Of a stretch of 64,000 nt of DNA, positions 1 through 64,000 are shown piece after piece (the first letter of the stretch is position 1; each line of letters starts with the position of its first letter). The notes beneath the pieces are model-generated. The model was not told the DNA's origin. It saw only the letters and a list, made by a program, of their open reading frames with translations, and searched no databases. The translations under genes were made by a program, and so were the position numbers. Where the stretch lies: the NCBI GenBank assembly GCA_965218695.1, contig OZ244651.1, forward strand, positions 1,024,001 to 1,088,000. The letters are read 5' to 3'. Origin of the DNA: Nitrosopumilus sp. Lineage in GTDB: Archaea; Thermoproteota; Nitrososphaeria; Nitrososphaerales; Nitrosopumilaceae.

Positions 1-1012
1 CCTCAAACCCTACCTCCCGGGCGCCTGTGATTCTCTTGTACAGCAGCAGCAGTATCGACTTGGGACTGCCAAACCTCAGCCATCTCTGTGCAGTCATGAC
101 GTTGCCAAGAGACTTTGATATCTTTTTTCCGCCCTTGTCCAGAAACATCTCATACTTTACGTGGTGGGGGTGGGGGAACCCAAGAATCTCCTGCGCAACC
201 CAGTCGTTTACCATCACAGAATCCATGATGTCCTTTCCATACGCCTCAAACCTGATGTCAAATGCGGCCCACCTGGCGGCAAACTCCACCTTCCATGCAA
301 GCTTGCCAGGGTCCCTTGTGATGTCTGCCTCCCCGCTGTGGCCGCAGCCGCCTACCTTCCTTGAGCCAATCTCCACGTCATGGCACCTGTATCTCACCCT
401 CCTCTCATCGGGGATGTAGTCTGTGGATTCTGCAGTGTATATTCGGCCGCAGTTTGCGCATACCGGAAAGTACGGCAGGTACCTCTTGTACTTGTCCTGC
501 CCGACCATGCTTGAGATCCTCTCCCCGATTCTTGTGCCGCTCATGAGGATTGTGTGTATCTGGTCCTTTAGCAGTCCCTGCCTGTACGTGTCAACTGCCC
601 TCCTGAACTCGTACCTTATGCCGATCTTGTCCAGCCCGTCCAGCAGTATGCTGCTCATGTGCATGCCGTATGAATCGTGGCATCCAAACGGATCCGGGAT
701 TGAGGATACGGGCTTTGCCAGGTGCTCCTCGAGTGATTCTGGAAGCCCCTCCGGGATCTTTCTGAGCCCGTCCATGTCATCAGAGTACGCCACAAGCTCT
801 GACCTGTAGCCCATGTCCTCCAGGGCCATCTTGACTCCATACGCCCTGGCCGCATCCCCGAGGCTGCCAATATGTGGCACTCCGGATGCGCCAAGGCCGC
901 TCTCCACCCTTAGCATGTCCAGACTTCTGCCAAGGGAGGTCTCGCGCTCGATCATCTCTGAGGCCAGCTTGTCAATCCATGTCCCCCTTCCGATTATCCC
1001 CTGTCCTGGCAT
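1..1012 (-). CDS. lysS: Lysyl-tRNA synthetase class I (5' part, runs off the window)
   Basis: Manual translation from ATG at 1012: MPGQGIIGRGTWIDKLA...ESGLGASGVPHIGSLGD...SDDMDGLRKIP. HIGH-like motif and class I LysRS N-terminus. Confidence 0.93.
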   Translation of the reverse strand, partial: MPGQGIIGRGTWIDKLASEMIERETSLGRSLDMLRVESGLGASGVPHIGSLGDAARAYGVKMALEDMGYRSELVAYSDDMDGLRKIPEGLPESLEEHLAKPVSSIPDPFGCHDSYGMHMSSILLDGLDKIGIRYEFRRAVDTYRQGLLKDQIHTILMSGTRIGERISSMVGQDKYKRYLPYFPVCANCGRIYTAESTDYIPDERRVRYRCHDVEIGSRKVGGCGHSGEADITRDPGKLAWKVEFAARWAAFDIRFEAYGKDIMDSVMVNDWVAQEILGFPHPHHVKYEMFLDKGGKKISKSLGNVMTAQRWLRFGSPKSILLLLYKRITGAREVGFE

Positions 1013-1016
1013 AGTA

Positions 1017-2603
1017 TCACCTGTCCAATCCCTTGGCCATGTATGGCCCATATAACGAGTACCCCATCTTTTTGTAGTACTCCCTTGTGCCCACTGCGCT
1101 TATAACCAAAAGCCTTCCTGCATCAAACTCCTCTTTTGCGATCCTTTCGGCCTCTGCCATCAGGCCCTTCCCCAGTCCCGAGTGCTGTATCTGGCCCTTC
1201 TCCCTCTTGCCAATTCCCAGTGACCGTCCATAGATGTGCAGCTCCCTTACGATGCACGAGTCTGCACCGACTTCCTCCCTGTGGGCATTCTGGCTCGGAC
1301 TCCTAAGCCTCAAAAATCCGTATATGGACTCGTCTGTTCCCTCGTATGAGATAAAGACCTCGCGTCCTCCCGAGGAGTCATAGTCAATCCTGTTCAGCGC
1401 CATCTCGTCTGCATGCGGCATTCTGGACAGGCCCGCTTCCCTGCATCTTATGCACCTGCATGAAAGGCCCTGTCTGGCCAGGTTCTGATGGACCATCTGC
1501 CTCAGGTTGCCTGACTTTGGCCCTGCAACTATCTGGCTTGATGGAATCTCCCTCTGAATGCGCATGATTCTGACCCACTTTGGCACGCTCTTCTTTACCT
1601 CCGTCAGAACCCTGATCATGTCCTCATCCGAGTACGGGGAGTACCGTCCCTGCACGTACTCCTCATAGAGCGGCGTGTCCCTGATTACCAGCGCCGGATA
1701 AATCTTTAGCATGTCAGGGCGCAGCTGCGGATTCGAAAACAGCCTTTGAAAATCCTCAATGTCCCCGTCCGGACTCATAGTGGGCAGTCCGGGCATCATG
1801 TGTGCTGCAATCTTGTATCCTGCATCCTTTGAGATCTGAAACGACTCTATCACGTCGTTGTAGTCATGGCCCCTGTTTACAATCCTGTAGACGCGCTCCT
1901 GAAGTGACTGGACGCCGATCTCTATCCTCGTAACCCCGTATCTGAGCATCCAGTCTACGTGCTCTTTTTTGCAATAGTCCGGCTTTGTCTCGATTGTAAA
2001 TCCCACATTTCTGATTGCCGCACGTTCGTTGTTTGATTTTGCCTCGTTCAGGCTGCCCGAGTCAGTTCCGTTCAGCGCGTCATAGCACGACTTTATGAAA
2101 TTCTCCTGATACTCTGCTGGCATAAACAGAAAGGTTCCCCCCACAATCACAATCTCCATCTTTGACGGGTCGTGTCCAAATGCCACCAGCTTGTCAATCT
2201 TTGATGCTATCTGCAACCTTGGATCATATCCGTTTTCAATGGCATTGAGGGTGGCAGGCTCGCTTCCGGTGTAGCTGTTTGGGGAGTTGTACTTGGTGCC
2301 GCCAGGGCAGTACGTGCATCTTCCGTGGGGGCATGCATACGGCTTTGGCATCAGTGCCACCACTGACACCCCCGATGCCGTCTTTGCAGGCTTTTTTAGC
2401 AGGACCCTTCTGAGCATCTCAAAATCCGCCCCTTTGGCTTTTGAGAGAATCTCATGGTTTCTGGGGATCCTTTCAAGCTCGTATTTGGCGCAGATCCTCT
2501 TGATCTCCTGCCTTACATGCTTTTTATCCGGATTGTCAATCACAAGCAGATTCTGGGTAATCTCGCTGCACGCCTTGGAGAACGTCGAATTCAGACTGCC
2601 CAT
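1017..2603 (-). CDS. elp3: Elongator protein 3 (radical SAM + GNAT tRNA U34 acetyltransferase)
   Basis: CPHGRCTYCP radical SAM motif, ETKPD, RELHIYG and QHSGLGK GNAT motif. Start taken at MGSLN (ORF track starts at 2627). Confidence 0.95.
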   Translation of the reverse strand: MGSLNSTFSKACSEITQNLLVIDNPDKKHVRQEIKRICAKYELERIPRNHEILSKAKGADFEMLRRVLLKKPAKTASGVSVVALMPKPYACPHGRCTYCPGGTKYNSPNSYTGSEPATLNAIENGYDPRLQIASKIDKLVAFGHDPSKMEIVIVGGTFLFMPAEYQENFIKSCYDALNGTDSGSLNEAKSNNERAAIRNVGFTIETKPDYCKKEHVDWMLRYGVTRIEIGVQSLQERVYRIVNRGHDYNDVIESFQISKDAGYKIAAHMMPGLPTMSPDGDIEDFQRLFSNPQLRPDMLKIYPALVIRDTPLYEEYVQGRYSPYSDEDMIRVLTEVKKSVPKWVRIMRIQREIPSSQIVAGPKSGNLRQMVHQNLARQGLSCRCIRCREAGLSRMPHADEMALNRIDYDSSGGREVFISYEGTDESIYGFLRLRSPSQNAHREEVGADSCIVRELHIYGRSLGIGKREKGQIQHSGLGKGLMAEAERIAKEEFDAGRLLVISAVGTREYYKKMGYSLYGPYMAKGLDR

Positions 2604-2706
2604 GAACATCCATGCCTGCCTGTACATAAATTCGTTAAACGAATCGCATGCTGGTGTCGCATCCTCGACGACATCGACGCCTGGCGGTTGTCAGAAACCG
2701 GCCTGC

Positions 2707-3954
2707 CTATTCTGCCTCGTGCGTTGCCTGCAGTCCTGACGAACCGCCATCCTTTTTTTGCTCTTTTCTGTATTCTATCTTCAGCCAGATCGGCGTAATG
2801 ATGGTTGTCACTGCCACCATGATTACTATCGTGGAGTAGACCTCCGAGGTCAGGATTCCGGCGGTGACTCCGATTCCTGCAACAATGAGGCCCACCTCTC
2901 CTCTGGATATCATCCCGATTCCTACCCGCATTCCCTGCGCCTTGCTCTTGAGGAAGAACATTGCAGGAAGGCCGCATCCGAACAGTTTTGTGACAACTGC
3001 CACCAATATTATGACCCCGCTTAGCATGAGAATGTTCAGATCCACTGCTCTCAGGTCGACTGCCGCCCCAATAATTGCAAAGAACAACGGCGCAAATATC
3101 AGACCGATCTTGTTGATAAACTCCTCCACCTTGTGAAATACCTTGGTGGTTGATAGCGCCATCCCGATTGCAAACGCACCTACAATCGGTGAGAGCCCAA
3201 TCGCTCCTGCAAGGGCTGCGGCTCCAAAGAATGCAGCAGTCGCTATCCCCTCTATGCTTCCCTTTGCCTTCCACATCCTTGAATTGACGACCCTTGGCAT
3301 TATGATTATGGAGGCGACTAGGATGACTGCAAAGAATCCCAACACCTCAAAGATGGTAAATACAACCTCCTCAATCTGGATGTTGTCTATTCCTGCACCG
3401 CTGCCGGCGACTGACGTTACCACTGAGAGCACCGCAATTGCCAGGATGTCATCGATCACTGCGGCCCCGATGATCAGCCTTGCCTCGCGTGTCTTGAGCT
3501 TACCAAACTCGTTTAGGACCTGGATTGAGATTGCAATGCTTGTCGCAGTAAGCGCCGTGGCAATAAGCATCGTCTGCAGGGCGTCAAACCCAAACGCCTG
3601 AAAGACCGCCATGCCGGCAAAGAACGGCACGACCACCCCCAGCGTTCCGACAGTAAACGATGCCTTTCCTCCCCTGATAAACTCCTTTGGAGTCATCTCA
3701 AGTCCTGCCATAAACAGGATTACGATGGCACCAATCTCCCCGAGAATCCTGATCTCCTCGTTTATCTGGATCAGCTGAGTGCCGTCAATAACCAACACGG
3801 ACCCAAGCGCAAACGGCCCTATGATCATCCCTGCCAAGAGCTCCCCTAGCACGATTGGAAGATTTAGCCTGAGGAAGAGCTCGGCCATCAGTTTTGCCGC
3901 TGCAAGGAGTATGCCTACCTCGATAATCGTCTGGATAAAATGCCCTTCTGCCAT
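2707..3954 (-). CDS. Cation/proton antiporter (CPA2, NapA/KefB-like)
   Basis: Many TM helices; ATSIAIS, AVIDDI and RGEVGLI motifs. Confidence 0.9.
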   Translation of the reverse strand: MAEGHFIQTIIEVGILLAAAKLMAELFLRLNLPIVLGELLAGMIIGPFALGSVLVIDGTQLIQINEEIRILGEIGAIVILFMAGLEMTPKEFIRGGKASFTVGTLGVVVPFFAGMAVFQAFGFDALQTMLIATALTATSIAISIQVLNEFGKLKTREARLIIGAAVIDDILAIAVLSVVTSVAGSGAGIDNIQIEEVVFTIFEVLGFFAVILVASIIIMPRVVNSRMWKAKGSIEGIATAAFFGAAALAGAIGLSPIVGAFAIGMALSTTKVFHKVEEFINKIGLIFAPLFFAIIGAAVDLRAVDLNILMLSGVIILVAVVTKLFGCGLPAMFFLKSKAQGMRVGIGMISRGEVGLIVAGIGVTAGILTSEVYSTIVIMVAVTTIITPIWLKIEYRKEQKKDGGSSGLQATHEAE

Positions 3955-4153
3955 GTTTGTTTCAACATGACTATGACCTGATTATATACTATTATATCCA
4001 TTTGACCGAGTGCAAGCCCGACCCGGAACGGGCCATGGCGCAGCAGACGGCCTGATTTCTGGAGAAATTCCCGTTTACGCCATGACTGCATGCCAAATCC
4101 CTTCGTGGCTTGAATGGATCACGGCATCCCCACGGCACAAATCATGACACGAG

Positions 4154-4534
4154 TCAGCCCTCGGCATTTCTTCGGGTGAGTTCGGCAATATACTCCTCAT
4201 ACTCTGCCATCTCCTGCTTGAATGAACCGTATACCCACCTATCGGGATCCTCAAGACAGCCAAGACTGCTCATCTCCCCTTCAATCATCATGATTCTTGC
4301 CTGAAGTTCCTGCAGTCTTGGTGCGTCGGCAGGATCGTCTGGCTGCAGGTTGTCGCCTGCCACTTCGACTAGTATGTCGGCACTCTGGCGTACCAGGCTT
4401 CGGCAGCTGTCCACAACCTGGGAATCCAATGGCGCAGAGCGGCTCTGCTGCATATCCAGATACGCGTAAAGCGTTATGGTCAGTATGGCCAGCGCCGCCA
4501 CCCCGGACACAACCATCCTGCCGAGCCTATCCAT
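4154..4534 (-). CDS. Hypothetical protein with N-terminal membrane anchor
   Basis: 126-aa ORF with hydrophobic N-terminal helix and two Cys; co-oriented with upstream genes. Confidence 0.65.
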   Translation of the reverse strand: MDRLGRMVVSGVAALAILTITLYAYLDMQQSRSAPLDSQVVDSCRSLVRQSADILVEVAGDNLQPDDPADAPRLQELQARIMMIEGEMSSLGCLEDPDRWVYGSFKQEMAEYEEYIAELTRRNAEG

Positions 4535-4537
4535 GCG

Positions 4538-4912
4538 TCATGCGACCTTTTGAACCTTCCAGTCCGCACCAACCCAGACTCCTACGATCTGTATGTCATG
4601 CCCCCAGGATTCTGCAATGGACACGCCCTCCTTGATCTGGGCAATGTGCTCCTCGTCAGATACAGGATTGCCTGCACAGTCATGGTGGCCAGAGATGACT
4701 ATCAGTCTTGACTTGTGCGCATTGATTGAGATCTCGGCCTTTCTCATTATGGATTCCAGGTTTTGATGATGCGATATCACCCTGTCTACGCCGGGCTCGG
4801 TGATTGTATCGACAAAGTCCACCGGATAATTTTCCTTGATCCAGTGCGTGATTGGCAGCTGGATGCGTCCGTCCATGCAGCTGATCGACGTTGCAAATCT
4901 TCCTTCAGCCAT
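4538..4912 (-). CDS. Small beta-class carbonic anhydrase-like protein
   Basis: SCMDGR ... HHDCAG zinc-ligand motifs. Confidence 0.8.
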   Translation of the reverse strand: MAEGRFATSISCMDGRIQLPITHWIKENYPVDFVDTITEPGVDRVISHHQNLESIMRKAEISINAHKSRLIVISGHHDCAGNPVSDEEHIAQIKEGVSIAESWGHDIQIVGVWVGADWKVQKVA

Positions 4913-4940
4913 GCATGATGCAGGCCGCCCGCTAATAAAA

Positions 4941-5495
4941 TCATTTTTGATACATAAAGCAGCCCTCAGTATGGTCATTTACCATGCCTGTTGCCTGCAT
5001 CATGGCATAGCATATTGTGGGTCCCACAAAAGTGAATCCGCGTCTCCTGAGATCCCAGCTTAGCTTCTCTGATGTTTCCGTGTATGCCGGAATGTCTGAG
5101 GGTTTTTTGAATCCGTTTAGTATTGGTTTGTGCTTGACAAACCCCCACAGGTACCTGTCAAAAGAACCAAACTCGGACTGCACCTTGAGAAACTGCCGGG
5201 CATTGTTGATGGCAGAAGTGATTTTAAGCCTGTTCCTGATTATGGACTTGTCCTGAAGCAGCCTTTGGATGTCTTTTTGGGTGTACCCTGAGACAGATGG
5301 CGCATCAAAGTCAGAAAATGCCGTCCTGTAGCCCTCCCGGCGTTTGAGAATTGTGACCCATGACAGACCTGCCTGTGCACCCTCCAATACGAGAAACTCA
5401 AACAGCTTTTGATCGTCATGCTGTGGTATCCCCCATTCGGTATCGTGGTATGTCGTGTTTGGTTCCTCGCATGCCCAGCTGCACCTGCTTACCAT
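4941..5495 (-). CDS. tag: DNA-3-methyladenine glycosylase I
   Basis: RCSW, YHDTEWG, LEGAQAGLSW, FVGPTICY, GMVNDH motifs. Confidence 0.95.
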   Translation of the reverse strand: MVSRCSWACEEPNTTYHDTEWGIPQHDDQKLFEFLVLEGAQAGLSWVTILKRREGYRTAFSDFDAPSVSGYTQKDIQRLLQDKSIIRNRLKITSAINNARQFLKVQSEFGSFDRYLWGFVKHKPILNGFKKPSDIPAYTETSEKLSWDLRRRGFTFVGPTICYAMMQATGMVNDHTEGCFMYQK

Positions 5496-5688
5496 GATGG
5501 ATTCTGGCACCCGTACGGGATATTAGTTACACCATGGTTTGATGGCGGCCAGAAAGGGGCACGTTATCCACGTGATGGGACTGCAGTTTGAGATCCTTGG
5601 TGATTTCGTTTTTCGTCTTATGCTTGAACCGTCTCGTATACTCTTCGATGACCAGGACGGGAAACGGGGCGTACTCCACATCAAGGTA

Positions 5689-6938
5689 TACCAAGAGTAA
5701 AAAATTCATGTGATTATTAAATAATTTCAACTCATATGGTAATGTGATCATCCCACGTGATCCAGTCAATGAAGACCAAGACGATGTTGAAAAGATACGC
5801 CACTGAGACCGATTGCAAGATCAAGGATCGCATGATGCTCATCATCAGGGTCCAGCGTGACAGAATAACCATAAGGGATTCTGCAAAATCCCTTGGCAAG
5901 TCGCCCTCGTGGGGCTACAAGTGGCATGAGCGCTACCTGGAAGTGGGATTTGACCGACTGGAGGACATGCCACGCTCCGGCAGGCCGACCAAGGCGGGCA
6001 AGGCAGACATGAAGAAGATCAGAAAGAATGCATGCAAGAAGACTGTATGGACGGGCAGGGAGATGCAGGAATACATCCTGCAGAGAACCGGCGTAAAGTA
6101 CGATCTCGGATACGTGCGCAAGTTGCTGCGTGGATGGGGCTATTCCCAGAAGGTTCCCGTGGGAAGGCACGCAAGCAGGGCCTCTGACGAGGAGATCAGG
6201 GAATTCCAAAAGTCAATGCCGGAGATTATAAAAAAAGAACAGTGAAGGGGCAGTCGTGGCGATACAGGACGAGTCCATAGTGATCTCCGATGCGCGGCCG
6301 CGGAGGCGTGGCTACACCAGGAAGGGAATGCGGGCGCTTTACACGTACACGGGCTCGCACTCCAAGACTGTACTCCACGGCCTGATCACCACAGACGGCA
6401 GGGGGATGTTCCGACAGTACGACAGGTTCAACCGGCACACCTTTGCGGATTTTTTGAGGCAGGCAGTATACAAATTCAAGAAGATCTGCCTGATCATGGA
6501 CAAGGCCTCCCAGCACAGGGCGACAAAGATACGCGAGCTGGTTGAGAAGACAGACGGCCTGGAGATAGTCTTCCTGCCCACGGCATCCCCGGACCTGAGC
6601 GCCATAGAGACGTACTGGAGGGATCTTAAGCGGGCAGTCCTTGACGTGCCGTACACCAGCCTGCGCATGCTCCGGGAGGCCATCACCAGGTACACGCGGT
6701 ATACGAAGCCGAACCTGGCAGTTGAAAACTTCCTGTACAGGGCCATCTAAGACAGCATCAAATTACGCCGGAGGCACGTCTAGCGTGTGCCATGCACGGT
6801 GCTTCAATTGTCCAGGATACCGGACGTTTGGGGTGTCTTTTCCCATCATTTGAGTATCACATACGCCATGATTTTCAGATGCAGCTGCCGCATCAATCAT
6901 TTATGGGCAATTTTGATATGAATTTTTAATTCTTGGTA
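5689..6938 (+). mobile_element. IS630-family insertion sequence
   Basis: Terminal IRs TACCAAGAGTAAAAAATTCAT / ATGAATTTTTAATTCTTGGTA, TA duplicated on both sides, internal transposase. Confidence 0.92.
5769..6750 (+). CDS. IS630 transposase in two frames (HTH ORF 5769-6245, DDE ORF to 6750), joined at an A7 tract
   Basis: DMPRSGRP HTH motif; QDES, MDKASQH and SPDLSAIE DDE motifs; A7 at 6230-6236. Confidence 0.88.
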
Positions 6939-7075
6939 TAGTACCTGATTATGGTATCGTCAGGCAGTGCTTTCAGGTATTTTATGATGAATTTTTCTGA
7001 CTTTATCTCCATGACAACGGTTCATCGTGTGCGCTTAAAGATTAGAGATCACAGATGCTGCAAAACGGGGGTTGC

Positions 7076-7438
7076 CTAGCCAAGATTCTTGTAATAGAGA
7101 CTTATGACCTTGTCTACTACCGTGTTTGTGTCACAGTCCTTTTCGGTGCTTACGAGAAGCAGGCGGTCATCTCCCAGATAGAACGAAAAGCGCTTGATCT
7201 TGTCATACTCGGTCATGGCGTATTTTGTTTTGCCAAGCCATTTTGACCTGTCTTTGCGGGCCTTCCAATCGAGGGTGGAGAGGTTGACCAGCTCGTTTTC
7301 TGCGCGCTCCGAAAGCAGGTTTTCCACGCCGTCCCTTATGCCGCCCCCCAGACGAACAGCCCACTCGTCATATACGGTGGCAAACCGAATCTTGGGTTCG
7401 GCATCCAGAATTTGCAAGCAGAACTTCTCGTAATCCAA
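7076..7438 (-). CDS. Conserved thaumarchaeal protein (DUF6659 / roadblock-like)
   Basis: MDYEKFC...KIRFATVYD...LGKTKYAMTEYDKIKRFSF pattern, typical of this expanded family. Confidence 0.75.
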   Translation of the reverse strand: MDYEKFCLQILDAEPKIRFATVYDEWAVRLGGGIRDGVENLLSERAENELVNLSTLDWKARKDRSKWLGKTKYAMTEYDKIKRFSFYLGDDRLLLVSTEKDCDTNTVVDKVISLYYKNLG

Positions 7439-7486
7439 TGAGAGTGTTACATACAGGGGGTATTAGAGTTTTAAAATTTGGATAAA

Positions 7487-7561
7487 CGGACCCGACCGGA
7501 TTTGAACCGGCGACCTAACGCTCCGCAAGCGTTCGCACTATCCAAGCTATGCAACGAGTCC
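7487..7561 (-). tRNA. tRNA-Arg(GCG), intronless
   Basis: Reverse complement GGACTCGTTGCATAGCTTGGATAGTGCG-AACGC-TTGCGGA-GCGTT-AGGTCGCCGGTTCAAATCCGGTCGGGTCCG folds as a cloverleaf with anticodon GCG. Confidence 0.96.
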
Positions 7562-7596
7562 GAATTGTGTGCATGGTTTGTGTTTAATTTGGATTG

Positions 7597-8427
7597 CTAT
7601 TGCCGAGTGCGCGCAAACACGTATGGCGTGTCGTCTGGCTCGTCAAATGTCCATGCCGTGGGCAGGGAGACAGTCCGGATCAACTCAAGGCCATTTTCCT
7701 CAATGAATGTGCCCCATCCGGCCCCGTTTTTGGGATCCTGACGGTACTTTTGGGAGTACGTCCCTGCAAACACCCATCCTGCATCCCCACAACCAGACAC
7801 ACTCCTCATCACCCCGGCGGCGAGCTCACCTCCGCCCATCTGTGCAAGTCCGCCAATAAAGAATGCGGGCCTCTTCAGATCCAGTGCCGAGTAGTCAAAG
7901 GATGCAGCATCCGAGCAGAATGGATGAAAGTCCAGTATGTCCGAGAGGCTGTTCTGTATTCCGACTAGCATCTCATCGAGATCTATGCTGTAGGATTCCA
8001 TGCCTGCAACCCTGCCGCAGAATGCTATCCTGCCATCCCCGGATCCGACATCAACCATCTGGCCGTAGCCAAGCTCCCTTACAAACAGCGAGCCTACATA
8101 TGCAGACATTATCCATGTCGGAGAGAATGGTGCGCAGCTGGAGTCGTGCTGAATGCTGTTGAGCCAGTACCTGTTGATGTCCCCCTCGTAGACAGTGCAC
8201 GGGGTACTGTCCCCGACTGTCTTTTCAAACGAGTTGTAATAGATTGGATTGCTCCCGGCGAATCGGTGCAGTAATTTCAGATCATGGCTGCTTATTGGAA
8301 ACCGCTCGGATCTTGATGTCGGGATGACCTCCTGGATGTGGCCTGTCCCATCATACTCCTCTGCAAACTCCCTTTTTAGAACTGCAAGGTTCTTTGCAAG
8401 GTGTTCAACCAGACAATCCCTTCTCAT
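7597..8427 (-). CDS. Putative SAM-dependent methyltransferase
   Basis: VDVGSGDGR motif I; acidic residue after strand 2 (SIDLD). Confidence 0.7.
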   Translation of the reverse strand: MRRDCLVEHLAKNLAVLKREFAEEYDGTGHIQEVIPTSRSERFPISSHDLKLLHRFAGSNPIYYNSFEKTVGDSTPCTVYEGDINRYWLNSIQHDSSCAPFSPTWIMSAYVGSLFVRELGYGQMVDVGSGDGRIAFCGRVAGMESYSIDLDEMLVGIQNSLSDILDFHPFCSDAASFDYSALDLKRPAFFIGGLAQMGGGELAAGVMRSVSGCGDAGWVFAGTYSQKYRQDPKNGAGWGTFIEENGLELIRTVSLPTAWTFDEPDDTPYVFARTRQ

Positions 8428-8822
8428 ACTGTCCTACAAACTCCCGGGTGCTCATCATTTGACGCAGATTCTCGTATGCTGCGGACATGTCAGTATCATT
8501 TCCCGTATCCTGAGACTGAAGGTTCTTGGTGGATTCGGTGATCAGGTCGGCAAGGTTTGCCTGAATTCTGGGATGGATGTCAGAATTGAACCTCTCAGAA
8601 ATTACTGACTCGGCATGAGTAATCCTGTCCAGCAGCTGCTTGTGCTTGACCGGGTCAAGCTGCTGCCTGAGCATGAGGGCCATCGAGGACACGTTGATGA
8701 CCTGATAATAGATCTCCACAATCTCAGAAACGGGCAGGTCTGTGACTGTTGCATTGCTGATCAGGCCTTTGAGCTTGTCCGACTCTGTATGAAACATTCT
8801 GGAGACATCTTCATGATTCATG
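8405..8822 (-). CDS. Hypothetical helical protein
   Basis: Protein-like ORF in a run of minus-strand genes; start uncertain (track gives 8893). Confidence 0.65.
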
Positions 8823-8864
8823 CTGTCCGACTTCCAAAAATTGTTAAAAACGTTGGCATCCGGA

Positions 8865-9569
8865 CTATGCTTCCTTTTCTGCCGGCTTGACAAAGACGTA
8901 GTTCATTATCAGACCCGCTATGATTCCGCCTAGGATTGGCGCTGCCCAGTACAGCCAGTGAAATTCCCAGAATCCTGAGATCAGTGCAGGACCAAACGTC
9001 CTTGCAGGGTTTACCGACGCGCCAGTCAGTGGAACTGCAATCAGGTGAATAAGGAACACCATTCCGCCTATGGTGATCCCGTGCAGACCAGGCGATGCCT
9101 TCTTGTGTACTGCGCTCATAAAGATCACAGTTACCAGGAAGAATGTCAGTATCGCCTCGACTGCAAATCCGGATGCGACGCTGCCGTTGATCAGTTCGCT
9201 TGGACCGCCCTGCGTTCCAAAGTTGACCTTGGCGCCAAGTTCCGGCAGGATTGCCATGAGTGTGGCCGCTGCGGCTACTGCGCCAATCAGCTGTGAGGCG
9301 ATGTAGCCGATTCCATCGGCAATCCCGATTTGCCTGGTAATCATCATGGGTATTGTAACTGCAGGATTGATGTGTGCCCCAGATACGTGTCCAAACGCAT
9401 AGATCATCAGGGCAATGGCTCCCCCGTGTCCAAGGGATATGAACAGTACAGACTGCGTAGTTAGCTCCTCGCCAAAGGATGCAATTGCAAGTATGACTGA
9501 AAGCGGGCCAAAGAACACCAGCCCGTAAGTTGAGATTGCTTCTGCAAGATAGGCCCTTGGATTAACCAT
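8865..9569 (-). CDS. Aquaporin (MIP family)
   Basis: Two NPA boxes (SGAHINPAVT, SVNPARTFGP) and 6 TM helices. Confidence 0.96.
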   Translation of the reverse strand: MVNPRAYLAEAISTYGLVFFGPLSVILAIASFGEELTTQSVLFISLGHGGAIALMIYAFGHVSGAHINPAVTIPMMITRQIGIADGIGYIASQLIGAVAAAATLMAILPELGAKVNFGTQGGPSELINGSVASGFAVEAILTFFLVTVIFMSAVHKKASPGLHGITIGGMVFLIHLIAVPLTGASVNPARTFGPALISGFWEFHWLYWAAPILGGIIAGLIMNYVFVKPAEKEA

Positions 9570-9763
9570 CAGAATGTAACCACTTCAAGTTTCCATATAA
9601 AAGATTCGAATAATATGGGATGCCCATATTTTTGGCCCGAATCGCCACAGGGGTGGCGTTCATGGGTGCCTGGCACGGATTCAAATGGGTGGCAGGATGC
9701 ATTTTGCATAAGACACAGCAGACCATCAAAAGGTAATTATTTGTGAGGCCGGCGCCCTACCAC

Positions 9764-10228
9764 ATGGTTTCTCAAGGAGACACGGTTCCTGAATTTGAGC
9801 TGAATGATGCAGACGGCAACACCGTCAAATCTACAGATTTGAACGGAAGAAAGCATGTAATCTACTTTTATCCAAAGGACTTTACTCCCGGGTGTACGAC
9901 CCAGGCCGACGAGTTTTCAAGAGATTATGAACTGTTCCGAAAAGAGGGAATTGACATAATTGGAATCAGCCCAGATGACACAAGATCCCACAAAAAATTC
10001 TGTGACAAGATGGGAATCAGGTATACGCTCCTGTCAGATGCTGAAAAGGAGGTTTCAACCAGGTTTGGCGTATGGGGAAAGAAGAAGTTCATGGGCAGGG
10101 AGTACATGGGTGTGCTGAGAAGCACGTTCCTTGTAAATGATGATGGAAAAATCTTTAAGATTTATTCAAAAGTAAAGCCTGCCGGCCATTCAAAATTGGT
10201 ACTAGAGGATTTTCTAAGTCAGAAATAA
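9764..10228 (+). CDS. bcp: Peroxiredoxin Bcp/PrxQ
   Basis: YFYPKDFTPGCT peroxidatic motif; RSTFL. Confidence 0.93.
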   Translation: MVSQGDTVPEFELNDADGNTVKSTDLNGRKHVIYFYPKDFTPGCTTQADEFSRDYELFRKEGIDIIGISPDDTRSHKKFCDKMGIRYTLLSDAEKEVSTRFGVWGKKKFMGREYMGVLRSTFLVNDDGKIFKIYSKVKPAGHSKLVLEDFLSQK

Positions 10229-10366
10229 TGCGATTCCCGATAATTATGAAAAACTGCCAGACGCATGGGGCATGCAGGCTGTAGCCCAAAGTAACACAAA
10301 ATAATTTCCGAACGCAGGCATTGAATGTTTTGCTTGAATAAATAAATAAAAGAGATGGTAGATGGT

Positions 10367-11989
10367 TTAGAAGCCTTTTGGAAGTGTACCTCGGGAGGCC
10401 TTTGGTGGTTCTGGTTCAGGTTCTGGCGTAAACCCCTTGGGTAGAACGCCGCGGCCCTTCTTGGCATTAGCTGCTGCTGCCACAGCATTTGCTTCAGCTT
10501 GTAGTGCTTTCTGATATGCTTGCTCTGCTTCAATTCTTTCTTGCTCGATTCTTTTGAGGTAGCTGCCTTCATAATCCTTCAATTGCTCTTGTCTTGATTT
10601 CATGTCATTGTCGCTATGTCTTGTTTGCTGTGGAGGTGGAGCCTGCTGTGTTTGTGCTGGTTCCGGTGCCTGTGTGGCAGTACCGCCTTCGAAACTCATA
10701 CCCACACCACTAAATGACCCAAACGTCTTGTCGGGAGGGTGATATGCCAGTCGTGCCCTTGTTGCAAAGTACTGGTTGGATGGCTGCGTATAGCCTGTAA
10801 CCTTGGCCTTTTGATCGTTCCAGTTGGTTGTCGGAACGCTTCCCACAGGTGCAGTCAGTCGTACATAGTATCGGTTAGGAGACGGTGAGTATCCGGTCAC
10901 CTTTGTCCTGTATTCGTGGAAGTCCGTCTGTGGGCTTGCATAGTATGCATCCTCCAATGCGGCATTGAATGTTGCCGGTGGCTGTGATGTTGTTTCTGCA
11001 GGCTTTGGTGCCTCCTTGGGCTTTGGTGCCTCCTTGGGCTTTGGCTTGTCAAATCCCTTTGGAAGTGTTCCCTTGGGCTTGGCAGTCTCTGCAGGCTTTG
11101 GTGCCTCCTTGGGCTTTGGCTTGTCAAATCCCTTTGGAAGTGTTCCCTTGGGCTTGGCAGTCTCTGCAGGCTTTGGTGCCTCCTTGGGCTTTGGTGCCTC
11201 CTTGGGCTTTGGCTTGTCAAATCCCTTTGGAAGTGTTCCCTTGGGCTTGGCAGTCTCTGCAGGCTTTGGTGCCTCCTTGGGCTTTGGCTTGTCAAATCCC
11301 TTTGGAAGTGTTCCCTTGGGCTTGGCAGTCTCTGCAGGCTTTGGTGCCTCTTGGGGCTTTGGTGCCTCTTGGGGCTTTGGTGCCTCTTGGGGCTTTGGTG
11401 CCTCTTGGGGCTTTGGTGCCTCTTGGGGCTTTGGTGCCTCTTGGGGCTTTGGTGCCTCTTGGGGCTTTGGTGCCTCTTGGGGCTTTGGTGCCTCTTGGGG
11501 CTTTGGTGCCTCTTGGGGCTTTGGTGCCTCTTGGGGCTTTGGTGCCTCTTGGGGCTTTGGTGCCTCTTGGGGCTTTGGTGCCTCTTGGGGCTTTGGTGCC
11601 TCTTGGGGCTTTGGTGCCTCTACATTGGCAGTTACCTTTCGTGGCCTGCCTCTTGGTCTTGGAGTCTTTGGTGTCGTGTCAGCAGTTACCTTTCGTGGCC
11701 TGCCTCTTGGTCTTGGAGTCTTTGGTGTCGTGTCAGCAGTTACCTTTCGTGGCCTGCCTCTTGGTCTTGGAGTCTTTGGTGTCGTGTCAGCAGTTACCTT
11801 TCGTGGCCTGCCTCTTGGTCTTGGAGTCTTTGGTGTCGTGTCAGCAGTTACCTTTCGTGGCCTGCCTCTTGGTCTTGGAGTCTTTGGTGTCGTGTCAGCA
11901 GTTACCTTTCGTGGCCTGCCTCTTGGTCTTTTAGATCCAGTCTGTGATGTGCTTGGCTTTTTGCTTGAACTTGCGTTGTCATTTGCCAT
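10367..11989 (-). CDS. Repeat-rich Lys/Pro protein with 6 AT-hooks, EAPKPQ repeats, LPKGF motifs and a conserved C-terminal domain
   Basis: 540-aa ORF; PRGRPRK x6 in 54-nt repeats; non-repetitive TDFHEYRTKVTGY domain shared with 12378-13541. Confidence 0.85.
   Translation of the reverse strand: MANDNASSSKKPSTSQTGSKRPRGRPRKVTADTTPKTPRPRGRPRKVTADTTPKTPRPRGRPRKVTADTTPKTPRPRGRPRKVTADTTPKTPRPRGRPRKVTADTTPKTPRPRGRPRKVTANVEAPKPQEAPKPQEAPKPQEAPKPQEAPKPQEAPKPQEAPKPQEAPKPQEAPKPQEAPKPQEAPKPQEAPKPQEAPKPQEAPKPQEAPKPQEAPKPAETAKPKGTLPKGFDKPKPKEAPKPAETAKPKGTLPKGFDKPKPKEAPKPKEAPKPAETAKPKGTLPKGFDKPKPKEAPKPAETAKPKGTLPKGFDKPKPKEAPKPKEAPKPAETTSQPPATFNAALEDAYYASPQTDFHEYRTKVTGYSPSPNRYYVRLTAPVGSVPTTNWNDQKAKVTGYTQPSNQYFATRARLAYHPPDKTFGSFSGVGMSFEGGTATQAPEPAQTQQAPPPQQTRHSDNDMKSRQEQLKDYEGSYLKRIEQERIEAEQAYQKALQAEANAVAAAANAKKGRGVLPKGFTPEPEPEPPKASRGTLPKGF
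11338..11620. repeat. 18-bp tandem repeat (about 16 copies, encodes EAPKPQ)
   Basis: Perfect tandem GCTTTGGTGCCTCTTGGG. Confidence 0.97.
11628..11930. repeat. 54-bp tandem repeat (about 5.6 copies, one AT-hook per unit)
   Basis: GCAGTTACCTTTCGTGGCCTGCCTCTTGGTCTTGGAGTCTTTGGTGTCGTGTCA repeated. Confidence 0.97.
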
Positions 11990-12126
11990 TCCTTACAGTA
12001 AATACAGCACTGTTTATTTACATTTTGATTAGTGCATACCATGGTTCAAATTAATTCATAAAATTAGACAAAAATTTGCAAAAATTTTATTGCGTTGCGA
12101 TCTAGGCCTAAAGGGAGATCTGTGAG

Positions 12127-12327
12127 TTAATCAGGTTCCCAAAATGCCATTACATACATGCAGTTATTGCATCGCCAGAGGTTTACATGAATTCCGTTGT
12201 CGGTGTCTGCAACGTATTTTCCTTCATCAGTCCGGCTTACCTTGGGCAGGTAACTCAATTCAGGGCTCTGTAGCCATTCCCTTTGTTGGCAGTTGGGACA
12301 TATGATATTTGGAGGCATAAATGACAT
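12127..12327 (-). CDS. Small zinc-ribbon protein
   Basis: 66 aa with CPNC ... WRCNNC. Confidence 0.75.
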   Translation of the reverse strand: MSFMPPNIICPNCQQREWLQSPELSYLPKVSRTDEGKYVADTDNGIHVNLWRCNNCMYVMAFWEPD

Positions 12328-12377
12328 ACGCAGTAATCAAAAAAAACATTTCTATGAAAAAGAGAAGAATTGTGGGG

Positions 12378-13541
12378 TTAGAAACCTTTTGGAAGCTTGC
12401 CCTTTGCGGGTTTTGGTTCCGGTGTCTGCTCTGCCTGTGTGGCAGTACCGCCTTCGAAACTCATACCCACACCACTAAATGACCCAAACGTCTTGTCGGG
12501 AGGGTGATATGCCAGTCGTGCCCTTGTTGCAAAGTACTGGTTGGATGGCTGCGTATAGCCTGTAACCTTGGCCTTGTGATCGTTCCAGTTGGTTGTCGGA
12601 ACGCTTCCCACAGGTGCAGTCAGTCGTACATAGTATCGGTTAGGAGACGGTGAGTATCCGGTCACCTTTGTCCTGTATTCGTGGAAGTCCGTCTGTGGGC
12701 TTGCATAGTATGCATCCTCCAATGCGGCATTGAGTGTTGCCGGTGGCTGTGATGTTGTTTCTGCAGGCTTTGGTGCCTCCTTGGGCTTTGGTGCCTCCTT
12801 GGGCTTTGGCGTGTCAAATCCCTTTGGAAGTGTTCCCTTGGGCTTTGGTGCCTCCTTGGGCTTTGGTGCCTCCTTGGGCTTTGGTGCCTCCTTGGGCTTT
12901 GGCGTGTCAAATCCCTTTGGAAGTGTTCCCTTGGGCTTGGCAGTCTCTGCAGGCTTTGGTGCCTCCTTGGGCTTTGGTGCCTCCTTGGGCTTTGGCGTGT
13001 CAAATCCCTTTGGAAGTGTTTCCTTGGGCTTGGCAGTCTCTGCAGGCTTTGGTGCCTCCTTGGGCTTTGGTGCCTCCTTGGGCTTTGGCGTGTCAAATCC
13101 CTTTGGAAGTGTTCCCTTGGGCTTGGCAGTCTCTGCAGGCTTTGCGGCCGTATCGGTAGTTAACTTCCGTGGCCTGCCTCTTGGTCTTGCAGGCTTTGCG
13201 GCCGTATCGGTAGTTAACTTCCGTGGCCTGCCTCTTGGTCTTGCAGGCTTTGCGGCCGTATCGGTAGTTAACTTCCGTGGCCTGCCTCTTGGTCTTGCAG
13301 GCTTTGCGGCCGTATCGGTAGTTAACTTCCGTGGCCTGCCTCTTGGTCTTGCAGGCTTTGGTGCCTCCTTGGGCTTTGGCTTGTCAAATCCCTTTGGAAG
13401 TGCTCCCTTGGGCTTGGCAGTCTCTGCAGGTTGCTGTTCTGAATCAAGACTTGATTGTATGTCTGTGGTGTAATCGTGTAGTGATGTCTCTAAATCAGCA
13501 GCTTCGTCGTAATTTTTAGGCGATTTTTTAGCTTTTTGCAT
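12378..13541 (-). CDS. Paralogous repeat-rich protein with 4 AT-hooks and LPKGF motifs
   Basis: 387-aa ORF; ARPRGRPRKLTTDTAAKP x4; C-terminal domain almost identical to 10367-11989. Confidence 0.85.
   Translation of the reverse strand: MQKAKKSPKNYDEAADLETSLHDYTTDIQSSLDSEQQPAETAKPKGALPKGFDKPKPKEAPKPARPRGRPRKLTTDTAAKPARPRGRPRKLTTDTAAKPARPRGRPRKLTTDTAAKPARPRGRPRKLTTDTAAKPAETAKPKGTLPKGFDTPKPKEAPKPKEAPKPAETAKPKETLPKGFDTPKPKEAPKPKEAPKPAETAKPKGTLPKGFDTPKPKEAPKPKEAPKPKEAPKPKGTLPKGFDTPKPKEAPKPKEAPKPAETTSQPPATLNAALEDAYYASPQTDFHEYRTKVTGYSPSPNRYYVRLTAPVGSVPTTNWNDHKAKVTGYTQPSNQYFATRARLAYHPPDKTFGSFSGVGMSFEGGTATQAEQTPEPKPAKGKLPKGF
13134..13358. repeat. 54-bp tandem repeat (4 copies, AT-hook unit, different linker from the first paralog)
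   Basis: TGCAGGCTTTGCGGCCGTATCGGTAGTTAACTTCCGTGGCCTGCCTCTTGGTCT repeated. Confidence 0.95.
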
Positions 13542-13599
13542 TGCTCTGAGTGAATGATCTGGGGTTTATGTATATTTGGGTTATCTGGGGTGTGTCCTA

Positions 13600-14643
13600 G
13601 AGGCATATACCCCCGGATGACAAAAGATATGGATCGGCGGATCACGGCATCGCCTAATGACTACAAAGAAACGCGACCAACGACAGTACGATTTGGTTCA
13701 GCAGTACCTGTCGGGCCTCATGCTGAATACCGTGCTGGGAATAATCAAGAATCTTGGGGATCCGTACGCCGTCAGGCCCGGTCTGGGTGGCATGACGGCA
13801 TACCCGCCTGGCGCCATGGCAGCTGTCTGCATCATGCTTGAGGCACAGCGCACGACCTACCGTAAGATGGTCGGCATCCTCCGAAACAATAGCGCCATGG
13901 CAGCCAAGATGGGCCTAGAGAAAATTCCCTCCAAGAGCACGATAGCACGCGCCTACGGCCTGATCCCGGAATGGTACCTGGCAGAGGCACACCGGATTGC
14001 CATCAGGGAGGTGGAGGCAGGCTCCTTGGCAGCAGACAGCACCGGGTACTCGTACCTGCGGTTTGTCAGGTGGTTTAACGTCAGGACCGACAGTTTTCGT
14101 ACCAGAAAGGGATGGGTCAAGCTGCACGCAATCGTGGACATACGCACCAGGGTGATAATCGACTGCATGGTGACTGACAGCGCAGTGGCAGACATAAACG
14201 GGCTGTACGCGATGCTCGGCAGGCTCGGCCTAGGCACCGGTGACTTTTGCCTGGATTCTGCATACCTGGCAAGGCTCATGTGCAACATGATATCTGCGAT
14301 GGAAATGGTGCCCCGCATCAAGCCAAAATCCAACACCATACGCAACGCCAGGGGAAGTCAGTCGTGGCGCGAGATGGTAAGCCTGTACATGGATGACAAG
14401 GACAGGTTTGACTCGGAATACCACCAGCGCAGCATCATCGAGGCAGTCTTTGCAGCCCTCAAGAAGATGTACGGGGACAGCACCAGGTGCCGAAAACACG
14501 AGAACCGGACAAGGGAGACTGCGATCCGTGTCATGTGCTACAACGTCGAGCTCGTGGCCAGATTGCAGGCAAAAGACGGCAGGCTCACACAGGATCAAAT
14601 CGCGACACTTGCAGCGTAACCGGCGCGTCTTGACACGCGCCTC
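13600..14643 (+). mobile_element. IS5-family insertion sequence
   Basis: Short termini GAGGC.../...GCCTC flanked by CTA on both sides (13597-99, 14644-46); the IR beyond 5 bp is imperfect. Confidence 0.75.
13657..14619 (+). CDS. IS5-like DDE transposase
   Basis: AADSTG, WVKLHAIVD, LDSAY, YHQRSIIEAVFAALK motifs. Confidence 0.92.
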   Translation: MTTKKRDQRQYDLVQQYLSGLMLNTVLGIIKNLGDPYAVRPGLGGMTAYPPGAMAAVCIMLEAQRTTYRKMVGILRNNSAMAAKMGLEKIPSKSTIARAYGLIPEWYLAEAHRIAIREVEAGSLAADSTGYSYLRFVRWFNVRTDSFRTRKGWVKLHAIVDIRTRVIIDCMVTDSAVADINGLYAMLGRLGLGTGDFCLDSAYLARLMCNMISAMEMVPRIKPKSNTIRNARGSQSWREMVSLYMDDKDRFDSEYHQRSIIEAVFAALKKMYGDSTRCRKHENRTRETAIRVMCYNVELVARLQAKDGRLTQDQIATLAA

Positions 14644-15550
14644 CTAGCGGAGCCTCCGCACAGTGTCTTGAATTTGGGGGATTTTATGGGTTGTGAAAGA
14701 TTGACGGTGCGGCACTGTTGGTGTCGACGGGTTCTGGCACCAATCATGTCTTTGGCATCTTGGCACATGAAATGGCATTTTTTATTACTAGAACACACCC
14801 GGTTATCTGACTACGCCTCCTCATCCGGCGTATCTGGGCATGAACCATGCAAATAACTCCGCTTGGTTTTGAAACAATCTGAGCATGTATGTCTGATTCT
14901 CCGAATACGAGTGGTAACTGTATTCTCATCTTCGTACTGATGTTGTGCCTACCATGCCCTCTTGAATGGGATCCGTATGGATGTTTTACAAAATTACATC
15001 GGGCTCGTCCCACACTGATGCAAACATCACCGGTACTGTCTCTGGGGTATGGGGATGAGGCTGGCGCAGATATTTGTGTACAAAATGTCTTCAAAAGGAG
15101 AATTGGTGGTTGGCAAGCAGACTGGCGAGAAATACCATGTCTGGTGGGGGAGGCTATTTCTCGTACACCTGAATTGCCATGGATGTCAATTTGAATAAAT
15201 GGTGAATTCTTTTATGATTAATTGCGGCCAGACGTGTTTTGGGCATGTCCTGCAAACACGGATTCATATCTTGACCACGCAGGTTTGGTTTTTTCAGCGT
15301 AATAATCAAAAGCATGACACGTGTCATTGGCACGGTATGACATGCACCACGGCATTATGTCCGTGTAGCCAAACTCTGGCAGTCGCGTATGGGGGATCGG
15401 CGTCACGCATGCTGAATCTTTATTGTGGCTGGAACGTGATTCACAGCAAGCAGCCAAGCACAAAACGTGCATCATCTTGATTTGATGGTACAGAGAACAT
15501 CCGACCCAGCATAATCAAGTTTTATATGCATAGGGCGTTTATGATGTTTG

Positions 15551-15925
15551 ATGGATGATTTTGAGAAGGATTTTCCGGATTTTGACTGGAAGAACGTGCC
15601 TGCATACGAGCATCCCGGAGGCAAGGACTGCCCATGCCCAAAGCACGAATACATCCGGGAACAGATCAATTTTACAAAACAGGTAAATGAAAAAGGCAAG
15701 GAACCATCCAAGATTACACTCAGATTTTGTCCTGATCACTACCGAGTCTACATGGATGAGGTTATTCCTGCAATGCCCCTGAAATACAAGCTGCTGACAA
15801 AGATAGCCCTGAAGATTGGTGCAATCCAGGTGGAGCAGTTAAAGTATATGGAATCCGGACTCTGCTTTTATTGCAAGTTTGGATCCGGGGGACACGACAA
15901 AAAGACAGAACTGCCCCCGATGTAG
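15551..15925 (+). CDS. Hypothetical Cys/His-rich (putative zinc-binding) protein
   Basis: CPCPKH, FCPDH and CFYCK motifs; TTTATA box upstream. Confidence 0.75.
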   Translation: MDDFEKDFPDFDWKNVPAYEHPGGKDCPCPKHEYIREQINFTKQVNEKGKEPSKITLRFCPDHYRVYMDEVIPAMPLKYKLLTKIALKIGAIQVEQLKYMESGLCFYCKFGSGGHDKKTELPPM

Positions 15926-16159
15926 GGCAGGTATGCCAAGTCTTCTGATAATGCAACTGCGTGAATGGCAAAAGGGCACGACTGATGCCGTCTACGGAAT
16001 TGCAGTTCGGCGCGGCATACTGCATTGGCAGGCTTGGGGCACGTCGTGTGAAAAATCCGAATCCCGCTTTGTTGTGATGGACGGCAGCATGCAGGGCAGG
16101 CGCCATACACACGCTCTGAATCCAGTTAAGCTTATACCCAAACCGGCACCATATCCATC

Positions 16160-17602
16160 ATGACGATAAAAGACATTCACGAGCTCATCTCCGAGTTGGA
16201 AGGATGCGGGGAATTAAAGAGAGTCAAGGCAAGTGTTGATGCAGACCTTGAGGTTGCAGAGATCCTGAGGAGGGAGATGTACCGTGGAGGTCCGGCGATC
16301 CTGTTTGAGAACGTAAAAGGATACGACATGCCAATACTTGGAAACACGTTTGGTTCCATGAAGCGGCTGGAGATCGGACTCGGAATGACGGATTTTACCG
16401 AGATTGGCAGGCGCATAGTGGAGATGACAAGGATGAGCGTCCCATCGGGGCTTTTGGGCAAGCTAAGAAAGCTTCCAGAGCTCTCAAAGATGGCAGCAGT
16501 GTTTCCCAAAAATGAGACAAACGGGCCGGTATCGGAGGTCGTATCTGCAGAGCCGTCATTTGATGGGATTCCAATCATAAAGTCGTGGCCGAAAGATGCA
16601 GGAAGATTCATCACGCTGGGAATGGTTGCTACAGCGCATCCTGAGACGGGGGTTAGAAACTTGGGCGTGTTTAGAATGCAGGTTATAGACAGCACCCATG
16701 CCCTGATGCACTGGCAGAGACACAAGAGGGGAGCCCACCACGGCGAGATCTCAAGGGACCGAGGGGAGAGAATACCTGCTGCCATAATCATAGGCGGGGA
16801 TCCGGCAACCGTCTTTTCGGCGATTGCGCCTGTTCCCGAGGGACTGGACAAGTATCTGTTTGCAGGAATTACAAGAAAGGAGGGAATCAGTACAGTAAGG
16901 TGCAAGACAGTTGATCTGGATGTTCCTGCAAACGCAGAGATTGTCATGGAGGGATATGTTGATCCTGCGGATCTCAGGGACGAGGGGCCCTTTGGAGATC
17001 ATACCGGATACTACACGCCAGTCGAGCCATACCCTGTATTCACGCTTACAGGAGTCATGCACAGGAGGAATCCGGTATATGTGACTACTGTGGTGGGAAA
17101 GCCGGTTCTGGAGGATGCATACATTGGAAAGGTAATTGAGCAGTCATTTCTGCCGCTGATCAGGATGTTTCATCCAGAGGTGGCAGATTTCAGCATGCCG
17201 GCATCAGGATGGTTTCAGGGGCTGGCAGTCGTATCGATCACAAAGAGATACCCGGGTCAGGCAAAGAAGGTGATGATGGGCCTGTGGGGAATGGGACAGC
17301 TCTCCCTTACAAAGACGCTTGTAGTAGTCGACGAGGACATCAACGTTCACGATATGAACGATGTCATATGGGCAGTGACGACGAGGGCGGATCCTGCAAG
17401 GGATACGACGATCATTGCCAACACGCCTACCGACACCCTTGATCCGGCATCCCCGCTTGTCAACCTGGGCTCCAAGATGGGTATTGATGCAACGCAGAAG
17501 ACAAGCGAGGAGGGATACCAGAGGGAGATTCAGCAGAAGGTGGGGGTAGACGAGAAGACAAGAAGCATGGTTGATTCCAGATGGCACGAATACGGGCTAT
17601 GA
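16160..17602 (+). CDS. ubiD: UbiD-family menaquinone biosynthesis decarboxylase (MqnL-like)
   Basis: EGPFGDHTGYY, DAGRFIT and GSKMGIDAT motifs. Confidence 0.93.
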   Translation: MTIKDIHELISELEGCGELKRVKASVDADLEVAEILRREMYRGGPAILFENVKGYDMPILGNTFGSMKRLEIGLGMTDFTEIGRRIVEMTRMSVPSGLLGKLRKLPELSKMAAVFPKNETNGPVSEVVSAEPSFDGIPIIKSWPKDAGRFITLGMVATAHPETGVRNLGVFRMQVIDSTHALMHWQRHKRGAHHGEISRDRGERIPAAIIIGGDPATVFSAIAPVPEGLDKYLFAGITRKEGISTVRCKTVDLDVPANAEIVMEGYVDPADLRDEGPFGDHTGYYTPVEPYPVFTLTGVMHRRNPVYVTTVVGKPVLEDAYIGKVIEQSFLPLIRMFHPEVADFSMPASGWFQGLAVVSITKRYPGQAKKVMMGLWGMGQLSLTKTLVVVDEDINVHDMNDVIWAVTTRADPARDTTIIANTPTDTLDPASPLVNLGSKMGIDATQKTSEEGYQREIQQKVGVDEKTRSMVDSRWHEYGL

Positions 17603-18715
17603 TGCCAGGACGGGATTGTAAAAGTTGTCCCGCTCCTCCACGGTGTATCCGATCTGACGTATGGCCTCTGCTATGATGCTGCCGGTAAGCTCAGTAGAGC
17701 GGGCCCCCGTACAGGATACGACCTCCTCGCCGATGAGCGTTCCACCAAAGTCATCTGCGCCATACTGCAAGGCAAGCTGGGCCATTCCGACCCCGTTTGT
17801 AAGCCAGGATGACTGGATGTGCGGGATCAAGTCATCAAAGATCAGCCTGGATATGGCAATCATCTTTAGCAGCTGAATGCCGCCGGTTCCGTGCTTGACG
17901 GTTCCATCTTGCTGCATCAGTGTGTTGTTTGGCTCAAAATTCCATGGAATAAACGCCATAAACCCACCTGTCCGTTCCTGCAGTCTTGTTATCTTCATAA
18001 AGTGCTCTGCAATGTCTGCGTTGCTCTCTACATGTCCGTACATCATCGTCGCAGAGGCAGGAAGCCCGATGGAGTGCGCCTCGCCCATGATCCTAATCCA
18101 GTCGTCGCTTGCAATCTTCTTTGGGCTGATGATGTCCTTTACAGAGTCGACTAGTATCTCTGCCCCGGCTCCGGGGACCGACTGCAGTCCAGAGTCTTTG
18201 AGTCGGGAAAGAACATCCAGGGTCGAGGATTTTTCAACCTTTGCAATCATGTCGATCTCTGATGCGGACAGCCCGTGAAGGCCCACCATCGGAAACTTTT
18301 TGCGGATCATTCTGAATGCATCCTCGTAATACTCTATTCCAAGGTGGGGATTGTGTCCGCCCTGGATCAGGACCTGGCGTATCTTGAACATGTCCCATGC
18401 CGCACTCACCCTGGACTCAATCTGATCAAGGCTCAACGTGTAGGACTCGTCGTCTCCGGGCGGCCGGTAGAATGCACAGAACTTGCAGTCTGTAATACAG
18501 ACGTTGGTGTAGTTTAGGATTATGTTGTTTACAAATGACGCCTTTCTTCCAAACCGTCTTCTTGCCAGCTGTCCGGAGACAAGCCCCATGAGATGAACCT
18601 CGTCAGACTCCAGAAGCCTAATGCAGTCGTCGTACCCCGGCTTGCATCCGTTAAGCGAGTTGTCCAGAATGTCGCCGACGCCGCTATTTTTTATGTACTC
18701 TACGGCTTGGCTCAT
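17597..18715 (-). CDS. mqnC: Radical SAM cyclic dehypoxanthine futalosine synthase (MqnC/CofH family)
   Basis: NYTNVCITDCKFCAF, PGAGAEIL, GADDFGG motifs; adjacent UbiD-family gene. Confidence 0.85.
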   Translation of the reverse strand: MSQAVEYIKNSGVGDILDNSLNGCKPGYDDCIRLLESDEVHLMGLVSGQLARRRFGRKASFVNNIILNYTNVCITDCKFCAFYRPPGDDESYTLSLDQIESRVSAAWDMFKIRQVLIQGGHNPHLGIEYYEDAFRMIRKKFPMVGLHGLSASEIDMIAKVEKSSTLDVLSRLKDSGLQSVPGAGAEILVDSVKDIISPKKIASDDWIRIMGEAHSIGLPASATMMYGHVESNADIAEHFMKITRLQERTGGFMAFIPWNFEPNNTLMQQDGTVKHGTGGIQLLKMIAISRLIFDDLIPHIQSSWLTNGVGMAQLALQYGADDFGGTLIGEEVVSCTGARSTELTGSIIAEAIRQIGYTVEERDNFYNPVLAS

Positions 18716-18870
18716 AATCCTGTGTTCCGTACGATTATTATTTAAACCATAATGAGTGCCAGATGTCTGGGATCTGTCCGGACGTGAATATGCAAACGAC
18801 CGTGCCTGATCTTGGAGACTGGCCGGGCGTGCACTGCCTGATTCTGGCACAGGAACATTTAGGTTATTTT

Positions 18871-20511
18871 GTATCTGTGTAGTTTTTTGATCAAATGTTG
18901 AACTCCATATCTACAATCAGAAAATCCGCGTCTGTCTAATTTTTTAAAACTATTTTTGATCACTTGATCGAGTTTTTCTCTCCGTCCTAATTTTTAGATC
19001 ATTGTTGCCCACGGTTTGCATATGTCTGATGATAATTCCGAGTCAAGGATTGCAGAACTGGAGGAAAAAGTGGGTATGATGGCAGAGCAGATGGCCGAAA
19101 AAGACCGGCAGATGGCCGAAAAAGACCGGCAGATGGCCAAACTCGCTGATCTTTACGCTGCCGCCCTCAAACAGATCCAGGATCTCACGGCAGAGTTGCA
19201 GGAGGCAAAGGGCATCATATCGGCTGCCGTTGCAAGGAGCATCGGCGCAAAACCGGACAAAAAGACCGGCAGTACCCGGCGCCGCGCAAAGGGCAAGGGC
19301 AAGGCCAAGGGCAAGCCAAGTGACCACAAACGCACGGGCCTTGCGCGTCCTGAAAGAATAGACGCAGAGGAGACGGCAGATCCCCACACGTGCGACAACT
19401 GCGGCAGCTCCGACCTCTCCGAGTGCGTATCCACGTACACAAAGGTGGTAAGGGAGGCTGCCAAGACGGAACTAAAGCACATCAAGGTGACAGTAAAGAG
19501 AAGGCGTTGCAGGAACTGCAAGAGGACCGTGTCCGGCAGGACTCCGCTGGCACTGCCAAACTCCAGGTACGGGATCAACTTTATGATAATGATGGTCATC
19601 CTCCGGCTGCACGGCATGTCAGACCTCAGAATATGCAATATTGTCATGATGATGTACTCGGCAAGAATCACGGAATCTGCGATAAACCGCATGGTGTGCA
19701 GGATGGCCCGGGAGCTCGGGCCGCTGTACGAGAAGATCAAGGAGGAGGTAAGAAACTCGCCTGCGATAAACGGGGACGAGACAATCTGGCGCGTCGACGG
19801 CACGAACTACTGGCTGTGGGTGGCTGTAGCCAGGTACGCCGTAATCTACGAGGTGCACCGCCACAGGAACTCGAAGGTTCCAAAAAAGATGCTCGGCAAG
19901 GACTACCCGGGATGCGTCACGTCTGACTCGTGGGCCGCGTGGAACGTCATCGGATCCGAACACCAAAAGTGCCACCTTCATTACGCCCGGGACATCAAGG
20001 ACACCCTGAAATACAAGAATCCCGGCTACGACTACAAGCGTCACGCAAGGACGCTGCGCGCGATACCGTGGGACTCGCACATCGACGGCGCCGTTCCGGG
20101 AGGGGCAGACGCGCTTGCCGCAAAGAAGAGGCTGGATCGTCGTATCGCGTCACTTATCGGCAGGCTCGAAAAGGACCGCGACTGCAAGCACTGCAACAGG
20201 ATGCGCAAGAGGCTGGTGCGGGAAAAAGGCCACCTGTTTGCGTTTCTGGAGACAGACGGCGTCGAATACCACAACAACCGGGCAGAGCGGGCCATCAGGC
20301 CGTGCGTCATCCTGCGCAAGAACAGCAACGGGAGCAGGTCAAAGAAGGGTGCAGATGCCATTGCCACGCTGATGAGCATCAAGCAGACATGCAAGGCAAG
20401 GGGAGATGATCTTGGCACGATCCTGCGCGAGGGCCTGGCTCCACGTCAAAAAACTGCATAGACGCGCGTAGGCATGGAGTTCAACATTTGATCAAAAAAC
20501 TATGCAGTTAC
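18871..20511 (+). mobile_element. IS66-family element (single ORF, ISBst12-like)
   Basis: About 38-bp IRs (GTATCTGTGTAGTTTTTTGATCAAATGTTGAACTCCAT and its near reverse complement ending GTTAC); 8-bp TSD GTTATTTT at 18863-70 and 20512-19. Confidence 0.96.
19022..20461 (+). CDS. IS66 transposase
   Basis: Coiled coil, CxxC...CxxC finger, GDETIW, TSDSW, QKCHLHYAR, HNNRAERAIR. Confidence 0.94.
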   Translation: MSDDNSESRIAELEEKVGMMAEQMAEKDRQMAEKDRQMAKLADLYAAALKQIQDLTAELQEAKGIISAAVARSIGAKPDKKTGSTRRRAKGKGKAKGKPSDHKRTGLARPERIDAEETADPHTCDNCGSSDLSECVSTYTKVVREAAKTELKHIKVTVKRRRCRNCKRTVSGRTPLALPNSRYGINFMIMMVILRLHGMSDLRICNIVMMMYSARITESAINRMVCRMARELGPLYEKIKEEVRNSPAINGDETIWRVDGTNYWLWVAVARYAVIYEVHRHRNSKVPKKMLGKDYPGCVTSDSWAAWNVIGSEHQKCHLHYARDIKDTLKYKNPGYDYKRHARTLRAIPWDSHIDGAVPGGADALAAKKRLDRRIASLIGRLEKDRDCKHCNRMRKRLVREKGHLFAFLETDGVEYHNNRAERAIRPCVILRKNSNGSRSKKGADAIATLMSIKQTCKARGDDLGTILREGLAPRQKTA

Positions 20512-20548
20512 GTTATTTTTAATTAGGGTGTAAAAGCGAGAATAGCAC

Positions 20549-21337
20549 ATGGTATCCGGTAACCAGATAAGACTCAGTCGCATCCTCCGGAAGGGAAAGA
20601 TGCTCTGCATTCCAATGGATCACGGGATCTCAAACGGCCCCATCAGGGGCCTTGAGGATCCTGCCTCGGTCATATACAAGTGTGACGGACGGGGCCTTAC
20701 AAGCATAATCATCAACAAGGGAATCCTAAAGTCCCTGCCCAAGCCGATCAGGGCAGGAGTACTGGTTCATTTTTCAAGCAGTACGTCGCTTTCGCTATCC
20801 CCCAACCGCAAGATGCTGACTGGCACTGTAAAGGAGGCAGTCGCCATGGGGGCCGACGGGGTATCATTACACATCAACATTGGCGGAGCAGAGGAACCTG
20901 AGATGCTCAGGGATCTGGGAGATATCGCAGGCCAGTGTCACAGGTGGGGCATGCCGCTTCTGGCAATGATGTACCCGAGGGGTGAGAACATCAAGAATCC
21001 GCACGACCCGGAGATTGTGGCGCATGCTGCAAGGATAGGGGCAGAGTGCGGGGCAGACATAGTCAAGACACTGTACACCGGGAATCCGGACTCTTTTGCA
21101 GAGATTGTAAAGAGCACGCCGGTCCCGGTTGTGATTGCAGGAGGCCCCAAGGCTGAAACGGACATGGACATTTTACAGATGACTGAAGATGCCATCGGGG
21201 CCGGGGCCGCAGGGGTGACATACGGCAGAAACATCTTTGCACACAAGGCGCCAGAGAAGATGGTGGAGGCGCTGGCAGAGATAATCTTCAAAAAGGGGAC
21301 AGCCGCAGAAGCGATGAAGAGAATTGACCAAGCCTAG
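20549..21337 (+). CDS. aroA': 2-amino-3,7-dideoxy-D-threo-hept-6-ulosonate synthase
   Basis: PMDHG, MMYPRG, GADIVKT class I aldolase motifs; first gene of the aro operon. Confidence 0.93.
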
Positions 21338-22343
21338 AGAACTGATAATTTTGCCCAGCGTGCCGGATGCGCAGCTGCCCGAGTTTCTTGCACAACTTGC
21401 AGAAGAGGGCATTCAGACAGTCTATCTTGACCCTGCCAAGGCAGGCAGCATGAAGGCAATCTGGAACTCGGCAGACGGCATGCTGGCAGAGGGGAATTCA
21501 GCCGGAAGGAGGTTCAAGGTACTCTCGAACCAGGACATCGATGACATAATGGCCGCAGCCGAGAAGGGACTGGACTTTGTAATAGTGGAGGTTGATGACT
21601 GGAGGATAATCCCGCTGGAAAACATCATTGCAAAACTGCACAAGGTAAATACCCGAATCCTTGCCATTGCAAGAACCCCTTCAGAAGTGAGAAAGATGTT
21701 CTCAATTCTGGATGTGGGGGTGGACGGGGTGATCCTCAGCACCTCGTCGATCGACGAGGTAAGGGAGGCCACCGTCTATCTTGGAACCACCGCCTTTGAG
21801 ATGAGTCCTGCAGAGATCACCGAGATAAGGGAGGTAGGGGACGGCGAACGCGTCTGCGTTGACACTGCATCCATCCTGCACCTCGGGGAGGGGATGCTTG
21901 TGGGAAGCAGATCAAACTTTCTGTTTCTGGTTCACAACGAGGCTGTGGGCTCGTCATTTACATCGCCAAGACCGTTTCGGGTAAATGCAGGAGCAGTACA
22001 CTGCTACACGCTTGCGCCCGACGGCACCACCAGGTATCTCTCGGAAGTTGAGACAGGAACCGAGGTGCTAATCTTCAATGCCAAGGGGGGCGCCAGGAGG
22101 GCAACTGTCGGAAGATCCAAGATTGAAAGAAGGCCGATGCTGATGATCAAGGCCTCTGCAGGAGACGAGACGGGAGGCATAATTGCACAGGATGCCGAGA
22201 CGATACGCTTTGTAAAACCCGACGGGGAACTGGTATCAGTCACACACCTGCAAAAGGGCGACACCATACTGGTACATTCAAAGGCTGCAACCGGCAGGCA
22301 TTTTGGAATGGAAGTCTCAGATGAATACATCCTGGAAAAATAA
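21324..22343 (+). CDS. aroB': 3-dehydroquinate synthase II
   Basis: [30 protein letters not shown] motifs. Confidence 0.95.
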
Positions 22344-23094
22344 CACGACGCCGTACAGGACGTGCGTGTCTGTAGCAGAGTCCACCCCGCAGAAGACGGC
22401 GCAGACGCTTGCAGAGGCGCTAAAAAAGTCAGACTATGCCGAGGTGAGGTTCGACTATCTGGATTCTGGAGGTGGGGCAGGAATGCAGGAGGCCACAAAG
22501 GGGAGTCTGACGGCCAAGGCCGCTGCCGCCCAGATGTACCCTGGTGTGGTTGCAGAGACGCTGGAGGCCATAAAGGAAAGTCTGGACAGGGTAGTGTGCA
22601 CCCTCAGACCGGTTGCCGAGGGTGGGCGGTTTCAGGGGAGCGAGGAGGAACGAATCAAGACCCTGTCGCTCATTGCGTGGTACAAGCCGTTCCTCTTGGA
22701 CGTGGAGTTTGAGACGCTGCAAAGGTTCCCAATACTTGCAAAACTCATCAAGTCCGCGGGAACAAGACTGCTCGTATCCTGGCATGATTTTAACGGGACC
22801 CCTGACGACGAAAAACTGCAGGCGCAGATGGATGCGATGTTAGAGCATTCGTCCTGGATAAAGCTGGTGTGCATGGCAGAATCAAACGACGATGCGTCAA
22901 GAATGCTTGCGCTGTATGGAAGGAAGGGTGACAGGCACCTGATATCCTTTGCAATGGGCGATCACGGCAGCGCCTCAAGAATCCTGTGCCTGTACCTTGG
23001 CAGCCCGTACACGTACGTCTCGCTTGGACGCGCCGTCGCGCCGGGCCAGATTGACGTTGACCGGATGAGGAAGATAATAGGTGGGGAATGCTGA
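22321..23094 (+). CDS. aroD: Type I 3-dehydroquinate dehydratase (with about 25-aa insertion)
   Basis: EVRFD, TLRP.EGG, SWHDF, APGQ motifs; start uncertain. Confidence 0.9.
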   Translation: MNTSWKNNTTPYRTCVSVAESTPQKTAQTLAEALKKSDYAEVRFDYLDSGGGAGMQEATKGSLTAKAAAAQMYPGVVAETLEAIKESLDRVVCTLRPVAEGGRFQGSEEERIKTLSLIAWYKPFLLDVEFETLQRFPILAKLIKSAGTRLLVSWHDFNGTPDDEKLQAQMDAMLEHSSWIKLVCMAESNDDASRMLALYGRKGDRHLISFAMGDHGSASRILCLYLGSPYTYVSLGRAVAPGQIDVDRMRKIIGGEC

Positions 23095-23336
23095 GGCATC
23101 CGCCCAAGGCAATGCGTGAACTTTGGGATTGGTTGGGCATATTCAAGTGCCAGCGGCAGCAGCACGGCATTCTGCATGACCTGATGCTGCAGGGGAGTTC
23201 AGTCCAAACCAACTGCCGCCAACCTGCGTTTTGTGTAGGCTGTCGCAAAAGACTGACTTGGGCATGATGCCCGGCGGCAACTGTCTGATTCACCCTGTTA
23301 AGAATTTAAATTCGTCGTGCCGCCTCGAAGAGTACG

Positions 23337-24161
23337 ATGACTAAAACGTTTGCCGTAATCGGTGATCCCATTGATCACTCCATGTCCCCAAACATCCACA
23401 GTGCAGCATTCAGGGAGCTTGGCATGGACTGTGCATACATTGCATACAGGATTCCAAGGGGCGAGCTTGAGGAGGGTCTGGAGGGCCTCAGGAGGATCAA
23501 AGTCGACGGGTTCAACGTTACAATCCCCCACAAGATTGAGATGATGCGGCATCTTGACCGGGTCGACGAGTCATGCAGCCTGATCGGCGCAGTCAACACC
23601 GTTACAAACAGGGACGGATTGCTCAAGGGGTACAACACTGACATGGACGGATTTCTGGATCCCCTCAAAGAGAGGTGCCCTGACATGGGCGGTTCGTCCG
23701 TATTGCTGCTTGGCGCCGGGGGAGCCGCAAGGGCGCTGGTCACGGCATTTGCAAGGGAGGGCGCATCAGACATCACGATTGCAAACAGGACAGTCCCGAG
23801 GGCAGCCGGCCTTGCAGAGTTTGCCCGGAGGATGCACCTGAAGTCTAAGGCGGTAGGAATCGACAGCATAGGGGATTCTGCAAAAGACTACGACATTATC
23901 GTAAATGCCACTGCCGCAGGACTCAGGGGGGAGCCCAGCCCGATCTCCCTGGAGGGCATATCTGCAGACACCATAGTGTACGATATAGTGTACTCCCCGA
24001 TGAATACGGACTTTATCCGGAAGGCAAAGGAAGAAAAGGCTGTCATAATCTTTGGTTATGAGATGCTTTTGGGACAGGCGGCAAGAACCTTTGAGATTTG
24101 GCACGACGGCATCAAGCCACCATACAAGGCCATGAAGCGGGCGCTGCTTGGAGGGTTCTGA
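23337..24161 (+). CDS. aroE: Shikimate dehydrogenase
   Basis: HSMSP, NVTIPHK, GAVNT, NTD, GAGGAA motifs. Confidence 0.96.
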   Translation: MTKTFAVIGDPIDHSMSPNIHSAAFRELGMDCAYIAYRIPRGELEEGLEGLRRIKVDGFNVTIPHKIEMMRHLDRVDESCSLIGAVNTVTNRDGLLKGYNTDMDGFLDPLKERCPDMGGSSVLLLGAGGAARALVTAFAREGASDITIANRTVPRAAGLAEFARRMHLKSKAVGIDSIGDSAKDYDIIVNATAAGLRGEPSPISLEGISADTIVYDIVYSPMNTDFIRKAKEEKAVIIFGYEMLLGQAARTFEIWHDGIKPPYKAMKRALLGGF

Positions 24162-25001
24162 TGGCTGAAGCAAGGGCCACCGTTCACGGTGCAGTATCGC
24201 TTGTAAACGCAATAGCCATCCAGAAGGGCGCCACTGTGGGAATCGCCCTGAAGGTGGAGGCGACGGTACGTACGGAGCCTGGAAAGGGGGTCGTCATACG
24301 GTCCGACAAGCCTACAAGCTCCCGACTCGTACTCGGCACGGTGGCAAAGATAGCCTCAAAGAGAAACATGGATCAGAACAGGATTACAGTATCGCTTGAC
24401 TCTGAGATTCCTGCAGGATACGGGCTAAAGAGTTCGAGTGCCATCTCGAGTTCCGTGGCCCTGGCGTGCGCGCGGATCTTCAAACCCGGACTCACAGACA
24501 GGCAGATCCTGCTTGCAGGCGTCAACGCCTCAATCGAGTCCAAGGTCAGCATCACGGGTGCGTATGACGATGCATGTTCATGCTACTATGGTGGGTTCAA
24601 CGTTACTGACAATGCAAGGAGGAGAAGGATCGCATTCGAGGACGGCCCGTCAGACATGACTGCAGTGATCCACATTCCCAAAAAGAGAAAGAGGGGAAAC
24701 CTCAAGAACCTCAGGATACTCTCCCCCGTGTTTGGGCACGCCTGGGATCTGGCAAGGGATGCAAGATACTGGGATGCCATGACAATCAACGGGCTGGCAA
24801 CTGCGGCCGTGCTGGGACGCAATTCGGGAATCATTACGGATCTTGTCGGGCAGGGCGCAGTCGGCGCATCAATATCCGGGAACGGCCCTGCAATCGCAGC
24901 GGTGGTCCAAAAGGGCGACGAATCGGGAGTCAAGAAGGTGTTTGCAGCACTAGACGGAGCCACCATACTTTCAGACATAAGCAACACAAAGGCGCATGTG
25001 C

Positions 25002-25012
<11 letters not shown>
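24161..25012 (+). CDS. aroK: Archaeal shikimate kinase (GHMP family)
   Basis: IPAGYGLKSSSA, TGAYDDA, SGNGP motifs; ATG overlaps the aroE stop. Confidence 0.94.
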
Positions 25013-26363
<1,351 letters not shown>

Positions 26364-26649
26364 CACGATCCCGTATATGGCAGGATACACACACTCCTAT
26401 CCACAACGCCTTTGCGTTGATAACATGCATTTTTCACGGGATCGCGCAGGTTATGCCATGAAATTTACATGTTTGACCATGTAACACATACGTAATTATG
26501 ATATATAACAGTTAATTGTAATTTTTACAAGTAATGTGTCCAAAACCATGATTTATTGGGCTTGGTCATGCCGGAACATTTCTCAGAACCCGGGTTCCGT
26601 CTGGATGTGAACCGTGCAAGATGCCGTGCTGGTCGGATTGCATGAGCGT

Positions 26650-26681
<32 letters not shown>

Positions 26682-26765
26682 CATCTGCATCATTCGGGCC
26701 AGGCGTGCCTGTGATGGGCATTGCAGGAATGAGGAATTATAAGCATGGTTTGATTCTGATATTGT

Positions 26766-27860
26766 ATGCCGGGAAACTCCATTGGCCAGCGTCTGGTGCT
26801 GACAAGCTTTGGCGAAAGCCATGGGAAGGTCATCGGGGCGGTTCTGGACGGATGCCCCGCAGGACTGGAGCTTGACGAGTCTGATATTCAGGATATGCTT
26901 GACAAGAGAAGGCCTGGCCAGAACATCATCTCAACACAGAGAAAGGAGACTGATGTTGTGGAGATTATATCGGGGGTATTTAGGGGGCATACCACCGGAG
27001 CACCGATTACAATGCTGATATGCAACAGCGATCAGAGATCCAAAGATTATGATGAGATGAGGACAAGGCTGAGACCGGGCCATTCGGACTATCCTGCGAT
27101 GGTAAAGTACGGCAGATACAATGACTACCGGGGAGGGGGCAGGTTCTCCGGAAGACTGACTGCCACCCACGTGATGGGTGGCGCCATTGCAAGAAAGCTT
27201 CTGTTGGTCGCCATGGGAGTGAGGACCGACTCGTATACGCTCCAGATAGGCAGTACAAGGATGAAGAAGGAGTTTGCCCCAGAAATGTCAGGCTCAATTT
27301 ATAAAAACGAGGTCAGGTGCCCGGAAGCCGGGACCGCAGAGAAGATGCGCAAGGAGATCCTGAATGCAAAAAAGAACGGGGACTCGCTTGGCGGAATAAT
27401 CGAGTCAGTCACAACCAACGTCCCGACGGGACTTGGCGAGCCGATATTCGGCTCGCTGGAATCGGATCTGGGAAAGGCGATATTCTCAATCCCGTCAGTC
27501 AAGGGCGTGGAGTTTGGCTCCGGATTTGCGGGATCAGGGTTGCGAGGCTCAGAGAACAACGATATCTATACCGTCCGGAAGGGAAAGATAGTCACAAGGA
27601 CCAACAACTCGGGCGGGATTCTTGGCGGGATATCAATCGGCATGCCCATTACCATGAGGGTGGCCTTCAAGCCGGCATCGTCCATTGCCCAGAAGCAGGA
27701 TACCGTAGACATCGATACTAACAGGAAGGCGGTGCTCAGCGTAAAGGGAAGGCACGATCCGTGTGTGGTTCCAAGGGCCCCGCCGGTTGTGGACTCGCTT
27801 GTGGCGCTGACAATAGCAGATCATGCCCTGATGGCAGGAGAGATCAAGCCGGTTTTGTAG
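26766..27860 (+). CDS. aroC: Chorismate synthase
   Basis: FGESHG, RPGHSD, GGRFSGR, GRHDPC motifs. Confidence 0.97.
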   Translation: MPGNSIGQRLVLTSFGESHGKVIGAVLDGCPAGLELDESDIQDMLDKRRPGQNIISTQRKETDVVEIISGVFRGHTTGAPITMLICNSDQRSKDYDEMRTRLRPGHSDYPAMVKYGRYNDYRGGGRFSGRLTATHVMGGAIARKLLLVAMGVRTDSYTLQIGSTRMKKEFAPEMSGSIYKNEVRCPEAGTAEKMRKEILNAKKNGDSLGGIIESVTTNVPTGLGEPIFGSLESDLGKAIFSIPSVKGVEFGSGFAGSGLRGSENNDIYTVRKGKIVTRTNNSGGILGGISIGMPITMRVAFKPASSIAQKQDTVDIDTNRKAVLSVKGRHDPCVVPRAPPVVDSLVALTIADHALMAGEIKPVL

Positions 27861-27861
27861 C

Positions 27862-29232
27862 ATGTCTGAGATAGATAGGCTCCGAGAGGAGATGGACACG
27901 GTGACCCTTGACATGATACGGTTGCTGGATATCAGGATTGAGATATCCAAGAAGATGGGTGCTGCAAAGAGACGCAGCGGCGTGGCAGTCAGTGACGAGG
28001 TGCGGGAGGCGGACCTGCGCGACAAGGTGACGCGTCTATGCGGCGAACTCGGTCTGGACAGGTCAGTTGCGGTGCGGTTCCTAAGCTACATGATAAACGA
28101 GTCAGTAAAGGTCCAGTCAGCAGACATCCGGACACACCTGGCAGTATTTCTCAAGGCAAAATCGCTAGAGGCGCAGGGCAGAAGAATAATACACATGGAG
28201 ATCGGCGAGCCGGACTTTATGCCTCCTGGCATCGTCCGGGATGCGCTGACAGATGCCTTTGACAAGGGGTTCTGCAAGTACGGCCCGGCCACGGGCATTC
28301 CCGCATTCAGGGGGGCGCTTGCCGGATACGCCTCCAAAAAATTCAATGCCGATGTGACACCAGATAACGTCATCGTAAGTCCGGGTGCCCGTTTTTCAAT
28401 ATTTGCCGCAATCACGACGCTTCTCAATCCGGGAGACGAGATGATAGTAATCGAGCCTGCATGGTCTGCATACCGGGACTGCGCCCTGCACGCAGGAGTC
28501 AAGGTCAAGACAGTCCGCACCACCCTGGCAGACAGATGGGAGCCGTCCGTGGGGCAGATACAAGAGAAGATCAGTGAAAACACAAAGATGATCGTGCTCA
28601 ACTACCCAAACAACCCCACGGGAATGATTCTGGATGCAAAAGTGCAAGATGGGATAATGAAGGCTGCCATGGAAGATGATCTGTACGTGCTTAGCGATGA
28701 GATCTATTCAGAGTATGCAGGGCCGGGCTGGAAGAGCATTCTGGAGTACGGCTACAAGAAAAGCATAGTCACGCAGTCCTTCTCAAAGTCACACGCCATG
28801 ACCGGCTTTAGAATCGGGTTTGCAGTGGCTCACCAGGACATAATCCGAAAGATGGCCCGGCTGTGGTCGCTGTGCATAACAAGCGTTGCAGAGCCTGTCC
28901 AGTATGCCGCCATGAGGGCCCTTGAGGCAGACACGTCAGGCAACGCAGAGACGATACGGGGAAGGCTTGAGGTGCTGGTACAAAAGGCCGGAGAGATAGG
29001 ACTGGACTTTGTCGCCCCTGACGGCGCGATGTACCTGTTTGCAAGGATCAACCGGGACGGCTTTGACGGGGTCCGTTTTGCAGACAGGGCACTTGAAAGG
29101 GGCCTGGCGGTGGCCCCGGGAGAGGGGTTTGGCAACTACAAGGACTTTATCCGAATATCCGCATGCAGGGATGAAAAAACACTAATTGAGGGGTTGCATA
29201 TATTGGGTGACATTATGGACGAGGCGCAATGA
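27862..29232 (+). CDS. Chorismate mutase (AroQ) - class I/II aminotransferase fusion
   Basis: N-terminal LREEMD...R...K...RE AroQ pattern, then GEPDF, NYPNNPTG, SDEIY, SFSKSHAMTGFRIG. Confidence 0.9.
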   Translation: MSEIDRLREEMDTVTLDMIRLLDIRIEISKKMGAAKRRSGVAVSDEVREADLRDKVTRLCGELGLDRSVAVRFLSYMINESVKVQSADIRTHLAVFLKAKSLEAQGRRIIHMEIGEPDFMPPGIVRDALTDAFDKGFCKYGPATGIPAFRGALAGYASKKFNADVTPDNVIVSPGARFSIFAAITTLLNPGDEMIVIEPAWSAYRDCALHAGVKVKTVRTTLADRWEPSVGQIQEKISENTKMIVLNYPNNPTGMILDAKVQDGIMKAAMEDDLYVLSDEIYSEYAGPGWKSILEYGYKKSIVTQSFSKSHAMTGFRIGFAVAHQDIIRKMARLWSLCITSVAEPVQYAAMRALEADTSGNAETIRGRLEVLVQKAGEIGLDFVAPDGAMYLFARINRDGFDGVRFADRALERGLAVAPGEGFGNYKDFIRISACRDEKTLIEGLHILGDIMDEAQ

Positions 29233-30077
29233 AGATTACAGTGATTGGTGCAGGGGGCCAGATGGGGCAGTGGTTTACAAAATACTTTGTCAGTAAGGGT
29301 TTTGAGGTGACAGGGTATGACCCGGAAAACGAGGTGTCCGGAAAGAATGTCACTGTTGGAAACTCGCTGGTCGGCTCGGTTCTCAAAACCGACTACGTCA
29401 TGCTGTGCACCCCTACAAGAAGGACGCCTGAGATCATCAGGCTTATTGCAAAGGAGATGCAGAGGGGAACGTACCTCATCGATATATCCTCTGAGAAATC
29501 CAAGGTCGCATCGTCCCTCTCAAGGATGCCGGCAAAGATAAACCCCATATGCATACACCCGATGTTTGGCCCCGGGATAAAGACGATAAAGGGCCAGAAC
29601 ATCATTGCAATTCCCATAAGGGACGCCAAAAAGGAGCTAGACGTTGTCAAATCGCTCTTTGGGGAGGCCAACTTTGTTACCATTGATGCAGCAGAGCATG
29701 ACAAGAAAATTGCAGTGATTCTGGGGCTGACCCATCTGATTAACTTGGTATTTGCAAGCATCATCTCAAAGAACGAGAAGGTCCTGCTTACCGAGAGGAT
29801 GTCTGGAACCACGTTCAGGGTGCAAAAGACACTGGCAGAGAGCATCATGAGGGAGTCCCCGGAGCTCATCGAGACGATCATCGCAAATCCGGATATCCGC
29901 AAGTTTGCAGAGGAACTCTGGAAGGACATCGGCCGGCTCATTACGTCCGTCCAGGAATCCAAGACAGAAGAGATCCTCCAGTACATCAAGGACTGCCAGG
30001 AAAGACTTGCAGCGCATACTGACATCGACGAGTCCTACAAGAGACTTGCAAAGATGGTAAAGGCAGTTGAAAAGTAG
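29229..30077 (+). CDS. tyrA: Prephenate dehydrogenase
   Basis: GAGGQMG, DISSEK, HPMFGP, EHDKKIA..LGLTH motifs. Confidence 0.93.
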   Translation: MKITVIGAGGQMGQWFTKYFVSKGFEVTGYDPENEVSGKNVTVGNSLVGSVLKTDYVMLCTPTRRTPEIIRLIAKEMQRGTYLIDISSEKSKVASSLSRMPAKINPICIHPMFGPGIKTIKGQNIIAIPIRDAKKELDVVKSLFGEANFVTIDAAEHDKKIAVILGLTHLINLVFASIISKNEKVLLTERMSGTTFRVQKTLAESIMRESPELIETIIANPDIRKFAEELWKDIGRLITSVQESKTEEILQYIKDCQERLAAHTDIDESYKRLAKMVKAVEK

Positions 30078-30085
30078 TAGGTAGG

Positions 30086-30490
30086 ATGCGCTCTACAAAG
30101 ATAGTCACATCGTTTATCATGGATGGAAACCAGATACTGATCCTCAAAAGGAGCAGTAGCGTAAGATCCATGAAGTGGCTGTGGGCAGGCATCAGCGGCA
30201 TCATCGAGCGCAACGAGGATCCGCTAAAGAGGGCAAAGATTGAGATATTCGAGGAGGTCGGAATCCCGGAGGATAGGATCGTCCTGATCAACTCTGCAGA
30301 CCAGATGACAGTCAGCTCGCCGCAGTACAGGAACCACGAGTGGAGGATATTTCCGTTCCTCTTTGAGGCAAGGAACCCGACGATCAGACTGAACTGGGAG
30401 AACTCCGAGTTCAAATGGATAGGAATCGACGAACTGAACAACTACAGGACCGTCCCCAGCCTTCAAAGGGTTCTACTCAGCCTGCTGTAG
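30086..30490 (+). CDS. NUDIX hydrolase
   Basis: G.IE..E....A..EIFEEVG Nudix box. Confidence 0.88.
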   Translation: MRSTKIVTSFIMDGNQILILKRSSSVRSMKWLWAGISGIIERNEDPLKRAKIEIFEEVGIPEDRIVLINSADQMTVSSPQYRNHEWRIFPFLFEARNPTIRLNWENSEFKWIGIDELNNYRTVPSLQRVLLSLL

Positions 30491-31798
30491 GACGGCGCTC
30501 TCGGCGTAGTTCTTCTGCTGTGGCAGCATCATGTAGACGCACGCCCCGCCGCACATGGTGCACGGCACATTGTTCCCCGGGTGTTGTCCGGTTCTGTTGT
30601 GGATCCGTGCAGCCTCTTCGGGATCAATGGACAGCGCAATCTGCTTCTCCCAGTCAAGGGTGCGCCTGGCCTCGGTCATCTCCGTATCCCATTTGATCGC
30701 CTTGTCCCGAATCTTGACAAGGTCGCCTGCGTGTGCTGCAATCCTGTATGCGATGAGTCCGGCCTTGACATCCTCCACGTTTGGCAGCGCCAGGTGTTCT
30801 GACGGGGTAAGGTAGCACAGTAAGTCGACGCCCTCGCTTGCAGAGATCGCCGCGCCTATGGCGCTTGCGATGTGATCGTGTCCGGAGGCAATGTCAGTCA
30901 CCAGCGGCCCGAGGACATAATAGGGCACGTCGCCAATCAGGGACTTTGCCAGTCGCACGTTGGCTGCAACCTCGTTGAGCGGCACATGGCCTGGCCCCTC
31001 CACCATCACCTGGACGTCCTGCTGGTGCGCGCGCTTTGTCAGCTGAGCGATGTTTATCATCTCCTGGACCTGCAGCTCGTCATGGGAGTCCAGTATTGAT
31101 CCCGGCCTGAGTGCATCCCCGAGGCTGAACGTAACGTCGTATTTTTTTGCAATCTCCATCAGGTAGTCATAGTGTGTCAGGTAGGGATTCTCCTTGTCGT
31201 GCTTTAGCATCCATGCAGCAGTGATTGTGCCGCCCTTGCTGACAACGCCGCCGTGTCGCCTGACTTGGAGTATCCTCTTTGCAATGGCCTTGGTGATTCC
31301 GCAGTGGATTGTGGTATAGTCCACCCCGTCCTTGGCGTTGTTTTCAAAGGCATTCAGGTAGTCATCCTCAGTCAGGTTCAGCGGGTTCTTGTGGACGCTT
31401 ACACCATAGTTGTACGCCTCGTATATTGGAACGGTCCCAAACGTTATGGGCGCCGTATCGAGAAGGCTCCTCCGTATCTCCCCGACATCCCCGCCGTCGC
31501 TGAGATCCATTATCGTGTCTGCGTGATACTTTACAGCGGTCTTGGCCTTTTTGATCTCCTCGCCCAGGTTGACATTCAGGGTGGACGTTCCGATGTTTAC
31601 ATTTACCTTCGTCTTGAGGCCACGCCCTATCCCGACATTGTGTATGTTTTGCGGGCGCCGGTTGTTGCTGGGAATTATGATCGAGCCGCGGGCGATCTTT
31701 GGGATGAGCCATTCCAGGGAGACGTCCTCGTCCCTTGCCACCTGCCGCATCTCGTCAGTAGCGACACCGCGGCGGGCAGCAGTCATTTGCGTAGCCAT
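30473..31798 (-). CDS. thiC: Phosphomethylpyrimidine synthase
   Basis: KVNVNIGTS, MVEGPGH, YLTPSEHL, CTMCGGAC motifs. Confidence 0.97.
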   Translation of the reverse strand: MATQMTAARRGVATDEMRQVARDEDVSLEWLIPKIARGSIIIPSNNRRPQNIHNVGIGRGLKTKVNVNIGTSTLNVNLGEEIKKAKTAVKYHADTIMDLSDGGDVGEIRRSLLDTAPITFGTVPIYEAYNYGVSVHKNPLNLTEDDYLNAFENNAKDGVDYTTIHCGITKAIAKRILQVRRHGGVVSKGGTITAAWMLKHDKENPYLTHYDYLMEIAKKYDVTFSLGDALRPGSILDSHDELQVQEMINIAQLTKRAHQQDVQVMVEGPGHVPLNEVAANVRLAKSLIGDVPYYVLGPLVTDIASGHDHIASAIGAAISASEGVDLLCYLTPSEHLALPNVEDVKAGLIAYRIAAHAGDLVKIRDKAIKWDTEMTEARRTLDWEKQIALSIDPEEAARIHNRTGQHPGNNVPCTMCGGACVYMMLPQQKNYAESAVLQQAE

Positions 31799-31936
31799 TA
31801 GTCAGTATGAACCCTCACCTGATTTAAACAGATACGGTACCCTCCACCTCATGAGGGGCCGTGGCGCACAGGGCCTTCCTGGCACGTGGTGCTTGGCAAG
31901 GTAGCCTATGGCCATCTTGGGGTGGCGCAGGGCACT

Positions 31937-33634
31937 CTACGCTCGACCTTCGGCCGCGGAGTCATTCTCCCCGGCGGGGGCGTCCTGGATTTCCTTCTCC
32001 ATGACACGCTCGGGCAACATCACGGCCGCGAGCCTCTTGGCAATGCGTACCTCCTTCTTCCAGACCGGGTTAGCCGGATCGAAGCGGAAGCGGCGCGTCT
32101 CTTCCAGGAACCTCCAGACCTCCGGCGGAATGGGTTCGCGTCTCTTCAGGAGATCCCAGTAGAGCCTTTTTTCTGCCTCCTGCATCTCCACCGCGCCATG
32201 CACCGGATAACCGCCGAACCCCCTGGCCGTTGGCCTGGGGTAATAGTCCCTTTCCAGCCCGGCATCACATATGTTCAACCCACATCCGTCTTCTAGGCGG
32301 TCAAAGTCGCGCAGCACCTCCTTCCTAGTCATGACGCGCGCGCCGAACACGTGCGCGGCGATAACCTTGGACCGCAAGGCCAGCATTGCTTTTTTTACCG
32401 CCTCTGCCGCCGCGCGGGCGTCGGACGGGTCAAATCCCATGTCCCGCAGGCACCGGTTTACCTTTTCCAGCATGCGCGGCGGCATACGTGAGCCGGCCAC
32501 GCCGGGGCCGATCTTGTAAAAGTGCTCCCAGCCGGATTCGTCCAAGTGGCGGTAATAACAGTACTCTAGCGTGCGAAACGTGCAACCCCCGAGCAGCTGC
32601 AGCTCGGCCACCAGCACGTCCTTGGCCGTGTCCAGCCGCAGCAGGCGGCACTTGGCACCTCTCCCGGCCAACCCGTACGTCTCCACGTGCCCAAAGTCCC
32701 CGCAATCGAGAACAAAGGGAAACACGGGCGCCACGCGCGACAGGACATCCCTCGTGCGATCCATTTCTTGGGAATATTCGGCGCGGCGGATCCCATCCCC
32801 ATGTTCAGGAGGCGTATGACCTCGGATCTTCCAGTTGAACTCCAGCCTGTTATCCAGCATAGACATGATTTCCGCATGATCCGGGAGATCCGGATCCAGC
32901 CGTACCGCTTTTTCGAGAGCCAGCTTTGCTTCCTCTATGCGGCCGAGGTGGTATAGCGTGTTTGCCATGTTGTAAAGCGCCTCCGCGAAATCGGGCTTGA
33001 GGCGCACTGCTTCCCTGTAGCAAGGCATCGCCTCCTCGTACCTGCCCATGAAGTTGAGCACGCTGCCCTTGGAGTCGTGGGCTTTGGCAAGACCGGGCGA
33101 CGCCTTGATCGCCTTCTCAAAACTCTCCAGCGCGTCCTCCGGCCTGCGCAGTTTTTGCAGGACCAGGCCCTTGTTGTACATCGCATCCGCAAAATCCGGC
33201 CTAGCTGCCACCGCCTCGTCGTAGCAGGACAGGCATTCTTCGAGCTTGGATCCGCCCCCATGTATCATGTGATACTCTTCCAGTATGACGGCCTTGTTGA
33301 AACGGGAATCCGCGTAGTTTGGATCGGAATCCTTGACCATGTCTAGGCAGGAGATGGCCTCATCTGGCCGGCCCAATTGATACAGCGCTACAGATTTTTT
33401 GAAGAATGCCCAAGACGCCAGGGGATCGTCGTCCTGTATGTCAAAAGCCTCCAAGAGTCCTAGTGCCTCATCGTACTTGTTCATTTTCATGAGCACGATC
33501 GCCTTGGCGACGCACGCGAACAGGCAGCCAGGATCCGTCTCCAGTACCCTGTCGTAGCAGTCGATAGCCTCATCTAAGCGTCCCTCTCTGTACAACGCGT
33601 TACCCTCTCTGGTGATTTCTTTTAGATTTCGCAC
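31937..33634 (-). CDS. TPR-repeat protein with an unrecognised C-terminal domain
   Basis: About 7 TPRs (YNKG.VL..L.R.EDALE.FEKAI...P) over the first ~260 aa. Confidence 0.88.
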   Translation of the reverse strand: MRNLKEITREGNALYREGRLDEAIDCYDRVLETDPGCLFACVAKAIVLMKMNKYDEALGLLEAFDIQDDDPLASWAFFKKSVALYQLGRPDEAISCLDMVKDSDPNYADSRFNKAVILEEYHMIHGGGSKLEECLSCYDEAVAARPDFADAMYNKGLVLQKLRRPEDALESFEKAIKASPGLAKAHDSKGSVLNFMGRYEEAMPCYREAVRLKPDFAEALYNMANTLYHLGRIEEAKLALEKAVRLDPDLPDHAEIMSMLDNRLEFNWKIRGHTPPEHGDGIRRAEYSQEMDRTRDVLSRVAPVFPFVLDCGDFGHVETYGLAGRGAKCRLLRLDTAKDVLVAELQLLGGCTFRTLEYCYYRHLDESGWEHFYKIGPGVAGSRMPPRMLEKVNRCLRDMGFDPSDARAAAEAVKKAMLALRSKVIAAHVFGARVMTRKEVLRDFDRLEDGCGLNICDAGLERDYYPRPTARGFGGYPVHGAVEMQEAEKRLYWDLLKRREPIPPEVWRFLEETRRFRFDPANPVWKKEVRIAKRLAAVMLPERVMEKEIQDAPAGENDSAAEGRA

Positions 33635-33708
33635 TGATTGATCCCGACGTTCTGATATTTAGGATTAGCACCCTGGGATCTGTTTATTTCTTCGTCACAA
33701 CGTGCCGA

Positions 33709-33811
33709 CGTTGTCCGCATTTTGAGAATCCTGTTCTATTTCATGACGTTTCGGGTCCGTGTCGGCGTCTTGTGTCATGATTCTGAAGGGGTTTTTGGCA
33801 CTGCCAGGTTT
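33709..33811. repeat. Dispersed ~105-bp repeat, second copy at ~63120-63222
   Basis: CGTTGTCC.CATTTTGAGAATCC...TTTCATGA.GTTTCG...GTGTCGGC.TCTTG...GGGGTTTTTGG.ACTGCC aligns without gaps, roughly 80% identical by eye. Confidence 0.85.
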
Positions 33812-34087
33812 ATGGGTCATTTTTGAGCCATTTTCCAGAACGCACTCCAGCACCATCCTGAACTCGTCCGGTGCAACCTGCCCCTTAACCACTTGCGTAT
33901 CCATACGTGCCAAGCCTGGCACCAGGTGCCGGCGTCAGGATAGCCCAACCAGGCAAGTGCAAATCCATCATGGATTCATGCTTGAACCCAGTCGTTGGTA
34001 CCTTGGTGAATACATTTATGAAGACTGATTGAGAATTTGCCCGAATGGTTACTTTTGGATTATCTGAAATTGAGCTGGTTGTATCTA

Positions 34088-35188
34088 TACTGACACGCAA
34101 AAGTCTTTGAGCAAATGCCCTAGCCAACCGCAAAGTTTCTAGATCAGACTTTCTTTCATGGAGACATGGACGACTCCAAACTGGAAGAACTAAAAAAAGC
34201 GTGCAAAAAAGAAAAAGACCACAAGGTTCGGGCTAGGATGGTCACGGTACGCATGGTTCGCGTGTTCAACATGACCGTGGAGGAGACTGCCGACATCCAA
34301 GGACGGAGCCCAAACTGGGTCCGCAACTGGTTGAGCCGCTTCGATGACGGAGGCCTGCAAGGCCTCCGTGATCTTCCCAGATGCGGACGGCCCAGAAAGA
34401 TCCCGCAAGACGTCATCGACGGAATAATTGCAAAGACGGCATGCCATAAAATCACGCCCTCGGAACTGCAACAGAACATACACCATGACACGGGCGTAAA
34501 GCTTCACATCACGTACGTCAGGAAGATCATGCACCAGTACGGCCTGTCCCCGAAGGCACCACGGAAAGTCCATGTTAACAGGGCCAACAAAAAGGCCGTG
34601 CAGAACTGGAAATACCGCTTCAACAAGCGCGTTTCACGCCTAGAAAAGGAGGGATTTACCACGGTAATGGAGGACGAGGCAATCTTCATACACGACGTGA
34701 TAGTCGGCCGTAAATATTGGTCCCTGGTGGGCCATCCCATAAGCGTGCCGTACACCGGCAGCCACAAGAGGATCGCAGCGTACGGCTCGATCGCAAAAGA
34801 CGGCAGGCAGTTTTTCCGGACGTACGAGAAATTTGACGGACCCACGTTTGTCAGATACCTCAAGGATCTGCACCGGCATTTTGGCAAGGTGGTAGTGACG
34901 GCAGACCGGGCCCCGCAGCACCGCTCAAAACTGGTAAAGGAATTTCTGCGCAGCAACAGGGATGTCAAGATGATCTATCTGCCAAAGGGCTCGCCGTACC
35001 TCAACGCGATGGAGGAATGCTGGCACCAAGGAAAGCGCGTCCTGCTCGTCTCGGAATATTACCGGACATTTCAGGACATGCACCGGGCAGTTTCGTTGTA
35101 TTATCGAACCGCCAGGTTCAAGCTTGACATCCTCAAATTTACCAGCCGAAAATATGAGGCATTGTGCACAAACTTTTGATCGTCAGTA
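34088..35188 (+). mobile_element. IS630-family insertion sequence (second type)
   Basis: IRs TACTGACACGCAAAAGT / ACTTTTGATCGTCAGTA, TA duplicated. Confidence 0.92.
34166..35179 (+). CDS. IS630 transposase (single intact frame)
   Basis: DLPRCGRP, EDEA, ADRAPQH, SPYLNAMEECW motifs. Confidence 0.94.
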   Translation: MDDSKLEELKKACKKEKDHKVRARMVTVRMVRVFNMTVEETADIQGRSPNWVRNWLSRFDDGGLQGLRDLPRCGRPRKIPQDVIDGIIAKTACHKITPSELQQNIHHDTGVKLHITYVRKIMHQYGLSPKAPRKVHVNRANKKAVQNWKYRFNKRVSRLEKEGFTTVMEDEAIFIHDVIVGRKYWSLVGHPISVPYTGSHKRIAAYGSIAKDGRQFFRTYEKFDGPTFVRYLKDLHRHFGKVVVTADRAPQHRSKLVKEFLRSNRDVKMIYLPKGSPYLNAMEECWHQGKRVLLVSEYYRTFQDMHRAVSLYYRTARFKLDILKFTSRKYEALCTNF

Positions 35189-35635
35189 TAGGATGAGAAC
35201 TTTTTGACTGTTTTTGCATGGTCAGGATGCCATGTGATTGTGTGCTTGACACCGTTGATCCTGATAGCAAGTTTGTCGTTTTTGATATTCTCTAGAGCAA
35301 GACCGTCTACTTTTGCATAGTGCATCATTCTGTGAACAAGTGGGCTTAGAATTACTATGTTGTATGCATGATCTGCCCCCCCTTTGCCAAGAGGTATCAG
35401 ATGATGGGCTTCAGAATAGCGCCCTCCGTCAATTTTTTTAAATGTATATCTTTTCCCCGTAACCTGACATTGGTTACGATACAATGTTTTTAGATTTTTT
35501 ACAGCCTTTGAATTTCTTGCCCTTATTGTTGTGATCAATTGCTTGGTTTTGGGAGGTGCCTTTTGTGGCGCCTCATCTTCATCAAAAAAGGTTTTTGCCT
35601 GCTCATCTTCTCCAACGTATCTTTTTCCAGTTATT

Positions 35636-36882
35636 CAGCTAAGCGAAATGTGCTTTGATCTAGGCAAAATCTGACAAGAATGCAAGCAGATCAATAAGGG
35701 TACGGCCCTATGGTTTTTGTTGTCTAGACAAAAAACCAAGCAGGGCCGCGATCTACTGAACAATCCAAGAATATATCAAGATGTCGCAAGCGGCATGAAA
35801 AACATGCTTGCCTGCGCCAACACGTCAAACAGGTACAATGCGGTATTTGGAACAGACGATCTAAATCACGGCATGCTGAGGGGAGCCACCATGGATTCGT
35901 CCGTAGGCGGGTGCGCAAACGCGGTAAAGCGCACGCACTGCGACGCTCCCTCCGACAGGTGGCATGCATCGGCAATCAAGGGGATGGAGCAGGGCACGGT
36001 TCAGCGCGCATTCGAAGAAATGGTGGCAGTGCAACTTGACACATTCAAAAAACTGGGCAAATTCCCAAAAGAAGGACTGGACATCGCAATCGACATGCAC
36101 CTCATACCGCGTTATGACCGGGCACCCGGAGGGGAGCTGACCCGTTCCAAATACAAAAACGGAACCACGTATTTTGAGCGTTACATGACAGTCCAGTGCG
36201 TAAACGACAAGATGCGCATGGTCCTTGCAGCATCATACCTCAAAAGGCTCGAATTCGTGCCTGATTACGTGGATGCAGTCCTCAAGACCATGGCAGGGAT
36301 GGGCATCAGGATCCGCCTGGCGCTGCTTGACCGGGAATTCTTCTCAGTCGACACGATAAGCAGGCTGCGGGCAAACGGCGTAAGGTACCTGATGCCGTGC
36401 AGGAACACGCCCAACGTGGTGGAAGCCCTGCAGGATTTTGCACAAGGAAAGAGGGAAAGGATCTCAACAAACGTGATTGAGAACAACCAGGGCTCCGTCG
36501 AATATTCCATGATAATAACTGAAAGAAAAAACGCCAAAGACCCTGATGTCCCGGAAGAGAAATACATCGGGTTTGCAACAAACCACCCCACAATCAAGAC
36601 GGAGGCTTATGCCAAAAGATGGGGAATAGAGACCGGGTACGGTAAAATCGAGGAGTGCAGGGCCAAGACGCGGATTTCGGACATGGAATCGCGGATGTTG
36701 TGTTTTTACTATTCCCTAACATTGTACAATGAATGGATAATCGTCAGGGCAATGCTTTCTGACGGTACCGAAAGGCAGAGTGTCATGACCATGCTCACGT
36801 TCAAGGTGCAGTTGGAATCACTCCTCATACGCCAGTCCAAACCGCCTACCTGATCTCAGATGAGGCACTTTTCGCTTAGCTG
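35636..36882 (+). mobile_element. ISH3/IS4-like insertion sequence
   Basis: IRs CAGCTAAGCGAAATGTGC / GCACTTTTCGCTTAGCTG; 5-bp TSD TTATT (35631-35, 36883-87). Confidence 0.94.
35717..36853 (+). CDS. ISH3-like DDE transposase
   Basis: IAIDMHLIPRYD, LLDREFF, YAKRWGIETGY motifs. Confidence 0.92.
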   Translation: MLSRQKTKQGRDLLNNPRIYQDVASGMKNMLACANTSNRYNAVFGTDDLNHGMLRGATMDSSVGGCANAVKRTHCDAPSDRWHASAIKGMEQGTVQRAFEEMVAVQLDTFKKLGKFPKEGLDIAIDMHLIPRYDRAPGGELTRSKYKNGTTYFERYMTVQCVNDKMRMVLAASYLKRLEFVPDYVDAVLKTMAGMGIRIRLALLDREFFSVDTISRLRANGVRYLMPCRNTPNVVEALQDFAQGKRERISTNVIENNQGSVEYSMIITERKNAKDPDVPEEKYIGFATNHPTIKTEAYAKRWGIETGYGKIEECRAKTRISDMESRMLCFYYSLTLYNEWIIVRAMLSDGTERQSVMTMLTFKVQLESLLIRQSKPPT

Positions 36883-38299
36883 TTATTAACTCAAATTGAA
36901 TATAGCTTATCGAGTTCTTTTTTCTTTATACTGTCGATTTTAACCATCCTGATTTCATCAGTTGTTATTTTAACAGCTGATTCCTGTGATATATATCTGA
37001 AGCCATATTGGCCCACCATTCTTTGCCATCCATGTTCCTTGTACTTGTTCGCATTCAGATACTCTGGAAATAAGATTGATTTTTCTTTTTCAGCTTCTAT
37101 TGACGAAAGTAAGCTACCCCCTTCAAATTTTATTGACGAATGCCGGTAACCCTTTTCAAGTTTTCCCATTTTGTATGCCTCTCCGACTTTAATATTTTGG
37201 CGTTGCCGTAAACGCCGACTATCTCGCCTCGTTTTTTTTCGAGATTTCTCGTAAAAAAGAAAATTATTCCCGGCTCTTCGAATCCACGTGGGCGTCCTTG
37301 CCATTTCGAAAAACCAAACACATGTGTTTCATCACCCAGTCCTTCTTTGCTAAATTCAAAATTCAGTGATTCATTCCCGGGGACTGTCTGAACAGGTCTT
37401 GCACCAGCTTTCTTATTAACGTCAATCTGTCTCCAACCATGACGATTCCAAGTAATGTTGGCCACGATAAACCTTGATTTTTTCATGTTTTGTTCTAAAT
37501 TAATATCATAATTCAATACCCCTAAAGGAGTGGCTGCATAGAAACCATCCTCAAAATAAGGAAATGACACACGCCCCATGGCAGCTGCAAGCCAGCACGC
37601 AGAACAGGAACTCCTTCTGCCTCATCGAATTGCTGTGCGACATGATCATAGAGCCAGACGCGCCCAAAAACTCCGCGTTGTCTGCCTGCTCTGGAAAATA
37701 AACCCCACACGCCTTGGGAATTTCAATCTCGTGTTTGCCAGAGCCAGAGACAGCATGATCCTTTACGTCATCATTGCGATGTGGAGCGATGCCGACTGAC
37801 AACTCTTAACGTGCACTCTGCCACATCGTGGCGTTTCACAAGGTAAGCGGACAGCTCAAGGAAGCCACAGGATCATGAAGTGCATATTCATCTTTGGTAT
37901 GTGTTCACGTCGTGCCTAGAAAAACAGGGAATGTTACCAAAGCACACCAAATTCGTGTCTGAATTAAGCAATTTTCTCAAACCACGTGAACACTTACCAT
38001 CTTTGTTACATGCAATCTGACGGGTTCTCCTGCATCATCGGTTGGTGGCCCAAATCCAGGATCCTCTCCAAATTTACTGCCTGCTTTGCACGTCATTATG
38101 CCACCCCCATTAAATCATGATCTTCTGGGGAGTGCCTGCCTCGTTGTGATGGGCAATCCCGGTCATTGCCATGACCTGCATTGGGAGCAGTGCTGACACG
38201 TCCATCGCGTCAGGGTCAGTCGGCTGCGTGTGCTGTTGCTGTATTGCTGAGAGGGTGATCTGTCTGTCTGTCTGCCTGTCTGTCCGTTCCGGATATGAT

Positions 38300-38589
38300 G
38301 ATCCCCGCTGCGCCTCTGCAGGCATCGTTTTGCCAATGCCGCCGCAGGGGCAGAAAAAGTCGTGGTGGACGATCATCAGTCGCACCAGCACGGGACCCTC
38401 TGCCCCGAACCCGCAGACTGCCTTGACGCGATCCCTGAATTCGCCGTCAAGTCTCTCATGTTTGTTGCTGTGGCCGGAGCGGTTCTTCAGATGAATCTCC
38501 CGGACGTGGATCAGCATGAAATCATTGCGGTTCCAAAACGCCCTACGGGCGGCAGGACAAAACGCCTGCAGGCCGTCTGTGACCAACAC
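38300..38589 (-). pseudogene. Degenerate C-terminal fragment of an IS6-like / DDE integrase transposase
   Basis: LVTDG....., HVREIHLK..SNKHERLDGEFRDR, decayed HNxxRPHxxLxGKTPAE (HHDFFCPCGGIGKTMPAEA). Confidence 0.7.
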
Positions 38590-38760
38590 CCACGGGGTGG
38601 TTCCGGCAAGGAATCTACCGTTTCTGTGATCAAAAACGAGAAGCGTCTGACAAACTACAGCTACATACCAAAACCGATACTTGAAATGCTTGGCAATCCC
38701 GACAAACTAAAGTTTGTCATTTCCGGTGATGACATAATGGTGCGCAGGCCAGACGAGTGA
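38590..38760 (+). pseudogene. AbrB/SpoVT-like small DNA-binding protein, probably 5'-truncated
   Basis: SYIPKPILEMLGNPDKLKFVISGDDIMVR swapped-hairpin pattern; no clear start codon. Confidence 0.55.
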
Positions 38761-38852
38761 ATCTGGAGAAGATCCTGATTTTGTGTCACCAACCGATGAT
38801 GCAGGAGAACCCAGGCATAGTAATAGTTAAATGAAAAAGCAGTCATACCAAT

Positions 38853-39266
38853 ATGATGAATGTTTTTGGGCATCTCTTTGACTGGAAGACCTACATATTT
38901 ACGGCACTTGCAGTGATCTCGTTTTCAAATTTTGTAGCGGTTCTCTTCGGGCAGACGATACCGGGAATAATCATGGACTTTTTCAGGGTGGCCGGGGAGT
39001 ATGTTGTCCTGGGGGCAGTCTTTGTCTTTGCACTGGCGTGGCTTCTCAAGGCAAAGCCGCACAACCGCCCAAAACAGTATTCCGTGGTAGTGTTTGACGT
39101 GTTTGGAAATGTGGACACGATTGAAGGGATCCGGACAGAGTTCAAGACATTTGATGTGGCATGGAGCTTTATGAAGCAGTACAAAAAGTCATATCCGCTG
39201 TACAACTTTGCCATGGTCTCTAATCTTCCAAAGTCAGACAAGCCAACAATATTCAAGTACATCTGA
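38853..39266 (+). CDS. Conserved membrane protein
   Basis: Two N-terminal TM helices plus a soluble C-terminal domain. Confidence 0.75.
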   Translation: MMNVFGHLFDWKTYIFTALAVISFSNFVAVLFGQTIPGIIMDFFRVAGEYVVLGAVFVFALAWLLKAKPHNRPKQYSVVVFDVFGNVDTIEGIRTEFKTFDVAWSFMKQYKKSYPLYNFAMVSNLPKSDKPTIFKYI

Positions 39267-39302
39267 ATCAGATTTTTATTCATGACCGGGTAAGGGGTTG
39301 AA

Positions 39303-41057
39303 GTGGAGTTTTCTATACTGGCCCGGACCTTCCAAAGGATGGAATCGACGGCAAAGAGGCTGGAGCTGACTCAGCTGTTGGTGGAACTGTTTAAAGAGAC
39401 GCCGCACGAGGTCATTCCAAGAATCGTATACCTGCTGCAGGGAAAGATAAGGCCAGAATTTGAGGGGGTCGAGCTTGGCGTGGCAGAGAAGCTTGCCATG
39501 AGGGCAATCTCAAAGTCATCTGGCGTCCCGGTCAGCAGGATTCACGACGAGTACCGGAGTAGCGGGGATCTGGGGCACGCATCGTCTGTGATACTTGCAC
39601 AGAAGATGCAGACTACGTTCCTTGCAGAGAACATTACAGTGGAGAGGGTGTATGAGACGCTCTTCAGGATTGCGAGGCTGGAGGGGCCGCGTTCGCAGGA
39701 CAAGAAGATGAAGTACATATCCAGCCTTCTCAACGACGCAGAACCCACTGAAGCATGCTACATCCTTAAGATCCTTCTTGGCACCCTCAGGCTCGGGGTT
39801 GCAGAAAACACGGTGATGGATGCGCTGGCAGTGGCATTCACAGGAGACAAGGCAAACAGGAAGGCGCTCGAACACGCATACAACGTCTCAAGCGATCTGG
39901 GCCTGGTGGCAGGCACCATATCTGCAGACGGGCTGCGGGGAATACAGGAGTTTGGCGTGATAATGTTCAACCCCGTAAGGCCGATGCTTGCAGACAGGGT
40001 CAAAAGCGAGCAGGAGGCAGTCGGGAAGATGGGCCGAGAGTTTGCAGCAGAGTACAAGCTGGACGGGGAAAGGGTACAGATTCATGTGGGTGGTCAGAGG
40101 GTGGCACTGTTCTCAAGAAGCCTGGAGAACATCTCAGAGTACTATCCGGATATAATGGAGAGGATTCCCGGGGCAGTTGCAGCAGACAGTGCGATTCTGG
40201 AGGCCGAGGCCGTTGCAATAAACGAGGACACCGGGGGGTTCCTGCCGTTTCAGGAGCTGATGCACAGGAGGAGAAAGTACAACATAGAAAAGGCAGTCAT
40301 GCAGTATCCAATCGCAGTCAACTTTTTTGACATACTGTACTGCAACGGAGAGAGCCTCCTGGAGTCGGGTTATCTGGAGAGGAGAAGGATGCTGGAGAAG
40401 GTAGTAAAAGAGGACGGCTTTGCAAGACACATTCCCATGACGCTGGTCCGGGAGGCAGCAGACATCGAGGACTTTTTTGAGAACAGCATCAATGCAGGCA
40501 GCGAGGGGCTCATGCTCAAGACGGCCGACGGACCATACCGGGCAGGCTCCAGGGGAAGCTACTGGCTGAAGCTCAAGCGGGAGTACCAAAACGAACTTGG
40601 AGACAGCCTGGATCTGGTTGTAATTGGCGGATTCTTTGGAAGGGGGAAGAGGACGGGAATGTACGGCACGCTGCTTCTTGCAGCATACGACGAAGACGAG
40701 GACGTCTTTACAAGCATCTGCAAGGTTGGTACGGGGTTCTCAGACGAGGACCTGGATCAGATGTATCAGATCCTGCACCCCAAGGTCACGATCAAAAAAG
40801 ATCCGCGCATCGACAGCGACATGGAGGCAGACGTCTGGTTTGATCCGGAACTGGTAATCGAGGTGGTGGCATCGGAGATTACCGTGAGTCCCATCCACAA
40901 GACGGCAATGGGCAGCATAAGAAAAGACTCCGGACTCGCGCTGAGGTTCCCCAAGTTTACAGGAAAGATAAGGGTCGAAAAGGCAGCAGAGGACGCATCA
41001 ACAAGCGAGGAGATCATAACCCTGTACCGGGGACAAAACAAGGCATCCGGCACATGA
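39303..41057 (+). CDS. lig: ATP-dependent DNA ligase
   Basis: EYKLDGER, EGLMLK, WLKLKREY, DLVVIG, LRFPKF motifs. Confidence 0.97.
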   Translation: MEFSILARTFQRMESTAKRLELTQLLVELFKETPHEVIPRIVYLLQGKIRPEFEGVELGVAEKLAMRAISKSSGVPVSRIHDEYRSSGDLGHASSVILAQKMQTTFLAENITVERVYETLFRIARLEGPRSQDKKMKYISSLLNDAEPTEACYILKILLGTLRLGVAENTVMDALAVAFTGDKANRKALEHAYNVSSDLGLVAGTISADGLRGIQEFGVIMFNPVRPMLADRVKSEQEAVGKMGREFAAEYKLDGERVQIHVGGQRVALFSRSLENISEYYPDIMERIPGAVAADSAILEAEAVAINEDTGGFLPFQELMHRRRKYNIEKAVMQYPIAVNFFDILYCNGESLLESGYLERRRMLEKVVKEDGFARHIPMTLVREAADIEDFFENSINAGSEGLMLKTADGPYRAGSRGSYWLKLKREYQNELGDSLDLVVIGGFFGRGKRTGMYGTLLLAAYDEDEDVFTSICKVGTGFSDEDLDQMYQILHPKVTIKKDPRIDSDMEADVWFDPELVIEVVASEITVSPIHKTAMGSIRKDSGLALRFPKFTGKIRVEKAAEDASTSEEIITLYRGQNKASGT

Positions 41058-41232
41058 CAGGCAGGCACGCAGGGCCGCCAACGATCAAATCCGGGACGGA
41101 ATTTTCCACGATTCTTTCTCGGTCAGATGAACTGTCGGCAGCAGCAGCAACAGCAGCAGCAACAGGCAGTCTTGCCACACCCGTGCACATGGCCGTGCCC
41201 ATTTTGCAGTTATAAGTATGATGAGCCATTAG

Positions 41233-42033
41233 TTGTTTGCGATGATTGAGCAGCTGTGGGTTGTCCTGCTGGGATTCGTGGCAGGAATGCTGGGCTCCAT
41301 GATAGGCCTTGGCGGAGGAATAATCATGGTCCCCGTTCTGACGTTTGCAGGATTCATGCCCTCCACTGCCGTAAGCACTAGCCTCTTTGGGGTCCTCTCA
41401 GGCTCAATCTCATCGACTGTATCCTACTCTAAACGCGTGGGAGTCGACTACGGCCTGGCCCTGAGGCTCGGGCTGCCCGGGGTGCCGGGGGCGGTTATTG
41501 GCGCAACGCTTGCAGCAGGCGTAAGGCCGGATATGTTCCAGGCCCTGTTTGCCACGGTGATGATACTGGCTGCCGTATACCTGCTCATGAAGAAGAGAAT
41601 CGAGGTTGCAAGGATAATGCCACGAAAGAAGAACACGGTGATACTTGCCATGGGCGTCAGCTTTCTTGCCGGAATCGCGTCTGCATTCTTTGGGATAGGG
41701 GGCGGGCTCATACTGATACCGCTGATGGTGATCGGGATGGGAATGACGATGAAGCAGGCAGCACCCGTATCCATGATGGCCCTGATAGTCACTGCCTCCT
41801 CGGGAGTGCTTGCCCATACTGCCCTGGGCCATCCGGAATTTCTGCATGCAGGACTCCTTGTAGTGGGCTGTTTTGCAGGGGGGCTGGCAGGTGCAGGATT
41901 GAACATGAGGATGAGGGAGACGAGGCTCAGGATGGCAGCGGCTGCATTCATACTGCTGGCAGCTGCAAAGCTGATTTATGACGTGGCAGTCGAGGGCGCG
42001 GCCCTTGGCATGCCTGTCTGGCAGCAGTATTGA
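41233..42033 (+). CDS. TauE/SafE sulfite exporter family
   Basis: Duplicated GLGGG / GIGGG motifs; about 8 TM helices. Confidence 0.9.
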   Translation: MFAMIEQLWVVLLGFVAGMLGSMIGLGGGIIMVPVLTFAGFMPSTAVSTSLFGVLSGSISSTVSYSKRVGVDYGLALRLGLPGVPGAVIGATLAAGVRPDMFQALFATVMILAAVYLLMKKRIEVARIMPRKKNTVILAMGVSFLAGIASAFFGIGGGLILIPLMVIGMGMTMKQAAPVSMMALIVTASSGVLAHTALGHPEFLHAGLLVVGCFAGGLAGAGLNMRMRETRLRMAAAAFILLAAAKLIYDVAVEGAALGMPVWQQY

Positions 42034-42038
42034 CCGCG

Positions 42039-42500
42039 TCACGTGCGGGGCGGTTCTTTCTTTATCCTGTAGACGTTTCTCTTTGAGAGCACCACAGTCT
42101 CCCCCTCCTGCGTGGTTCCCTCATAGTCTACGGTAATTCTCCCAAACTCCTCATCCACGTCCTCCTTTTTGGATATGGTGAACTTTAGCTTTAGAACCTG
42201 GTCGGTGTAAAACGGCCTGAGAAATCTGGTGCCCCTGTTGTCCCAGTCCGGATCCCCGTCGGTTCCAAGAAGGACCATATGGTTCCCATATATCTGGCTT
42301 AGCCTTGTAAACTCGCCTTCCATTCTTGAGAGGATTGCCCTTCCAGAGACCACCTGTGCGTCATCATTCCCTGATTGCCCGTGTTCCAGAAACGCGTTTC
42401 GCACGCGGGAGAAGTTGAGGTATTCCTTGAGCTCCTTGGATGATATGCTGCATGTGGAGTGGAACGAATCCCCTACGCGTAACTCTGAAAACTTTTTCAT
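42039..42500 (-). CDS. Hotdog-fold (MaoC-like) protein
   Basis: FSEL.VGD start and RFLRPFYTDQVL hotdog strand; coupled to the SDR by ATGA overlap. Confidence 0.7.
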   Translation of the reverse strand: MKKFSELRVGDSFHSTCSISSKELKEYLNFSRVRNAFLEHGQSGNDDAQVVSGRAILSRMEGEFTRLSQIYGNHMVLLGTDGDPDWDNRGTRFLRPFYTDQVLKLKFTISKKEDVDEEFGRITVDYEGTTQEGETVVLSKRNVYRIKKEPPRT

Positions 42501-44272
42501 CTCAGCTCGTCTACGCAGAATATGACCGGGGATGACGAATCTGCCCTGCCTGACACAAGATAGTCAAAGACGGCCATTATTCTGGAGTCATCAGAATCCG
42601 TGCCTGCCACGGATCCCGGAAGAACCGTGAACAGCCTGATGCCGGATTTTAGGACATCGCTGAGTTCCTGGTTTACAGTAGTGGTAAACGGCCTGAGTGC
42701 GCCCCTGAACACCTCTACCTGCGCCCTCTGCACCCCGGTGACCTTTCTTCCGGCAGGCATGTCAGGACCTACAATCATGACTGCGCCCCTGGCATCCCTG
42801 TAAAGGCGCGGATCCAGCCTGCCGCCGGGCACAAACATCTCAAGGGTTCTCTGGGCAACGGTTGCAGGGGTCGTGATGAATTTTTTAATCAGATCGTCCC
42901 ACTGGCCCCTTGTCAGTCCTGTCATCTGCGGCATCCCCTCAGGCAGCCTGCCGGTAAGGTGAATCACGCCCAAAATGTCCCCAAGGTTGGTCCTGGCAGT
43001 CTCCAGCCATCGTGTTACCTCCTCGGGATTCTGAATATCTACAACATGTGAGTGGAACCTGCCGCCGATGTATTCCTGAAGGTCTGCAGGCACTGACTTT
43101 GATATGAAGCATGCCACCTTGCCGCCATTCTTCTCAACGTGGCCTGCCAGGGCCTCCACCCTCTGCGCGTCTGTCATGTCCGTTGCATCGATTGTAAGCA
43201 CGACTGCCCTTCCCTTGAAATCCTGCGTGTGGACCTCCGGGGCCGTGGTTGTGACGTGGGGCTTTACCGGGTAGAACACCCTGTCGCCGGGAATCACCTT
43301 TCCGTTTAGAATCCTTGCCATGTCATCGCCGCACAGGTTGAGGACTGATTCGGCAACCTGGCCCTGTGAGAGGAACTCCCGGTTTGCAATCATTTGCGAT
43401 GTGTTCTTTTGAACCTTTTCTGCTATGGCCTGAATCTTCTCCAAAAGGCTGGTAAGGATGCCGGTCAGTTCTGCTGCATCGTGGAGGCCTGCAAGCTTGC
43501 CTGCAGCCTTTGCAATGCCGTCCCTGATTACATCACTGTCCTCGCCCAGCAGCGGAAGCAACTCCCTGTTTGCCGCATCGACTTCTACGGGAGTGAGGTC
43601 CCCAAAACCGCTCACCCTCATAAACTCGGCAGCCGCCTTGGGGTATACGGTCTTGTAGATCCTGTCAGAGTGTACCGGTCCCGGATTTGTCGCAATCGAT
43701 ATTATTCCCTTCTCTGCAAGCTCCCAGGAGATCATCTCTGCCAGCCGGTTCTTTGCCCCCTGCGATGCAGTGTACGGGCTTCTGAAACGGTACGGCCTCT
43801 GCTCCAGAGGCCTCTCCTCTGTAAAGAACGTCGAGATGGTGATTATCTTGCCCCCCTCCTTCATTACCCTCAGGGCCTGTACGGAGCCCCAGAACGTTCC
43901 GGTCAGATGAATTCCAACCGTGCTCTTGAATTCGTCAAGAGGCGCGTTTGCAAAGCATGTTACCGGGCCGGAGACTCCGGCATTATTAATCACATAGTCT
44001 ACTGTGGCTCCGTCATGGTGCAAAGAGTCAAACATGCCGGTCATTCCGGACTCGTCGGCAACGTCCACGCCTGCAAATATCCTGACTGACGCACCTGTAT
44101 CGTTCCGGGCTATTATCTCCTGCAGCATGCCTGCCGTCTCTTCCAGGGGTGCCGGCCGCCTTCCAAGAATTATCACGCTGGCACCGTTCTCTACAAACTT
44201 TTTGGCTATCGCCTGACCGATGCCGGTACCGCTGCCTGTCACCAGGGCGGTCTTGCCTTGAAATTTTAACAT
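42497..44272 (-). CDS. Two-domain SDR oxidoreductase
   Basis: TGSGTGIG, NNAG, YRFRSPYTASQ, PGPVHSDRI, and a second degenerate Rossmann domain; alternative start 44287. Confidence 0.88.
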   Translation of the reverse strand: MLKFQGKTALVTGSGTGIGQAIAKKFVENGASVIILGRRPAPLEETAGMLQEIIARNDTGASVRIFAGVDVADESGMTGMFDSLHHDGATVDYVINNAGVSGPVTCFANAPLDEFKSTVGIHLTGTFWGSVQALRVMKEGGKIITISTFFTEERPLEQRPYRFRSPYTASQGAKNRLAEMISWELAEKGIISIATNPGPVHSDRIYKTVYPKAAAEFMRVSGFGDLTPVEVDAANRELLPLLGEDSDVIRDGIAKAAGKLAGLHDAAELTGILTSLLEKIQAIAEKVQKNTSQMIANREFLSQGQVAESVLNLCGDDMARILNGKVIPGDRVFYPVKPHVTTTAPEVHTQDFKGRAVVLTIDATDMTDAQRVEALAGHVEKNGGKVACFISKSVPADLQEYIGGRFHSHVVDIQNPEEVTRWLETARTNLGDILGVIHLTGRLPEGMPQMTGLTRGQWDDLIKKFITTPATVAQRTLEMFVPGGRLDPRLYRDARGAVMIVGPDMPAGRKVTGVQRAQVEVFRGALRPFTTTVNQELSDVLKSGIRLFTVLPGSVAGTDSDDSRIMAVFDYLVSGRADSSSPVIFCVDELR

Positions 44273-44434
44273 GGACAAGATGCCCATCTCTTGGCAATAT
44301 TTAATTGGATTGATTCACGTGGTGCATGACAGCCCCAGTCCGGGATCTCGGCAGAAACAACGCAAATGGCCGTGCCATGCCTTGACGTATCCCGGACGTC
44401 TATCTTTATTTGTGGGTATGATTCATGGTTTTTG

Positions 44435-44671
44435 ATGCACGATGCGGAATCGGACACGTTTGTCCCTCAGACTTGGCCTGAGAAGCTCTCAGACATGCTA
44501 AGGGATATCGGCGTGGACTCTGAATCAAGGGATATCGGCTCCTGCGATGTTGAAAGCGGGGACTACTACAGCCGATACTTTGCCCAGACGCCCAGAATGG
44601 TGACCAACAGGGGCTGCCTTGACATAAAGGACTCCAACATTGATATGGTGCAGATAATCCAAAAGGGGTAA
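44435..44671 (+). CDS. Conserved hypothetical protein
   Basis: Protein-like 78-aa ORF, MHDAESDTF... Confidence 0.65.
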   Translation: MHDAESDTFVPQTWPEKLSDMLRDIGVDSESRDIGSCDVESGDYYSRYFAQTPRMVTNRGCLDIKDSNIDMVQIIQKG

Positions 44672-44674
44672 GAT

Positions 44675-45052
44675 ATGCAGGATCCAAATCCAATACCATG
44701 GGGCGCACTTGACAGGTATCAGGCGCATTTTATTGTAAAAAGGGATGCAGGAGCGTCAGTCCAGAACTTTGTTGCAAGAACCCGCCTTGAGACCCGGGGC
44801 CATTTTGCATCAAAGACGATCACGGCGGTTCGATGGAACGGCCCCGGCAGCTTGGCTGCGAGGCTCAATGGCGATGAGGCCCTCAACGACATGATCAAGG
44901 CACAGTCACTCAAAGACGCGACAATCTATGTCGAGCCCACCGATAATGTAGTCCGAATCAGGGGAAAATGGGACAACCACCTCTCGTTTGGAATTACCCG
45001 CCAGATGTTTGACATCTACGACAGGATAGCATCCCACATTAAGGCGCTTTAG
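44675..45052 (+). CDS. Conserved hypothetical protein
   Basis: 125-aa ORF, MQDPNPIPWGALDRYQAHF... Confidence 0.7.
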   Translation: MQDPNPIPWGALDRYQAHFIVKRDAGASVQNFVARTRLETRGHFASKTITAVRWNGPGSLAARLNGDEALNDMIKAQSLKDATIYVEPTDNVVRIRGKWDNHLSFGITRQMFDIYDRIASHIKAL

Positions 45053-45582
45053 GCCTTCCACCAGTCGATGGCAAGAAAGTCTACCCTGTTCCTGCGTGGT
45101 ATTGCCAGTATGAACTGCTTTCGTACGGCGGCTGCCAGCCTTCCTGCCAGAACGATTCCGGTGGATGTGACCGGCTCGCCCCTCTTGTAGACCTGGACCA
45201 GGTACGGGGCGTGATCGATTCCAGGCCCCTTTTCATACACTGCAAAGTCACAGCCGAACTTTATTCCGGGATTCACAATGTACCCCTTGTCCCTGAAATT
45301 CTTGTAGACTAGGTATTTTTTGTCAAAATCCTGATACTCCTGCCGGCACACCTCGGTCATGGCCTCCTCTGTGACCCTTCTCCTGGACTGGGTCACGGTG
45401 ATCCTCTTGCTCTCCAAAAGGTACAGCCCCTCTATAAGATCCAGAATCAGCGGGGCGTCTATCTCTTCAATCTTTGGCTTTGGAATCCCTATGGGCTTTC
45501 CATAGTAGCCGCTGCCAAAGAGGTCTTTGGAATCCTCAATGTTCCATACTACGATTCTGTTCTCGATCAGCTCCCCCCTCAT
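45049..45582 (-). CDS. endA: tRNA splicing endonuclease catalytic subunit
   Basis: YLVYKNFRDKGY...GIKFGCDFAVY...HAPYLV...VRK catalytic Y/H/K triad. Confidence 0.94.
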   Translation of the reverse strand: MRGELIENRIVVWNIEDSKDLFGSGYYGKPIGIPKPKIEEIDAPLILDLIEGLYLLESKRITVTQSRRRVTEEAMTEVCRQEYQDFDKKYLVYKNFRDKGYIVNPGIKFGCDFAVYEKGPGIDHAPYLVQVYKRGEPVTSTGIVLAGRLAAAVRKQFILAIPRRNRVDFLAIDWWKA

Positions 45583-45706
45583 CGCTTGTTGGGAATTTTT
45601 CAAGTATATGAACCATAATTTTACCGGCTACGTCCGGCCGTCATGCTGCGCCGCACGAGGACATGGGGATTTACCGGTAGCATGGAAAAAATGGGGCGGG
45701 TGCCGT

Positions 45707-46360
45707 CTAAAGGCTCAATGCCAGCAGGATAAACGAGTCTGAGACCCTCTGACACTTGTCAGCCATCTCCTCGATTCCCTCTATCACGTCCTTCATCAGC
45801 AGCAACTCCTTTGTATCAGATACTCCTGTCAGCAGTTTGAGCGTTGCATGCCTGTACTTGATGTCTATCTCCCTTTCGATGGTCTGCGTCTCCTGGGCCA
45901 GTTCGATGGCGTTTGCAGTGTTTGTATTCAGGCTTCGGATGATCTCGTTTAGCTTGTAGATCTCGTCTACAACCAGTTTGATAAGATTTGTCACATCCTT
46001 GTCAAGATGTGCGCTCTTTAGGGTGGAAGGCTTTACGTTTGAGAGTTTGAAGGAGATCCCGGTGATGTAGCCGGCAATCTCGTCCATCGTATATGCCGTG
46101 TTGAGGAGGTTCTCCCGGTTCATTATCAGCCCTCCGACGTCAGCCACTTCGCGCGTGATCTTTCTTCTCAGACTCTCCACTTCTTCTTCAATGGTCGAGA
46201 TCTGCTCCAGTGCGTTCTTGATGCCTGCCCTGTCCTTTCTCATCATCAGATCCGGCAGCGTTGCAAGTTCCCTTGCCGCATTCAGAATTCGGTTAATCTC
46301 GTCTTGCAGGACTGCTATGGCCTTTCTTTTTGCCTGAACTTCCAGCTCTCCGCTATACAT
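45707..46360 (-). CDS. DUF47 / PhoU-like phosphate regulator
   Basis: IEEEVE..RR..., REN(D)LL, IEREID, IEEMADKC helical repeat. Confidence 0.85.
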   Translation of the reverse strand: MYSGELEVQAKRKAIAVLQDEINRILNAARELATLPDLMMRKDRAGIKNALEQISTIEEEVESLRRKITREVADVGGLIMNRENLLNTAYTMDEIAGYITGISFKLSNVKPSTLKSAHLDKDVTNLIKLVVDEIYKLNEIIRSLNTNTANAIELAQETQTIEREIDIKYRHATLKLLTGVSDTKELLLMKDVIEGIEEMADKCQRVSDSFILLALSL

Positions 46361-46562
46361 AACCATTGATGGAATCCTTACAGGTAATTTAAATCATTTA
46401 TGATTGGGTTCCTGCCAAACATGCAACAGCATGCCTGTCTCCATGGGGAATCATCCCAGGAATGTCGGTATGTGTTGCGCATGGATGGGGTCGGCCCTGC
46501 ATGCGTGACTGTATTCGGAGGGTCGTCCCTGCCAAAATCTATATCCTCTTGCGATTCATGGC

Positions 46563-47204
46563 ATGTCGTTGAGGATTCACCCTGGAATGATTGGCGCACT
46601 GAAGGGGATAATACCTGGCGGCGTGTCTGTGGACGACTTTTGCGCAGTCACTGGCATGAGTCGTGAAGACTCCGGCCTGACTCTTGCCGGGCTGGTCAAA
46701 GACGGCATCGGCAGTACAGAGGATCAGTTCTATCACTTTCAGGACGGCGACCGTCTCAGGGTTGCAATCCGTCTGCTCGAGGGGGGACTCCAGGCCGACG
46801 ATGTCTCGGAGGCCCTTGACTGGCGGGATTTTGAAGGGCTGACGGCCCAGATTCTCTCCTCGGAAGGATTTGCAGTCATGAGGAACATGATCCTTACGAA
46901 ACCCCGAATGGAGATTGACGTGGTAGGCATCCGGCTGGGCGTTGCAATCCTGATTGACTGCAAGCACTGGAGGCGCTACAGCGAGTCATCGCTGAAATCC
47001 GCAGTCGGCAATCAGATTGCCCGGACCAAGCACTACGTTACAAAGACTGCCGGGGCGATAGCCGTCCCTGCAATCGTGACGCTGTACCGGGACAAGCTGA
47101 GCTTCATCAACAACGTTCCGATAGTGCCCATCTCCCAACTCTCCTCGTTTATTGACGAGTTTTATGGCAACCTTGATCAGATGAGGACTATAGAAACAGG
47201 CTAG
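46563..47204 (+). CDS. Mrr-like PD-(D/E)XK nuclease-fold protein
   Basis: WRDFE.L, EIDVVG, IDCKHW motifs. Confidence 0.8.
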   Translation: MSLRIHPGMIGALKGIIPGGVSVDDFCAVTGMSREDSGLTLAGLVKDGIGSTEDQFYHFQDGDRLRVAIRLLEGGLQADDVSEALDWRDFEGLTAQILSSEGFAVMRNMILTKPRMEIDVVGIRLGVAILIDCKHWRRYSESSLKSAVGNQIARTKHYVTKTAGAIAVPAIVTLYRDKLSFINNVPIVPISQLSSFIDEFYGNLDQMRTIETG

Positions 47205-48936
47205 TTATGAACAGGGCAACCCCCCCAATCACAAACCCCTTGGTGATCTTCAGGGAGTTGTCCAGCGCTTTTGAATAGTCCTCATAAATCCCCTGCCCCA
47301 TCACCTTCACGCTCGTCTGGCTCTCCAAAATCTCAAACCTTGCCGGGGCCGTGCGCGACTCTGCATCCCTTGCAATCTTTAGAAACCATCCCGTGAGCTT
47401 CTCATTGTCCGTAATCAGTCCCAGGTGATAGTATCCGTTTCTGTTTCTTGCCTTTACCGGTGCATAGTGCGTATCTGAGGTACAGATCTCAAAAAGTTCA
47501 AGGTCCCTTTGGGCAAACTTGCTGATAACCTCTTCCCTTGCCCCGTTCTCCATGTTGTTTGCATCTGCCCATCCCAAAAAGTATCCCTTTTTGTTGATCT
47601 TTAGGCAGGCCACCCCGAGCCCTCCCATGCCAAGATCCTCCGCCCAGACGTCCATCCCCTCGGAGTTTGCATAGCCAAACTCTACTGGGAACTTGTCCTT
47701 TGTACTCAGTGCATCAAGGCATGATCTTGCGGCACTCTGCATGTCCCTGCCGTCCTCATCTGAGATTACATCCCCCATTGCGTTGTGGCAGTCCACTATC
47801 ATCGGCTTTGCATAGTTTTTGCCGTATGCGTACTGCTCGATGTCAGTCTTCATGTAGTTTGGAATGTCCTCCATGCCGTGCGGTGACAGCGAGAGGAACA
47901 GCAGCGGGCGGTCGCCAAACAGCAGGCCGGTAACCCGTGCCTTGTTTGTCTGAACCGTGACAGGCTCCGTACACTGCGTGCCCTCCCCCTTGACGCTGTT
48001 CTCATCCAGGCTGCCCAGATAATTTTTGACTTCGTCCTGCGTCGGAAGATTCAGTGAATGATCCGAGATACTGTGCATGACCATGGCCGATGACGACCAT
48101 TTCTTGTAAATCCTGTACGGTATGTTGCTTCCGCCAACCGGGTGGTACGGGCCCGGATGAATCTCCGGCAGGACCATCCTGAACTCCGTGCCGCCGTCTG
48201 GGGGTGAGATTCTTATCTGGGACGTCGACACGCTTGTCTTGCTTGAGCGCTGTTCCATGATCTCTTCGGCCTCTGTATAGTCGTCCTTTTGTGACGCAAG
48301 ATACGCCTGTATGGTCTTGTGCGTGCTCTTCATTCTAGGCCTTCCGGCCCTGTCTGTGAGCAACGACCAGACGCTGGCAATTACCATAAATGAGATTCCG
48401 TACCCGAGCGCGAGCGGCTCGGTGAGCATCGCAAGCCACATGTCATGCGGGATTAGCACCATGAACATCGCAAGCGGCTGTATGAGGCATATGGCCCACG
48501 CCTTCTTGATGCTCGCCCCGAGGGTGGTGGTGTAAATTCCTATCCTAAAGCTTGTATACAGGAGCATTCCAAATGTCACAAAGAACAAGGAGGGCTCCTT
48601 GTCCAGTACGATGCTTGCCAGCATTCCCATTAGGATGGTAACCACCCACAGCATGTTTGCAAACAGTGACGAATGGAGCGATTTTGAGTACTCTCTCTTC
48701 CTTGCAAACCTGGTATCGAGCAGTTGTGTAAGCCCCAGCACGGCAACGATTATTGGAATTCTGTACCATACATCATCAAAGGCAATCTGGCCAAGGTATC
48801 CAAGATACGTTGCAAGCGCGATCACCGTCGCGATGGCCAGCGATGCTGCCAGCGAAAAATAATGCGATGAAGGGTTCAGCAGTGTAAGGAAAAACCTGTT
48901 GTGTATGTTGGAGACATTATCTAGATGTTCTTCCAT
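47188..48936 (-). CDS. DUF2070 family membrane protein
   Basis: N-terminal TM region; HPGP, DCHN, DANN, TSDTH motifs. Confidence 0.88.
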   Translation of the reverse strand: MEEHLDNVSNIHNRFFLTLLNPSSHYFSLAASLAIATVIALATYLGYLGQIAFDDVWYRIPIIVAVLGLTQLLDTRFARKREYSKSLHSSLFANMLWVVTILMGMLASIVLDKEPSLFFVTFGMLLYTSFRIGIYTTTLGASIKKAWAICLIQPLAMFMVLIPHDMWLAMLTEPLALGYGISFMVIASVWSLLTDRAGRPRMKSTHKTIQAYLASQKDDYTEAEEIMEQRSSKTSVSTSQIRISPPDGGTEFRMVLPEIHPGPYHPVGGSNIPYRIYKKWSSSAMVMHSISDHSLNLPTQDEVKNYLGSLDENSVKGEGTQCTEPVTVQTNKARVTGLLFGDRPLLFLSLSPHGMEDIPNYMKTDIEQYAYGKNYAKPMIVDCHNAMGDVISDEDGRDMQSAARSCLDALSTKDKFPVEFGYANSEGMDVWAEDLGMGGLGVACLKINKKGYFLGWADANNMENGAREEVISKFAQRDLELFEICTSDTHYAPVKARNRNGYYHLGLITDNEKLTGWFLKIARDAESRTAPARFEILESQTSVKVMGQGIYEDYSKALDNSLKITKGFVIGGVALFITSLFL

Positions 48937-48943
48937 TGCTTTT

Positions 48944-49108
48944 TCACGGAACTAAAAATATATCAATTATCCACGATACCACGATTAAGCTTATGGGGAT
49001 TGATACTACGATCTTTGGGTCCAGCTTGAATCCCTTGGTCTCATCCTCAAAGAACCTCATGAGGCCACCGCTTGAGGCCGGAAGCGGTGCGGATTTTTTG
49101 CTACTCAT
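48944..49108 (-). CDS. secG: Preprotein translocase subunit Sec61beta (not in the ORF track)
   Basis: MSSKKSAPLPASSGGLMRFFEDETKGFKLDPKIVVSIPISLIVVSWIIDIFLVP (54 aa); GLMRFF.E and DP motif. Confidence 0.93.
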   Translation of the reverse strand: MSSKKSAPLPASSGGLMRFFEDETKGFKLDPKIVVSIPISLIVVSWIIDIFLVP

Positions 49109-49384
49109 TTAACCCAATTGCAAAGATTTTAACATAAAAACTTTATTCTTCAGAGGCCCGCTTCTTGGAACCGGCAAGAGTCAGATCGTTCTTCTGGAAC
49201 AACGGTCTGCAGTGTGCCAAGCCTCATCGCATCCTGCACTCTGCTCACCTGGCTGCAAGCCCTGCGTTGCCTGGTGTTGCAGACAGTCCTCGTGGATTTT
49301 GTCCAGTAACACGTCCTATCCCGCCCTTGGTGTTGTGTGCTGGCGTTGCAGCAGTCAGCCGTGGCGATCGCGATCTGCGATCTT

Positions 49385-49477
49385 GTACATACTCAGGTCC
49401 CGGTATTGTCTAGGCGTAAACATGTACTGTTTTACGTATATTCACGCCTGAGTTTGAGGGGGACCTGAGTATGGTAC
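49385..49477. mobile_element. 93-bp IS66-type MITE
   Basis: GTAC termini; 14-bp perfect IR CATACTCAGGTCCC / GGGACCTGAGTATG; 8-bp direct repeat GCGATCTT at 49377-84 and 49478-85. Confidence 0.82.
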
Positions 49478-49505
49478 GCGATCTTTCAGTCTTCCCAGAA
49501 GTAGC

Positions 49506-50696
49506 TCAGGGTAGCACCGGCGGCGGGGGCTCCGGCGGCTCTTTGTAGCCAAATACGATCAGCAACAGCAGCATGTCCCTGAGATCCTGTTGGGTGATCG
49601 GGGGATCCGTGGGATAAATCCCGGTAACGTGCATCAGCGTTGCGTTTGCCATTACCCAAGCGTTAAAGACGGCTACAGAGTACACAAAGCACAAAAGTCG
49701 CGCCATCGGGTTCTTGCTGTGCGTCTTGGCCCTTGTGTTTTCTATCATCCGGTATCCAGTCTCTATGCCCCACCTGTTCCCGTACGAGTCCGGATCCACG
49801 TCGGGGACGTTGGTGGCAAACCCGATGTATTTCTCGTGCGGCAGCAGCTCGTCGTCGTCCTTTCTTTTCTTCCTCTTCTTCCTTTCTGTGATGGTCATCG
49901 TATACGACACCTCCCTGCCATCTCCCCCGACGATGACGGATTTGGAGACGCGGCCGCGCCTGCCTGTAGCAAACTCTGCGATGGCATCCACCACAGTATC
50001 CGTATTCTTGCATGGTATCAGATATTTGATGCCCATGTCCCCAAGCGTCCCCATTACGTCTGCCGTAAAGAACTCCCTGTCCAGCATCGCCATTCCGATG
50101 CAGGCCCCCACGTCCCGTGCAGAGCCGATGATTTTACGCACGAAATCGGCAGTATCCTCAAGTGACGGCATGTTCAGGACGCCTAACACGAGGCGAAGGT
50201 TCTGAACCGTGGACTGTATCGTGATGTACCTCTCAAAGACGTGTGTCCCGTCCTTGGCCTTTGAGCGCACCAGTTCTGCCCCGTAGCTCTTGTCGTATCT
50301 GGGTATCAGGTGCATGTCGATTGCCAAGTCAATCTCCTGGTCTTTCTTGAGCAGTCTCATCTTGCGCATCTGGTCAAGCTGCAGGACGACTGTCTTGGCA
50401 AAGCATTTGTAGACGTCGCTGCCACGCGTCCGGGATGCCGCATCGCGCATCCACTCATCACTTGGGCGTGAGTCCCCGTCTGCACCGCCGATTCTCTTGG
50501 AGGACCTGGTGCATCCGGCCACCTGCCTGCCGTGCGCACATGCGCCTGCCATGCTTCTGTGAAAATCCTCGGTGCCGTAGATGGCATTGTGCCTGTGTGA
50601 GACCATGATGCACGGGGACATGCCTGCCCCTACCGTGTCCAGAACATCTTGATATATGCGTGGGTTGTTAAGCAAGTCGCGTCTCAGTTGGTTCAT
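49506..50696 (-). CDS. ISH3-like DDE transposase
   Basis: DLLNNPRIYQDV, AIDMHLIPRYD, LDREFF, RWGIETGY; homologous to 35717-36853. Confidence 0.92.
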   Translation of the reverse strand: MNQLRRDLLNNPRIYQDVLDTVGAGMSPCIMVSHRHNAIYGTEDFHRSMAGACAHGRQVAGCTRSSKRIGGADGDSRPSDEWMRDAASRTRGSDVYKCFAKTVVLQLDQMRKMRLLKKDQEIDLAIDMHLIPRYDKSYGAELVRSKAKDGTHVFERYITIQSTVQNLRLVLGVLNMPSLEDTADFVRKIIGSARDVGACIGMAMLDREFFTADVMGTLGDMGIKYLIPCKNTDTVVDAIAEFATGRRGRVSKSVIVGGDGREVSYTMTITERKKRKKRKDDDELLPHEKYIGFATNVPDVDPDSYGNRWGIETGYRMIENTRAKTHSKNPMARLLCFVYSVAVFNAWVMANATLMHVTGIYPTDPPITQQDLRDMLLLLIVFGYKEPPEPPPPVLP

Positions 50697-50771
50697 TGGT
50701 AGTTCGATGACCTTCTGAGATTGCCCTAATTGATCTGTTTTGATTTTGGGCTGTTTTCAGGTACTTCTGGG

Positions 50772-52963
50772 GTACGCGTTCACCTCCCCCCTTGCCAATT
50801 CCACGCTAGTCGGGATGTCATACATGGGCATGTGATTGACTCCATCATGGAATCATCCACCAGAAGACACGTCGGTGTGAAAATGTATGGCAATGCCATC
50901 CTGCAGGCAGGCCTGAGGCTTTTTGCGGCATGATCTGCGATGCATCCTGCCTAAGCCAAATGGTGCGGCAACGATCCGGATCTGCGGGATGTCGTGGCAC
51001 GGTTATTTGAGATTCGGAAATATCGGGGGCGGTATTCCGGACCCGAACATGTCCTGCGAGGCATCGGCAGTCACCGCGTCCCCCGAGAACATTCCAAGCT
51101 TTTCTGCCGTGGCGTGAATCGTCTGGAGTTTGGCAAAAGTGTCGGCTGCCTTCCAGTTGGGAAACGCGTGGTGTATGTCGCGCGGCCTTACGATGTGCGT
51201 TCGTACGGCCCTCTCGCACGCGTTGTTGTTGCCGTCCATTCCAGGATGCCTGATAAACTCTGTAAGGTATGGCGCGGCGCGTTCAAGCGAGCCTGCAAAA
51301 TCGCGGCTCTTCTCGTCTGAGACGCATCCGTTGCGGCAGGCATCGACGAGCGTCAGGATGCGTTTTTGCAGGGAATCCTGGCTTGATTTGACGTATTCTT
51401 CCAGTCCCGGGGTGTTTTTGACGAGTCGGCCTGCGTCGCAGGCCGACTCTTCTGCCCTGCCGGCCATCTCGAGTGCATTCCTTGCGGCGGTCTTGGCGTC
51501 CCGATATATCTTGAGCAGCGTCACGTACCACGCATACTCGAAGGAATTGACTCCGTGGCGTATGGCCAGGCCCTCGCACTTGCGAACCACGTGGACAAAG
51601 CACGTCTGAAAGTCCCCCTCAAGGGCGTTGCCGGCACGGTACATGTCTGCCACGAACGGCCTGTTCAGCACCATCCAAAGCACGTCCCTCATGGTCTCCT
51701 TGGTCTTGTCAGGCCTGATGCATACCAGCACGCAGTATTTTGAGATCAGTAGTATGGCCTGCACGTTCTTTCCTGCGACCTTTTCGCCGGACTCGTCTTC
51801 GGACACGCTTGGCGCCATGCTCATCTTTTCTGTTATCTGCGTGATGAGCGGCCGCCTCATCAGGCCGTTCCATGCGGTATGGCCGCCGGCGTCGGGTTCG
51901 GGGCGCGCAGGCGTGGGGAACGGCGCCCCGAACAAGGGAGACGGCATGTCCTCCTTTGGCTCCGGCAGCCTCGGGGCGTCTCCGAGGCTGCCGCGCGTTG
52001 CTATTGCCTCTAGGGCGTGGGATATGCACCCCAGTGATGCCCTGATGCCGTGGTTTGATGCCAGCAGGTACTGCATGCTTCTGAGCGAAACCGATACCCT
52101 GTGCATGTTGGCAATCTTCTTTCTCAGGTTGGGGCCAAACCACGTTCCGGGAATCGAGTCCGCGTCAGGATACGTGACTGCCTGGCACGTGAGGCAGTAC
52201 CCGGGCGCGATCATCTCGGCATAACAGACTGGCTTGCCGGATTCGGTGACATCTATCACCGTCTTCCAAAAGGCATCCTCGGGCAGCATGTAGGTGCCGC
52301 CGCAGTTTTTGCACATGGGCGCACTGCACATCCTGATGTCAGCCGGCCTGCGGCCGTGGGAGACTCCCGGCTGACCCGGCCGGTGTCCGGGCTTTTTGCC
52401 CGTATCTGGGGCATCGCCCGTGTCTGCCCTTACCTGCGGATCACTTTTGAAGGCTCTTCGCTTCCGGGTAAACAGCACGGCGCCCCTGGATGAATGGTTC
52501 CAACTCTCGTGGACTGAAAGTTCCCGGGCCAGCTGCTTCTTCTCTGCCTTCAGGGTCCGGATCTCCTCTGCCTGGTGCGCCGTCTCCTCGATAACGACAG
52601 CCAGCGTCTTTCCGGTGGTTCCCAGAGAGGCTGCGACCAGGCCCAGCAGGATCTCCACGATTCCCCACACGCGGCGCAGCTCTGCCTGCAGTATGATCCT
52701 TTCGGATTTCGGGACAACCATTCAGGACTGCACCTGCATCCGCCGCGACGCCGTGCAGTTTGCATTCTTAAATACGGATTCTGCGTGTGTATATTGGCGC
52801 ACGTGCGTGTGGGTCATGGTAATTCACATCTCACGTGCAGCCGTTTTAATCACCTAATCTAAAAAATCTAATTTTGTTTGTAAATTCTGACCCATCCAAT
52901 TGTCATATGTGCCAAAAGGCTCAACAGTGTCGCACCAAATGGAGGGGGGAGGTGAACGCGTAC
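50772..52963 (-). mobile_element. IS66-family element nested in the ISH3 terminal repeat
   Basis: 20-bp perfect IRs GTACGCGTTCACCTCCCCCC; 8-bp TSD CTTCTGGG (50764-71, 52964-71). Confidence 0.94.
51003..52721 (-). CDS. Divergent IS66 transposase
   Basis: PGHRPGQPG, CKNC...CLTC, EDES, VADMY, QTCFVHVVR, NNNACERAVR. Confidence 0.88.
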   Translation of the reverse strand: MVVPKSERIILQAELRRVWGIVEILLGLVAASLGTTGKTLAVVIEETAHQAEEIRTLKAEKKQLARELSVHESWNHSSRGAVLFTRKRRAFKSDPQVRADTGDAPDTGKKPGHRPGQPGVSHGRRPADIRMCSAPMCKNCGGTYMLPEDAFWKTVIDVTESGKPVCYAEMIAPGYCLTCQAVTYPDADSIPGTWFGPNLRKKIANMHRVSVSLRSMQYLLASNHGIRASLGCISHALEAIATRGSLGDAPRLPEPKEDMPSPLFGAPFPTPARPEPDAGGHTAWNGLMRRPLITQITEKMSMAPSVSEDESGEKVAGKNVQAILLISKYCVLVCIRPDKTKETMRDVLWMVLNRPFVADMYRAGNALEGDFQTCFVHVVRKCEGLAIRHGVNSFEYAWYVTLLKIYRDAKTAARNALEMAGRAEESACDAGRLVKNTPGLEEYVKSSQDSLQKRILTLVDACRNGCVSDEKSRDFAGSLERAAPYLTEFIRHPGMDGNNNACERAVRTHIVRPRDIHHAFPNWKAADTFAKLQTIHATAEKLGMFSGDAVTADASQDMFGSGIPPPIFPNLK

Positions 52964-52992
52964 CTTCTGGGAAGACTGATCTTTACAGATAA

Positions 52993-53030
52993 GTTTATAA
53001 GTATGGTATTAGTAAATTTTAAATATTATA
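52993..53030 (+). promoter_or_regulatory. TATA-like boxes upstream of tfb
   Basis: TTTATAA near 52994 and TTTAAATA near 53018, about 25-55 nt before the start. Confidence 0.55.
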
Positions 53031-53050
53031 ATGAAAGGTTTTGGGAGAAT

Positions 53051-53959
53051 ATGGTAAACGCAATGAATCCAAAGGATCGGTGTCCTCGATGTGGCCAGAG
53101 CACCCTTGTTACAGATGCCAATACGGGCGAGAATTTCTGTGGCAAGTGCGGTTTTGTCATAACCGACAAGGTTGAGGAGTCGGGGCCTGAATGGAGATCG
53201 TTTTCAAACGAGGGTGAAAACAAGAGCAGGACCGGGGTGCCAACATCGCTTGCCATGCATGACATGGGACTGGCAACTGTGATTAATCCTCAGAATAGAG
53301 ACGCGACGGGAAAGCCGCTAACGGCCTCCATGAAGAGCACCATTGAGAGGCTGCGGACATGGGACAGCCGGAGCCAGGTTCACGAACCTGTGGACAGGAA
53401 CTTTCGGCAGGCCTTCAGCGAACTTGACCGTCTCAAGGACAAGCTGGCAGTAGGGGATGCCGTGATTGAAAAGGCCGCCTACATCTATAGAAAGGCACTT
53501 GAGAAGGGACTGGTGAGGGGGCGTTCCATTTCGGCCCTTATCGCATCTGCGCTTTATGCAGCATGCCGTGACACTGAAACGCCAAGAACACTAAAGGACA
53601 TAGGCCAGGCAAGCAACATCAAGCGAAAGGATATTGCAAGATGCTACCGGCTGCTCCTGAGGGAACTGAACCTAAAGATGCCCGTAGTCGATCCAATCAA
53701 GTGCATCTCAAGAATCGCAAGCAAGGCCGGACTCTCAGAGAAGACCAAGAGAAAGGCCACCAAGATTCTGCAGATAGCAGAGGAGAACAAGATATCTGCC
53801 GGAAAGGATCCCATGGGACTGGCAGCGGCGGCCCTGTACGTGGCATGCGTTACCAACGGGGAGAACAAGACCCAGAGGGACGTTGCAGAGGCTGCCGGGG
53901 TGACAGAGGTGACCATCCGAAACAGGTACAAGGGCCTAAAGGTTGCACTAAACCTCTAG
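53051..53959 (+). CDS. tfb: Transcription initiation factor IIB
   Basis: CPRC...CGKCG zinc ribbon, GPEWRSF, two cyclin repeats, VTEVTIRNRY. Confidence 0.97.
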   Translation: MVNAMNPKDRCPRCGQSTLVTDANTGENFCGKCGFVITDKVEESGPEWRSFSNEGENKSRTGVPTSLAMHDMGLATVINPQNRDATGKPLTASMKSTIERLRTWDSRSQVHEPVDRNFRQAFSELDRLKDKLAVGDAVIEKAAYIYRKALEKGLVRGRSISALIASALYAACRDTETPRTLKDIGQASNIKRKDIARCYRLLLRELNLKMPVVDPIKCISRIASKAGLSEKTKRKATKILQIAEENKISAGKDPMGLAAAALYVACVTNGENKTQRDVAEAAGVTEVTIRNRYKGLKVALNL

Positions 53960-54937
53960 GTTCCGGGCTCTTTTTGCACAGAACTTGTCTGCAAGTATTA
54001 TGGCCGTCGATATCACGCCTGAGGCCAGCAGGAGAATCTCCAGCGACGGCATCAGGGAATGTGAGAATGCATCCTCGATGCTGATCAGGTTCAGCTGGGC
54101 TACCATGTTGGCATATGCGTATATGAAATAATTTGTGGCCCAGTGAATCACGAGTGCGCTTACAAAGCCGTACCTGACATATACCCAGCCCAGGATGATT
54201 CCTCCGACTGTGGCTTGGGCAAACTTGCCCTCGGACCATGCCTGGCCAAACGCGATGTGGGAAAGGCCAAACAGCACGCCGACTGCAACGATCAAGATGA
54301 TCGCCTTTCTGTAGTCGGCAATTTCCAGCTTGGACGGGTTCCACAGGCACTCCAGAAGATATCTTGCAGAGGATCTGTAGGAGTACAGGGCAAACAGCGG
54401 AATCCCGATCAGGATGATGCGGAATCCAAACTCTTCAAACAGGGGGGCTGCCGTGATGTACAGGAACTGAACCAGGTTGTTTACCTCAAGCTGCGCAACG
54501 GTTGTAATCCCAAACCACTCCTGGACATAATTGATTATTGCAGAGACCAGAACCAGGACGGAGAACCATTTCGTAGCCCCGAGCATGTAGTTTTTTCTGA
54601 CATCCAGCCTCCCAAGCTGGATTATGGGAGAAAATGATCTTAAAAATCCGTATTTTGGACCCATGGTTGCAATTACAAATATTATCACGTACAGGGCCCA
54701 CAAGACGACAAACGCATCCCCTATGCTGACATCAAACGGAACATTGGCAAGCATGGTTCCCTTGAGGATGCCCAAATGGGTCAGGGGAAAATCATAGTTA
54801 ATGTCCCCCCCGATGTCGCTTTCAAATACGACAAAAATTCCAATGGGAAACGATATGAGAAACAGTCCAAAGACGACTGATAAAAGTGCCGTGAACGGAA
54901 TCCCAATGGATGCAATCAGTCTGTTTTTGGCTTGCAA
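53948..54937 (-). CDS. CPBP (CAAX/Abi) intramembrane glutamic endopeptidase
   Basis: EEFGFR, FGLSH, HWATN motifs. Confidence 0.9.
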   Translation of the reverse strand: MQAKNRLIASIGIPFTALLSVVFGLFLISFPIGIFVVFESDIGGDINYDFPLTHLGILKGTMLANVPFDVSIGDAFVVLWALYVIIFVIATMGPKYGFLRSFSPIIQLGRLDVRKNYMLGATKWFSVLVLVSAIINYVQEWFGITTVAQLEVNNLVQFLYITAAPLFEEFGFRIILIGIPLFALYSYRSSARYLLECLWNPSKLEIADYRKAIILIVAVGVLFGLSHIAFGQAWSEGKFAQATVGGIILGWVYVRYGFVSALVIHWATNYFIYAYANMVAQLNLISIEDAFSHSLMPSLEILLLASGVISTAIILADKFCAKRARNLEV

Positions 54938-54943
54938 CTTGTC

Positions 54944-55252
54944 CTAGTGCAGCTCTATGCTGTCATCGGCAAATCCCAGACCGATCAGTGTGTCCTTGAT
55001 GGTATCTCTGTGATCGCCCTGCAAGAAGATGTAGCCCTCCTTTGCAGTTCCGCCACATGCATACTTGTTCTTAAGTTCCTTGGCAACAGTCTCTAGATTG
55101 TTTAGCTTGGGATCCAGGCCCTCTATCATGGTGCCCTTCTTCTTAAACCGCCTAGTCTCCAATCTGATTATAATCTTGGTATTGTCTTTGGCAAGTTCGC
55201 CACAAGCACACAAATCTTCCGGAAGACCACAAGTATTACAGATTACTGCCAT
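54944..55252 (-). CDS. Translation initiation factor aIF1/SUI1
   Basis: CNTCGLP..LC.C, LKNKYACGGT, LQGDHR motifs. Confidence 0.95.
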   Translation of the reverse strand: MAVICNTCGLPEDLCACGELAKDNTKIIIRLETRRFKKKGTMIEGLDPKLNNLETVAKELKNKYACGGTAKEGYIFLQGDHRDTIKDTLIGLGFADDSIELH

Positions 55253-55539
55253 TCGTTCTACATGAATTGATCTGTACGTACTATTAAGCATTGTTTAGAA
55301 AACCCACTCGTCATCTTGCACCGTTTGGCACCTTCAAATTAGGATAATGTGGGATGAAAATCCCGCCACATGCCTGGAAACGGACGTTACTGATCCGGCC
55401 TGCCATTTACGCTCTGTCGCCGATGGCATGCCCATGGGGGCGGGGGTGAACAACTCTCGGGATCCTGCAAGAATGCTAAATCTTTGAAAAAGTAATATGT
55501 AACAACGTCTCTATTCTTACTGTCCTAGGTGAAAATGAT

Positions 55540-56460
55540 ATGATTACAGTGCTTGCAGGGGGAACAGGTTCAGTCAAACTGGTAAGAGGACTGGCAGCAC
55601 AGGAATCCAAGGTAAACGTGATCAGCAACGTGGGCGACAACTACTGGTTGTATGGACTCTACATCTGTCCGGATATCGACACGATAGTGTACGGACTGGC
55701 TGATCTTCTTGATCAAGACAAGGGATGGGGGGTCAAGAAGGACACGTTTAACTTTCTGCGTCAGATGGAGGTATTTGGAGAGGAGACGTGGTTCCGGATA
55801 GGCGACAGGGATGCTGCAACGCATCTGATCAGAACCAACATGCTCAAGAATGGAAAAAACCTAAGCGAGATTACAAAATGGATGTGTGAAAAATTTGCAG
55901 TAAGCGCAAACATTATTCCGGTAACTGACAATACCATTGAGACAAGAATCATCACAGACAAGAGCGAGATGCATCTGCAGGAGTATTGGGTAAAGCACAG
56001 GGGAAGGAAGCCTGTGGAGGGAATCCAGTATGTCGGGGCAGACAAGGCGCGTCCCAACCCTGAAGTGGTAAACGCAATTCATGATGCAAGCCTTGTGATT
56101 CTGGCACCCGGAAACCCGCTGACATCCATAGGCCCCATGCTACAGATAAAGGGGATCCGAAAGGAGCTCTCAAAGATAAAGAGGAAGGTAGTTGCAGTAA
56201 GCCCACTGATCGGAAACGAATCCATTACGGGACCGGCTGCAAAATACATGCAGGCTGCAGGAATAGAGTCCAATGCATACGGCCTGGCGAAAATGTATTC
56301 GGACGTATGCTCAAACATAATCATCGACACCAAGGACAGGGCGCTTACAAAGAAGATCCAAAGTCTGAACATGAGGGTATTTGAAACCCGAATCACCATG
56401 AAGACCAAACCTGCCGAAGAGACACTGGCAGGCTTTATCCTAAAACAAGTGCACGTGTGA
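55540..56460 (+). CDS. cofD: 2-phospho-L-lactate transferase (F420 biosynthesis)
   Basis: LAGGTG, PDIDT, GDRDAATH, HLQEYW, PGNPLTSIGP motifs. Confidence 0.94.
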   Translation: MITVLAGGTGSVKLVRGLAAQESKVNVISNVGDNYWLYGLYICPDIDTIVYGLADLLDQDKGWGVKKDTFNFLRQMEVFGEETWFRIGDRDAATHLIRTNMLKNGKNLSEITKWMCEKFAVSANIIPVTDNTIETRIITDKSEMHLQEYWVKHRGRKPVEGIQYVGADKARPNPEVVNAIHDASLVILAPGNPLTSIGPMLQIKGIRKELSKIKRKVVAVSPLIGNESITGPAAKYMQAAGIESNAYGLAKMYSDVCSNIIIDTKDRALTKKIQSLNMRVFETRITMKTKPAEETLAGFILKQVHV

Positions 56461-56461
56461 C

Positions 56462-57094
56462 TTGAAGACTGCAGCAATAATCCCGGTGAAGACGTTCTCC
56501 AAGGCAAAGACGCGCTTGAAGTTGCCCGAACACACAGTCAGGGATCTGTGCAGGACGATGCTGGAGGAAATTCTGTACACCGTCTCAACCTCGCCGCGGA
56601 TTGACAGGACCGTAATAGTGACGATGGAGCCGGAGGCCATAAGCATTGCAGAGCGATTCAATTCTGTCACCATAACGGATCGGGAGGAGGGGGTCAATGC
56701 GGCAGTGGCACTTGCAGACCGGTACCTTTTGGAGAGCGGTTTTGATGCGTCAATCGTATTCCCGCAGGATATCCCCTACATCAAGGCACAGGACATTGAT
56801 TTCATGCTAAACTACATGACGCCGCCAAGCTTTGCAATCATCGTCCCGTCTAGAAGGTTTGACGGGACAAACGCACTGATGAGGATGCCGGTAGACCTGA
56901 TGGAGACGCACTACGATCAGAACAGCTACAGGGCACACATGAACACTGCCAAGATGCACACGCTCAATGCCGCAATGGTCTTTGTAAAGAGGATCATGTG
57001 GGATGTTGACAGCATGGGGGATCTAAGATTCCTTTTGGAACAAAATGAAAAGCCGCACCTTGCAGAGAAGATAAAAAAGATCCTCAAAGCCTGA
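56462..57094 (+). CDS. cofC: 2-phospho-L-lactate guanylyltransferase
   Basis: IIPVK...AKTRL, DIP, GTNAL, DVD...DL motifs. Confidence 0.92.
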   Translation: MKTAAIIPVKTFSKAKTRLKLPEHTVRDLCRTMLEEILYTVSTSPRIDRTVIVTMEPEAISIAERFNSVTITDREEGVNAAVALADRYLLESGFDASIVFPQDIPYIKAQDIDFMLNYMTPPSFAIIVPSRRFDGTNALMRMPVDLMETHYDQNSYRAHMNTAKMHTLNAAMVFVKRIMWDVDSMGDLRFLLEQNEKPHLAEKIKKILKA

Positions 57095-57227
57095 ATTTAC
57101 CCATTGGGCCTCCTGCAGGAACCGGACATGGCCGGATCCGATAAGCGCACCCCGCGTCCCTGCATGCCCGCTCTGCGGCGTGGCGCCATAAATCAACAAG
57201 GGGTGCAGTCAGGTGCTGGTTCCTGAA

Positions 57228-57560
57228 TCACGTCGGAACGTCCTTGATCCTCTTCAAGGTATCTAGATGCATGTTGATGGATTTTAAGATCTCCTGCTGC
57301 CTTTCATTACTGCCTGCATGCTCCAACTCCCCTGAGAGGACTCTTATCTTTTCGTTGATTATTTCTGCCAGGGACGATACCGTGTCCTGGTCACCGTCCT
57401 GTGGCATGTCCCTTTTTTCCGGCTCCCTGCCACAGCCGATACACAAGGCATGCCCGTCTTTGATCACCCGGACTCCTGCACAGTACGGGCACGGCTGTCC
57501 AAGCAGCGTGGCACCGTCCAGCAGCATCTTGGCTGCCCTCCTTGTAAGATCCTTTGACAC
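57228..57560 (-). CDS. Autoantigen p27 (SSSCA1) zinc-finger domain protein
   Basis: LLDGATLL..PCPYC...LCIGC pattern. Confidence 0.85.
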   Translation of the reverse strand: MSKDLTRRAAKMLLDGATLLGQPCPYCAGVRVIKDGHALCIGCGREPEKRDMPQDGDQDTVSSLAEIINEKIRVLSGELEHAGSNERQQEILKSINMHLDTLKRIKDVPT

Positions 57561-57581
57561 AAGTTTCAGTCGGTATTCTGC

Positions 57582-57819
57582 CTAAAAAATCTCTTGATCT
57601 CCGGCATCGTTGCAGGGCCGTCGCGCATCTGCGGCGAGGCCTGTTACGACCACGGCAGCAGACAAAATTCCATGACGCACTCCCTGTCGGGGGACGTATC
57701 CTGAATTCATACCGCCTGGCATCCGACCCGTCGCCATTCTGGCAGCCCTTGTCTGCAGTTGCGCACGATATTCCACAACACCACCTGGCATTACCGTGTC
57801 GGGATCTGCCAGACTCCTC
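57582..57819 (-). pseudogene. Probable decayed remnant of a ThiF/UbaA (E1-like) domain once fused to the SAMP
   Basis: After GG-SDLS-stop the sequence reads EESGRSR, then in a shifted frame TVMPGGVVEYRAQLQ. This resembles the E1 start LS..E..RY/FSRQ..L..IG..GQ..L. Confidence 0.5.
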
Positions 57820-58110
57820 TTAGGAAAGATCAGAGCCTCCTGCAACCGCAGGCAGTATGTATATCTCGTCACCGTCTTTGAGCGCAGTCTTCATCCCTTC
57901 TGAGAATTTTGCATTCTTGCCGTTGACGTATACGTTGATGAGTGATCTGGGGGTCCCGTCAGCCTCCAAAACGCGCCTTTCAAAGTCGTCACCCATGACT
58001 TTGACCGTTTTGGCAAAGGCATCTGCCAGAGAGTCTGCAGAGATCTGCATCTTTTTCTCCCCGCCGCCACGGTTCAGAACCGAAGGGATAACAAATGTAA
58101 TGTCTGTCAT
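57820..58110 (-). CDS. MoaD/ThiS/SAMP ubiquitin-like sulfur carrier with 4-aa extension after GG
   Basis: INVYVNG...LKDGDEIYILPAVAGG-SDLS*. Confidence 0.9.
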   Translation of the reverse strand: MTDITFVIPSVLNRGGGEKKMQISADSLADAFAKTVKVMGDDFERRVLEADGTPRSLINVYVNGKNAKFSEGMKTALKDGDEIYILPAVAGGSDLS

Positions 58111-59324
58111 CAGTTGACCGCCGCCGATACCTCTTGGATGTTTGCCCTGACTTCTGCTGGCCTCTTGAGCACCCGCATTATCGCCTCTGTGGCCTTGAGT
58201 CCGTTGCCGGTCACATAACACACCACGGTCTGATCCGGATCAATCTCCTGCCGTTGGACCATCTTTTGAAGGGCTGCCACTGCCACGCCTCCTGCAGGTT
58301 CGGTAAATATGCCTTCAGTCCTTGCCAAGAGTATGATCCCCTCGAGAATCTCCTCGTCATCTGACTCTACTGCAGTGCCATCGTACTGCCCGAGTCGTTT
58401 GAGTACGTACCTGCCGTCGCCGGGATCCCCTATTGCCAGACTCTTTGCAATTGTGTCCGGTTGCTCCACCGGGGTCACATGAGTGCTGTTGCGGTTAAAG
58501 GCATCAACTACGGGCGCACAGCCGTGGGGCTGTGCCGCACTCACATGCATGCCTGACACATCCTCAGTCAGCGAGACCTCCTGCAGTTCCTCAAATCCCT
58601 TGCAGATGGCATTGAGCATTGCGCCGCTCCCGACCGGAACGATCAGGTGATCCGGAACCTTCCAGTCCAGCTGCTCGGCAACCTCGTATGCAAGGGTCTT
58701 GGAGCCCTCGACATAGTATGATCTCAGATTGATGTTGACTATTCCGATCCTCTTGCGCTCGCCGATATTTGCTGCCAGCGTGTTTGCATCGTCATATGTC
58801 CCCCTGACCGGGATGTAGTTTGCCCCGTATGAAAGCGCCTGGGCCATCTTTGCAGTCTCTATGTCTGCCGGGGCAAACACGTGACAGTCAAGTCCGGCCT
58901 TTGCCGCATGCGCTGCAGTCGCAGATGCAAGGTTCCCGGTGGATGCGCATCCCACAGAATGTATGCCCAGTTCCCCTGCCTTGGAGACTGCCACGCCTGC
59001 CGGCCTGTCCTTGAACGAGTACGTCGGGTTTACGGAGTCATTTTTAATGTACAGGTTTTTGAGTCCCAGGGCCTTCCCGAGCCGTTCGGCCTTTGTGAGG
59101 GGGGTCATGCCTGCACCAATACTCACTATGCTGGATTTATTCTCTATTGGCAGCATCTCAAAGTACCGCCAGTATGTCTGCTGGCGGCCTGCAAACATGT
59201 CCCGGGTAATCTTGGGAAAGTTGTACCTTACATCAAGCGGACCAAAGCATTCATCGCAGACGTACTTGAATGACGTCTCATACCGCCTTTTACACTCCCT
59301 GCACTCTAGAAACAATCGTCCCAT
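58110..59324 (-). CDS. thrC: Threonine synthase (zinc-ribbon type, PLP fold II)
   Basis: CREC...CDEC, NPTYSFKDR, ASTGN, EGSKT, PVGSG, TGNGLK motifs. Confidence 0.9.
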   Translation of the reverse strand: MGRLFLECRECKRRYETSFKYVCDECFGPLDVRYNFPKITRDMFAGRQQTYWRYFEMLPIENKSSIVSIGAGMTPLTKAERLGKALGLKNLYIKNDSVNPTYSFKDRPAGVAVSKAGELGIHSVGCASTGNLASATAAHAAKAGLDCHVFAPADIETAKMAQALSYGANYIPVRGTYDDANTLAANIGERKRIGIVNINLRSYYVEGSKTLAYEVAEQLDWKVPDHLIVPVGSGAMLNAICKGFEELQEVSLTEDVSGMHVSAAQPHGCAPVVDAFNRNSTHVTPVEQPDTIAKSLAIGDPGDGRYVLKRLGQYDGTAVESDDEEILEGIILLARTEGIFTEPAGGVAVAALQKMVQRQEIDPDQTVVCYVTGNGLKATEAIMRVLKRPAEVRANIQEVSAAVN

Positions 59325-59459
59325 GTCAAGAAACTCGGCTGAAACCATACTTAAAACGTCCTAATATTGAATCAAGTGTTACTTAATTTCATCCTGAAAA
59401 AATTCAGTACTATATATAAGGACAAACCGTGTACGGAGCCATTTCTGGAACGTGTGGTC

Positions 59460-59789
59460 TCATTTGGCCAATTTGTTGTGAAAGCAGCTGGGATCCCCCT
59501 TGTGACAGGCCGGCCCTGCAGGTTCAACCAGGTATATCAGCGCATCCGAGTCACAGTCGACTAGAATATCCCTGACATGCTGGACGTTCCCTGATGTCTC
59601 GCCCTTCATCCACAGTTTCTTCCTCGAGCGGCTGTAAAACCATGATTTGGCCGTCTTTATAGTAAGGCCAAGGGATTCCCTGTTGGTGTATGCAAGGGTA
59701 AGTATCTGGTGCGTGCTGGCGTTTTGTACTATTACCGGAACCAGTCCGTCCCCCCTCTCAAAGTCGATCTCGTCAATTGATTGTATCAT
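59460..59789 (-). CDS. hisI: Phosphoribosyl-AMP cyclohydrolase
   Basis: SRSR..LW.KGETSG, DCDSD, ACH...SCF motifs. Confidence 0.96.
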   Translation of the reverse strand: MIQSIDEIDFERGDGLVPVIVQNASTHQILTLAYTNRESLGLTIKTAKSWFYSRSRKKLWMKGETSGNVQHVRDILVDCDSDALIYLVEPAGPACHKGDPSCFHNKLAK

Positions 59790-59926
59790 GTGTATGTGGC
59801 ATGGGATGAACTCTAATTATAACGAAACTGTACAGATCTGGTGCATGTCTGTGTTCTAATCCAAAACAGATGCAAATAATTTTACCTTCAGGATAGGTTT
59901 ATTACCATAATTTACACAAAACTTGC

Positions 59927-61294
59927 ATGATAGGGCGTCTGCTGCTACCTGCATTTGTGGCAATCCTTATTGTAGTTGGCGCTACTACCCCTGTGTGGGC
60001 CGCACAGCTAGAGGTTTTAGTCAATCCTGAGACAGAATCATCACCATTTCACATAAGATACCAAAAGACTGTCTTTATGGAATACCCAGAAGACGGGCAG
60101 ATACACGACCAGCTTAGCGGACAAGAGTGGGTAGTTGCGGGCACTGTGGACTCTTCAAGTTCAGGTGTCCAGGACCTTATGGGCCAGCTCAACCAGAACA
60201 TATTTGCAGCAGGAAGCCAAGCATCGGTCTCTGATCTAGAGGTAACCTATAACATTCATCTCCAGCCGTTTGGCGACCATACGTCGATTGACTATACTGT
60301 GATTCTGGAAGGAACGATGTCCAACTATATCATCACACAGGATTCCCAGCGAACCCTGATTGATCTGGGGTGGAGGGGACTCAGTGCGCATGACCCGGTT
60401 GTTATTGATGGCGTAGAGATCAACCTGCCGATCAGCATACTGGAGTCGCATGCGCCCGAGACGTACGGGCTTCTTGCAGGAACCGCAGTAAATGACGTAC
60501 TTACAATACCACTTATGAATGCCGATTTCATACTGGAACAGCCCATGACCAACTGGCACTTCCTGTTTGATCCCACGGGAATCAACGTCGACGCCGGAAC
60601 GTTTGGCCTGAGTGATGAGATCGCAGGTAACGTAGTCAGCGCATGGACCATGGGCGAGAGCAGCATTCGTGAAGGAATCCAGGTCGAGCGCGAATTTGAG
60701 GTAACCATCACACTTGACAGGGAATACACAATCAGGAGTCTGCAGTCTGCAGACAACGCAGTCGTTCGGGTGCTGGGCTTTGGCACGCTGGACACGCTTG
60801 ACGGTATAGAGATTGCAGGCGTTACCCCCACGGCTCCAGAGGGCTTTGGCACTACATCTACTGGCGACTTTCCAATATTCATCATATATGGCATGGCAGG
60901 ACTTGCAGCCGTAGCCGGAATCGGATTCTTCTTTATAAGCAACAGATCCCTCAAGAACCAGCAGACAGAGCAGCAGGGAATTGATCCAAGCAGGCTGGTG
61001 GGATATCAGACCAGCGCATCGTCTGGCGGTTATCAGACCAACAGGGGCGAGGCACAGCTAAGGGACGACACCGACTATCATCAGACCAGAAACGTCTATG
61101 ACGGATCCTCACAGGACACTGCTCCCCGGCCATCTGCGGCAACACCTACGGTATCTGATGCGGCATGCGGCTGCTCTGCTTCTGCAGAGATGGGCTCCGA
61201 GTGCGACTGCGAGATGCAGGCCTCGTGCCTGTGCGATGCCACATGCGACTGTAGCGCAAGCCTCTGCCGGGAGAACGCCGCCATGATGAGATAG
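59927..61294 (+). CDS. Signal-peptide, single-pass membrane protein with Cys-rich C-terminal tail (copy 1)
   Basis: Signal peptide ending VWA-AQL, acidic ectodomain, TM FIIYGMAGLAAVAGIGFFFI, 9-Cys tail. Confidence 0.88.
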   Translation: MIGRLLLPAFVAILIVVGATTPVWAAQLEVLVNPETESSPFHIRYQKTVFMEYPEDGQIHDQLSGQEWVVAGTVDSSSSGVQDLMGQLNQNIFAAGSQASVSDLEVTYNIHLQPFGDHTSIDYTVILEGTMSNYIITQDSQRTLIDLGWRGLSAHDPVVIDGVEINLPISILESHAPETYGLLAGTAVNDVLTIPLMNADFILEQPMTNWHFLFDPTGINVDAGTFGLSDEIAGNVVSAWTMGESSIREGIQVEREFEVTITLDREYTIRSLQSADNAVVRVLGFGTLDTLDGIEIAGVTPTAPEGFGTTSTGDFPIFIIYGMAGLAAVAGIGFFFISNRSLKNQQTEQQGIDPSRLVGYQTSASSGGYQTNRGEAQLRDDTDYHQTRNVYDGSSQDTAPRPSAATPTVSDAACGCSASAEMGSECDCEMQASCLCDATCDCSASLCRENAAMMR

Positions 61295-61433
61295 CAGACG
61301 TGCCAATCCAGGCGATGCTGGAGCAACCATCATTATTGCGTTTTGGCGATATTTTGTCTTGCGATCTACGGCATACACGTATTATCCGTTTATTTTAGCT
61401 TAGGTTTATTAGCGGAATTTGTCCACATTTATC

Positions 61434-62789
61434 GTGTCGGGTCGATTGGTATTGTCTGCATTTGTCGCAGTTTTAATCATGGTTGGTGCATCCACTCCTG
61501 CGTGGGCAGCCCAATTAGACGTTCTGATTAACCCTGATGCCGAGTCGTCGCCGTTCCACATACGATACCAAAAAACCGTCTTTATAGAATACCCTGCAGA
61601 CGGGCAGATACACGACCAGCTTAGCGGACAAGAGTGGCAGGTTGAAGGAACTGCAGACTCCTCAAACCCTGGTGCCCGGGATCTTATACGCCAGCTCAAC
61701 CAGAACATACTTGATTCGGGAAGTCAGGCATCAATATCAGATCTTAGCGTATCCTATGATATACATCTCCGGCCGTTTGGCGACTACACGTCAATTGACT
61801 ATACAGTGGTTCTGGAAGGGGAGATATCCAACTATCTCATCACGAGGGATTCCCAGCGGGCCCTCATTGATCTGGGTTGGAGAGGGTTTAGTGCATATGA
61901 AGACGTAGTCATTGACGGTGCAGAGATCAACCTGCCGATCAGCATACTGGAGTCGCACGCGCCCGAGACGTACGGGCTTCTTGCAGGAACCGCCGCAGAC
62001 GACGTCCTTACAAGGCCACTCATCAATGCCGATTTCATACTGGAACAGCCCATGACCAACTGGCACTTCCTGTTCGATCCCACGGGAATAGGCGTTGATG
62101 CAGAGACATTTGGCCTGAGTGAGGAAATCTCCGGGTTTGTCCTTAGCAAATGGACCATGGGCGAGAGCAGCCTTCGTGAGGGAATCCAGATTGAGCGTGA
62201 ATTTGAGGCCGTTGTAACACTTGACCGTGAATACACCATTAGGAGCCTGCAGTCTGCAGACAACGCTGCTATTCAGGTAGTGGGATTTGGCACGTTGGGC
62301 GTACTTGACGGCGTAGAGATTGTGGGAGTTACTCCCGATGCTCCCAGCCCTGACACCAACGACTTTCCAGTATTCATCATATACGGCATGGCAGGAATTG
62401 CAGCCGTCGCCGGAATCGGATTCTTCTTTGTAAGCAACAGATCCCTCAAGAACCAGAAGACAGAGCAGCAGGGAATTGATCCAAGCAGGCTGGTGGGATA
62501 TCAGACCAGCGCATCGTCTGGCGGTTATCAGACCAACAGGGGCGAGGCGCAGCTAAGGGACGACGCCGACTATCATCAGACCAGAAGCGTCTATGGCGGA
62601 TCCTCACAGGACACTACCACCAGGCCATCTGCGGCAACACCTACGGTATCTGATGCGGCATGCGGCTGCTCTGCTTCTGCAGAGATGGGCTCCGAGTGCG
62701 ACTGCAATATGCAGGGCTCGTGCCTGTGCGATGCCACATGCGACTGCGGCGCAAGCCTCTGCCGGGAGCACGCCGACATGATGAGATAG
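61434..62789 (+). CDS. Signal-peptide, single-pass membrane protein with Cys-rich C-terminal tail (copy 2)
   Basis: Tandem paralog of copy 1. GTG 61434 chosen because TAGGTTTATTA lies at the same spacing before both starts. Confidence 0.88.
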   Translation: MSGRLVLSAFVAVLIMVGASTPAWAAQLDVLINPDAESSPFHIRYQKTVFIEYPADGQIHDQLSGQEWQVEGTADSSNPGARDLIRQLNQNILDSGSQASISDLSVSYDIHLRPFGDYTSIDYTVVLEGEISNYLITRDSQRALIDLGWRGFSAYEDVVIDGAEINLPISILESHAPETYGLLAGTAADDVLTRPLINADFILEQPMTNWHFLFDPTGIGVDAETFGLSEEISGFVLSKWTMGESSLREGIQIEREFEAVVTLDREYTIRSLQSADNAAIQVVGFGTLGVLDGVEIVGVTPDAPSPDTNDFPVFIIYGMAGIAAVAGIGFFFVSNRSLKNQKTEQQGIDPSRLVGYQTSASSGGYQTNRGEAQLRDDADYHQTRSVYGGSSQDTTTRPSAATPTVSDAACGCSASAEMGSECDCNMQGSCLCDATCDCGASLCREHADMMR

Positions 62790-63222
62790 TTGTGTGTGCT
62801 GGGAGTAACCCTCCTTCTGTTTTCACGATATTTCGCTTTGCGGCCTACCTGAACCTGCTACAGGCATCTATGGTTCTGTTTGGCCTTGCTCCATGCGGGT
62901 CGGCTTGTTTCATTCCGTTTATGGAAACCTCAGGTTCTACCATCACCGTGCGCCATATTGGATCTTTTCTGCTCCGTTGCCAGCCATCTCTGACTATCCA
63001 TCTCCGGATCACATCTCCTGTACGGAGGGAGGAGTTTCCTCTGCCGTGGCAGCGTGTCGTGCTCCAGCTCACGCCATGTCCTGGCACCCATTGAATTTGA
63101 GTATTTCGATGGGCCTTGGCGTTGTCCACATTTTGAGAATCCCTCTCTATTTCATGATGTTTCGAGTTCGTGTCGGCATCTTGAATCATAATTCTAAGGG
63201 GGTTTTTGGTACTGCCGGATTT

Positions 63223-64000
63223 GTAATAGTTTCGCTTTTTGAAGTGGGCTGCTTGGCAGCGGAGCGGGTGCAGCCTTCCCCTTACCGTGGACTCTTTTTC
63301 CCCGTGACGCACTGCACGTGCCGTCGGACGGCGCCTCATCCGTCCCCGGAAGACGAGCGGACCAGGTGATCAAAGAAGCTGTCCTTGTTGATCCTGTCAG
63401 TTGCCAGCAGCGTGAACAGGATCGAGTTGGCATCCATGCCCTTCCTGGAGCGGTTCCCGCCCCCGTCGCTCCTTACGGCCACGAACCTCCGGTTGGCCCT
63501 CTCGACTGCGTTGTTGTCAGGCTCGATGCCGTCCACGTGCAGGCAGGTGGTCATGAAATATCCCTCCCGCGGGTACCTCTTCTTGTGCCGGGCGATGGTG
63601 CCGTCCCCGTCGCCTGCAAACGGTTCGTTCATCAGCTCGCGCAGCTCCGCGTCTATGCAGCGGGCAGCGACGATCCTTGGGTGCCGGTCCTTGATCCTGG
63701 AGGCGCGGTAAATCTTCATGTGGATTGCCGACAGCCTGTCCAGAAACGCCGGAACGTCACCCCCGGGGTTGGTCAGGACGTCCTTTTGCACCAGGCGTTC
63801 CTGGTGCCACACGCACATCTGGCGGCACGATCCCACGTGGAGCCACCCGGGATACGAGTCCTGCGTTATGGTTCCCCGGTAGCCCGGGAGCGTCTGGCGG
63901 AGCGTCTTGATGTCCCGCGAGTCGGCCACCTCCACGAGGCAGTGATTTTTTGCCAGAGCCACTATCCCGTAGCCGCGCTTGCCGCCCAGCGGCCAGTGAA
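63223..64000 (-). mobile_element. IS66-family element (3' end; rest outside the window)
   Basis: Terminus GTAA at 63223, exactly where similarity to the 33709-33811 repeat stops. Confidence 0.75.
63336..64000 (-). CDS. IS66 transposase, C-terminal part
   Basis: TQDSY, QMCVWHQER, PDNNAVERANR, GGNRS motifs. Confidence 0.9.
   Translation of the reverse strand, partial: HWPLGGKRGYGIVALAKNHCLVEVADSRDIKTLRQTLPGYRGTITQDSYPGWLHVGSCRQMCVWHQERLVQKDVLTNPGGDVPAFLDRLSAIHMKIYRASRIKDRHPRIVAARCIDAELRELMNEPFAGDGDGTIARHKKRYPREGYFMTTCLHVDGIEPDNNAVERANRRFVAVRSDGGGNRSRKGMDANSILFTLLATDRINKDSFFDHLVRSSSGDG

Follow-up and report, generated by a model that had tools for sequence, protein, structure and literature searches.

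AT-hooks are chiefly a eukaryotic motif. HMGA proteins, of about 100 aa, combine three hooks with an acidic C-terminal tail, and an HMGA-like AT-hook region is also found in Myxococcus CarD, whose partner CarG is a small zinc-binding protein that does not itself bind DNA; CarG carries a zincin-like motif and is much larger than the 66-aa ribbon protein considered below. H-NS, Lsr2 and MvaT each combine an oligomerisation helix with a flexible linker and a minor-groove motif resembling an AT-hook (PMC4466236, PMC6936261). According to a passage of PMC7613761, histones account for <0.06% of the N. maritimus proteome, which raises the question of how this nucleoid is organised.

The window analysed here is a stretch of 64,000 nucleotides from Nitrosopumilus sp. 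(genome G000), in which P0001 and P0002 were shown to be the long and short members of an uncharacterised Nitrosopumilaceae paralog pair, termed the 'LPKGF family'. The locus comprises the following features (positions in the window).

10367..11989, minus strand: P0001, long paralog of the LPKGF family, 540 aa (open reading frame and translation)
10463..10597, minus strand: coiled-coil-like C-terminal extension, long paralog only (SRQEQLKDYE...; sequence)
10682..10975, minus strand: 98-aa Tyr/Arg-rich module with two KVTGY units, P0001 residues 339-436 (alignment)
11351..11620, minus strand: 15 exact EAPKPQ repeats, the Pro/Lys spacer of P0001 (TRF)
11636..11929, minus strand: six AT-hooks RPRGRPRK of P0001, 18-aa period, linker VTADTTPKTP (Pfam, repeat finding)
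12127..12327, minus strand: P0003, 66-aa Zn-ribbon protein, CPNC...CNNC, ending in FWEPD (open reading frame)
12378..13541, minus strand: P0002, short paralog of the LPKGF family, 387 aa (open reading frame and translation)
12447..12740, minus strand: 98-aa module, P0002 residues 268-365 (alignment)
13164..13349, minus strand: four AT-hooks RPRGRPRK of P0002, 18-aa period, linker LTTDTAAKPA (Pfam, repeat finding)
13588..14800, plus strand: IS element with a transposase ORF at 13657-14619 (DDE_Tnp_1 / DUF772; Pfam)

From the N- to the C-terminus, P0001 consists of the AT-hook array, the EAPKPQ spacer, LPKGF units, the 98-aa module, the coiled-coil-like extension and two terminal LPKGF motifs, and P0002 of a divergent N-terminal helix region, a first LPKGF, the AT-hook array, four LPKGF units, the module and a terminal LPKGF; the two proteins are 93% identical over 242 aligned residues. 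Much of what the preliminary description had read from the locus was confirmed: two co-oriented minus-strand ORFs carry six (residues 21-118 of P0001) and four (residues 65-126 of P0002) canonical hooks, spaced by exactly 18 aa in both and with differing linkers, LPKGF is repeated in both proteins (six copies each, including the last five residues), both share an internally duplicated domain, and a 66-aa CxxC..CxxC gene lies between them. The proteins are Lys/Pro-rich, as described, and have a basic pI of 10.1 with a net charge of +52 and +39, respectively; neither a TM helix nor a signal-like segment was found by Kyte-Doolittle hydropathy (19-residue window maximum of 0.28). Of 22 family proteins for which the pI was calculated, 21 gave values of 9.2-10.3, and the window proteins carry the highest positive charge of this set. 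In the PGF-CTERM/archaeosortase signal, the PGF motif precedes a TM helix and a basic tail, and an N-terminal signal peptide is present as well; such a sorting signal was rejected for P0001 and P0002, which stop directly at LPKGF and are of the low hydropathy given above. Long plus-strand ORFs across the repeats (e.g. 10965-12032) were rejected as shadow frames. The IS element, of which at least 25 near-full-length copies exist in G000, was inserted 46 bp upstream of the ATG of the short paralog, with an AT-rich TATA-like stretch kept in between, and is context outside the proposed system.

Pfam AT_hook matched P0001 and P0002 with 22.9 and 27.8 bits, respectively, against a cut-off of 17.4. 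A degenerate DNA pattern for RGRPRK gave ten matches in G000, all within the two genes, compared to one match for the reversed control pattern, and a six-frame scan of all of G000 found multi-hook ORFs and G.LPKGF confined to this locus. The arrays are canonical and far above chance expectation. They are also highly regular at the DNA level: a 54-bp hook unit is repeated 5.6 times in P0001 (100% identity) and 4.3 times in P0002 (99%), and the 18-bp EAPKPQ unit 15.8 times (100% identity; TRF). Repeat units of 99-100% identity are the situation in which assemblers err, and fewer hooks (two each) are present in P0004 and P0005, close relatives on short contigs. Nevertheless, it is scarcely credible that the ORFs are spurious and that faulty assembly produced the arrays or their copy numbers, given that both ORFs stay open across 1.2-1.6 kb with end-to-end homology to hundreds of proteins, that G000 is assembled in nine contigs, one of 2.46 Mb, and that two other chromosome-level relatives independently carry 4-5 hooks in each paralog with linkers of their own; doubt is limited to the exact copy number.

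Searches with phmmer placed the two proteins in a family of 946 proteins (E<=1e-3) that has no Pfam family, with E values of 1e-49 to 1e-66 between the window proteins and family members. The family was detected in 18 of 24 genomes of the same genus and in 25 of 27 Nitrosopumilaceae genomes (>=90% completeness), and 93 genomes from other families of the order gave a single weak match with internal stops. The NCBI label 'trans-sialidase' is a mislabel, probably caused by low-complexity repeats, as the sialidase beta-propeller with its BNR/Asp-box repeats was unmatched in Pfam and NCBIfam (E<=1). The family plan consists of a basic N-terminal tail and a short coiled-coil-like helix (LExKIxxLExKL), a Pro/Lys/Glu spacer, one or more G-x-LPKGF motifs, the 98-aa module and a nearly invariant terminal LPKGF. 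In the long form, these are joined by a further coiled-coil-like segment and another two LPKGF motifs. This C-terminal extension, whose coiled-coil character is predicted, also occurs in the long orthologs P0014, P0021, P0050, P0112 and P0229. Among 55 distinct complete family ORFs (loci L013-L088), 51 end in LPKGF and one more in LPKGY, and the strict helix motif is present in 37. One short-tail and one long-tail form were found at all 11 loci examined that hold two family ORFs, a pattern that the window pair fits. Long Lys/Arg tails occur in distant members, and another family protein, P0077, carries HHH_5/DUF4332 ahead of the helix as an independent N-terminal module of DNA type.

Family members are present in free-living cultured species, among them N. 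maritimus, N. zosterae, N. adriaticus and N. ureiphilus, where, as the preliminary description had predicted, the orthologs lack AT-hooks; they retain the C-terminal module and LPKGF, and begin with a basic tail and a coiled coil. This tail and helix motif are missing from the window pair, in which P0001 has AT-hooks instead and P0002 merely a divergent, acidic helix-like stretch, a lineage-specific change that is no ground for exclusion from the family. Among the family loci examined, AT-hooks are confined to G000 and its two closest relatives, i.e. to the window pair and four of the 55 ORFs, of which L013 and L014 hold two apiece. In these three genomes, the long form carries arrays of 4-6 hooks in place of the N-terminal helix, the short form has its array inserted behind the first LPKGF, and the number of LPKGF units is also increased. 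On these comparisons, the locus is not a self-contained 'HMGA-like system'; it is a paralog pair shared across the family whose N-termini were remodelled in one lineage. Each array was homogenised separately, as supported by units that are 99-100% identical within an array and linkers that differ between arrays. The earlier suggestion of separate amplification to the same period stands in its first part; the common period is no constraint, since hook periods of 17, 18 and 19 aa occur in the relatives.

A further hook protein was found in three genomes of the Nitrosopumilaceae genus g28, where a stand-alone protein of 85-154 aa consists only of an N-terminal helix and 3-6 AT-hooks (Pfam AT_hook E 9e-17), encoded upstream of Elp3 and class I LysRS. 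Like the window arrays, its RGRPRK hooks lie in exact tandem repeats of 17-19-aa period with Thr/Pro-rich linkers; it differs in having neither the LPKGF motif nor the 98-aa module, and the LPKGF-family protein of the g28 genomes has no hooks. The only matches to it in G000 are the P0001 and P0002 arrays, with 56-59% identity over 90-105 aa within the same archaeal family. The separate and fused states of the hooks speak for the DNA scaffold proposed below; that this fusion argument draws on two or three events and on low-complexity similarity of 56-59% counts against it.

AT-hooks are a native DNA-binding device in eukaryotic nuclei, and G000 is atypical for its genus in size (2.63 Mb versus 0.7-2.2 Mb), in its many copies of one IS and in GC content (52.8% versus about 30-43% in most relatives' loci), which would suit hook versions that act as host-directed effectors (nucleomodulins) exported into a eukaryotic host nucleus. 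We consider this very improbable: the window proteins are orthologs of a housekeeping-looking pair in free-living species, the core, synteny and concerted evolution are all retained, neither protein has a signal peptide or TM segment, and the similar array of g28, next to Elp3 and LysRS, belongs to a small protein of cytoplasmic appearance. In high-GC (62-67%) Nitrosopumilaceae lineages (L051, L068, L077, L079, L086 and L088), the family proteins have no AT-hooks, and therefore GC content alone cannot account for the gain of hooks. A/T-only tracts of >=8 bp are about 6.5 times rarer in G000 than in low-GC relatives (1.42 versus 9.29 per kb, the latter from 340 kb of the relatives' loci) and are mainly intergenic (3.67 per kb outside versus 0.87 inside long ORFs, on a crude ORF map).

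Two KVTGY units in each copy of the 98-aa module confirmed its internal duplication; in the window proteins it is marked by two VTGY units and an ATRxRLAYHPxDKxF motif, and its alignment (A1) has 27 invariant columns. The copies in P0001 and P0002 share 97.8% protein and 99.3% DNA identity over a 93-aa core. In each of 11 genomes, the module of the short form matches that of the long form at 97-100% DNA identity, compared to a mean of 74% across genomes. Concerted evolution of the paralogs thus holds for all 11 genomes tested, and the within-genome identity may reflect selection keeping both forms alike. No relative among known DNA-binding folds was detected for the module in Pfam, NCBIfam and further searches. 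In structure predictions such as the preliminary description had suggested, AF2 gave an all-beta model of P0003 with a pLDDT of 86.9 and no confident fold for the P0002 module (pLDDT 52.9). This low module pLDDT, together with distant homologs that retain just ~25-aa motifs separated by long linkers, is in keeping with the disorder that had been thought probable.

AT-hooks are also able to bind RNA, which counts against a DNA-scaffold reading, and the proteins might instead bind RNA or RNA-DNA hybrids in ribonucleoprotein assemblies, with extended AT-hooks contacting structured RNA and the second unit of the module resembling the hybrid-binding domain at the N-terminus of RNase H1. The Pfam profile of that domain, Cauli_VI (PF01693), was matched repeatedly below threshold, always at profile positions 15/16-39 of 44, which points in this direction; the match was obtained for P0002 (E 0.33) and for four of ten further family members (E 0.058-0.26), and a six-frame search of all of G000 gave only two matches at E<=10, the P0001 and P0002 genes (13.9 and 13.5 bits). 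The Tyr- and Arg-rich composition of these basic proteins would also suit such a function. However, the Cauli_VI scores of 12-14 bits stay under the cut-off of 21 bits and extend over just 25 of the 44 profile positions, AF2 yields no RNase H1 N-terminal fold for the module, and 301 genomes of the phylum contained no bona fide Cauli_VI member that could be found. RNA binding as the main role is judged improbable, and the Cauli_VI similarity is a lead for the fold of the module, not family membership.

The usual family N-terminus could equally bind membrane, RNA or protein, and the neighbours of the locus, unrelated housekeeping genes for UbiD, a radical-SAM MqnC/CofH-like protein, peroxiredoxin and aquaporin (Pfam), also count against a DNA scaffold. 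It is conceivable, if rather unlikely, that the family serves as an adaptor or scaffold in the cytoplasm with no link to DNA, at home in cell division (Cdv/ESCRT), in a cytoskeletal element or at the inner membrane face, with a polybasic N-terminus that contacts anionic lipids or protein, LPKGF as a docking peptide, and hooks as a secondary neo-functionalisation or a further polybasic tail. The basic patch followed by an amphipathic or coiled helix, which weakly matches DivIC, bZIP, M-protein repeat and L29 helices (all sub-threshold), the near-invariant C-terminal LPKGF (51/55) expected of a docking ligand, the Pro-rich spacers, the restriction to one archaeal family and a core in which Pfam, NCBIfam and further searches found no known DNA-binding domain are all consistent with this adaptor. 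On the other hand, a generic polybasic tail has nowhere near the specificity of ten canonical AT-hooks, HHH_5/DUF4332 was fused independently within the same family, the hydropathy scan found no hydrophobic or amphipathic membrane segment, and there are no Cdv genes near the locus.

Judging from the sequences, the most likely role is that of a DNA-anchored multivalent scaffold, and we tentatively propose that a conserved LPKGF paralog pair has been remodelled here into an AT-hook-anchored, nucleoid-associated one. P0001 and P0002 would be cytoplasmic, largely disordered 'sticker-and-spacer' scaffolds, in which the hook array, in the window clade only, may anchor the protein in the minor groove of A/T tracts, and the LPKGF peptides and Tyr/Arg module may provide multivalent contacts with a partner, with each other or with nucleic acid. 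The outcome would be DNA-tethered bridging or scaffolding, i.e. a nucleoid-associated protein, and the ancestral basic tail and coiled coil may serve this purpose irrespective of DNA sequence.

The place of the Zn-ribbon gene in this scheme is that of a frequent yet dispensable accessory. Homologs of P0003 are syntenic with the family at 30 loci (57-97% identity; mean column identity of 80% in alignment A2), with CPNC and CNNC, the two CxxC pairs of a zinc ribbon, invariant in all 30 sequences. The synteny anticipated earlier is real at these loci and does not extend across the family, as the gene is present in only 11 of 27 Nitrosopumilaceae genomes, some genera keep both paralogs without it, and it also occurs without the paralogs in other families. 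No Pfam family matched P0003 above cut-off, and comparison with named Zn-ribbon families (NrdR, TFIIS/Rpb9, TFIIB, the MqsA N-terminal domain and L44e) gave a best Foldseek E of 0.19, a best VIA Z of 3.6 and Pfam matches all below cut-offs; its model matched CarD/CdnL N-terminal domains at Z 2.8-3.6, the level of many unrelated rows.

CarD has an N-terminal CarD_CdnL_TRCF RNA-polymerase-interacting domain, which was unmatched in P0001 and P0002 (Pfam, E<=1). The likeness lies in the gene-pair logic, an AT-hook protein together with a Zn protein as in CarD and CarG, the pair that PMC6061681 deals with. H-NS, Lsr2 and MvaT prefer AT-rich DNA in a genome of higher GC (PMC4466236, PMC6936261), a preference that the window proteins may share, and the xenogeneic silencing considered in the preliminary description would be a hypothetical role; the oligomerisation and DNA-binding domains of those proteins had no match in P0001/P0002 (Pfam, NCBIfam, E<=1), and they have a single hook-like loop within a folded domain, compared to the 4-6 free hooks seen here. 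Like HMGA1 and HMGA2, they have several R-G-R-P hooks on a disordered basic chain without a folded DNA-binding domain, for which multivalent minor-groove binding of spaced A/T tracts would be expected. Unlike HMGA, they are archaeal, 387 and 540 aa long, with 4-6 hooks in perfect tandem repeats, an unrelated conserved module and LPKGF, and no acidic tail (ending in KGxLPKGF); they are no demonstrable homologs of HMGA. Although there is no sequence relation, an analogy may finally be drawn with CsoS2 of the carboxysome and EPYC1 of the pyrenoid, in which a disordered chain likewise carries a short repeated peptide with spacers and thereby a tunable valency.

Three co-oriented genes occupy positions 10367–13541 on the minus strand of the window, encoding a short paralog (P0002), a Zn-ribbon protein (P0003) and a long paralog (P0001), with the following elements.

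12378–13541 (−): P0002, 387 aa
P0002, N-terminus: acidic and helix-like, then one LPKGF motif
P0002, residues 65–126: four AT-hooks, 18-aa spacing, linker different from that of P0001
P0002, after the hooks: four LPKGF units, the same 98-aa module as in P0001 (268–365), then a terminal LPKGF
12127–12327 (−): P0003, 66 aa
10367–11989 (−): P0001, 540 aa
P0001, residues 21–118: six RPRGRPRK AT-hooks, spacing exactly 18 aa
P0001, after the hooks: 15 EAPKPQ repeats, all exact
P0001, after the EAPKPQ repeats: four KPKGTLPKGF units set in Pro/Lys spacers
P0001, residues 339–436: 98-aa module, Tyr/Arg-rich, two KVTGY units
P0001, after the module: Gln/Pro linker, then a coiled-coil-like stretch (465–509)
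P0001, end: two more LPKGF motifs, the last forming the C-terminus

The Pfam AT_hook family scored above cut-off in both P0001 and P0002, and no other Pfam family did so in either. The two paralog genes are the only place in the whole genome (G000, 2.63 Mb, GC 52.8%) with multi-hook ORFs or the G.LPKGF motif, and they also hold all ten matches of a degenerate RGRPRK pattern, against one match for the reversed control. The pair of multi-AT-hook proteins flanking a Zn-ribbon gene, as proposed in the preliminary description, is confirmed by these ORFs, Pfam matches and pattern matches, and the internal duplication reported for the shared domain is seen in the two KVTGY units of the module. Both proteins are strongly basic (pI 10.1; net charge +52 and +39) and free of export signals; a hydrophobic segment was looked for in P0001 and P0002 and is present in neither, in line with the earlier remark that they lack a signal peptide and TM helix.

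The gene neighbourhood comprises housekeeping genes and one insertion sequence (IS) only and gives no functional clue. This IS (13588–14800), with a DDE_Tnp_1/DUF772 transposase ORF at 13657–14619 (+), lies 46 bp upstream of the P0002 start codon; at least 25 near-full-length copies (92–98% identity) are found on the main contig of G000, indicating that this element has expanded in that genome. Two plus-strand ORFs, 10965–12032 (+; 355 aa) and 12730–13473 (+; 247 aa), were dismissed as shadow frames of the low-complexity coding repeats, and risk being miscalled as genes. The sole tRNA of the 64-kb window is tRNA-Arg(GCG) at 7486–7562 (−), and a sigma-70 promoter/terminator scan was disregarded because its model does not apply to archaea.

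When the C-terminal 123 residues of P0002 served as query, 946 homologous proteins were returned at E<=1e-3; E values of the 120 best matches listed range from 1e-49 to 1e-66, and just one protein among the matches listed has a precomputed Pfam domain. The relatives belong to Nitrosopumilus, Nitrosarchaeum, Cenarchaeum, Ca. Nitrosomaritimum and other Nitrosopumilaceae, and include the free-living cultured N. maritimus (WP_238523194.1), N. zosterae, N. adriaticus, N. ureiphilus and strains SW and K4; a host-directed effector, one of the roles suggested earlier for these export-signal-free proteins, is very improbable. In NCBI and UniRef the members are named 'trans-sialidase' or otherwise 'hypothetical protein', of which the former is a misnomer, since Pfam and NCBIfam scans detected no sialidase domain and this identity was ruled out. 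For one member JGI gives the name 'U3 small nucleolar ribonucleoprotein component', for which domain support is likewise absent. Searches of the open-access literature brought up no paper on this family or on AT-hook arrays in archaea, and their matches to LPKGF were SARS-CoV-2 nucleocapsid epitopes only, a coincidence.

With a single-protein query the family was found in 18 of 24 same-genus genomes and in none of 16 genomes that represent 16 further families of the order, while a profile detected it in 25 of 27 Nitrosopumilaceae genomes (>=90% completeness) and, among 93 genomes from other families, gave one weak, stop-containing match. When 1.84 billion representatives were searched exhaustively with the profile, only 105 clusters were returned. 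Judged from these searches, this LPKGF family is narrow but deep. As a rule there are two forms per genome about 1 kb apart, a short one of ~220 aa and a long one of ~310 aa with an additional coiled-coil-like segment and two further LPKGF motifs, P0002 being the short and P0001 the long form. A typical member starts with MAAAKKQTKKDLEDKIAELEAKL..., continues with a PAETK-type spacer and KPKGTLPKGF units (one or two), and closes with the module and a terminal GTLPKGF. The most distant members have a Lys/Arg tail and helix at the N-terminus (LEAKIAELEAKL) and one or two copies of a ~25-aa motif, YTG.N.Y..TR.RLAYHP.DK.F, with long linkers between, and also retain G-T-LP-x-G-F. In a census of 55 distinct complete family ORFs (loci L013–L088), the C-terminal LPKGF is present in 51, with LPKGY in one, and the strict N-terminal helix motif in 37. 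A search for fused forms found no scoring protein of 679–2000 aa, which is weak evidence. One member, P0077 (335 aa; also L016 4278–5285), has an HHH_5/DUF4332 helix-hairpin-helix region ahead of the family helix, a second case in which a DNA-type module was fused, independently, to a family member. The feature singled out in the preliminary description is real, unusual and broader in scope than envisaged, but less self-contained, as it belongs to a conserved family-wide pair.

Two or more AT-hooks are carried by only four of the 55 family ORFs, namely the short and long forms of L013 and L014, the closest relatives of the window locus (module identity 91% and 89%, respectively), so that canonical AT-hooks are a lineage-specific gain. 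The GC content of these loci is 0.51 and 0.54, compared to 0.30–0.43 in most others; GC as a general driver of hook gain was nevertheless rejected, since lineages at 62–67% GC are hookless and GC alone provides no explanation. The L013 and L014 proteins have 4–5 hooks each, linkers of their own and hook periods of 17, 18 and 19 aa; the 18-aa spacing, although exact in both window arrays, is therefore not a conserved constraint. As hooks occur in both paralogs of the window, L013 and L014, we conclude from this comparison that they were already present in both paralogs of the ancestor of this small clade, and that the arrays have been homogenised separately since. The earlier proposal of separate amplification holds, given that DNA repeat units are 99–100% identical within each window array and the linkers differ between arrays. 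That the arrays, shared with two further loci, are an artefact is scarcely credible. The internal LPKGF units have also grown in number, to 4–5 in the AT-hook clade vs 1–2 elsewhere. The tandem arrays stand in place of the usual N-terminus of the family, a natural 'domain swap'.

The RGRPRK pattern was also scanned in 201 Nitrosopumilaceae genomes, including the unpublished G204 (one isolated match). Any match was found in 46 of them, mostly single and at control level, and periodic arrays (>=3 matches, 51–57-bp spacing) were present, among the matches listed, in G000, G018, G131, G208 and G224 only. The last three are genomes of the Nitrosopumilaceae genus g28, whose hooks are on a stand-alone protein encoded at three loci.

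L092, 3972–4436 (+): g28 stand-alone AT-hook protein
L093, 4104–4511 (+): g28 stand-alone AT-hook protein
L094, 3487–3744 (−): g28 stand-alone AT-hook protein

This protein (85–154 aa) is made up of a short helix at the N-terminus and 3–6 tandem hooks (Pfam AT_hook E 9e-17 and 2e-09) with a period of 17–19 aa and the linker KTATTETPAPPKRG. It is encoded upstream of Elp3 and class I LysRS, and seems to be a distinct AT-hook protein of archaea that has so far gone undescribed. The LPKGF-family protein of the same three genomes has no hooks and the usual N-terminal helix, indicating that the two modules are separate in g28 and fused in the genus of the window. Compared with G000, the g28 protein matches only the P0001 and P0002 hook arrays (56–59% identity) and is, as far as sequence likeness can tell, the closest real relative of the window's hook cassette. 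As a device, AT-hook arrays recur in at least two archaeal genera.

The modules of the short and long forms were compared in 11 loci with both (the window, L009, L011, L013, L014, L021, L024, L027, L052, L056 and L066). Over a 93-aa core, DNA identity within a genome is 97–100% in all 11, far exceeding that between genomes (mean 74%, maximum 95–96%), which indicates that the pair is continually homogenised by gene conversion. Such conversion is persistent and acts between direct repeats ~1 kb apart, across the intervening Zn-ribbon gene. Despite this homogenisation the pair has been kept as two forms, compatible with, though not proof of, their co-assembly. In a genome of the same genus (G090:C1:1516198-1519716), the short paralog and a Zn-ribbon copy stand in three tandem copies with a 965-bp period; the Zn-ribbon copy of this unit contains an in-frame TAA, and the long paralog adjoins.

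Homologs of P0003 (57–97% identity) lie co-oriented beside family genes in 30 fetched loci. Their alignment (30 sequences) has a mean column identity of 80%, with CPNC, CNNC, several aromatic residues and a C-terminal FWE invariant and a final P-D nearly so. Of 27 Nitrosopumilaceae genomes in the order-level sample, 11 yielded the Zn-ribbon gene, which in each of them is no more than 1 kb away from a family gene. The 66-aa query did not detect it in genera g18 and g20, where G041, G107, G104 and G119 have both paralogs side by side despite the missing match, and it occurs in three genomes of two other families with no LPKGF-family gene nearby. The synteny seen in the window is accordingly conserved but facultative; not detected with the g18/g20 pairs and present elsewhere without the family, the Zn-ribbon is a frequent but dispensable accessory. 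Its AF2 model is confident and all-beta (pLDDT 86.9). Foldseek on PDB gave no match at E<=0.001 (best, the MqsA N-terminal domain, E 0.19), and the best hit of a VIA wide search was NrdR (Z 3.6), such structure matches being insignificant and of a generic zinc-ribbon kind. All 54 clusters from the homolog search are unnamed or 'hypothetical' and without a Pfam family. Complex prediction between the module and Zn-ribbon alignments returned no answer (score 0.00), which counts neither way for binding. At L089 5111–5686 (−), in another family of the order, a Zn-ribbon homolog (40% identity) adjoins a 124-aa ORF with a DTGA motif, which by eye resembles an aspartyl protease of the retropepsin type; a transposase and small antitoxin-like ORFs are found nearby, but no LPKGF-family gene.

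The 98-aa module has no match above cut-off in Pfam and NCBIfam, and no usable match was found in ESM Atlas. NCBIfam EntB/EntC hits (30–58 bits vs cut-offs of 770–780) fall within the Pro/Lys repeats and were rejected as low-complexity matches. The one match of a PDB profile search, to 27 residues of the CFA/I fimbrial subunit, is regarded as spurious; single-copy chains score E 0.57–0.83 and the E value of 5.7e-07 comes from a triple-fusion chain. The AF2 model from a 41-sequence alignment has a pLDDT of 52.9, which, together with the retention of short motifs only in distant homologs, suggests that the module may be a set of linear motifs or a domain folding on binding, or that the alignment may be too shallow for AF2. 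The second module unit (NWNDQK..VTGYT.....YF) gave sub-threshold matches to positions 15–39/44 of the RNase H1 N-terminal hybrid-binding profile (P0002, E 0.33; four of ten other members, E 0.058–0.26), and in a six-frame search of G000 the P0001 and P0002 genes were the sole matches, at 13.9 and 13.5 bits (cut-off 21). Being below threshold, this resemblance is not significant and serves as a lead; a search of 301 genomes of the phylum turned up no true member of this Pfam family. An RNA- or hybrid-binding assembly, the reading to which it would point, is decidedly unlikely.

Taken together, P0001 and P0002 quite possibly act as a DNA-tethered multivalent scaffold, a reading that we favour tentatively. 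Both would be cytoplasmic and largely disordered. Minor-groove binding of A/T tracts by AT-hooks is established for HMGA proteins, and in the AT-hook clade the hook arrays may anchor the scaffold in such tracts. In G000, A/T tracts of >=8 bp are scarcer than in low-GC relatives by a factor of 6.5 (1.42/kb vs 9.29/kb), and about four times denser outside long ORFs than inside (3.67/kb vs 0.87; crude ORF map), so that hooks would enrich the protein at intergenic DNA. Multivalent contacts may be made by the repeated, invariant LPKGF peptides and the Tyr/Arg module, with a partner, each other or nucleic acid, and the ancestral basic tail and coiled coil may anchor without sequence preference. The proteins could also be a non-DNA adaptor, e.g. 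for division or the membrane, which is a somewhat doubtful alternative.

A bolder form of the DNA-tethered scaffold reading makes the pair, with its frequent Zn-ribbon companion, a so far unrecognised major nucleoid scaffold of histone-poor marine ammonia-oxidising archaea and, in the hook clade, a functional analogue of H-NS/Lsr2; this we consider unlikely. Here a dimeric, disordered and multivalent linker would tie DNA to itself or to a partner via LPKGF repeats and the Tyr/Arg module. One mid-GC clade would have captured an AT-hook array of the separate g28-protein kind, gaining selectivity for rare, mostly intergenic A/T tracts with a valency set by repeat number. Histones constitute <0.06% of the N. 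maritimus proteome (PMC7613761).

The analysis brings out a family-wide, strongly conserved and unstudied pair, without a Pfam family and wrongly named in databases. Nitrosopumilaceae are among the most abundant ocean archaea. The AT-hook graft is a natural experiment that suggests DNA association for the whole family, and the invariant C-terminal LPKGF peptide offers a handle for partner identification in cultivable species. Even if the DNA link is wrong, an unexplained, highly conserved and concertedly evolving pair remains in a key environmental clade. What is new is the placing of multi-AT-hook DNA binders, a known kind with binding here predicted, on an uncharacterised scaffold. The window proteins resemble HMGA and the C-terminal region of CarD in their predicted mode as multi-AT-hook architectural proteins and are members of neither: they differ from HMGA in size and the absence of an acidic tail, and the CarD_CdnL_TRCF domain, like the domains of H-NS and Lsr2, is absent from them in Pfam/NCBIfam scans. 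In combining AT-hook proteins with a zinc protein, the trio recalls CarD-CarG, as an analogy only.
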